From assembly GCA_028713935.1 (NCBI GenBank), contig JAQTNI010000021.1:1-21272 (forward strand): 21,272 bases of DNA. The letters are read 5' to 3'. The translations under genes were made by a program, and so were the position numbers. How positions within the stretch are numbered: the stretch's first letter is position 1; the number at the start of each line of letters is the position of its first letter. Shown here piece by piece: positions 1-21,272 of this stretch. Under the pieces are notes generated by a model. It was not told the origin of the DNA. It worked only from the letters and a program-made list of their open reading frames with translations, and did not search any database. The stretch comes from Candidatus Iainarchaeum sp. (GTDB lineage Archaea > Iainarchaeota > Iainarchaeia > Iainarchaeales > GCA-2688035).

Positions 1-66
1 GTCTCCTTTGGGTTTTTTGTTTTCCGATATTTTTTTAGGCTGATAGCTATTCAAACTTGTTTGCAT
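1..66 (-). CDS. possible 5' end of a gene running off the window edge (hypothetical; 22 codons visible)
   Basis: ATG at 66..64 on the minus strand, with GGAG at 80..77 ten nt upstream. The frame stays open to the window edge (MQTSLNSYQPKKISENKKPKGD...). Too short for any functional call. Confidence 0.2.
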   Translation of the reverse strand, partial: MQTSLNSYQPKKISENKKPKGD

Positions 67-81
67 TTTAATCGTACTCCT

Positions 82-207
82 ATCGCGCCATCCAAAGGGC
101 GGGCTTTGCCCGCCGCGCGCGATGGCAGAATAAGGATAAAATCAAAATTAACAGATATTGCCGCTGTATCTGCGGGCACAAAGGTGCCACAACGCAGAAT
201 TAGCGGC
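82..207. other. two GC-rich extended stem-loops (82..123 and 160..207) in otherwise AT-rich non-coding DNA; possible small structured RNA or protein-binding element
   Basis: First structure: 82-88 atcgcgc pairs with 117-123 gcgcgat, enclosing 98-103 ggcggg paired with 109-114 cccgcc. Second structure: 160-165 gccgct / 202-207 agcggc, 170-174 ctgcg / 193-197 cgcag, 175-179 ggcac / 184-188 gtgcc. No ORF explains the region. Confidence 0.25.
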
Positions 208-230
208 TCTTAACAGTAATGGATTGACTT

Positions 231-269
231 AAAAAATCAAAGGCAAAAAGAATCTGGCTCAGAAGCCAG
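231..269 (-). terminator. terminator-like hairpin plus T-tracts downstream of hicA
   Basis: Stem 254-259 ctggct / 264-269 agccag. On the minus strand it is followed by attctttttgcctttgatttttt. It lies about 118 nt past the hicA stop. Confidence 0.4.
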
Positions 270-386
270 GTAAAATCGCAGTCATTCTATGAAAAATGCG
301 GCTTTGTTCCTGTTTCAGAACCGTTTGACATGTGGAATGTCCAACATATTGACCTGGAATACAAAAAATAGTTTCTATAACAACTG

Positions 387-611
387 CTATTCAACAAGTT
401 TGAAAAATTCTTCCTTGTTCATTTTCAGGTCTTGCTTGATTATTTTCAGCATTAAGCCTGTTCCTATAGGCTCATTGCCGTGGATTGGAACAGAAACTTT
501 TCTGCCGTCAGGATGCGCAAACCTGTGATGGCTTCCAGTGATTCTTGTTTGCTGAAAACCAAGCTTGTTTAGCGTTTTAATCAGTTCTCTTGGGGTTACT
601 GGCTTCGGCAA
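387..611 (-). CDS. hicA: HicA family mRNA-interferase toxin
   Basis: 74 aa. Segment PRELIKTLNKLGFQQTRITGSHHRFAHPDGRKVSVPIHGNEPIGTGLMLKIIKQ matches the HicA/YcfA pattern (GSHH, H-x-G-x-E-I). It sits 3 nt downstream of a HicB-like ORF. Confidence 0.9.
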   Translation of the reverse strand: MPKPVTPRELIKTLNKLGFQQTRITGSHHRFAHPDGRKVSVPIHGNEPIGTGLMLKIIKQDLKMNKEEFFKLVE

Positions 612-614
612 GAA

Positions 615-824
615 TTACACCTTTATTACTTGCACGCCAACAAATTCTGATTTTTGCTCTTCTTTCTGTTCTTCCAGACAAAGCTGGATTACTTCCTTTG
701 TTCTCTTAATCAGTTCATCCATTGTTTTTGCCTGGGTATGGCAAGCCTGCAATTCTGGCACATCAGCTATAAGCCAGCCTTCTTCATCTCTTTCAATAAT
801 AACAGTAAAATTCTTTTTAGCCAT
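615..824 (-). CDS. hicB: HicB-like antitoxin (UPF0150-type, short form)
   Basis: MAKKNFTVIIERDEEGWLIADVPELQACHTQAKTMDELIKRTKEVIQLCLEE is the typical HicB N-terminal domain. I prefer the internal ATG at 824. The 50 extra N-terminal codons of the 615..974 ORF are hydrophobic and low-complexity and unlike HicB. Confidence 0.8.
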   Translation of the reverse strand: MAKKNFTVIIERDEEGWLIADVPELQACHTQAKTMDELIKRTKEVIQLCLEEQKEEQKSEFVGVQVIKV

Positions 825-1056
825 TAAATCACAAACAATATATGCGGCAATTCTAATAAAAAACTTTGGAATTCCAAAAGAAAGATATGACTTTGAACTG
901 TTCAGAATAATTGTCAGTTTGTCCTTCCAATAAAATATTATTGAAAGAGTCTGCTTCAATAATTTTTTTTGCATTGTTTTTTAATTATTTAGTTTAAAAC
1001 TTTTATCGCTGAAATTACATTTGCTTTGAAATAAAAAATCTGGCGGAGGTTTTTTT

Positions 1057-2157
1057 ATGCAGGTAGGGACAGTAAAGGAAATAAAAAATAATGAAAACAG
1101 GGTTGGATTGACTCCTGCCGGAGCAAGGGAATTGGCGCAGAAAGGGCACACTGTTTTGGTTGAAAAGGATGCCGGGGCAGGAAGCGGATTTTCAGATGAA
1201 GAATACAAAAAAGCAGGGGCAAAGATATGCACTGCAAAAGAAGCCTGGCAAAAATCGGATTTGATTGTAAAAGTAAAAGAGCCAATGCCAGCGGAATTTG
1301 AGTTTATCAGGCAAAACCAGATAATTTTCACTTATTTTCATTTTGCATCAAACGAAGCGCTGCTTGATGAAATGCTCAAGCACAAAGCGGCTTCAATTGC
1401 ATACGAAACAGTAGGGGACAATTCATGCCACCCGCTTCTCGCTCCCATGTCAGAAGTGGCTGGAAAAATGGCTCCCCTGATGGGAGCGTATTACCTTGCA
1501 AAGTTCGCAGGAGGAAGAGGGCTTTTGTTAAGCGGAGTTTCAGGAGTGGAGCCCGCCCATGTTGTTATTCTCGGAACAGGCTTTGTGGGAAGAAACGCAG
1601 GCATTATTGCACAGGGGCTTCAGGCAAAACTGACTTTTTTGGTGTATGACCTTAAGCTGGTTCCTGATTTGAAAAAACAATTTCCAAACGCGGAGTTTGT
1701 TGAAAGCAGGCCTGAAAACATTGAACGCATTGTCCCGACTGCAGACCTTCTGGTTGGCGCTGTTTATGTAACAGGAGCAAAGCCGCCTGTCCTGGTTTCA
1801 AAAGAGCTTGTCCAAAAAATGCAGAAAGGCTCTGTAATTGTGGATGTTGCAATTGACCAGGGGGGCTGCATTGAAACATCAAAGGCAACCTCGCATTCAA
1901 ATCCCATATTTGAAAAATTTGGCGTTATTCATTATTGTGTTGCAAACATGCCGGGCGCTTTTCCAAGGACATCAACGCTCGCGCTTACAAACGCGACTCT
2001 TCCATTTGTAATCAAGCTTGCTGGCAATGGCCTCAAGGCACTGAAAGAAGACCCGGGATTTTTAAACGGCCTTACTACTTTGAATGGAAAACTTGTCAAC
2101 AGGCAGGTAGCGGAAGCATTCAAAAGAAAAGCGGAAGACCCCTTGAAAATGATTTGA
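1057..2157 (+). CDS. ald: alanine dehydrogenase
   Basis: 366 aa. MQVGTVKEIKNNENRVGLTPAGARELAQKGHTVLVEKDAGAGSGFSDEEY is the canonical AlaDH N-terminus. Contains a VILGTGFVGRNA Rossmann motif. GGAGGT lies 6 nt upstream of the ATG. Confidence 0.92.
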   Translation: MQVGTVKEIKNNENRVGLTPAGARELAQKGHTVLVEKDAGAGSGFSDEEYKKAGAKICTAKEAWQKSDLIVKVKEPMPAEFEFIRQNQIIFTYFHFASNEALLDEMLKHKAASIAYETVGDNSCHPLLAPMSEVAGKMAPLMGAYYLAKFAGGRGLLLSGVSGVEPAHVVILGTGFVGRNAGIIAQGLQAKLTFLVYDLKLVPDLKKQFPNAEFVESRPENIERIVPTADLLVGAVYVTGAKPPVLVSKELVQKMQKGSVIVDVAIDQGGCIETSKATSHSNPIFEKFGVIHYCVANMPGAFPRTSTLALTNATLPFVIKLAGNGLKALKEDPGFLNGLTTLNGKLVNRQVAEAFKRKAEDPLKMI

Positions 2158-2158
2158 T

Positions 2159-3679
2159 TCAAGGCAAGTGCTTTGGCATTACCCCTGCCACAAGTGAAAT
2201 TTCCTTGCTTTCACCTTTGAGCCTTTTCCAGTACTCCAGGTTTTTTATGCAGCCAGGGTCTGGGCCCTGTACATCCGCAAAATAACCATAGGCTCTTGCC
2301 CTGCAGCCTCCGCAGGCGCTCCTGTTTTCGCAGATCCCGCAGTTTCCCCAAAATTCTTCCCTCTTTCTCATTTTGTTCAAGGCAATGTTTTTGTGCCAGG
2401 TTTCAAGCAAGGAATCTTTTCTTATATTGCCGATTTTTATTGGCATAAAAACGCATGGTTCAAAATCCCCGTTTGGCTCCATTGCCATATAAAGCCTGCC
2501 TGCCCCGCAGCCTCCGACAAAATCAGCAAGAAAACTGATTGAATCGCCAAACTTTGTGTCCTGGCTGATTACGTCAAAATGAGTCAGGGCACATGGCTTT
2601 CCAATTTTCTTGCATGCAGAACTGAATTGCGGAGCAGTGCTTAAAACAGGAATTTTTCTTTTTCCAATCTGCCCAGCAAGCCAGGCCAGGAGTTCTTCCC
2701 TTTTTTCGGGGCTTATGTCAAGGCCAATTATTTCCTTGCCCCTGCCTGCGGGAATAAAATTATAATGCATGAACAATCCAGCGCCAAGCTTTTCAGCAAG
2801 GTCAAGTGCAGCCGGAACTTCCTTGTAATTGTGCTGTGTTACAGTCATTGCTATTCCGACAAGAAGCCCTTCGCTCACTGCATTTTTGATTCCTTCAATT
2901 GTCCTTTCAAAGGCTTCCGAACCCCTGAACCTGTTGTGCGTCAATGGCTTTGCGCCATCAAGGGAAACCTGGGCATAAAGGCAGCCAAGAGATTTTAATT
3001 GCCTTGCATTTTCCCTTGTAAGGAGAGTTCCGTTTGTTGCAATGGAAAAAGCCATTTCGTTTTTTCTGATTCTTTGGATTATTTCAAAAAGGTCTTTTCT
3101 TACAAGAGGCTCTCCTCCTGAAATTGCAAGATAGGCAACTCCTGCTTCTGCCAGGCCATCAACTGCCTTAAGGGCTTCTTCAGTGTTCAGTTCATCAGAA
3201 TCTTTCACAAGCGCTGATTCATAACAATGCTTGCAGCTCAGGTTGCATGCCCTTGTAATATTCCAGACAACAAGGAACGGCACAAAAGCAGTAAAAGGTT
3301 TTTTTGGGCCGAATTCTGCAATTCCTTCCATTACAGAGCTCAGGCCTTTTCTCCACATTGGGTCTGCAAAAGCAATCTCTGCGTCTTTCCTGCTAATATT
3401 GTTTTTTTCTATCAAAAAAGAAAGAAGCCTGTTTATGACTGAAGAAGAAGCCTTGCATTTTATGCACATCTTAGGGGAAAGACCAAGAAAGTCCCTCAAA
3501 GCCAAATCAATTCTTCTTCCGCATTGGGGGCAGCGTGCAGCAGCAAATTTCAAAACAGCCCTTGAAGCAGGATTGCCAAGCCAATGCTCAACAAAACCAG
3601 CCATTTGCCCTGCATATTCCTTGCTATCCATGCCGGAATTCATCTGGTGAGCCACCACAAAAACCCTTTTCGCAGACAT
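2159..3679 (-). CDS. radical SAM/SPASM-domain enzyme with N-terminal CxxC...CxxC metal site (possible Tes/GDGT-MAS-like tetraether synthase; see findings)
   Basis: 506 aa. CNLSCKHCY is the CxxxCxxC radical SAM motif and ISGGEPL is the SAM-binding GGE motif. The C-terminal Cys clusters CGAGRLY..EPC and CGICENRSACGGCRARAY indicate SPASM auxiliary clusters. The N-terminus carries CPQCGRR...CIKCK. Confidence 0.85.
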   Translation of the reverse strand: MSAKRVFVVAHQMNSGMDSKEYAGQMAGFVEHWLGNPASRAVLKFAAARCPQCGRRIDLALRDFLGLSPKMCIKCKASSSVINRLLSFLIEKNNISRKDAEIAFADPMWRKGLSSVMEGIAEFGPKKPFTAFVPFLVVWNITRACNLSCKHCYESALVKDSDELNTEEALKAVDGLAEAGVAYLAISGGEPLVRKDLFEIIQRIRKNEMAFSIATNGTLLTRENARQLKSLGCLYAQVSLDGAKPLTHNRFRGSEAFERTIEGIKNAVSEGLLVGIAMTVTQHNYKEVPAALDLAEKLGAGLFMHYNFIPAGRGKEIIGLDISPEKREELLAWLAGQIGKRKIPVLSTAPQFSSACKKIGKPCALTHFDVISQDTKFGDSISFLADFVGGCGAGRLYMAMEPNGDFEPCVFMPIKIGNIRKDSLLETWHKNIALNKMRKREEFWGNCGICENRSACGGCRARAYGYFADVQGPDPGCIKNLEYWKRLKGESKEISLVAGVMPKHLP

Positions 3680-3863
3680 AATTGTTGCTTAACTTGTTTT
3701 TTAAAAATAACTGTTTTGGCAAATAAGGCAGTTTTAATGCATTTAAAAGGAAATTTTATTAATTGCTGCTTCCTGAAAATTAGCAAGTATTGCAAAAAAG
3801 ATTATCAAAAAAAAAAAAACAAAGTTTTTTATTATGCAAACAATTTGTTATTATTGAGAAACA

Positions 3864-4406
3864 ATGGCAAGAAGAATGAACAGAATCCGCACGTATGGAA
3901 AATTGGCCTTGCGCGGAATCAGCAGCGCTTTCCACGGCAAGCCAAAGCCAAGGCACACGCCCAGGCAAATGAATGTACAGGAATTGCCTGAAGCTGTGCA
4001 AAACAGGCGCACGTTAATAATAAAATTTTTGAGCAGGGAAGCAACCCATTCAGATCTTGTCCTGCAACTTGCAAATTCCTTTGCAAGGCAGCCTCGCCAA
4101 ACATGGGTTTATGAAGGGACAGATGTGCTCTTGGTTACAGGCAATGAAAATATGGATTTGTTTCTTGAAGGCAGAATAGAAAAAATAGATTCTCTGCAAG
4201 TGCAAATCAACAAAACACTGAAAGACCCTGAATGGTTTGACAGGATGGAGACAAAAAAAAAGCTGGGCGACAGAATATTGAGAAACAAGGCTGCGCACAA
4301 AATGCAAAAAGAACTGGATAAGGAAAAAAGAATAGTGCGTGATGCACTTTATGCTTTTTTGATTAAAAACCCTCAGCAAACCCAGGAAAAACAGGCACCG
4401 CAATAG
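3864..4406 (+). CDS. hypothetical protein (basic N-terminus, coiled-coil-like C-terminal half)
   Basis: 180-aa ORF with no recognisable motif and no clear SD. The start is uncertain; an in-frame ATG at codon 36 is an alternative. It is the only long ORF in this interval. Confidence 0.5.
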   Translation: MARRMNRIRTYGKLALRGISSAFHGKPKPRHTPRQMNVQELPEAVQNRRTLIIKFLSREATHSDLVLQLANSFARQPRQTWVYEGTDVLLVTGNENMDLFLEGRIEKIDSLQVQINKTLKDPEWFDRMETKKKLGDRILRNKAAHKMQKELDKEKRIVRDALYAFLIKNPQQTQEKQAPQ

Positions 4407-4459
4407 TTATAAAAATGGTTTTTACATATTTTTCTTAAGAATTTTTTGGAGGTATTTTT

Positions 4460-4636
4460 ATGGCAGAAGTTTTGGTAGTGGCAAGCAAAGTAAAAGAAGC
4501 AATTTCAAAGGCGGATTTTAACACAAGCGGAGACTTTGTAGAAGCATTAAGCAGGCATGTTGAAGAAGAAATAAAAAAAGCAATTGAAAGATGCAAGGCC
4601 AACGGAAGAAAAACAGTCAGGCCAGAAGACATATAA
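4460..4636 (+). CDS. small histone-fold DNA-binding protein, DUF1931 / bacterial-type histone (HBb-like) family
   Basis: 58 aa, below the ORF-track cutoff: MAEVLVVASKVKEAISKADFNTSGDFVEALSRHVEEEIKKAIERCKANGRKTVRPEDI. GGAGGT lies 5 nt upstream. The NGRKTVRPEDI end resembles the histone-fold L2/alpha3 'GRKT(I/V)..(E/R)D(I/V)' motif. A hairpin plus T-tract terminator follows. Confidence 0.75.
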   Translation: MAEVLVVASKVKEAISKADFNTSGDFVEALSRHVEEEIKKAIERCKANGRKTVRPEDI

Positions 4637-4657
4637 AAAAAACTGTTTAAGCAGTTT

Positions 4658-4694
4658 GGGAATTTTTTTAATTCCCATTCTATTTTTTTATTTT
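4658..4694 (+). terminator. hairpin plus T-tract terminator after the histone-fold gene
   Basis: Stem gggaatt (4658-4664) / aattccc (4670-4676) with a T5 loop, followed by attctatttttttatttt. Confidence 0.5.
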
Positions 4695-4783
4695 GCAGGC
4701 GGCATTGCCAAAAACTGGCTAAAAAAGAAGAATTTTTAATGTATCGCTGGCAGTATCTTATTAACTAAAGGGGGTGAAAACAA

Positions 4784-5182
4784 ATGAAAAAAGCAATTAT
4801 AATCCTCTTAATCCTGATGTTTGTTGGTTCTGTTTTTGCAGTGCCAATGGCAAAAACCGAAGCTCAAATTTCTGCAGATGCATCTGTGGCTGAAAAGCAA
4901 AACCTGATTGCGGGCCAAATAGCAATTCAAATCAACAGCAATGAGGTTGCTGCAGATGGAGAAACAGGCGCTGCTATTGAGAGATGCCCTTGCATAAAAG
5001 GAGACCTTAATGGAGACGGGTTAATTAATTTTGAGGACATAAATCCTTTCACAAGGGTAATCAGGCATCCCTGGTTCTACAAAATTTTTAATCCACGCAT
5101 GTTTTGCGCAGCAGACATCAACAACGATAACGAAGTAGACTTCAAGGACATAAATCCTTTCGTTGCACTGCTTTCACAATAA
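4784..5182 (+). CDS. secreted protein consisting of a signal peptide, a linker and one dockerin-type (two Ca-binding repeats) module
   Basis: Signal peptide MKKAIIILLILMFVGSVFA. The two repeats are GDLNGDGLINFEDINPF and ADINNDNEVDFKDINPF. SD GGGGGTG lies 7 nt upstream. Confidence 0.8.
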   Translation: MKKAIIILLILMFVGSVFAVPMAKTEAQISADASVAEKQNLIAGQIAIQINSNEVAADGETGAAIERCPCIKGDLNGDGLINFEDINPFTRVIRHPWFYKIFNPRMFCAADINNDNEVDFKDINPFVALLSQ

Positions 5183-5184
5183 GC

Positions 5185-5241
5185 AAAAAAAAAAAAAATT
5201 CAATGGGGGAACTGAAAAAAGTTCTCTCTTCTTTTCTTTTT
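5185..5241. terminator. bidirectional terminator region between convergent genes
   Basis: A14 run (5185-5198), read as T14 on the minus strand. Hairpin 5205-5228 (gggggaac / gttctctc, including two G-U pairs). A T-rich run (5229-5241) follows on the plus strand. Confidence 0.4.
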
Positions 5242-5751
5242 TTATGGCAAAATTCTTTTTGTTTCGTAATAATTAATGTCGTTTTCAGAGTCAATTATTG
5301 CAAAAAGAGGCAGAGTGTTAAGGTTCTGGGCAAGCCTGACCATTCTGCTGTATTCCGGCATTGAAATTCTCTTGGATTGCTCTGCAATTTTTACAACCCA
5401 TTGAGTGTGCTCTTCTCCGGGTTTTTTTCCGCGCGGATAAACCCTCAGGTCAAAGCCGAACTTGAAGCCTGTTTTTACGCAATAGCCTTTTTCGCGCAGG
5501 TCCTTGTAAACCAAAAATTTTGGGTAAAAATTTTTTTCTTTTTTGCAGGCAAGCTTCAAAAAGGCCTCGTCAGAAATTTTTTTTTCATCGGAATCAGCCA
5601 ATTCAATTTTGCCTTTTTCAAGAAGATAAAGTGCCTCGCACAAATCAAGGACAAGGCGCTTTTCTTTCAGTTCCCCAAAACCCTTCTGCCTGAGCTGGTC
5701 AATAAGCCTTTTTTCCGAAACAATTGTTTTCTGCCCAACAAGCAAAGCCAT
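5242..5751 (-). CDS. endA: tRNA-splicing endonuclease (homotetramer-type EndA)
   Basis: LDLCEALYLLEKGKIEL, FLVYKDLREKGYCVKTGFKFGFDLRVYPRG..EEHTQWVVKI and LFAIIDSENDINYYE line up with M. jannaschii EndA as I remember it. The first ATG is at 5751, with GGG upstream. The track ORF extends to a TTG at 5772. Confidence 0.9.
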   Translation of the reverse strand: MALLVGQKTIVSEKRLIDQLRQKGFGELKEKRLVLDLCEALYLLEKGKIELADSDEKKISDEAFLKLACKKEKNFYPKFLVYKDLREKGYCVKTGFKFGFDLRVYPRGKKPGEEHTQWVVKIAEQSKRISMPEYSRMVRLAQNLNTLPLFAIIDSENDINYYETKRILP

Positions 5752-5810
5752 AAAAAAACCCTTAAAATTCAAATTCCTTATTATCCTGATGATTAGTCAC
5801 ATTAATATTC

Positions 5811-6629
5811 TTAATTCAAGCGCCGCCAAATTTCCCGCGCCTTAAGCCCGCCAAGAAAACGCCTTCTTTGCAACATTGCCCCTGTTTTGCTTAAAAAAAC
5901 TAGACCAACATCATTCACTATGGCAAATCCCTTTGTGGAAAGTGCCTGGCGCATTCTCCTCCTATTACCACCACTCAAAGGAAACAAACCACAAGCAGGC
6001 ACTATTAAAATATCAGCCTTAGAATGATTAAATGCGTTTATGTCTGCACAGACACGCAGCTCAACAATTTTGCCATTTATTGTTATTCTGGGAAACTTGA
6101 AAACATGGTCTGACCATTGAAAAGAAAGAACTTTCCTGGCAAGAAATTTTTTGTGCCCCTTCCTTTCTGCACGGCGGTTCCAATGGCGAAAAGCAGCCTT
6201 TGGATTTTGGCTTTGCCGGATTTGACTTTTATCAAAGCGAGGCAGAATATATTTTGAATAAGCGCTCCAATGCATTGGCTTTCCGGATTCAGGATTCAGG
6301 GCTTTGGGCCCAACTAAATAACCAGTGTTTGTAACAGTGTCTTTTTTTGGAACTTGTTCAAGCACTGAAAGGAATATGTAGCCATTACCATGCTGTTTTG
6401 CCAAGGTCTGCACTGTCCTTAGCCATTGCTTTGTCTCATTCCGCGATACTGCAACTTCACCCATTGCAGCTTCGGGAAAAACAATTATTGTTGGTTTCCC
6501 AAGATTGCTGCCAAGCACCCTTCTGACTGTTCCAGTCATTTCTTCAAATTTGCCAAAGCGCTTTTCCACGAGAAAAAATGTGATTCCGTCTTTTTCAGCA
6601 ACAAGCATACAAAATAACTGAAAAAACAT
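5811..6629 (-). CDS. divergent carbon-nitrogen hydrolase (nitrilase superfamily)-like protein
   Basis: A Glu-Lys-Cys triad in family-typical context: IIVFPEAA (Glu), YSKYILPRF (Lys), ELRVCADINAF...ADILIVPA (Cys). A basic insertion sits between the Lys and Cys motifs. Confidence 0.5.
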   Translation of the reverse strand: MFFQLFCMLVAEKDGITFFLVEKRFGKFEEMTGTVRRVLGSNLGKPTIIVFPEAAMGEVAVSRNETKQWLRTVQTLAKQHGNGYIFLSVLEQVPKKDTVTNTGYLVGPKALNPESGKPMHWSAYSKYILPRFDKSQIRQSQNPKAAFRHWNRRAERKGHKKFLARKVLSFQWSDHVFKFPRITINGKIVELRVCADINAFNHSKADILIVPACGLFPLSGGNRRRMRQALSTKGFAIVNDVGLVFLSKTGAMLQRRRFLGGLKAREIWRRLN

Positions 6630-6706
6630 GAATTTAAACCTGCTTTTTTTGTGGAAGGGAAGGCAATTAAATTAAAAAAAGGATTCAATCAAATCAATTA
6701 ACTGTT

Positions 6707-7786
6707 ATGCCTGAAATTGACGCCTGGGGCAATGAAGCCATTACTGATTATGAGCATGTTTTCAGGGAATTCGGATTAAAAAAATTTCCCGAAAGCCTTG
6801 CAAAAAGCCTTGGGCAGAGGCTTTTTGAAAGAAACATTGTGATTGCACACAGGGACTTTGAAAAAATAGCAGAGTGCATTGCACGAAAAAAACCATTCAT
6901 AAACCTTACAGGAATAGCTGCTTCAGGCCCTTACCACCTTGGGCACAAGATTGACATTGACCTGTTCAGGTTTTTCAAGGAAAAAGGCGCAAAAAACCTT
7001 TTTGCAGTATGCGACCTTGATGGTTATTGCAGCAGGCAAAAAATCCCAACCTTGCAGGAAGCAAAAAAAATTGCAGTGGAAAACATTGCAGATGCCCTTG
7101 CGCTTGGCCTTGAAGCAGAGGACATTTATGTCCAGAGCAGGAAGCCAGCTTCCTATTATTCGCTTGCCTTTGAATTAAGCAAAAAAATAACTTCTTCCAC
7201 AAACAATGCAATTTACGGAGAAATTGACCTTGGAAAAATTTCCGCAAACTTACTGCAATATGCGGACATTTTGCATGGCCAATTGCCTGAATTTTTTGGA
7301 AAAATGCCGTCAATTACTGGAATTGGGCTTGACCAGGACCCCCATGCAAGAGCAGTAAGGGACATTGTGAAAAGGCTGCCTTACGGCATGGAAACCCCTT
7401 CTTTTGTTTATTTCAGGCATCAAAGAGGGCTGATGCAGGATTCAAAAATGTCTTCAAGCAATCCTGATACAGCTATTTTTTTGCAGGACTCACAAAAGGA
7501 AATTGAAAGAAAAATCCAGAAAGCATTCACAGGCGGAAGAAACACTCTTGAAGAGCACAGGAGACTTGGCGGAGTCCTTGAAGTCGACAAGGTTTACGAA
7601 TTGTTATTGTTCCACTATCCAAACTCAAGGGAACTGGAAAAAATTGCGGAAGAATTTAAAAGTGGAAAACTCCTGTCAAAAGAAATGAAACAGATTGCAA
7701 TTGAATTTTTCCAGGGCTTCCTGAAAGAACACCAGAAAAAAGCAAAAGAATTTTTGCCAACAGCAAAAAAAATTGTTTTTGGGTAA
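6707..7786 (+). CDS. trpS: tryptophan--tRNA ligase, archaeal/eukaryotic type
   Basis: Class I motifs GPYHLGH (HIGH-like) and KMSSS (KMSKS-like). The N-terminal DAWGNEAITDYEHVFREFG and the later TGGRNTLEEHRRLGG are typical of archaeal TrpRS rather than TyrRS. Confidence 0.85.
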   Translation: MPEIDAWGNEAITDYEHVFREFGLKKFPESLAKSLGQRLFERNIVIAHRDFEKIAECIARKKPFINLTGIAASGPYHLGHKIDIDLFRFFKEKGAKNLFAVCDLDGYCSRQKIPTLQEAKKIAVENIADALALGLEAEDIYVQSRKPASYYSLAFELSKKITSSTNNAIYGEIDLGKISANLLQYADILHGQLPEFFGKMPSITGIGLDQDPHARAVRDIVKRLPYGMETPSFVYFRHQRGLMQDSKMSSSNPDTAIFLQDSQKEIERKIQKAFTGGRNTLEEHRRLGGVLEVDKVYELLLFHYPNSRELEKIAEEFKSGKLLSKEMKQIAIEFFQGFLKEHQKKAKEFLPTAKKIVFG

Positions 7787-7795
7787 GCTATTCAA

Positions 7796-8473
7796 TCAAT
7801 TTTTTGGCCGTTTGATAATCAATTCAAGTTCTGGAGATTCTTGTTTCATGTTGGAAACAACTTTTTGGGCTACAGAATCGGGTTTCATATATTCAAGGTA
7901 GTCGGCTGGCGGGTGTTCATCGTACAGATGGGTTTGCATGCCACCAGGATATACGTTAATCACTTGGATATGGTGCGGTTGTGCTTCCAATCGCAGCGAT
8001 TTGGAGAATCCAGCAATTGCAAACTTGCTAGCGCAATACGATGACAAGTTAGCGCGTCCGTCTAATGCAGCAGTCGACAAGATATTGATGATTGTTCCGA
8101 ATTGCTGTTTTTTCATCTGAAGCAAAGCGGCTTTTGCGCCATACATGGTTCCAAAAAGATTAACTTCAAACATATCATGTACACGTTTGAAATCCAATTC
8201 TTCGACGCTTTTTTGGGGAATCTGGATGCCAGCGTTATTTATCCAAATATCAATTTTTCCGAATCGTTTGACTGTTTTTTCCGCCAGTTCCAATACAGCA
8301 GATTCCTTGCGGACATCAGCTCGGATGAAAATCCCAACAGCTTCTTTTGATTCCATTGCTGAATTGGAACTGGTCACAACTTTTGCACCTGCTTTCAAAA
8401 ATTCTCCTGCCAAGGCTTTTCCAAATCCGCGGCTGGAACCAGTTATAACCACAATTGCACCATCAAGCTTCAT
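7796..8473 (-). CDS. short-chain dehydrogenase/reductase (classical SDR)
   Basis: TGSSRGFG (TGxxxGxG), NNAG and the YCASK (YxxxK) active site. Confidence 0.9.
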   Translation of the reverse strand: MKLDGAIVVITGSSRGFGKALAGEFLKAGAKVVTSSNSAMESKEAVGIFIRADVRKESAVLELAEKTVKRFGKIDIWINNAGIQIPQKSVEELDFKRVHDMFEVNLFGTMYGAKAALLQMKKQQFGTIINILSTAALDGRANLSSYCASKFAIAGFSKSLRLEAQPHHIQVINVYPGGMQTHLYDEHPPADYLEYMKPDSVAQKVVSNMKQESPELELIIKRPKN

Positions 8474-8487
8474 ATTCGCCCTCTTTT

Positions 8488-8973
8488 TTATTTTCTTGAA
8501 AAAAATGCCCCTCTTGAATCGGATTGTTCTTTTTTGGTTTCCTTTTCTTTTCTTGGAAGCTCTATTTCAATTATTTCCGCTTCAGATTCAGAACGGATTT
8601 GCTCCACGAGTTCCCTGTAAAACTGGTTGTCCTGTTTCACCAAAAAAACAGTGCCAATTTTTTTTAAGTGGATTGTCTGCAGGATTTTTCTTTCAGTATT
8701 GCCCCATTCCTCTATGTCAAAGCATTTTTTCCTGCGCCGCACAAAAAATTTTCTAATAAGCTGCATCAGGACATTTCCGGCCGCAATATCTGAAGCCGCA
8801 AAGCCAAACATTCCAGGCATAAAACCAGTGTCAATCACAAGCAGCAGGAAAATTTCTTCGGCTTCTTTTGGAATCTGCTCCAGAAAACCAGTGTTGCCTT
8901 CCTGCTTGGAAAGAATCGGCATAAGAATGCGCTTTTTTTCGCTTTCAGGCATTGCAACACCAAAAAAATTCAT
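8488..8973 (-). CDS. hypothetical protein, weakly universal-stress-protein (adenine-nucleotide alpha-hydrolase)-like
   Basis: 161 aa. KRILMPI...IFLLLVIDT...GTVFLVKQD alternates beta-strand-like segments as in USP folds. No ATP-binding G-x2-G-x9-G(S/T) motif was seen. ATGA overlap with the upstream gene. Confidence 0.55.
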   Translation of the reverse strand: MNFFGVAMPESEKKRILMPILSKQEGNTGFLEQIPKEAEEIFLLLVIDTGFMPGMFGFAASDIAAGNVLMQLIRKFFVRRRKKCFDIEEWGNTERKILQTIHLKKIGTVFLVKQDNQFYRELVEQIRSESEAEIIEIELPRKEKETKKEQSDSRGAFFSRK

Positions 8974-9740
8974 TTGACATAAGAATACTGACCTTTTTTC
9001 TTTTCAATTATTTCGCCGTCCTCTTTGAGGAATTCACAGGTTATTCTTGCCAAAATTGCGCTTACAGACGCTTTTTTTGCAATCTCTTCAATTGGAATGG
9101 TCTTGTTTGCCTTTATGATTTCAAGAACTGGCTGTGAATATCTCTGAAGCAAGGAAGTTTCAATTATGTAATAATTCCCGTCAAAGCTTTTTATTCCGGA
9201 AATCTGGCCGCTTTTAATCGAGTCTTTTAATTCATAAGAAAGCAATTCCGCTTTTTTCCTGTCAGAACAGACAAGCAAGCCGTCTTTTTCAAGGCAATAA
9301 TCAGCGGCAGGCTTGTTTTCAGAAAAGGCCTTTTCAGATTCTTTTTTTTTTGGCGGGGCGATTTTATAAACAGGCTTTTTGTATTTGTCGCTCAGCTTGA
9401 AGGCAAACACTTTCCCCTCTTTTAACATTTCCCTGAATTGCTCTGCTTCTTTCTGCGAAAGAAGCTTTTCAAATTTTCCTTCAACGCGCTCAGACAATTT
9501 TTTTTCCTCAAGCAAGGACAAAATTTTTTCTTCAAGCGCAATTTTGTCAGGCCCCTGCTTTGTAGTTTCGGGCGATTTTGCGGGAGGGAAGGAAAATTCT
9601 TTTTCGGAAATTACAATTACTCCCTGCCTGATTTTTGTCAATTCAAAATCAGATTCAGGGCTTATGCCAAAGTCTTTCAATTGTTCCTGTGAAAGAATTT
9701 TTGCAATTTCTTTTCCCTTAATGAGAGCCATCCTTACCAT
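8970..9740 (-). CDS. hypothetical protein with probable C-terminal winged-helix domain
   Basis: 256 aa. The C-terminus IPIEEIAKKASVSAILARITCEFLKEDGEIIEKKKGQYSYV looks wHTH-like. Its stop overlaps the next start (ATGA at 8970-8973). Confidence 0.6.
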   Translation of the reverse strand: MVRMALIKGKEIAKILSQEQLKDFGISPESDFELTKIRQGVIVISEKEFSFPPAKSPETTKQGPDKIALEEKILSLLEEKKLSERVEGKFEKLLSQKEAEQFREMLKEGKVFAFKLSDKYKKPVYKIAPPKKKESEKAFSENKPAADYCLEKDGLLVCSDRKKAELLSYELKDSIKSGQISGIKSFDGNYYIIETSLLQRYSQPVLEIIKANKTIPIEEIAKKASVSAILARITCEFLKEDGEIIEKKKGQYSYVK

Positions 9741-9776
9741 TAAGAAATTGGCACAAAAAACATTATAAGGCTAATC

Positions 9777-10088
9777 AAAAGGCTTACTTTTGGGTTTTCC
9801 CACGTTGTAAAAGCTCATTACAAAAGCTGTGCTTTTGTGATGCCTCAAAAACCTTTCAGGTTTTTAAGGTTGCTTTTACGACGCGTCGCAAACCACAAGG
9901 TTTGCAACGAGGCTTTCGAAAGCGAATACTGCGAAGCATTTTTCCCGAAGCTTTTTGCAAGAGCAAAAAGGCTCAATGAGCGCTTCGAAAGGCTTTTTGC
10001 GAAGCATTTTTTCGCAAGCCTTTTGGAAGCGAGGATAACCGAGCGCTCCGAAAAGGCTTATTTGCGTTTTTGCTTTTCAGCGAAAAGC
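9777..10088. repeat. palindrome-dense degenerate tandem-repeat region (non-coding)
   Basis: At least 8 short hairpins or palindromes: 9816-9842, 9847-9865, 9879-9888, 9888-9905, 9912-9923, 9951-9970, 9989-10022, 10072-10088. Imperfect direct repeats: tgcgaagcattttt at 9930 and 9998; gagcgctYcgaaa(a)ggctt at 9978 and 10041. aaaaggctta occurs at both ends (9777, 10051). Confidence 0.7.
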
Positions 10089-10720
10089 GCATAGGAATAG
10101 AAAAAAGGCACAAAAACGAGTATTAGGATTTCTGCCAGCACTATCAAAAAAATGTATTTTTCAAGGCTTTTGAAAAAAAACGCGAAAAGCCAGGTTATTA
10201 TGATTAAAACTGCAAGGAGCTTGAAAAGTTTTGCGCCAAGCTCATGGGTTTTTTTCCAGTTTTCGTCATCGCTCAGGCTCCAGGGAGTCCTAATGCCTAC
10301 AAACCAGTTTCTTTTTGTTTTCCCAAGCACTAAGCCGATTACATAAAAAAGCACTGCAAGAGCAAATGTAAACCCGAGGCCAATGTTCACTGCATAGCCA
10401 AGGTTTACAAGGATTGTCAGTACAAAAATATAGAACATGAAGCAGACAAAGAAAAATACCAGCAAATCGTATTCTTTCTGGAATGCCTCATAATTTTTTT
10501 TGAACGGGTCTGTTTTTGGCAAAAAAACCAGTAACAAAAAAATTGCTATTGTCAGGCAAATGAAAAAAACAAAAAACAGGTTTTTTTCCATAAAGCCATT
10601 TGGATTGTTTTCAAGGCCCCAATGTGAAATAAGGGTTTCCGGCAGGAGATTGTAAACATAAGCTGAAAAAGCCAGCATTAAAACCAATACTGCAATTGCA
10701 GCCCAAAGAAGTTTTTTCAT
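10058..10720 (-). CDS. SdpI/YhfL-family integral membrane protein (DUF1648 plus SdpI domains)
   Basis: Multiple TM helices. N-terminal LPETLISHWGLENNPNGF is DUF1648-like. KRNWFVGIRTPWSLSDDENWKKTHELGAKLF is the SdpI-family signature. Confidence 0.75.
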   Translation of the reverse strand: MKKLLWAAIAVLVLMLAFSAYVYNLLPETLISHWGLENNPNGFMEKNLFFVFFICLTIAIFLLLVFLPKTDPFKKNYEAFQKEYDLLVFFFVCFMFYIFVLTILVNLGYAVNIGLGFTFALAVLFYVIGLVLGKTKRNWFVGIRTPWSLSDDENWKKTHELGAKLFKLLAVLIIITWLFAFFFKSLEKYIFLIVLAEILILVFVPFFYSYALFAEKQKRK

Positions 10721-10741
10721 ATCAATTCCTAATCCAAAATT

Positions 10742-11422
10742 TTACTTTATGGTAAGCACTCTTAGCCCGTTTTCTGTTATTTCAACCGGGTGGAGTTCTT
10801 CTGAATGTTTTGTTCCGCGCATTTTTATTACTGAAAGCACTCTCTGGTAATTCACTGTTTTTCTCTGCCTTCCCATGAGGATAAGGCCGTCAAACAAAAA
10901 GTCTTCAGGATTAAAGGAAATCCTGTCAAAATCAGTCATTCTTTTTTCACCGGTTGCAAGCAAAGTAGTGCCCTGCTTGTTTATTTCCTCTAACATTGAC
11001 AATAGCTTGAACCTGAAATCACGGGTGTCAGAAGCAAGCAATTCAAAAGGGCTGATTGAATCAAGGACAACTCTTTTCGGCTTTTTTGATTTTATCTCAT
11101 TCATTATGGAATCCGGAATCATTTCGGCGCCCTTTGAAATATTCACTTTTCTGATTGAAATCAGGCCGCTTTTTTCATACTGTTCAAGAGGCATGTTGAG
11201 TGCAAAGGCAAGCTCTCGGATTTTTTCAACGCTTTGCTCTGAACTGATAAAAATTCCCGGTTCCTTATAGTCTTTTGCCCCGTAATAAATGAATTCCAAT
11301 GCAAAAATTGTTTTTCCTGCGCCTGGCTCCCCGCTTACCAAAACAGAGGAATTTGAAATAAAACCCTTTTTGTCAAAAACAGTGTCAAGCCCGGGAATAC
11401 CGGTTTTAACAATTCCAGCCAT
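10742..11422 (-). CDS. single-domain KaiC-like / RecA-superfamily ATPase
   Basis: GIPGLDTVF...VLVSGEPGAGKTIFALEF (Walker A) and VVLDSISP (Walker B-like). The ATG at 11422 has GGGGG 7 nt upstream. The track ORF starts at a TTG at 11440. Confidence 0.85.
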   Translation of the reverse strand: MAGIVKTGIPGLDTVFDKKGFISNSSVLVSGEPGAGKTIFALEFIYYGAKDYKEPGIFISSEQSVEKIRELAFALNMPLEQYEKSGLISIRKVNISKGAEMIPDSIMNEIKSKKPKRVVLDSISPFELLASDTRDFRFKLLSMLEEINKQGTTLLATGEKRMTDFDRISFNPEDFLFDGLILMGRQRKTVNYQRVLSVIKMRGTKHSEELHPVEITENGLRVLTIK

Positions 11423-11483
11423 AAAAAAACCCCCAAACAACCCTAAAAATCTGGATTAATAATGGGTTCTTGAATTTAAAAAC

Positions 11484-12122
11484 TTATTTTTTGGACCTGG
11501 ATTTTTGCTTTTTTTTAAACACCAAAAAAGAGTACATTGCTTTTTTTTCGCTTACTCTTTTTCCAAGCAAGCCGTTAAGGTGCCTGCTCGGTGTGTGCAC
11601 AAAAATTTTTTTTTCAAGAATCCAGCCAGGCATTTCGGATTCAATGTCTTTTGATTCAAGCCTGTGCAGATGCCCCCTTGTCGGCATTGGCGCGAATTTT
11701 GAAAAGTTTCTCCAGAAAAGGCTTTTTTCAAGGGGAATTGTAACAACAATTTTTTTCCTGCAGATTCTTTTCAATTCTGCAAGGCCTTTTTTCCAGCTTG
11801 GCAGGTGCTCCAAAACTTCGGAACACAGGACAAAATCAAAGCTGTTGGAAGCAAAAGGGGTTTCTTCTGCGCTTGCATTCACAAGCTCAAATCTTTTGGA
11901 ATCAGTAATTTGCCCAAGTTTCTTAAAGTCAAAATCAAGGCCGAAAACATTAGGGGTTTTTTCAAAGGCCTTTTTCAGGTAATGGCCCTGGGCACAGCCA
12001 ATGTCCGCAAAAAAATCTTTTTTTGAAAGTGATTCAATTTCCTTTAAAATCAGGTGCTCGCGCGCTTTGCTGCCAAGCAGGCGCCCGCGCAAAGAACTGT
12101 AATAAAATTTCTGCTCGTTCAA
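11484..12122 (-). CDS. class I SAM-dependent methyltransferase (Methyltransf_11-like)
   Basis: Motif I is DIGCAQGHY; FDFVLCSEVLEHL is also present. The TTG start directly abuts the vapC stop (TAATTG). The C-terminal tail is basic. Confidence 0.85.
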   Translation of the reverse strand: MNEQKFYYSSLRGRLLGSKAREHLILKEIESLSKKDFFADIGCAQGHYLKKAFEKTPNVFGLDFDFKKLGQITDSKRFELVNASAEETPFASNSFDFVLCSEVLEHLPSWKKGLAELKRICRKKIVVTIPLEKSLFWRNFSKFAPMPTRGHLHRLESKDIESEMPGWILEKKIFVHTPSRHLNGLLGKRVSEKKAMYSFLVFKKKQKSRSKK

Positions 12123-12524
12123 TTAATCGCCAATAAATTCAACATTATCCAGGCCCTTAAAATGCCTGTCGCCTGTTAGCACTAACGCACTCGCATTTAA
12201 CGCCGTTGCCAGGATAACCGCGTCAATTAATCCAAACTTTGAGCGATGATTTTTTCTCATTTCTGTTTTGAGTTTTCCAGCCCTAATTGCAATATCTGCA
12301 GTAATATCTACAATTGTGGTGCGGGCAACAATGAATGCCAATTCTTTCTCCCAAGAAGAATTTTTCTCCCTTGAATAAATATTTGAGAGTTCTGCCAAAA
12401 CAATAACCGGTGTTATGCAATTCCCTGTTTTAATTATTTCCCCTGCTTTGCCGCCTTTTTGGCTCCCCTTAAAATATTCTATCCAGGCGAAAGTATCTAT
12501 TACAAATTTAGAGTTCGCGGTCAT
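12123..12524 (-). CDS. vapC: PIN-domain ribonuclease toxin VapC
   Basis: FVIDTFAWIEY (Asp), VLAEL (Glu), GLIDAVILATA (Asp), LVLTGDRHF (Asp). Overlaps the upstream antitoxin ORF by 17 nt. Confidence 0.9.
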   Translation of the reverse strand: MTANSKFVIDTFAWIEYFKGSQKGGKAGEIIKTGNCITPVIVLAELSNIYSREKNSSWEKELAFIVARTTIVDITADIAIRAGKLKTEMRKNHRSKFGLIDAVILATALNASALVLTGDRHFKGLDNVEFIGD

Positions 12525-12702
12525 CTTCTTCTCTCACGAAGGTTTTCAAATCAGGCCTGCACCCGAAAAGGCTGTCGGGAATTTTTTCGTTTTTCCTTAT
12601 CAGCGCCAGTATTGTCTCGTTATGGGATTTGGTCTTCATTTTTTGCTTCATAAGCTCAAGCGCCTGCACAGTGGTTTTTTCAACCTGAATCGTGGTCTGC
12701 AA
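12508..12702 (-). CDS. vapB: VapB-type antitoxin (archaeal small antitoxin)
   Basis: 64 aa. TIQVEKTTVQALELMKQK...HNETILALI resembles the archaeal VapB/DUF217-type N-terminus and the C-terminus is acidic. TTG start; no in-frame ATG is available upstream. Confidence 0.7.
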   Translation of the reverse strand: MQTTIQVEKTTVQALELMKQKMKTKSHNETILALIRKNEKIPDSLFGCRPDLKTFVREEDDREL

Positions 12703-12712
12703 ATAATCACCA

Positions 12713-12734
12713 TATAACTATAGCCATAGTTATA
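12713..12734. promoter_or_regulatory. perfect 9-bp inverted repeat (tataactat-agcc-atagttata) upstream of vapB; candidate VapB(C) operator overlapping the promoter
   Basis: Perfect palindrome located 11-32 nt upstream of the vapB start, in a 44-bp intergenic gap. An A/T-rich TATA-like tttttaattataa on the minus strand overlaps it. Confidence 0.45.
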
Positions 12735-12746
12735 ATTAAAAACCTT

Positions 12747-13673
12747 TTATTTTTGCATGCCTTTTATGTAATTGTATGCCTCAAGGGCTGCTTTTGCGCC
12801 TTCGGCTGCTGCCCAGACTGCCTGTGCAAGCCCGCCAGTAATGTCTCCTGCCGCAAAAAAGCCTTCAATGCTGCCCATCATGTTCGCATTCACTTTTACA
12901 AAGCCTTTTTCATCAATCCTTGCGCCTAATTGTTTTGCCAGGCCGTTTCTGGGAGAAAGCCCGGCATAAATAAAAATCCCGTCAAGAAGGATTTTTTTTT
13001 CGGAATTTGTTTTCCTGTCCTTTGCTCTTATTGCCTCAACTTTTTCTTTGCCAATGACTTCAAGAAGCTGGGTGTTTTTCAGAATTTCAAGATTTTTTTG
13101 TTTTGCAAGCAATGGCAGATAAATTTCATCACAATTGAGTTCTGGCATAAATTCAACCAGGAATGCCTTTGAAGCCATTTCGGAAAGATAAAGCGCATTT
13201 GTCACTCCCGAATTTCCCCCGCCTATTACTGCAATTTTTTTGCCCCTGAAAAAAGGGCCGTCGCAGTTTGCGCAATAGGAAACTCCTTTTCCATAAAACT
13301 CTTTTTCGCCTGGCAGGCCGAGCTTCCTGTTTTCAGTGCCGGTTGCAAGCAAAACAGTTTTTGCAGCAAACTTCTGCCTGTTTTCAAGCTCCAATTCAAA
13401 TTCCTTTCCTGTTTTTTTGATTTTTGCAACGCCATTGCCTTCTTCAATTTCTAAGCCAAAAGAAGCGAGGTGTTCCTGCATTTTTTGCGCCAATTCCTGG
13501 CCAGTAAGCTTTGCAAAGCCGGGATAATTTTCCACAAAAACAGCTTTTGCAGCCTGGCCTCCAACAGCTTCTGATTCAAAAATCCTTGTCGAAAGGCCCC
13601 TGCGCAAGGCATAAATTGCAGCGGCAATTCCTGCAGGGCCGCTTCCAATAATTGCCAAATCAATTTTTTCCAT
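12747..13673 (-). CDS. trxB: thioredoxin-disulfide reductase
   Basis: IIGSGPAGIAAAIYA (FAD), redox-active CANCDG, GGGNSG (NADPH) and FAAGDI. Confidence 0.92.
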   Translation of the reverse strand: MEKIDLAIIGSGPAGIAAAIYALRRGLSTRIFESEAVGGQAAKAVFVENYPGFAKLTGQELAQKMQEHLASFGLEIEEGNGVAKIKKTGKEFELELENRQKFAAKTVLLATGTENRKLGLPGEKEFYGKGVSYCANCDGPFFRGKKIAVIGGGNSGVTNALYLSEMASKAFLVEFMPELNCDEIYLPLLAKQKNLEILKNTQLLEVIGKEKVEAIRAKDRKTNSEKKILLDGIFIYAGLSPRNGLAKQLGARIDEKGFVKVNANMMGSIEGFFAAGDITGGLAQAVWAAAEGAKAALEAYNYIKGMQK

Positions 13674-13769
13674 AAAAAAACACCAAAATGAACAGTAATA
13701 AATAAAGATAGTGTTTTTTTAAAAAGAAACCTTTTTATTAAAGGTAAACCAATTAGATATCTGGTTAAA

Positions 13770-16043
13770 ATGGACAAAAAAATAATTCTGGCACTTGCCC
13801 TGATTATTTTCTTTTCAATCAATGCCTTTGCACTGGAGTCCTGCCCAAAAGAAATTAATTATTGGTATGAGCTAGAAAAAGAAACTTTTGTTGCAGACAA
13901 GATAACTGCTTTTGGGTACCCTCCCAATGTATTGGCTTACACCAATAATGGCAACTGCTGCGGAATGAATCAGAATGAAGTCAGAAGAATTAAAGCAGTT
14001 TATGGCATAAGAACTGCTTCCAATAGTGAAGAAGCCTGGAACTCAACACTGTTAAAAATCACAATGTTAAAGCACAACAAGGACAAATTATTGCAGGAAA
14101 GAGGTTATACAATTGACAATGACACCTGGGATTTCAAATTTGAATTGATAAAGCCGGATGGAACAGTGTTAAGCACTGTTCAAAAGGAAATCTGGGAAAG
14201 CTCTAACACTGCAATAAATGCAGGGAGAACCTCGCTGGACATTTCAATGCCTGACGGCACACTTGTTTTTCATGTTACATTAGACCTTGATGAAGACAAT
14301 GGCCTTTTAAATGGCGGCCAATTGGACAAAATTTATGTTGAAGCAAAGCAGGACATAATGCAATTAATGAAAACCCTGGCAAATGATAACAGCGCAACGT
14401 GCATTGGCAGCGGCTGCGGTTTTGGTGAAAAGGATTCAGAATTAAACCCTGATGAAACATGCCCAAAAGAATTGAAATATATTTTCAAACAAGGAAAATT
14501 CTTAGGCATAAACAGTGAAAACACTTCCAAATATTCTAGTGAAAACTCTATTCTTTACACTGCCCCGCATTCTAACTGGGTCGGTGAAACAAGCGGTTGT
14601 TTCCTAAGCAAAGGCCAGGCAATGACAGTGAATTCAGTGTATCTTGAAATGTCTCCAAGCAACACGCCAAGAAAAGTAAAGACTTCTTTGCTGAAAATCA
14701 CAATGAAAGACACTCACATTGACAAATTGAGCTCTGGCAGTGACAATGACACCTGGGATTTTGATTTTGAATTATTAAATGGCAGTGGCGCTGCGATAAA
14801 AAAAGATTCTGCTGAAATCTGGGAATATTCAAGTTCAGCAGAAGCAGCTGACAAAACAAAGCTGGATATTGCAATGCCTGATGGCACTCCTGTTTTTCAT
14901 GTAGCACTGAACATGGATTCGGATGCAATCCACGATGGCCAATTGGACAAAATTTATGTTGAAGCAAAGCCAAGTGTGGAAACAGTAATGCAAAAACTTG
15001 CAGGAGCAGAGCCTGGCAGCGGCACTTGCCCAGTTGGCCCGATTGCGGATGCTAAAATAGACGGTATTCCTGTTGGCGGGAGCAAATTCAAAATGTGCAA
15101 ATTCAGCCCTGGGGATTTATTCGGGAATCTTTTCAATGCAGATGGCTCCAAATACAAAGCAACTCCGATTTTTAAGTTAGGCAATAATATAGGAGTTTTT
15201 GTGCCTCCAAACCCACAGCAAATTTGCATGAAAGACCAGGCCCCTTCCACAATATTCTGGTCAACAAGCGACAAGGAAACTACAAAGTGCTATTCGGGGG
15301 ATGAATTAAGCGAAGAGCAAAAAAACATTTTGAAAGAAGCCTTTAATGGCTTTTACAATGTTTTTCCGGGCGGTGTCGTTGAGAAATACTTAAAATCTGT
15401 TTTTGCAGCAAAAAATGCAAAGTCAATTGCTGCAGGCGGCACACACGATAGTGGTTTTAATGGCATGACAATTGAAATGGATGCATTCCTTTATTCTGCC
15501 AAAGAAGGCTGCCTGAATCAAACAGATGCAAAACAAACTGCGATTCATGAATTTACACACTTAATGGATTTCCACAATTGCTTTATTTTCAGTGAAGCTG
15601 ATGAGAAAGGCAACGATGGAAAATGGAAATTTTCAGGCTCAATGGAAAAAGAATGGTCCAAAATCACGCCTTACACGGATTATTTGGGCAAGAATTATAA
15701 CACAGTAAGCACTGAAAAGGACGGTTTTATTCCCTATGAAATTTCCACCTATGTGAGATCTGATGCTTCTGAAGACCTCGCCGAAACCACAGCCTACCTG
15801 CTGATGAACAATGAGGACACAAAATTAATTTCTGAAAAGGCAATAGGAGACAGCAAGCTCAAGCAGAAGATTCTGCTTATCGAAAAAATTTGGTCGGATG
15901 CCACGAACGGAGCAATGAACCATGATTGGTGGTGCGGGAACATTGACAAGCTTGATGTTGATTGTTCAGTGCCTGCGAAAAACATGAATGAGGCAATCCA
16001 GAAGATTAACAATAAGCTATTGAAGAGCCTTGGGGCAAATTAA
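13770..16043 (+). CDS. secreted zinc metalloprotease (HExxH, gluzincin-like) with two tandem N-terminal modules I could not assign to a known family
   Basis: Signal peptide MDKKIILALALIIFFSINAFA and no C-terminal TM. HEFTH lies at nt 15546-15560 and a downstream SEDLAETTAY (E-x-x-A-E type third-ligand motif) at 15771-15785. Two modules of about 207 aa each start with CPKE and end with GQLDKIYVEAK. Confidence 0.8.
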   Translation: MDKKIILALALIIFFSINAFALESCPKEINYWYELEKETFVADKITAFGYPPNVLAYTNNGNCCGMNQNEVRRIKAVYGIRTASNSEEAWNSTLLKITMLKHNKDKLLQERGYTIDNDTWDFKFELIKPDGTVLSTVQKEIWESSNTAINAGRTSLDISMPDGTLVFHVTLDLDEDNGLLNGGQLDKIYVEAKQDIMQLMKTLANDNSATCIGSGCGFGEKDSELNPDETCPKELKYIFKQGKFLGINSENTSKYSSENSILYTAPHSNWVGETSGCFLSKGQAMTVNSVYLEMSPSNTPRKVKTSLLKITMKDTHIDKLSSGSDNDTWDFDFELLNGSGAAIKKDSAEIWEYSSSAEAADKTKLDIAMPDGTPVFHVALNMDSDAIHDGQLDKIYVEAKPSVETVMQKLAGAEPGSGTCPVGPIADAKIDGIPVGGSKFKMCKFSPGDLFGNLFNADGSKYKATPIFKLGNNIGVFVPPNPQQICMKDQAPSTIFWSTSDKETTKCYSGDELSEEQKNILKEAFNGFYNVFPGGVVEKYLKSVFAAKNAKSIAAGGTHDSGFNGMTIEMDAFLYSAKEGCLNQTDAKQTAIHEFTHLMDFHNCFIFSEADEKGNDGKWKFSGSMEKEWSKITPYTDYLGKNYNTVSTEKDGFIPYEISTYVRSDASEDLAETTAYLLMNNEDTKLISEKAIGDSKLKQKILLIEKIWSDATNGAMNHDWWCGNIDKLDVDCSVPAKNMNEAIQKINNKLLKSLGAN
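13842..14970 (+). repeat. intragenic tandem duplication (period about 620 nt) inside the metalloprotease gene
   Basis: A 34-nt perfect repeat, ggccaattggacaaaatttatgttgaagcaaagc, occurs at 14316-14349 and 14937-14970 (offset 621 nt, 207 codons). Further near-identical stretches encode NDTWDF and MPDGT.VFHV. Confidence 0.85.
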
Positions 16044-16047
16044 AAAG

Positions 16048-16227
16048 TTATTTTCTTTTTTTTATTGGTGCGCTTTCATAGCAACAGTTTCTGCAGCAAC
16101 TGCTTTCCAGTTCTTTAAAATGGCCTTGTGAAACTGCAACCTTTGCTGAACCCCATTTTGCAAGAGGGGAAAGAGGCTCTTTTTCCTGTTTTTCCGCAAG
16201 TTTATTCATAAGAGCAATTTTTTGCAT
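16048..16227 (-). CDS. small Cys-rich ORF (59 aa), possibly coupled to the surface-protein operon
   Basis: MQKIALMNKLAEKQEKEPLSPLAKWGSAKVAVSQGHFKELESSCCRNCCYESAPIKKRK. Its ATG overlaps the TAA of the 752-aa gene (TAATG at 16225-16229). It falls below the ORF-track cutoff and has no homology that I recognise. Confidence 0.35.
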   Translation of the reverse strand: MQKIALMNKLAEKQEKEPLSPLAKWGSAKVAVSQGHFKELESSCCRNCCYESAPIKKRK

Positions 16228-18485
16228 TATTTTCTTTTTTTTGCTTTTTTCTTTGGCCTTGATTTTATTTTTTTTGTTATTTCTTCAAGGCTTTTTGCTT
16301 TTGCGCCTGTGCTTTCCTCTTCAGGGGCTTTCCAATAAGATTCAATTTTTTCCTCTTTGTCTTCTTCTTTGGAAAAGGTTCCCCTGCTTTTTAGGATGAT
16401 TACTATTGCAAGGACAATCACTATTGCAATCAATACGACCATGGCGAGGTCTTTTACGCTTGCCGTTGGAATCCATCCGAAAATCGGCACCTGCTGTTTT
16501 TTCTGGGCATTAAGGTCAATCTGTATGTCCCTTACTATTTCGCCTTTGTCAGTAAAGATTCTTATTGGCACAGTGAATTGTGTTTCATTGAAATCCTTGC
16601 CAAGGAAAAGAGTCATTTTTGCCTGCAATTCTTCTTCGGGTGCAAGGCTTTTTTCTGAAAAGTCAAATTTTGCATTATAACCAAATGCATTCAGGTCTGT
16701 TATTTTTACAATGGAATTTGAATCGTTTTTTATTGAAATGCCAATCTCAACTGTTTTTTCCACTGCCTGTGTAACATTTCCCAGCTCTCCGGAAGCCGAA
16801 ACGTCTGCCTTGCCGATTGCGCCATAAAGCCCGCCGTAAACATTTGCAATTATTTCTTTTGATTCTGAAAAGTGCTGTGCTGAAATTGAGAGTTTTGCAT
16901 TGTAAGGGGAATTTTTTGTGTCATAAGGCGGGTCAAAGTAAAGGTAAATTTCTTTTTCCTGGCCTGCTTCCAAGCCAAAGGAGCCTGGCTGGAAATAAAC
17001 CCAGTTTTCTCCTGCAACATCTGCATTCACAGTGGTTTTTTTTGTCCCAGTGTTTTTTATTTTTACTGTGAAAGGATTTGCCTTGTTGCCTTTTGAATCA
17101 GAGGCATTGACATCAATTGAATTGTTCAGGCCGTCATAATCCACAAGCAGTGCATAGCAGGCAATTGCCCTGAAGGAAAATTTTTCTTTTGTTGAAAAAT
17201 AATTTGAGCTGATTGCCAGTTCAAAGTTTTTGTCCCCCGCGGTTTCGTTTGCAAGGCTGATTGTTGCCTTAAAAACCTGTTTTTGACCTGGCTGGATTGT
17301 TGCAGTGGCAGGTGTTGCCTGTGCAGTTATTCCCGTAAGGGAAAGGCTAACGTCAATTGGCTCTGCCTTGCTGTTAAATAATTCAAATTCGTAAACAAGC
17401 TGCTCTTCAATGCAGGCTTCTGGCACTGCTGTTTCCTGGCCATTTGCCTTTACGCTTGAAATTGCAACTCCATAACAATCCTGCAATTGCACTGAAAATT
17501 CTTGCTCAGTATCTTTGCCAAAGAGTTTTGAATGGGCAACAATTACAAATGGGTATTCTTTTGCTGTTGAATCTGTTTTTTTGAAGGAAACGTCAATTGT
17601 TTTTTCTTCCCCTGAATTCAGGTCAAGCGCGGCCTGGCTGATTGAGGCCCATGGCAGGCCTGAAACGCTTAATTCAAGAGAATCCGCTAACCTGCCGGAA
17701 TTTTTTATTTTTATTTGTGCAGTTGTTTCCTTGTCCTTGCAGGATTTAAGCGGGTTTGCTGAAATAATTGTTTGCTGTGCATCGGCAATTTTCAATGCAA
17801 GGCTTTTCTGGGCAACAAAATTTATGCTCTGGATTGTTGCCTGCACACTAAAAGGGTATTCTTTTGCCTGTGCAGAGCAGGCAGGCTTTAATTTCACAAG
17901 AACCTGTTTTGAATGGTTTTTTTCAAGCAAAAAAGCGTCTTTTGAATAGTCAAGCCATTGGTCTGGCAGGCCTTTTATGAAAAAGGAAACAAGCTCGTCG
18001 CTTCTCCCAGTGTTTGCAATTGTTGCAGTAAAATTTTTTTGTTCACACTGCCTCAATTCAAAGGAAGCTGCATTGACATCAATTGAAACAGACCTGCTTG
18101 GCCTTACTGTAACGGAAATTATTTGTGAAAAGCTTTCCGATGCGCCTGCAAATTGCAGTGTTATTTCGTAATTTCCAGGCTGTGTATAACAGCTCTGTGG
18201 TTTTATGAAAGCATAAAGATTTTTTGCTTCGCCTGAAGCGAGTGTGATTTCAAGGGCTTCTTTTCCAACCCATTTTCCATTCAGGTTTATCCAGTCCTTG
18301 TTTTCTCCGACAGAACTAATCCTGAATGTTTGGCCCTGTGCAGAATCATTGTTCAGGGAAAAAACAGCCTGGGCAGGAGAAAGGCAGTCAACTGAAACAG
18401 AAAAATTTCCCGTCACTGCGGATGCATTTGCAGCCGCAAGCAAAAACAAAAAGATTATTGCTGAAAAAATTATTTTTGAATTCAT
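16227..18485 (-). CDS. type-I anchored surface protein with about 6 CARDB/NEW3-like beta-sandwich repeats
   Basis: Signal peptide MNSKIIFSAIIFLFLLAAANASA and C-terminal TM LAMVVLIAIVIVLAIVIIL followed by a Lys-rich tail. Recurrent module: C..(F/T)..I.N.G... GLP... G(E/Q)EK... (E/N)Y.F.V. Many N-x-S/T sequons. Confidence 0.8.
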   Translation of the reverse strand: MNSKIIFSAIIFLFLLAAANASAVTGNFSVSVDCLSPAQAVFSLNNDSAQGQTFRISSVGENKDWINLNGKWVGKEALEITLASGEAKNLYAFIKPQSCYTQPGNYEITLQFAGASESFSQIISVTVRPSRSVSIDVNAASFELRQCEQKNFTATIANTGRSDELVSFFIKGLPDQWLDYSKDAFLLEKNHSKQVLVKLKPACSAQAKEYPFSVQATIQSINFVAQKSLALKIADAQQTIISANPLKSCKDKETTAQIKIKNSGRLADSLELSVSGLPWASISQAALDLNSGEEKTIDVSFKKTDSTAKEYPFVIVAHSKLFGKDTEQEFSVQLQDCYGVAISSVKANGQETAVPEACIEEQLVYEFELFNSKAEPIDVSLSLTGITAQATPATATIQPGQKQVFKATISLANETAGDKNFELAISSNYFSTKEKFSFRAIACYALLVDYDGLNNSIDVNASDSKGNKANPFTVKIKNTGTKKTTVNADVAGENWVYFQPGSFGLEAGQEKEIYLYFDPPYDTKNSPYNAKLSISAQHFSESKEIIANVYGGLYGAIGKADVSASGELGNVTQAVEKTVEIGISIKNDSNSIVKITDLNAFGYNAKFDFSEKSLAPEEELQAKMTLFLGKDFNETQFTVPIRIFTDKGEIVRDIQIDLNAQKKQQVPIFGWIPTASVKDLAMVVLIAIVIVLAIVIILKSRGTFSKEEDKEEKIESYWKAPEEESTGAKAKSLEEITKKIKSRPKKKAKKRK

Positions 18486-20344
18486 TTTCTGTCCCCCACT
18501 TTTTCTATAAGCAGTGTTTTTTCCTGCTTTGAAACAACAATGCCAGTAATTGCTATCAGGAGCAATAGGGCAATTATCAGCAATGCAAGGCCAATAGCAA
18601 GGCCTCCGCCCATTGAAAGGAAGCCAACTGAAAACAGGCCTGAAATAAAGCCCTGGTTTTCCTGCTCTGGCTCCTGGGCAGCGCTTGCAATAATTATTTC
18701 AAATTCCCTTGTTTTTATAGAATTATCCTTTTTGACTTCAATAACCGCATTGTATCTTCCTGCTGGAATTTTTCCGATTGTAAGATTGAGAGTTACATTC
18801 CTTGTGTCTGAAGGATAAATTTCAATGCCTCTCGCTGAGCTTGCAGTGATTGCGGATGGAAGGCCTTTGATTGAAACATCAATTCCTTCAAGGGCTTCGC
18901 TTGAATTGTTCCTCAGTTTTATTGAAACTGAACTCTGGGAATTTTCAGTTGCCTGAATCTGCAATGGGGCGCTTTCAATTGACAATTCATCCTCAACTGT
19001 TTCTGGGGCTTTTTCAAGCACCTTGAAAACAGCCTTGTTCTGGAAAGTCTTGCTGCCAATTCTTGTCATCACATTCAAATCGTAATTTCCAAGGTTTGCA
19101 TCAGGTGAAACTGAAACAAAAAGATAAACCTCTTTTTCCTGTCCTGAAGTCAGGGAAAAATTGTTGTCTGAAAATCTTGCGCTTATTCCTGAAGGAATTT
19201 TTGGAATGTCAAACCTTACTGTGTGGTTTGTGTCGCCAATGTTTTTCACAAGGAAAACAAAAGAATCGCTTTCGCATCTCCTGATTGAAAGATTGTTGTT
19301 TAAGAGTGAAACATCAAAAATTGAGGTTGCATTGACCCTAATGCACTTTTTTTTCTCTATTCTCTGGTTTTCATTCCAAACAATCAAATTCGCATTATGG
19401 TCGCCTTTTGAATCTGATGCCCTTGGGGAAAGCTCAAAGAAAAAGTCCCTTTCCTCTCCTGAAGACAAAGTTGCTGAAGTTGCGCTGATTGAATTCGGCA
19501 AGTCACTGAGAATATTCATGCTTATTGCCTGGTCTTTGCCAGTAAGGTTTTTGACTGAAAAATAAAATTTTCCTGTTTTTTCCTTTTCAATTGCTGTGCA
19601 GCTTGAATCAAGGGTAACAAGGAAAGCAGAGCCAAGATTTCCCTCGCAGTCCTTTACATTTATAAAAGCTGTTTTTTTGATGTAATCAAGGCCTGTTGTT
19701 GCATAAATGCTCACGCTGTTTGGCCCTGTTGCAGTTGCGTTGCTTGTGTGCACAAAAAGCTTTACATATTTTTCCTGGAAAGCGTCAAGAAAAATTTCTT
19801 CCTGCTCAAAAGCAGGCAGCAATGATTCATTCTCTGCATTAAGGTGAACCTTTGTAAAAAAAGGAGTTTTGTTTCTCACAAGGACATTGACAAACCCTTC
19901 AGAATCCCTGCAGATGTCTGTTTCAAAAGGGATTATTTCAATTGATTCATTGTCCCCAACAGTAATTCTGGCAATTGCAACATTGAAAGAATTGCCATTG
20001 ACTTTAACGATTATTGCCTCAACGAAATCCGCTTTTGGCGCGTCTGTTGTCTGGAAGCTTGCCGCAATTTCTGTCCTTTCCCCTGCATTAAGGCAGAAGC
20101 TTGTTTGGGGAAAAGAAGCTGAAATATAAGGCGAAGAATCAAAAGCCATTAGTTCAATGCATTTTCTTTCATTTGAATTATTAATGAAAGTATAAGCAAC
20201 CCCAACAGTGTCATTGCGACCCATGAAAATTGTTTCGTTCTGCGGAACAATATCTATTCCGCCAAAAACCAGTGCGGAGGCCTGTGAAGCAAAAGCCAGG
20301 ATAAAGAAAAATGCAAGCAAGCTGAAAAATTGTTTTGTTTTCAA
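18482..20344 (-). CDS. type-I anchored surface protein with about 5 CARDB/NEW3-like beta-sandwich repeats
   Basis: Signal peptide MKTKQFFSLLAFFFILAFASQASA and C-terminal TM GLAIGLALLIIALLLLIAITGIVV. Modules include FLVKNIGDTNHT and IKLRNNSSEALEG..GLPSAI. TTG start preceded by AAGGTGG (20349-20355). Its stop overlaps the next start (ATGA). Confidence 0.8.
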   Translation of the reverse strand: MKTKQFFSLLAFFFILAFASQASALVFGGIDIVPQNETIFMGRNDTVGVAYTFINNSNERKCIELMAFDSSPYISASFPQTSFCLNAGERTEIAASFQTTDAPKADFVEAIIVKVNGNSFNVAIARITVGDNESIEIIPFETDICRDSEGFVNVLVRNKTPFFTKVHLNAENESLLPAFEQEEIFLDAFQEKYVKLFVHTSNATATGPNSVSIYATTGLDYIKKTAFINVKDCEGNLGSAFLVTLDSSCTAIEKEKTGKFYFSVKNLTGKDQAISMNILSDLPNSISATSATLSSGEERDFFFELSPRASDSKGDHNANLIVWNENQRIEKKKCIRVNATSIFDVSLLNNNLSIRRCESDSFVFLVKNIGDTNHTVRFDIPKIPSGISARFSDNNFSLTSGQEKEVYLFVSVSPDANLGNYDLNVMTRIGSKTFQNKAVFKVLEKAPETVEDELSIESAPLQIQATENSQSSVSIKLRNNSSEALEGIDVSIKGLPSAITASSARGIEIYPSDTRNVTLNLTIGKIPAGRYNAVIEVKKDNSIKTREFEIIIASAAQEPEQENQGFISGLFSVGFLSMGGGLAIGLALLIIALLLLIAITGIVVSKQEKTLLIEKVGDRK

Positions 20345-20362
20345 AAAACCACCTTAAAAAAA

Positions 20363-20926
20363 TTAATTGAGTCTCCTTACGAATCTTGCAATAAAAGCAA
20401 TGAGAAGAATTGCAGCAATAAAGGCAAGTGCAATGTTAAGCGCATTTTCGCTTCCAAAAGCAGCAAGGGAAAATAGCCCTGCAGAAATCGGGTTGCCATT
20501 GCCTGGAGGCCCTGGTGCAGGAACAGGAACAATGGTTTTCTTGAAAGAAAGCCCTATTGTCCTGATTATTTTGTCGCTTCCAAGGCTTACTATTAAAGTG
20601 CTGTCATAGGTTTTGCCAAAAAGTTCATTTGAAGGAAAAATTGTAATTGCAAATTTTGCTTCCGAATAAGGGCCTATTCTTGCAGGCACATAAGGCAGAT
20701 TGGAAACTGCGGGAGAAAAAAACTTTATGTCAAGGTTTTGTTCAATGGGAGAATCGTTTGCAACAGTAATCCAGATATCCCTTGGGGAATCAAAAACAAT
20801 AATGCTGCCAGGCGCATCAACATTAAAGGCGCTGGCGCTGCCTATCAAAAAAAAGCAAAAAACCAAAGCTGAAATTAACCAAGCAATCCTTTTTGCCAAA
20901 AAACACACCCCAATATTATTCTTCAC
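20363..20926 (-). CDS. small type-I anchored surface protein (single beta-sandwich-like domain, Pro/Gly linker, C-terminal TM)
   Basis: N-terminal signal/TM AWLISALVFCFFLIGSASA, linker PVPAPGPPGNGNP, C-terminal TM ALNIALAFIAAILLIAFIA followed by RFVRR. GTG start with no obvious SD, so the start is uncertain. Confidence 0.65.
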   Translation of the reverse strand: MKNNIGVCFLAKRIAWLISALVFCFFLIGSASAFNVDAPGSIIVFDSPRDIWITVANDSPIEQNLDIKFFSPAVSNLPYVPARIGPYSEAKFAITIFPSNELFGKTYDSTLIVSLGSDKIIRTIGLSFKKTIVPVPAPGPPGNGNPISAGLFSLAAFGSENALNIALAFIAAILLIAFIARFVRRLN

Positions 20927-21119
20927 TAATTAACTGTAATGATTAACTTTAAGGTATATTATTCTCATTGGTGCAACTTTAAAAACATATCTTTTACCTG
21001 CCAGATAAACCAAAAATAGTGGAGCAGGATTTAAACTTAGAAAAAAATAGATGGTTGGATTAATTAAAACGGCAACTCAAAACAAACAAATTTAAGTAAA
21101 AGAGATAATTAAGTATACT

Positions 21120-21272
21120 ATGAAAAAAGAAATAGTAAAGGTCAAAGGAATTGTTTCCCCGCCAAATCCATTTAGCCACGTGGTAAAGGCCGGAAACTTC
21201 TTATTTCTTTCAAGCCAGTTATCTGCAGAATTGAGACAGCATAAAATTCTTGGCGGAAACATTTCTGAACAA
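21120..21272 (+). CDS. RidA/YjgF/L-PSP family protein (5' part; runs off the window)
   Basis: MKKEIVKVKGIVSPPNPFSHVVKAGNFLFLSSQLSAELRQHKILGGNISEQ matches the RidA N-terminal pattern (P..YS..VkaGn.lf.SGQl). The frame is open to the window end. Confidence 0.7.
   Translation, partial: MKKEIVKVKGIVSPPNPFSHVVKAGNFLFLSSQLSAELRQHKILGGNISEQ

Follow-up and report, generated by a model that had tools for sequence, protein, structure and literature searches.

The gene at 13770..16043 (+) of the analysed window (the whole 21,272-nt stretch of contig JAQTNI010000021.1 from Candidatus Iainarchaeum sp.) encodes a protein of 757 aa with an HExxH motif in its C-terminal part and is located beside an operon for surface proteins. 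The locus raises the question of what kind of protein this is and how it would be kept at the cell surface. The genomes of DPANN archaea are tiny, and the cells probably rely on contacts at their surface, the proteins of which are mostly unannotated. The answer that we consider fairly probable is a Sec-secreted, disulfide-rich protein composed of a signal peptide, two modules, a gluzincin-type domain, and a tail that retains it at the surface.

The Gene and Its Host

The ORF was judged to be a real and conserved gene. The host is a DPANN archaeon (Iainarchaeota) with a genome of 1.23 Mb (completeness 93.7%); archaeal genes are present within the window, and the nearest named homologue comes from a MAG of 'Candidatus ainarchaeum sp.'. 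Coordinates of all features are summarized in Table 1. The TATA-like element upstream of the ATG may act as the promoter, judging from archaeal promoter geometry, and the T-rich run behind the stop codon is likely an archaeal oligo-T terminator.

Table 1. Features of the gene for the 757-aa protein and of its immediate flanks (nucleotide positions in the window).
Feature	Residues or motif	Position (strand)	Basis or remark
Divergent intergenic region, common to the trxB-like gene		13674..13769 (.)	Read from sequence
A/T-rich TATA-like element	TTTTTATTAAA	13732-13742	28 nt upstream of ATG
Signal peptide, Sec-type	1-21	13770..13832 (+)	MDKK, hydrophobic core, NAFA/LE; no lipobox
Module copy 1, beta-rich	23-206	13836..14387 (+)	Module profile E 1.7e-72; aligned with 9 other copies
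Perfect 34-nt repeat, copy 1		14316..14349 (+)	Encodes GQLDKIYVEAK
Linker between modules, Cys-containing	207-228	14388..14453 (+)	Alignment boundaries
Module copy 2, beta-rich	229-414	14454..15011 (+)	Module profile E 2.5e-76; copy used for model
Perfect 34-nt repeat, copy 2		14937..14970 (+)	Candidate micro gene-conversion tract
Cys-rich region upstream of profile-matched core	415-556	15012..15437 (+)	Invariant Cys in P0001, P0002, P0004
Zincin-like core		15438..15887 (+)	Peptidase_Mx1 profile positions 97-229
HEFTH, putative zinc-binding/catalytic motif	H593, E594, H597	15546..15560 (+)	Invariant
EDLAE, candidate third-ligand helix	E668, E672	15771..15785 (+)	Invariant in 3 homologues
Amphipathic tail	..C-x-x-P-x-x-N-x-N-E-A-I-Q-K-I-N-N-K-L-L-K-S-L-G-A-N	15963..16040 (+)	Tail profile E 6.8e-11
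Stop codon, then T-rich run	TAAAAAGTTATTTTCTTTTTTTTATT	16041..16066 (+)	Sequence

The first-pass annotation, made from the DNA alone, had described a secreted protein. This agrees with the N-terminus, whose sequence has the features of a type I signal peptide and which is kept in homologues; the AFA/L-x-x-C junction was also found in P0002, P0003, P0006, P0007, and P0008. The protein would be built of four units, the first of which is this cleavable signal peptide.

The Genomic Slot and the C-Terminal Tail

The gene occupies a conserved slot, with a trxB-like gene on one side and a three-gene Ig-rich surface operon (products of 187, 620, and 752 aa) on the other, and the same flanks were found at eight other loci. 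Its convergence on the surface-protein operon, noted at the first reading, was confirmed, the facing gene for a 752-aa surface protein being located at 16227..18485 (-). Slot proteins of relatives exchange domains, namely the orphan module, another repeat, PKD, and the zincin, and despite these differing domains the same tail of about 22 aa is present at the C-terminus of every slot protein found. This combination of a slot with variable domains and a constant tail is what is new here. The upstream domains would be swapped between lineages, with the tail as the constant element.

The tail profile matched slot-protein C-termini in 7 of the 22 genomes of family f1 (E ≤ 1e-4), and the slot protein of G005, which was outside the training set of the profile, was matched at E 4.8e-6. 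For the tail of the 757-aa protein the hydrophobic moment was 0.51, a value reached by only 0.8% of shuffles. When two tail HMMs were run against the host's own 1.23-Mb genome, no other ORF was matched, and a general sorting signal was rejected on this ground. Relatives had one or two copies of the tail per genome, without exception in the slot beside the surface operon. Signals of the archaeosortase type (PGF-CTERM and kin) consist of a short signature motif, a transmembrane helix, and, at the very C-terminal end, a basic cluster. This identity was rejected as well: the tail is amphipathic, with a mean hydrophobicity of -0.1 to 0.27, it lacks a hydrophobic span, and it ends in ..LGAN.

The tail is read here as a putative tether to the cell surface. 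As the fourth unit of the protein, the amphipathic C-terminal helix would hold the protein there, either docked on neighbouring envelope proteins or lying in the membrane. The second of these routes, in which the helix would be an in-plane anchor in the outer leaflet and not a docking peptide for surface proteins, is possible and in our view rather unlikely. Membrane-targeting sequences of the MinD/FtsA type lie in a similar way on the cytoplasmic face. Such an anchor would fit the hydrophobic moments of 0.45-0.61 (11 of 12 tails exceeded at least 96% of their shuffles), the basic and hydrophobic ends (KKLLKSLG, KRMLKGLG), and the lack of a transmembrane segment in the tail. However, a generic anchor would be expected on several secreted proteins, whereas the tail profile matches a single ORF in the genome and in relatives the tail is limited to the slot, at one or two per genome. 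Shared ancestry of the gene's 3' end could also be the simple reason why the tail was kept.

If the tail is instead a docking element, its logic would resemble that of the cohesin-dockerin system, where a short constant C-terminal element is likewise carried by variable secreted proteins whose genes are located beside a conserved surface operon. The two differ in substance: the tail is one amphipathic helix of about 22 aa and not a Ca-binding duplicated EF-hand, it is unrelated to dockerin in sequence and in structure, there are only one or two tail genes per genome, and the proposed interaction is wholly a matter of inference.

The Zincin-Like Domain

The HEFTH motif (residues 593-597) was found at the position first given for it, and the motif SEDLAETTAY, placed about 70 residues further on, proved to contain EDLAE as residues 668-672, 71-75 residues past the second His. 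H593, E594, H597, D600, H602, E668, D669, and E672 did not vary among the three known homologues of the domain, whose overall identity is 41-59%. The third unit of the protein would be a zinc metallopeptidase domain of the gluzincin type, in which HEFTH would provide the catalytic Glu and two zinc ligands, both His, and the EDLAE helix, about 71-75 residues after HEFTH, would provide a Glu as the third zinc ligand.

Comparison with known families suggests that the domain is a remote relative of the Peptidase_Mx1/TIGR04549 zincins, with scores near or below the thresholds and consistent across the three homologues. For Peptidase_Mx1 (PF15890, cut-off 25.6 bits), hmmscan yielded 22.5 bits with the full protein and 24.6 bits (E 1.9e-5) with the domain alone, while the homologues P0004 and P0002 reached 24.7 bits (E 1.7e-5) and 18.9 bits (E 1.1e-3), respectively. 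A six-frame search with the same model gave 23.6 bits in the window, or 26.2 bits with its neighbours in frame, and 28.4 bits for the orthologue in G004. Residues 557-705 match profile positions of about 97-229, and both HEFTH and EDLAE fall inside, at conserved positions of the profile. TIGR04549 (cut-off 75 bits) matched all three homologues at E 1e-6 to 7e-5 in the same profile region as NF047804 (cut-off 250 bits), which matched them at E 1e-7 to 8e-4. The zinc metallohydrolase lipoprotein of PDB entry 9urd_A aligned on GF[IV]..Y......ED..E, with EDLAE opposite EDFVE.

The likeness to Peptidase_Mx1 PF15890, TIGR04549 (substrate import-associated zinc metallohydrolase lipoprotein; PDB 9urd), and the Leptospira LIC13305 lipoprotein family (NF047804) lies in the order of HExxH, about 70 residues, and a GF[IV]..Y......ED..E helix, and in the extracytoplasmic location of these proteins and of the 757-aa protein. 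There are also differences. Bit scores of 22-28 stand against cut-offs of 25.6, 75, and 250; the protein is archaeal, has a type I signal peptide in place of a lipobox, and lacks a TonB/SusC neighbour; and its extra parts are a Cys-rich N-terminal region, the pair of orphan modules, and the tail. Membership in TIGR04549 was rejected on the score (22-28 bits vs. 75), on the signal ending in NAFA/LE with the Cys outside a lipobox, and on the neighbours, which are the trxB-like gene and the Ig-rich surface operon and not a TonB-dependent transporter.

Neither of the relationships originally proposed was borne out. For an MtfA-like zincin, the M90 model (PF06167, cut-off 26.2 bits) gave only 11.3-12.7 bits (E 0.1-0.25) over just 27 residues around HExxH; for an M34/Zmp1-like one, no M34 Pfam model was matched at E ≤ 10 and no PDB sequence match was obtained. 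The motif logic is nevertheless the same as in MtfA (M90) and lethal-factor-like minimal gluzincins, where HExxHxxD is followed by a downstream acidic helix of the ExxAE type. In MtfA it is this helix that gives the third ligand.

Distribution searches returned few relatives. Among 5.8 billion proteins the zincin profile matched P0002 only, and among 214 genomes of the class it matched G004 alone, apart from a spurious match in a phage-like terminase/portal locus. By hhalign, no relation was found between the domain and PF15890-like proteins of two other DPANN genomes, G050 and G192 (probability 2.6), and the literature on Peptidase_Mx1, TIGR04549, LIC13305, and Iainarchaeota proteases yielded nothing relevant. 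The Cys-rich region of residues 415-556 was a constant companion of the zincin core and had no family match. An AF2 model of the C-terminal region from a three-row alignment reached a pLDDT of 41.6, with HExxH and EDLAE both helical in it; Foldseek with this weak model returned noise only.

Two other readings of the domain were weighed, and both appear unlikely, to about the same degree. The HExxH domain could be a non-catalytic pseudo-peptidase scaffold or a non-peptide hydrolase within a mainly structural or adhesive protein, as family scores below curated cut-offs might suggest. The domain is also entirely absent from the slot proteins of G001, G002, G010, and G012, and because slot proteins in relatives often lack it, proteolysis is not needed for the conserved role of the slot. 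Against this stands the invariance of the canonical H, E, and H and of the ED..E helix at only 41-59% identity, as would be expected if catalysis were under selection. Alternatively, the third zinc ligand could be His602, HEFTHLMDFH being read as HExxHxxxxH with a three-His site and the EDLAE helix left with a structural or substrate role. H602, D600, and N603 are indeed invariant in all three homologues. Metzincins, however, are defined by HExxHxxGxxH, with a spacing of +6 and a Gly turn, whereas the spacing here is +5, and the ED..E helix is the part that best matches the Mx1, TIGR04549, and 9urd profiles. The gluzincin-type arrangement, with Glu as the third ligand, is the preferred reading. 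The domain would represent in archaea a zincin family hitherto described in lipoproteins of Bacteroidota and Leptospira.

The Tandem Modules

The two tandem modules of the first-pass annotation were recovered, with starts at C25 and C231 and with all the motifs listed for them common to both. They are about 185 aa long and 38% identical over 196 columns (BLASTP E 5e-39), and would form the second unit of the protein as two ancient tandem copies of a mostly-beta module. A perfect 34-nt direct repeat had been taken to point to a recent duplication or to ongoing gene conversion. The repeat is exact, and three weaker in-register repeats accompany it at a spacing of 618-639 nt. Codon-level comparison of modules 1 and 2, however, gave a dS of about 1.6, a dN of 0.57, and a dN/dS of about 0.36, and the module-1 and module-2 copies in two other proteins fell into separate clades (support 98/96 and 95/92). 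Together with the 38% amino acid identity, the dS and the separate clades contradict a recent event, and the duplication is old. Of the gene conversion suggested alongside it, only the 34-nt tract is left as a plausible micro-conversion (P 0.005 to 0.075, codon comparison).

The AF2 model of module copy 2 contained 12 strands and 2 helices and reached a pLDDT of 89.1 and a pTM of 0.87. That the module was of an unrecognised type held up in all databases searched. Pfam gave no match with an E-value under 0.016 for any of the 10 module copies, nor a family common to two of them; the PDB sequence/profile search gave no match at E ≤ 10; and Foldseek of the model gave a best E of 0.035 in PDB and 0.018 in BFVD, with TM ≤ 0.30. 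A carbohydrate-binding or Ig-like identity was rejected on the same searches of Pfam, PDB, and BFVD, in which neither a sequence nor a fold match to such families was obtained. The best Foldseek neighbours were the DUF1608 domain of the Methanosarcina S-layer protein MA0829 (PDB 3u2g) and the curved beta sheets of lipocalin/LolA-like proteins. DUF1608 and the module share antiparallel beta structure with long strands and an archaeal cell-surface setting, but the comparison with 3u2g (E 0.05, TM 0.30/0.22, rmsd 11 Å) is not a fold match.

Only eight related proteins were found among 1.84 billion searched, and the module was present as 10 copies in 7 proteins. Five of these (P0003 and P0005-P0008) carry it without the peptidase, which indicates an autonomous domain. 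The residues conserved on its surface are acidic and aromatic (DNDxWDF, EIWEYS), and binding or targeting is its most likely role. That the modules are pro-domains or intramolecular inhibitors, holding the peptidase inactive until their removal by cleavage, is very improbable: they do sit ahead of the catalytic domain and the Cys-containing linkers are possible processing sites, but the same five proteins have no peptidase, the P0004 peptidase carries another N-terminal repeat, and a dN/dS of about 0.36 points to independent purifying selection. The module, whose model is confident, has no relative in Pfam, PDB, or BFVD and is restricted to a few Iainarchaeota-like sequences.

Implications

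A broader reading is put forward tentatively and with low confidence: the tail would be a docking tag for interchangeable cargo on a three-protein envelope complex, and the slot a hot spot of cassette exchange. The cargo would comprise the zincin, PKD, and two different orphan beta modules, within one family of Iainarchaeota, and the exchange would be bounded by the conserved coding ends for the signal peptide and the tail. If true, this would amount to a minimal, cohesin-dockerin-like surface display in DPANN archaea, including a domain of novel fold, and if the tail is a docking tag, further cargo would be identifiable from the tag alone. The locus thereby offers a rule for testing, with one slot, variable cargo, and a constant C-terminal helix, which could explain how secreted enzymes are retained in the envelope.

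The gene and its surroundings

All the elements described in the first-pass annotation were located where it had placed them, in one open reading frame encoding the 757-aa protein P0001. The genome concerned (G000; 1.23 Mb, 72 contigs, completeness 93.7%) contributes two archaeal markers to the window, a tRNA-splicing endonuclease and a KaiC-type ATPase, and among named homologues of P0001 the closest was a hypothetical protein of a 'Candidatus ainarchaeum sp.' MAG. A trxB-like flavoprotein gene lies upstream on the other strand, and the downstream neighbour is a convergent gene for a 752-aa Ig-rich membrane-anchored surface protein. The N-terminus of P0001 (MDKK, a hydrophobic run and NAFA/LE, the cleavage junction being kept in homologues) is predicted to be a type I signal peptide, and the 15 cysteines fit an extracellular protein.

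Two further ORFs were noted in the window. The 132-aa ORF gave a sub-threshold dockerin type I/EF-hand-like match (21.7 bits, cut-off 22.9; E 2.4e-4), which may bear on how surface docking works in the organism. By tblastn, the 59-aa CCxxCC ORF had no counterpart in any of 7 syntenic loci (best E 0.095), and the gap holding it measures 183 nt in the window versus 1-104 nt in three syntenic loci, which suggests that it is probably not a conserved gene.

Coordinates of the features discussed (G, genomes; L, loci in related genomes)
Feature	Position	Strand	Remark
Gene of P0001	window 13770-16043	+	
34-nt exact direct repeat	window 14316-14349 / 14937-14970	+	sequence comparison
HEFTH	window 15546-15560	+	residues 593-597
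132-aa dockerin-like ORF	window 4784-5182	+	
59-aa CCxxCC ORF	window 16048-16227	-	
G002 slot protein	L019:2340-4199	+	~155-aa repeat x3 and PKD domain
G004 slot protein	L002:1399-3534	-	~155-aa repeat x2 ahead of zincin domain
752-aa surface-protein orthologue, G012	L015, G012:C5:48291-50483		one in-frame TAA
752-aa surface-protein orthologue, G010	L017/L018, G010:C25:16949-19210		one in-frame TGA
~465-aa protein, G050	L028:937-2334	-	HHEIKH/RHEMKH proteins
~465-aa protein, G192	L029:1033-2421	-	HHEIKH/RHEMKH proteins
Phage-type head-assembly ORFs, G128	L008 (G128:C6:506-3763)		large-terminase-like and portal-like, DPANN MAG contig
Secreted protein, G006	L020:2072-3313	-	about 2 kb from surface operon

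The C-terminal zincin-like domain

Residues ~415-734 of P0001 were kept at 41-59% identity in the homologues P0002 and P0004, with H593, E594, H597, D600, H602, N603, E668, D669, A671, E672 and seven cysteines invariant in all three. Three independent curated libraries converged on one group of HExxH lipoprotein metallohydrolases. Pfam Peptidase_Mx1 (PF15890) matched the domain and its homologues at E 1.7e-5 to 1.1e-3 (18.9-24.7 bits; cut-off 25.6), reaching 26.2 bits with neighbours (window) and 28.4 bits (G004) in a six-frame search. All three homologues also matched TIGR04549, the substrate import-associated zinc metallohydrolase lipoprotein family (E 1e-6 to 7e-5), and NF047804, the LIC13305 family (E 1e-7 to 8e-4), and both HEFTH and EDLAE fell inside the matched profile region. 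In a weak match (E 0.36), a profile of the three homologues paired the stretch GFIP.EISTYVRS.A.EDLAE with GFVTSYAMSESREDFVE of PDB 9urd_A, a 'substrate import-associated zinc metallohydrolase lipoprotein'. A model of the region from the 3-row alignment was of low confidence (pLDDT 41.6), and Foldseek returned noise on it.

The earlier reading of a putative HExxH zincin is thus supported by the Mx1, TIGR04549 and NF047804 profiles, whereas its proposed M34/Zmp1-like or MtfA-like affinity is not: M90/MtfA gave only E 0.1-0.25, and no M34 model was among the matches. The domain is probably active and probably a distant relative, archaeal and not a lipoprotein, of the Mx1-type gluzincins. The candidates for the third zinc ligand are E668 or E672 of SEDLAETTAY (71 and 75 residues C-terminal of H597) versus H602.

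Two DPANN proteins of ~465 aa, from G050 and G192, carry HHEIKH/RHEMKH and a GF[IV]..YA.....EDIAE helix at similar spacing, together with basic N-termini and a hydrophobic segment. Both matched PF15890 (G050 at 27.6 bits, above the cut-off), and no link to the P0001 domain was found by hhalign with their shallow profiles. They look like a different archaeal Mx1-like family.

The duplicated N-terminal module

The tandem modules of P0001 begin at C25 and C231 and are 38% identical (BLASTP E 5e-39). Ten copies of the module could be aligned well, with C3, C49, L79, L80, W101, F103, G112 and F148 (module numbering) invariant and D99, E121 and E124 nearly so; the motifs DNDxWDF and EIWEYS hold its conserved acidic and aromatic positions. 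An AlphaFold2 model from the 10-row alignment was confident (mean pLDDT 89.1, pTM 0.87) and showed two helices, one short and one C-terminal, besides twelve strands, of which several span 10-17 residues.

That the module is of unknown type was borne out: no Pfam family was common to even two of the ten copies, the PDB profile search gave no match at E <=10, and Foldseek against PDB and BFVD gave none at E <=0.001, with best TM-scores of about 0.30. The module thus belongs to no described family, the fold comparison having covered PDB and BFVD. Its nearest Foldseek neighbours, lipocalin/LolA-like sheets and the DUF1608 S-layer domain, point in the model only to a long-stranded antiparallel beta architecture. 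A pro-peptide role was ruled out by five proteins bearing the module without any peptidase, which makes it an autonomous domain. Its position and conserved acidic/aromatic motifs suggest a binding domain.

Age of the duplication

The first-pass annotation had proposed recent duplication or ongoing gene conversion. Recent duplication is contradicted by the divergence of the two copies (Nei-Gojobori pS 0.66, pN 0.40, dS about 1.6, dN 0.57, omega about 0.36): synonymous change is nearly saturated, and purifying selection acts on the modules. In the maximum-likelihood tree, the first modules of P0003 and P0005 grouped together (98/96), as did their second modules (95/92), and the P0001 copies were not supported sisters, so that the duplication predates the split of the P0003 and P0005 lineages.

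Conversion is plausible for the 34-nt tract, although the statistics are only suggestive. Where both modules have one and the same degenerate amino acid (72 aligned positions), the codon was identical in 47 cases, against 32.7 expected from genome codon usage (P = 3e-4); the run of 11 identical codons had P = 0.0046 under saturation and 0.075 with the gene's own same-codon rate. The P0003 copies of the encoded peptide differ synonymously in 6/8 shared residues, and both P0001 copies have the derived K-I-Y state. These figures make a short conversion tract plausible. Three weaker in-register repeats were also present between the P0001 modules.

Rarity and mosaic architectures

Searched exhaustively with phmmer, 1.84 billion cluster representatives yielded only 8 proteins at E <=1e-3, with mosaic architectures. 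In 214 genomes from the class, matches to the module profile were confined to G000 and G001, and those to the zincin profile to G000 and G004, apart from a spurious match in G128 within a phage-like terminase/portal locus.

Domain architectures (SP, signal peptide; M, module; Zn, zincin-like domain)
Protein	Architecture
P0001 (G000 slot)	SP, M, M, Zn, tail
P0002	SP, M, Zn, tail
P0003 (Logan contig slot)	SP, M, M, unrelated ~150 aa, tail
P0004 (G004 slot)	SP, different duplicated repeat, Zn, tail
P0005 (G001 slot, same genus)	SP, M, M, tail
P0006	SP, M, tail
P0007, P0008	SP, M, coiled coil, other C-terminus
G002 slot	three ~155-aa repeats, PKD
G010 slot	164-aa PKD protein
G005, G012, G013 slots	orphan proteins

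The C-terminal ~105 aa of P0007 (residues 297-403) and the C-terminus of the secreted G006 protein shared 45% identity (E 3e-19); the shared segment contains a tail-motif-like SNPI.AIN..L stretch.

A conserved slot and C-terminal tail

At nine loci (the window, G001, G002, G004, G005, G010, G012, G013 and the Logan contig carrying P0003), a secreted-protein gene is flanked by the trxB-like gene on one side and the surface operon on the other, and converges on the 752-aa surface gene or its orthologue; the G013 contig is broken, so that its trxB flank alone can be seen. The domains of the occupants differ completely from locus to locus. In the G002 and G004 slots, the module is replaced by another orphan repeat, about 155 aa long (motifs W..Y, L.PG.F, CW, FCYQIYD). 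The in-frame stops in the G012 and G010 surface-protein orthologues possibly reflect a pseudogene, an assembly error or a split gene.

All slot proteins terminate in a common peptide of ~22 aa (rough consensus C..P..N.LEAI...NKK.L..LG..; more distant forms C..L.CLA.ID..F..S). The tail profile matched 12/22 genomes of the family at E <=0.1 and, at E <=1e-4, 7/22 family genomes versus 1/173 other genomes of the order. The G005 tail, which had no part in building the profile, was matched at E 4.8e-6 and sits in the slot. Within G000, only the P0001 ORF carries a tail. As helices, the tails are strongly amphipathic (hydrophobic moment 0.45-0.61), and in 11/12 of them <=4% of shuffles attained the observed moment.

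The tail may tether variable secreted cargo at the cell surface. Docking on neighbouring conserved envelope proteins would be the preferred mechanism, since the tail is slot-specific; an in-plane membrane anchor is the alternative, and the null explanation is a fixed 3' gene end simply inherited through domain shuffling. An archaeosortase-type signal was ruled out because the tails lack a transmembrane span.

Judged by its sequence, P0001 falls outside M34, M90 and TIGR04549. It is best described as a predicted secreted metallopeptidase of gluzincin-like type, in which a duplicated orphan domain is combined with a C-terminal tail specific to the lineage. Both slot and tail go beyond the initial finding, and P0001 is of note chiefly for its orphan domain and for the slot/tail rule.

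Follow-up and report, generated by a model that had tools for sequence, protein, structure and literature searches.

A syntenic operon of three membrane-anchored Ig-like proteins in Iainarchaeota as a candidate envelope complex

The stretch of DNA analysed here (21,272 nt, hereafter the window) makes up one contig in a MAG of Candidatus Iainarchaeum, an uncultured DPANN archaeon. Three genes on its minus strand, here called A, B, and C, correspond to the linked, co-directional genes for proteins with a signal peptide, repeats and a C-terminal TM helix followed by a basic tail described in the first-pass annotation of this DNA, and their ORFs and junctions were reproduced. NCBI lists them as PHD95_04320 (A), PHD95_04315 (B), and PHD95_04310 (C), each as "hypothetical", as is every public name for these proteins. 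Gene A (20363–20926) encodes 187 aa if translation begins at the GTG at 20926. The NCBI start is a TTG at 20899 (178 aa) preceded by a GGGGTG ribosome-binding site, and the real protein is therefore probably about 9 aa shorter than first annotated. The signal peptide of A ends with ASA (20828–20836) and is followed by a single Ig-like domain (about 20534–20827), a linker, a TM helix and an RRLN tail.

The ribosome-binding site of B (AAGGTGG, 20349–20355) lies 4 nt ahead of its TTG start. Gene B (18482–20344; 620 aa) encodes a signal peptide ending in ASA, five Ig-like domains (aa about 26–129, 135–231, 241–338, 343–443, and 454–553; nt 18680–20272), a linker, a TM helix (18524–18589) and a short tail. 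Its stop codon overlaps the start of C in an ATGA sequence (18482–18485), which we read as translational coupling; the same 4-nt overlap was found in three related loci (L001, L002, and L008), and independent gene calls in relatives gave spacings of 0 to 19 nt between A and B and of −11 to +96 nt between B and C. Gene C (16227–18485; 752 aa) encodes a signal peptide ending in ASA, six Ig-like domains (aa about 22–127, 133–234, 239–335, 341–441, 446–550, and 562–657; nt 16506–18416), a TM helix (16383–16448) and a disordered, charged cytoplasmic tail of 51 aa (16230–16382), which contains the sequence SLEEITKK (LEEI at 16278–16289) and ends with the polybasic cluster KKKAKKRK.

A TAATG overlap, confirmed like the two upstream junctions, leads from C into an ORF of 59 aa (16048–16227, minus strand) with a CCxxCC motif and a basic tail, which had been taken as part of the operon. 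No homologue of this ORF was identified by tblastn in 30 related loci, and relatives have just 4 to 20 nt at this position; for the window, NCBI calls a hypothetical protein of 53 aa here. The ORF is thus probably spurious or strain-specific, inside an insertion of roughly 180 nt. The convergent gene (13770–16043, plus strand; 757 aa) encodes a secreted protein, previously proposed as a protease partner of the trio, with a match to the HExxH metallopeptidase model Peptidase_Mx1 (22.5 bits) below the cut-off of 25.6. The HExxH domain occurs only in the window and in one relative; the gene found at this position varies between relatives, being a cytoplasmic regulator in one clade, and the sole part common to the proteins at this position is a C-terminal helix of roughly 20 aa. 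This variability rules out the convergent protein as an integral part of the system. The three genes, the convergent gene and the region of the 59-aa ORF together occupy 7153 of the 21,272 nt, the one third previously estimated.

Each of the three proteins has, at its N-terminus, a hydrophobic segment that ends in ASA and, near its C-terminus, one hydrophobic helix (Kyte–Doolittle maxima of 2.8 to 3.7) with basic residues after it, a topology based on hydropathy, the −3/−1 rule and the helices of the AlphaFold models. The AlphaFold2 models contained five beta-sandwich domains in B (pLDDT 76.3) and six in C (pLDDT 81.6), a tandem arrangement of the E-set Ig-like class, with helices confined to the signal peptide, the TM segment and short turns. 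Protein A aligns by hhalign with one domain, the linker and the TM helix of B, so the one to about six repeats initially reported correspond to 1, 5, and 6 domains. The repeat signature proposed for these domains survived as a core at the family level, consisting of a first-strand cysteine and an N-x-G about 12 residues further on (invariant in domains 1–5 of C), but the strict pattern fits few of the repeats in the window. Similarly, the abundance of N-x-S/T sequons holds for B (16 vs. 7.2 expected, z 3.8) and C (11 vs. 6.1 expected, z 2.4), but not for A, which showed no enrichment. The excess is systematic in about 20 orthologues each of B and C (mean z 1.6), and sequon density is 3 to 5 times that of the cytoplasmic proteins of the window. 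The ectodomains are acidic (pI 4.1 to 5.4). An envelope location for A, B, and C is well founded, and we infer from these features that all three are exported and that B and C are N-glycosylated. B and C also have about 7 to 9 conserved cysteine residues each; this is unusual for S-layer-type proteins and counts against a complex associated with the S-layer.

Searches of Pfam, NCBIfam, PDB sequences and folds identified no characterised family for A, B, or C, returning only a generic likeness to Ig arrays, as had been anticipated. FixG_C (PF11614) matched C at 55.6 bits (gathering cut-off 25.6) and B just above the cut-off (26.8). CARDB (PF07705) reached exactly its cut-off in C (22.7 bits), with no stretch significant alone, and B fell below the cut-offs for NEW3 (18.4 vs. 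24.4), CARDB (15.1 vs. 22.7) and DUF11 (17.5 vs. 24.6). Protein A matched none of the Pfam E-set Ig-like domains considered (FixG_C, CARDB, NEW3 PF10633, and DUF11 PF01345). B and C share their beta-sandwich class with the E-set archaeal "uncharacterized membrane proteins" of COG1470 and the CARDB, NEW3, and FixG_C families, and "uncharacterized membrane protein" is the JGI name for homologues of C; however, no function is assigned to these domain families, and neither the operon nor the features of the anchor are defined by them. The best Foldseek matches for B and C were tandem ASH/PapD-like and MG-domain arrays, at 8 to 16% identity. An alpha2-macroglobulin or thioester-protein identity was rejected, since there is no CGEQ motif (the QCEQ at C147 is a domain-initial cysteine) and no alpha-helical thioester domain in the models, which are all-beta outside the TM helix.

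Profile comparison shows A, B, and C to be a series of paralogues nested within one another. B and C aligned over residues 29–607 and 135–694, respectively (hhalign probability 99.6%, E 1.6e-24), and A 40–179 aligned with B 467–606 (probability 96.2%, E 2.4e-9), scores indicating that the similarity is not due to chance. Counted outward from the membrane, the three proteins are collinear: the equivalent of A in B is the final domain with the linker and TM helix, and the equivalent of B in C is domains 2–6, again with the linker and TM helix. All three families also share a juxtamembrane motif, G-[LF]-[FY]-[SAT]-[LVM], 8 to 14 residues ahead of the TM helix, seen as GLFSL in A (20465–20479, minus strand), as GLFSV in B (18626–18640, minus strand), and as the counterpart IFGW in C (16473–16484, minus strand), most C orthologues having GLFSL. 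The tails of C orthologues range from 9 to 100 aa (most are 35–100 aa), with a polybasic cluster at the end in most of them and the sequence LPGKKLEEIGK in many.

The tripartite layout of motif, hydrophobic helix and basic residues in all three families might be read as a sorting signal for a sortase-, archaeosortase-, or rhombosortase-like enzyme leading to processing or lipid anchoring, and the extreme conservation of the helix of A (see below) would be expected of a segment recognised by an enzyme. We nevertheless regard this as very improbable. Models of archaeosortase sorting domains (PGF-, PEF-, and VPXXXP-CTERM) were not matched, nor was any other sorting-domain model, the best NCBIfam match being Rumino_NPXTG (E 0.17, 12 bits). 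Furthermore, the motif is not at the start of the helix, the helices of B and C are variable, and cleavage would remove the conserved cytoplasmic tail of C.

The order A-B-C was conserved in each of the 25 species-level genomes that carry the A motif, a single copy being present in every assembly and A orthologues diverging to about 30% identity, so the synteny on which the initial proposal depended was found. Protein sizes shift jointly between clades, from about 180 (A), 610–640 (B), and 750 aa (C) in one to about 271, 720, and 1040 aa in the other. The trio lies among conserved housekeeping genes (MetK, HTH-CBS, and TrxR). From these genomic data, it has the appearance of a housekeeping component of the envelope throughout the lineage, and the earlier suggestion of an investment "rather than housekeeping" would therefore be backwards.

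The clear paralogy of the three genes would also be expected if tandem duplication had given rise to three independent surface glycoproteins that form no joint complex, with gene order reflecting operon inheritance. Two loci are consistent with such independence: L002, in which B is split, and L013, which encodes only A and a chimera of the B ectodomain with the C tail, indicating that the full C ectodomain is dispensable in that genome. The TM helices of B and C, moreover, are not co-conserved with that of A. Against this, order, tight coupling and single copy persist over the whole range of A divergence, the domain numbers of all three proteins change together between clades, and the juxtamembrane motif is common to all three; we therefore consider independent proteins unlikely. 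Like the L013 locus, the occurrence of C-like proteins outside Iainarchaeota with no A-family partner counts against a complex.

The best-conserved element of the locus is the invariant core of the TM helix of A, AAILLIAFIAR (20384–20416, minus strand), which is unchanged in 18 A homologues with identities down to 29%. The conservation score of the TM helix of A is 0.78, against 0.35 for the A ectodomain and 0.38 to 0.39 for the TM helices of B and C, and this helix is also the best-conserved block among 83 unbiased representatives. Its synonymous sites are saturated, so selection has acted on the peptide. Elsewhere, AAILLIAFI has 47 other genomic matches, about the number expected by chance (a rough estimate), which also gives no support to a sorting signal. 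The conservation of this helix under peptide-level selection, the shared GLF(S/A)L motif and the conserved polybasic tail of C are reported here for the first time. That this helix stays identical while the rest of the protein falls below 30% identity points to an interaction within the membrane that merits a search. The variability of the B and C helices is at odds with a complex in this respect, since packing against them leaves the invariant helix of A unexplained.

The trio was originally interpreted as a cell-contact apparatus. According to this reading, the Ig arrays are adhesins for attachment to a host or partner cell in an assumed episymbiotic lifestyle. DPANN archaea are often ectosymbionts, and multi-Ig surface proteins have been proposed as interaction factors in this group (bioRxiv 10.1101/2023.10.27.564410). 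A secreted dockerin-type protein is also encoded in the window, and class-ii loci encode one further anchored protein, Z, directly upstream of the trio; its heads are lectin-like (CBM_4_9 and Big_9), and it matched no S-layer family model at E ≤ 0.01. However, Pfam and NCBIfam gave no lectin or adhesin domain in A, B, or C, and conservation is even along the ectodomains, none of which is hypervariable, the membrane-distal domain (D1) being the most conserved of C. This pattern would instead fit structural contacts. Together with the single-copy, vertically inherited trio in its housekeeping neighbourhood, it argues against attachment, which we now consider fairly unlikely.

It could also be argued that A, B, and C, and chiefly C, are the S-layer lattice itself, with B and A as co-assembling subunits. 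C is acidic and rich in sequons, with six Ig-like domains and a C-terminal anchor, as in the csg protein of Haloferax volcanii, an acidic, N-glycosylated protein that also ends in a segment for membrane anchoring. Within the clade, the genes are universal and occur in single copy, and the S-layer protein SbsB was among the fold matches of C (E 7e-13), although csg was absent from the top 50. Nevertheless, csg is a single lattice protein, lipid-anchored via PGF-CTERM and archaeosortase A, whereas C has no PGF motif, keeps its cytoplasmic tail and has two paralogues alongside. A lattice built from three distinct proteins, each with a TM anchor, would lack precedent, and the conserved cysteines would be atypical. 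No S-layer family model matched A, B, or C in Pfam or NCBIfam (S_layer_N and MSTP-like models, TIGR01564 and TIGR01567/DUF1608, none at E ≤ 1).

An Iainarchaeota S-layer protein (A0A2G9N319, 1039 aa) was included in a survey, in which it is predicted as "6+2" and tabulated in a block with TM-less DPANN S-layer proteins of the MSTP type, whereas lattices of the Ig type are "6+3" (bioRxiv 10.1101/2024.05.28.596244). Its length is close to that of class-ii C proteins (1018–1055 aa), a comparison of length alone, and it is set apart from C and Z by its entry in the survey table. MSTP-class proteins have no TM helix, their anchoring domain being assembled on a beta-stalk from partial domains at the two termini (bioRxiv 10.1101/2024.05.28.596244), and the assignment of A, B, or C to this class was rejected because each of them ends in a TM helix. 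Taken together, a lattice made of the trio is improbable. Given that the survey lists this protein as separate and TM-less, the complex proposed below would most likely lie under or within the S-layer.

We tentatively favour, at somewhat less than an even probability, a heteromeric envelope complex of A, B, and C, glycosylated and anchored in the membrane, which would be located beneath or inside the S-layer and be distinct from the lattice. Coupling, synteny, co-varying domain numbers and the shared motif point indirectly to such a complex. The operon would yield the three proteins in coupled amounts. After export by Sec and cleavage following A-x-A, with B and C probably N-glycosylated, they would become type-I membrane proteins with the C-terminal helix in the cytoplasmic membrane and the Ig-like domains directed outward. 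A, with one domain, might reach a few nm, and B and C, with five and six, roughly 20 to 25 nm if extended. From the collinear homology and the common motif, a side-by-side association is suggested, in which the homologous membrane-proximal modules and the GLF(S/A)L motifs would come together as a heteromeric pillar or stalk. The invariant helix of A may organise this assembly inside the membrane, and C would extend its basic tail into the cytoplasm. Such a complex could serve as a spacer, anchor or scaffold of the S-layer. A more specific version, in which a pseudo-symmetric heterotrimeric pillar, its base organised in the membrane by the helix of A, is the missing receptor that tethers the TM-less MSTP-type S-layer and the C tail couples the envelope to a cytoplasmic partner, is speculative and quite unlikely; if true, lattices of the MSTP class would be anchored by a new principle, in which nested paralogues form a heteromer.

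The architecture of these proteins is itself common in archaea, and the function proposed is one that we infer. SlaB, the S-layer anchor of Sulfolobales, has a signal peptide, type-I topology, beta-sandwich domains in its N-terminal part and a TM helix at the C-terminus, and forms a glycosylated stalk between membrane and lattice that is co-transcribed with its partner. However, SlaB assembles into homotrimers and contains a long coiled coil, whereas the trio has no coiled coil in the models and is proposed to be a heteromer of paralogues; slaB has the lattice gene slaA as its neighbour, whereas neither the window nor the surroundings of the trio in related loci contained a gene of lattice type; and there is no sequence similarity. 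The predicted secretion or S-layer-like complex of arCOG01314, which comprises three membrane-associated families with Ig-like regions (Makarova, Galperin & Koonin 2015, PMC5898192), is similar in concept, as a multi-subunit envelope complex predicted from conserved neighbourhoods. Its hallmarks (DUF4350, a MoxR AAA+ ATPase, vWA, and PF07760/COG4743) were absent from the ORFs of the window and the called genes of loci L001–L006, and its PF07760 proteins have 2 to 4 TMs.

The closest parallel in a cultured DPANN archaeon is provided by Nanobdella aerobiophila, in which proteins of the same architecture have been interpreted as S-layer-like or SlaB-like anchors, one of them being the product of the 12th most expressed gene (bioRxiv 10.1101/2023.10.27.564410). 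These proteins also have a signal peptide, 4 to 5 predicted Ig-like folds, 13 to 17 N-glycosylation sequons, a single C-terminal TM helix and no detectable sequence family, and the genome encodes a separate, TM-less MSTP-type lattice protein. The likeness is one of architecture, and the genes are dispersed there, in contrast to the small-medium-large operon described here. No one-domain subunit of the A type with an invariant TM helix has been reported for this species, and the anchor function is likewise putative.

How the TM-less MSTP-type S-layers of DPANN archaea and class I methanogens attach to the membrane is the question to which this trio is relevant, and it constitutes a defined target for multimer modelling, metaproteomics, and cryo-ET of the Iainarchaeota envelope. 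Models of the three families could also give names to proteins now listed as "hypothetical", of which there are several hundred; the A family by itself comprises 744 representative clusters.

The minus-strand genes A (20363-20926), B (18482-20344) and C (16227-18485), listed by NCBI as PHD95_04320, PHD95_04315 and PHD95_04310 and annotated in all three cases as 'hypothetical protein', are present with the ORFs and junctions described in the first-pass annotation. The sequence AAGGTGG (20349-20355, minus strand) lies four bases ahead of the TTG start of B, B and C meet in an ATGA overlap (18482-18485, minus strand), and the end of C runs through a TAATG overlap into a 59-aa ORF on the same strand. 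The start of A is more likely to be the TTG at 20899 (178 aa) than the GTG at 20926, since GGGGTG precedes the former and the NCBI call agrees with it. Each product has a hydrophobic N-terminus extending up to A-S-A and one strongly hydrophobic C-terminal segment followed by basic residues, in line with the signal peptide and C-terminal transmembrane (TM) helix initially predicted, and all three are probably exported. The AlphaFold2 model of C (pLDDT 81.6) comprises six consecutive beta-sandwich domains (D1-D6, D1 being membrane-distal), a TM helix and a disordered tail, that of B (pLDDT 76.3) has five such domains, a low-confidence linker and a TM helix, and the alignment of A indicates a single domain with a linker and TM. 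The three proteins belong to a known kind, the archaeal membrane-anchored Ig-array surface glycoproteins.

In profile-profile comparisons, residues 29-607 of B aligned with residues 135-694 of C (probability 99.6%, E 1.6e-24), and residues 40-179 of A aligned with residues 467-606 of B (probability 96.2%, E 2.4e-9). A, B and C thus form a nested collinear series. Read from the membrane outward, A consists of the last domain, the linker and the TM, B of five domains on the same base, and C of B with one additional distal domain and a cytoplasmic tail. The repeat signature proposed earlier, running from a cysteine through N.G, GLP and G(E/Q)EK to a tyrosine, fails as a strict pattern, being matched by few repeats, but its core holds at the family level; in the family alignment, domains 1-5 of C carry an invariant cysteine in the first strand and N-x-G about 12 residues further on. 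N-x-S/T sequons number 16 in B, versus 7.2 expected, and 11 in C, versus 6.1 expected, a density 3-5 times that of the cytoplasmic proteins of the window. The excess is repeated in about 20 orthologues each of B and C (mean z about 1.6), and A shows no such enrichment. B and C are probably glycosylated. The ectodomains are acidic (pI 4.1-5.4), with about seven conserved cysteines in B and about nine in C.

Word-indexed searches returned few homologues, 18 of C, 5 of B and 19 of A, and almost all of them come from Diapherotrites MAGs. For the A family, an exhaustive HMM search reached 744 representative clusters (284 at E<=1e-10). Their members are mostly of 165-205 aa, a two-domain form being longer, at about 270 aa, and in a few giant repeat proteins of bacteria the match was confined to the Ig domain. 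Scanning the A alignment against species-representative genomes gave 25 loci in 25 assemblies, a set selected by the TM motif of A. Nearly all of these assemblies are labelled Iainarchaeum or 'archaeon', and the two with bacterial labels are probably mis-binned. HMM mapping placed A, then B, then C in every locus with sufficient contig reach, so the gene order of the window is conserved, and independent gene calls gave A-B gaps of 0-19 nt and B-C junctions of -11 to +96 nt. Three size classes were distinguished: class i, including the window (A about 180 aa, B 605-647 aa, C 740-800 aa), class ii (A about 271 aa, B about 720 aa, C 1018-1055 aa) and class iii (A 169-185 aa, B 1076-1116 aa, C about 793 aa). 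Closer relatives of the window have a conserved neighbourhood, in which a divergent MetK gene and the gene of an HTH_3-CBS regulator come before A-B-C, and a convergent gene for a secreted protein comes after it, followed by TrxR-like, methyltransferase, KaiC-like and SdpI-like genes.

Class-ii loci have a fourth co-directional anchored gene, Z (894-1344 aa), immediately upstream of A and between it and the HTH-CBS regulator, in the related loci L025-L031 (e.g. L026 5590-8913; L028 4755-8246). Its product combines a signal peptide, variable heads (CBM_4_9, Big_9 and He_PIG) and Ig arrays with a conserved C-terminal TM. C-like proteins outside Iainarchaeota were found on one Aenigmarchaeota contig and another archaeal contig, where their genes sit in other co-directional clusters of anchored proteins, and no A-family gene was found in those clusters. 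Two loci depart from the usual gene structure. In L002 (6166-8004, on a contig shared with L011), B is split into ORFs of 367 and 194 aa lying 150 nt apart, which could reflect a pseudogene, a frameshift or an assembly error. In L013 (9507-11411, uncultured archaeon), a 634-aa B-type ectodomain continues into a TM and tail of C type (…LPGKKLEEIGK…), with no C gene after it; the gene is either a natural B/C chimera or the product of a deletion between paralogues.

The first-pass annotation also mentioned two neighbouring genes, and neither belongs to the system. The 59-aa ORF (D59, 16048-16227, minus strand; called by NCBI as a 53-aa hypothetical protein) encodes a CCxxCC motif and a basic tail and occupies the stretch of about 180 nt that separates the stop codon of C from that of the convergent gene. 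It had no homologue in 30 related loci, and the relatives leave only 4-20 nt at this position, which rules it out as a fourth component. The convergent gene (13770-16043, plus strand), which encodes the 757-aa protein E757, had been taken for a secreted protease. It was rejected as an integral part of the system, because the gene at that position differs between relatives and the HExxH domain was found there only in the window and L008; the match of E757 to Peptidase_Mx1 was under threshold. The corresponding genes in relatives include a 445-aa protein with only the N-terminal 420 aa in common and PKD proteins, and in class ii the position is taken by a cytoplasmic TrmB-like regulator. The C-terminus of E757 (15980-16043, plus strand) and its counterparts in L001, L004 and L008 have a common amphipathic helix of about 20 aa, NMNEAIQKINNKLLKSLG-like, and in several class-i loci this helix is the sole common part of otherwise differing secreted proteins. 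L003, L005 and L019 show a weaker form of this helix, which may serve for retention or docking.

The most conserved element of the three families is the TM helix of A, in which AAILLIAFIAR (window 20384-20416) is invariant among homologues with ectodomains of down to 29% identity. Measured against the window protein, conservation reached 0.78 in the A TM, 0.35 in the A ectodomain and 0.38-0.39 in the B and C TMs. Since the locus set and the word-indexed search were biased towards this motif, the TM of A was rechecked in the exhaustive HMM hits; among 83 single-domain A-family representatives with pairwise identity < 50%, the TM block was still the best conserved (0.56 overall, 0.7-0.9 in the core, 0.37 in the ectodomain). 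Codon choice in this segment is fully diversified, Leu being encoded in up to five ways, and the synonymous sites are saturated; the constraint therefore bears on the peptide rather than on RNA or DNA, and an RNA element ahead of the start of B was ruled out as its cause. A role of AAILLIAFI in sorting other proteins likewise found no support, the 47 matches to the pattern, all unconfirmed, being about the number expected by chance on a rough estimate. G-[LF]-[FY]-[SAT]-[LVM], 8-14 residues ahead of the TM, is common to the A, B and C families. The cytoplasmic tail of C is charged, with 35-100 aa in most orthologues and 9-16 aa in two, and ends in most orthologues in a polybasic cluster; LPGKKLEEIGK is frequent in these tails, the window version being SLEEITKK. 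That the C-terminal regions act as a sorting signal is very improbable, given that the C tail is conserved and the helices of B and C are variable.

Conservation of the ectodomains is even along their length and is highest in the distal D1 of C (0.50). The conserved distal domains and the core-genome context both speak against the host-attachment apparatus proposed in the first-pass annotation, which we consider unlikely; its 'cell-contact' reading found no support, and its description of the genes as undescribed envelope machinery was reasonable. In Pfam and NCBIfam, A, B, C, D59 and E757 gave only weak E-set matches, and there is no family describing A, B or C, which match E-set Ig domain models alone. 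The CARDB, NEW3 and DUF11 models scored at or under thresholds, and FixG_C was over threshold in C and marginally so in B. PDB profile searches with the A, B and C family alignments gave nothing significant. Foldseek searches of the PDB with the C and B models brought up only generic arrays of tandem Ig domains, with identities of 8-16% (ciliary ASH-domain proteins, the MG domains of alpha2-macroglobulin/C3/C5, PrgB, titin and SbsB), consistent with the earlier remark that no characterised family could be recognised. A thioester-protein reading was ruled out by the lack of a CGEQ motif and of a helical domain. Around arCOG01314, Makarova et al. predicted an envelope or 'secretion' complex that includes three families of Ig-like proteins (PMC5898192, PMC6393860); its hallmark genes are absent here, and this identity was likewise rejected.

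In the cultivated Nanobdella aerobiophila, proteins with the same architecture as A, B and C have been proposed as S-layer-like or SlaB-like anchors, one of them highly expressed, and the lattice candidate is a 1000-aa protein without a TM (bioRxiv 10.1101/2023.10.27.564410). A structural survey of S-layers assigned DPANN lattices to an MSTP-like beta-sandwich type with a stalk and without a TM. It gives A0A2G9N319 (1039 aa, prediction '6+2') as the Iainarchaeota S-layer protein, in one table block with NEQ300, the Micrarchaeum S-layer protein and the Nanobdella protein; Ig-type lattices are '6+3' in the same table (bioRxiv 10.1101/2024.05.28.596244). The Micrarchaeum S-layer protein corresponds to TIGR01564/TIGR01567, which A, B and C do not match. 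From the survey listing and this non-match we infer that Iainarchaeota have a separate lattice protein, putatively unrelated to C and Z. It is therefore quite improbable that A, B and C are the S-layer lattice itself. The class-ii protein Z was also rejected as an MSTP-type S-layer protein, since it has CBM and Ig domains and a TM and matched no S-layer model.

Our preferred, tentative reading is that A, B and C form an envelope complex of housekeeping type that is found throughout the lineage. As nested paralogous type-I glycoproteins, the three would be made in coupled amounts, probably associating by way of their homologous modules near the membrane and the common juxtamembrane motif. B and C would extend outward by about 20-25 nm, below or through the S-layer, A would serve as a short base subunit, and the complex could act as a spacer, anchor or scaffold for the TM-less S-layer. 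The helix of A must have a conserved partner in the membrane, which could be itself, as a bundle, or an unlinked conserved machine; the helices of B and C are unlikely partners, because they vary. That the three are independent paralogues with no joint complex seems to us fairly improbable. Two features are notable, the conserved operon of nested paralogues and the invariant helix found in its small subunit. The system can be tested and is well defined, with an architecture that is common and a function that we infer.

The window spans the whole of a 21,272-bp contig from a MAG named 'Candidatus Iainarchaeum (ainarchaeum) sp.' (Diapherotrites/Iainarchaeota, DPANN). Its remaining genes are typical archaeal housekeeping genes, including those for a tRNA-splicing endonuclease, a class I W/Y-type aminoacyl-tRNA synthetase (Pfam tRNA-synt_1b), a KaiC-like ATPase, a thioredoxin-reductase-like flavoprotein, an alanine dehydrogenase, a radical-SAM/SPASM enzyme and a PIN protein; neither a tRNA nor an Rfam family was detected within it. 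At the contig end (21112-21272, plus strand), a divergent gene start upstream of A appears by eye to be of RidA/YjgF type (MKKEIVKVKGIVSPPNPFSHVVKAGNFLFLSSQ...). It replaces the MetK and HTH-CBS regulator genes that occupy this position in relatives, and upstream synteny is thus broken in the window MAG.

A 132-aa secreted protein (4784-5182, plus strand) has a type-I dockerin-like double calcium loop (DLNGDGLINFEDINPF ... DINNDNEVDFKDINPF), with a Pfam Dockerin_1 match slightly under threshold (E 2.4e-4). A dockerin implies a cohesin-like partner at the cell surface; none was identified for this protein, which was absent among the related loci fetched. ORFs of 161 and 256 aa (8488-9740, minus strand), with no Pfam match, adjoin the SdpI-like gene; the pair is kept in L001, L004 and L013, and the 256-aa ORF in L022 as well. 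Finally, the S-adenosylmethionine synthetase gene of L006 (4947-7472, on a contig shared with L023) encodes 841 aa, with a LAGLIDADG_3 domain between the S-AdoMet_synt domains, an intein-like insertion.
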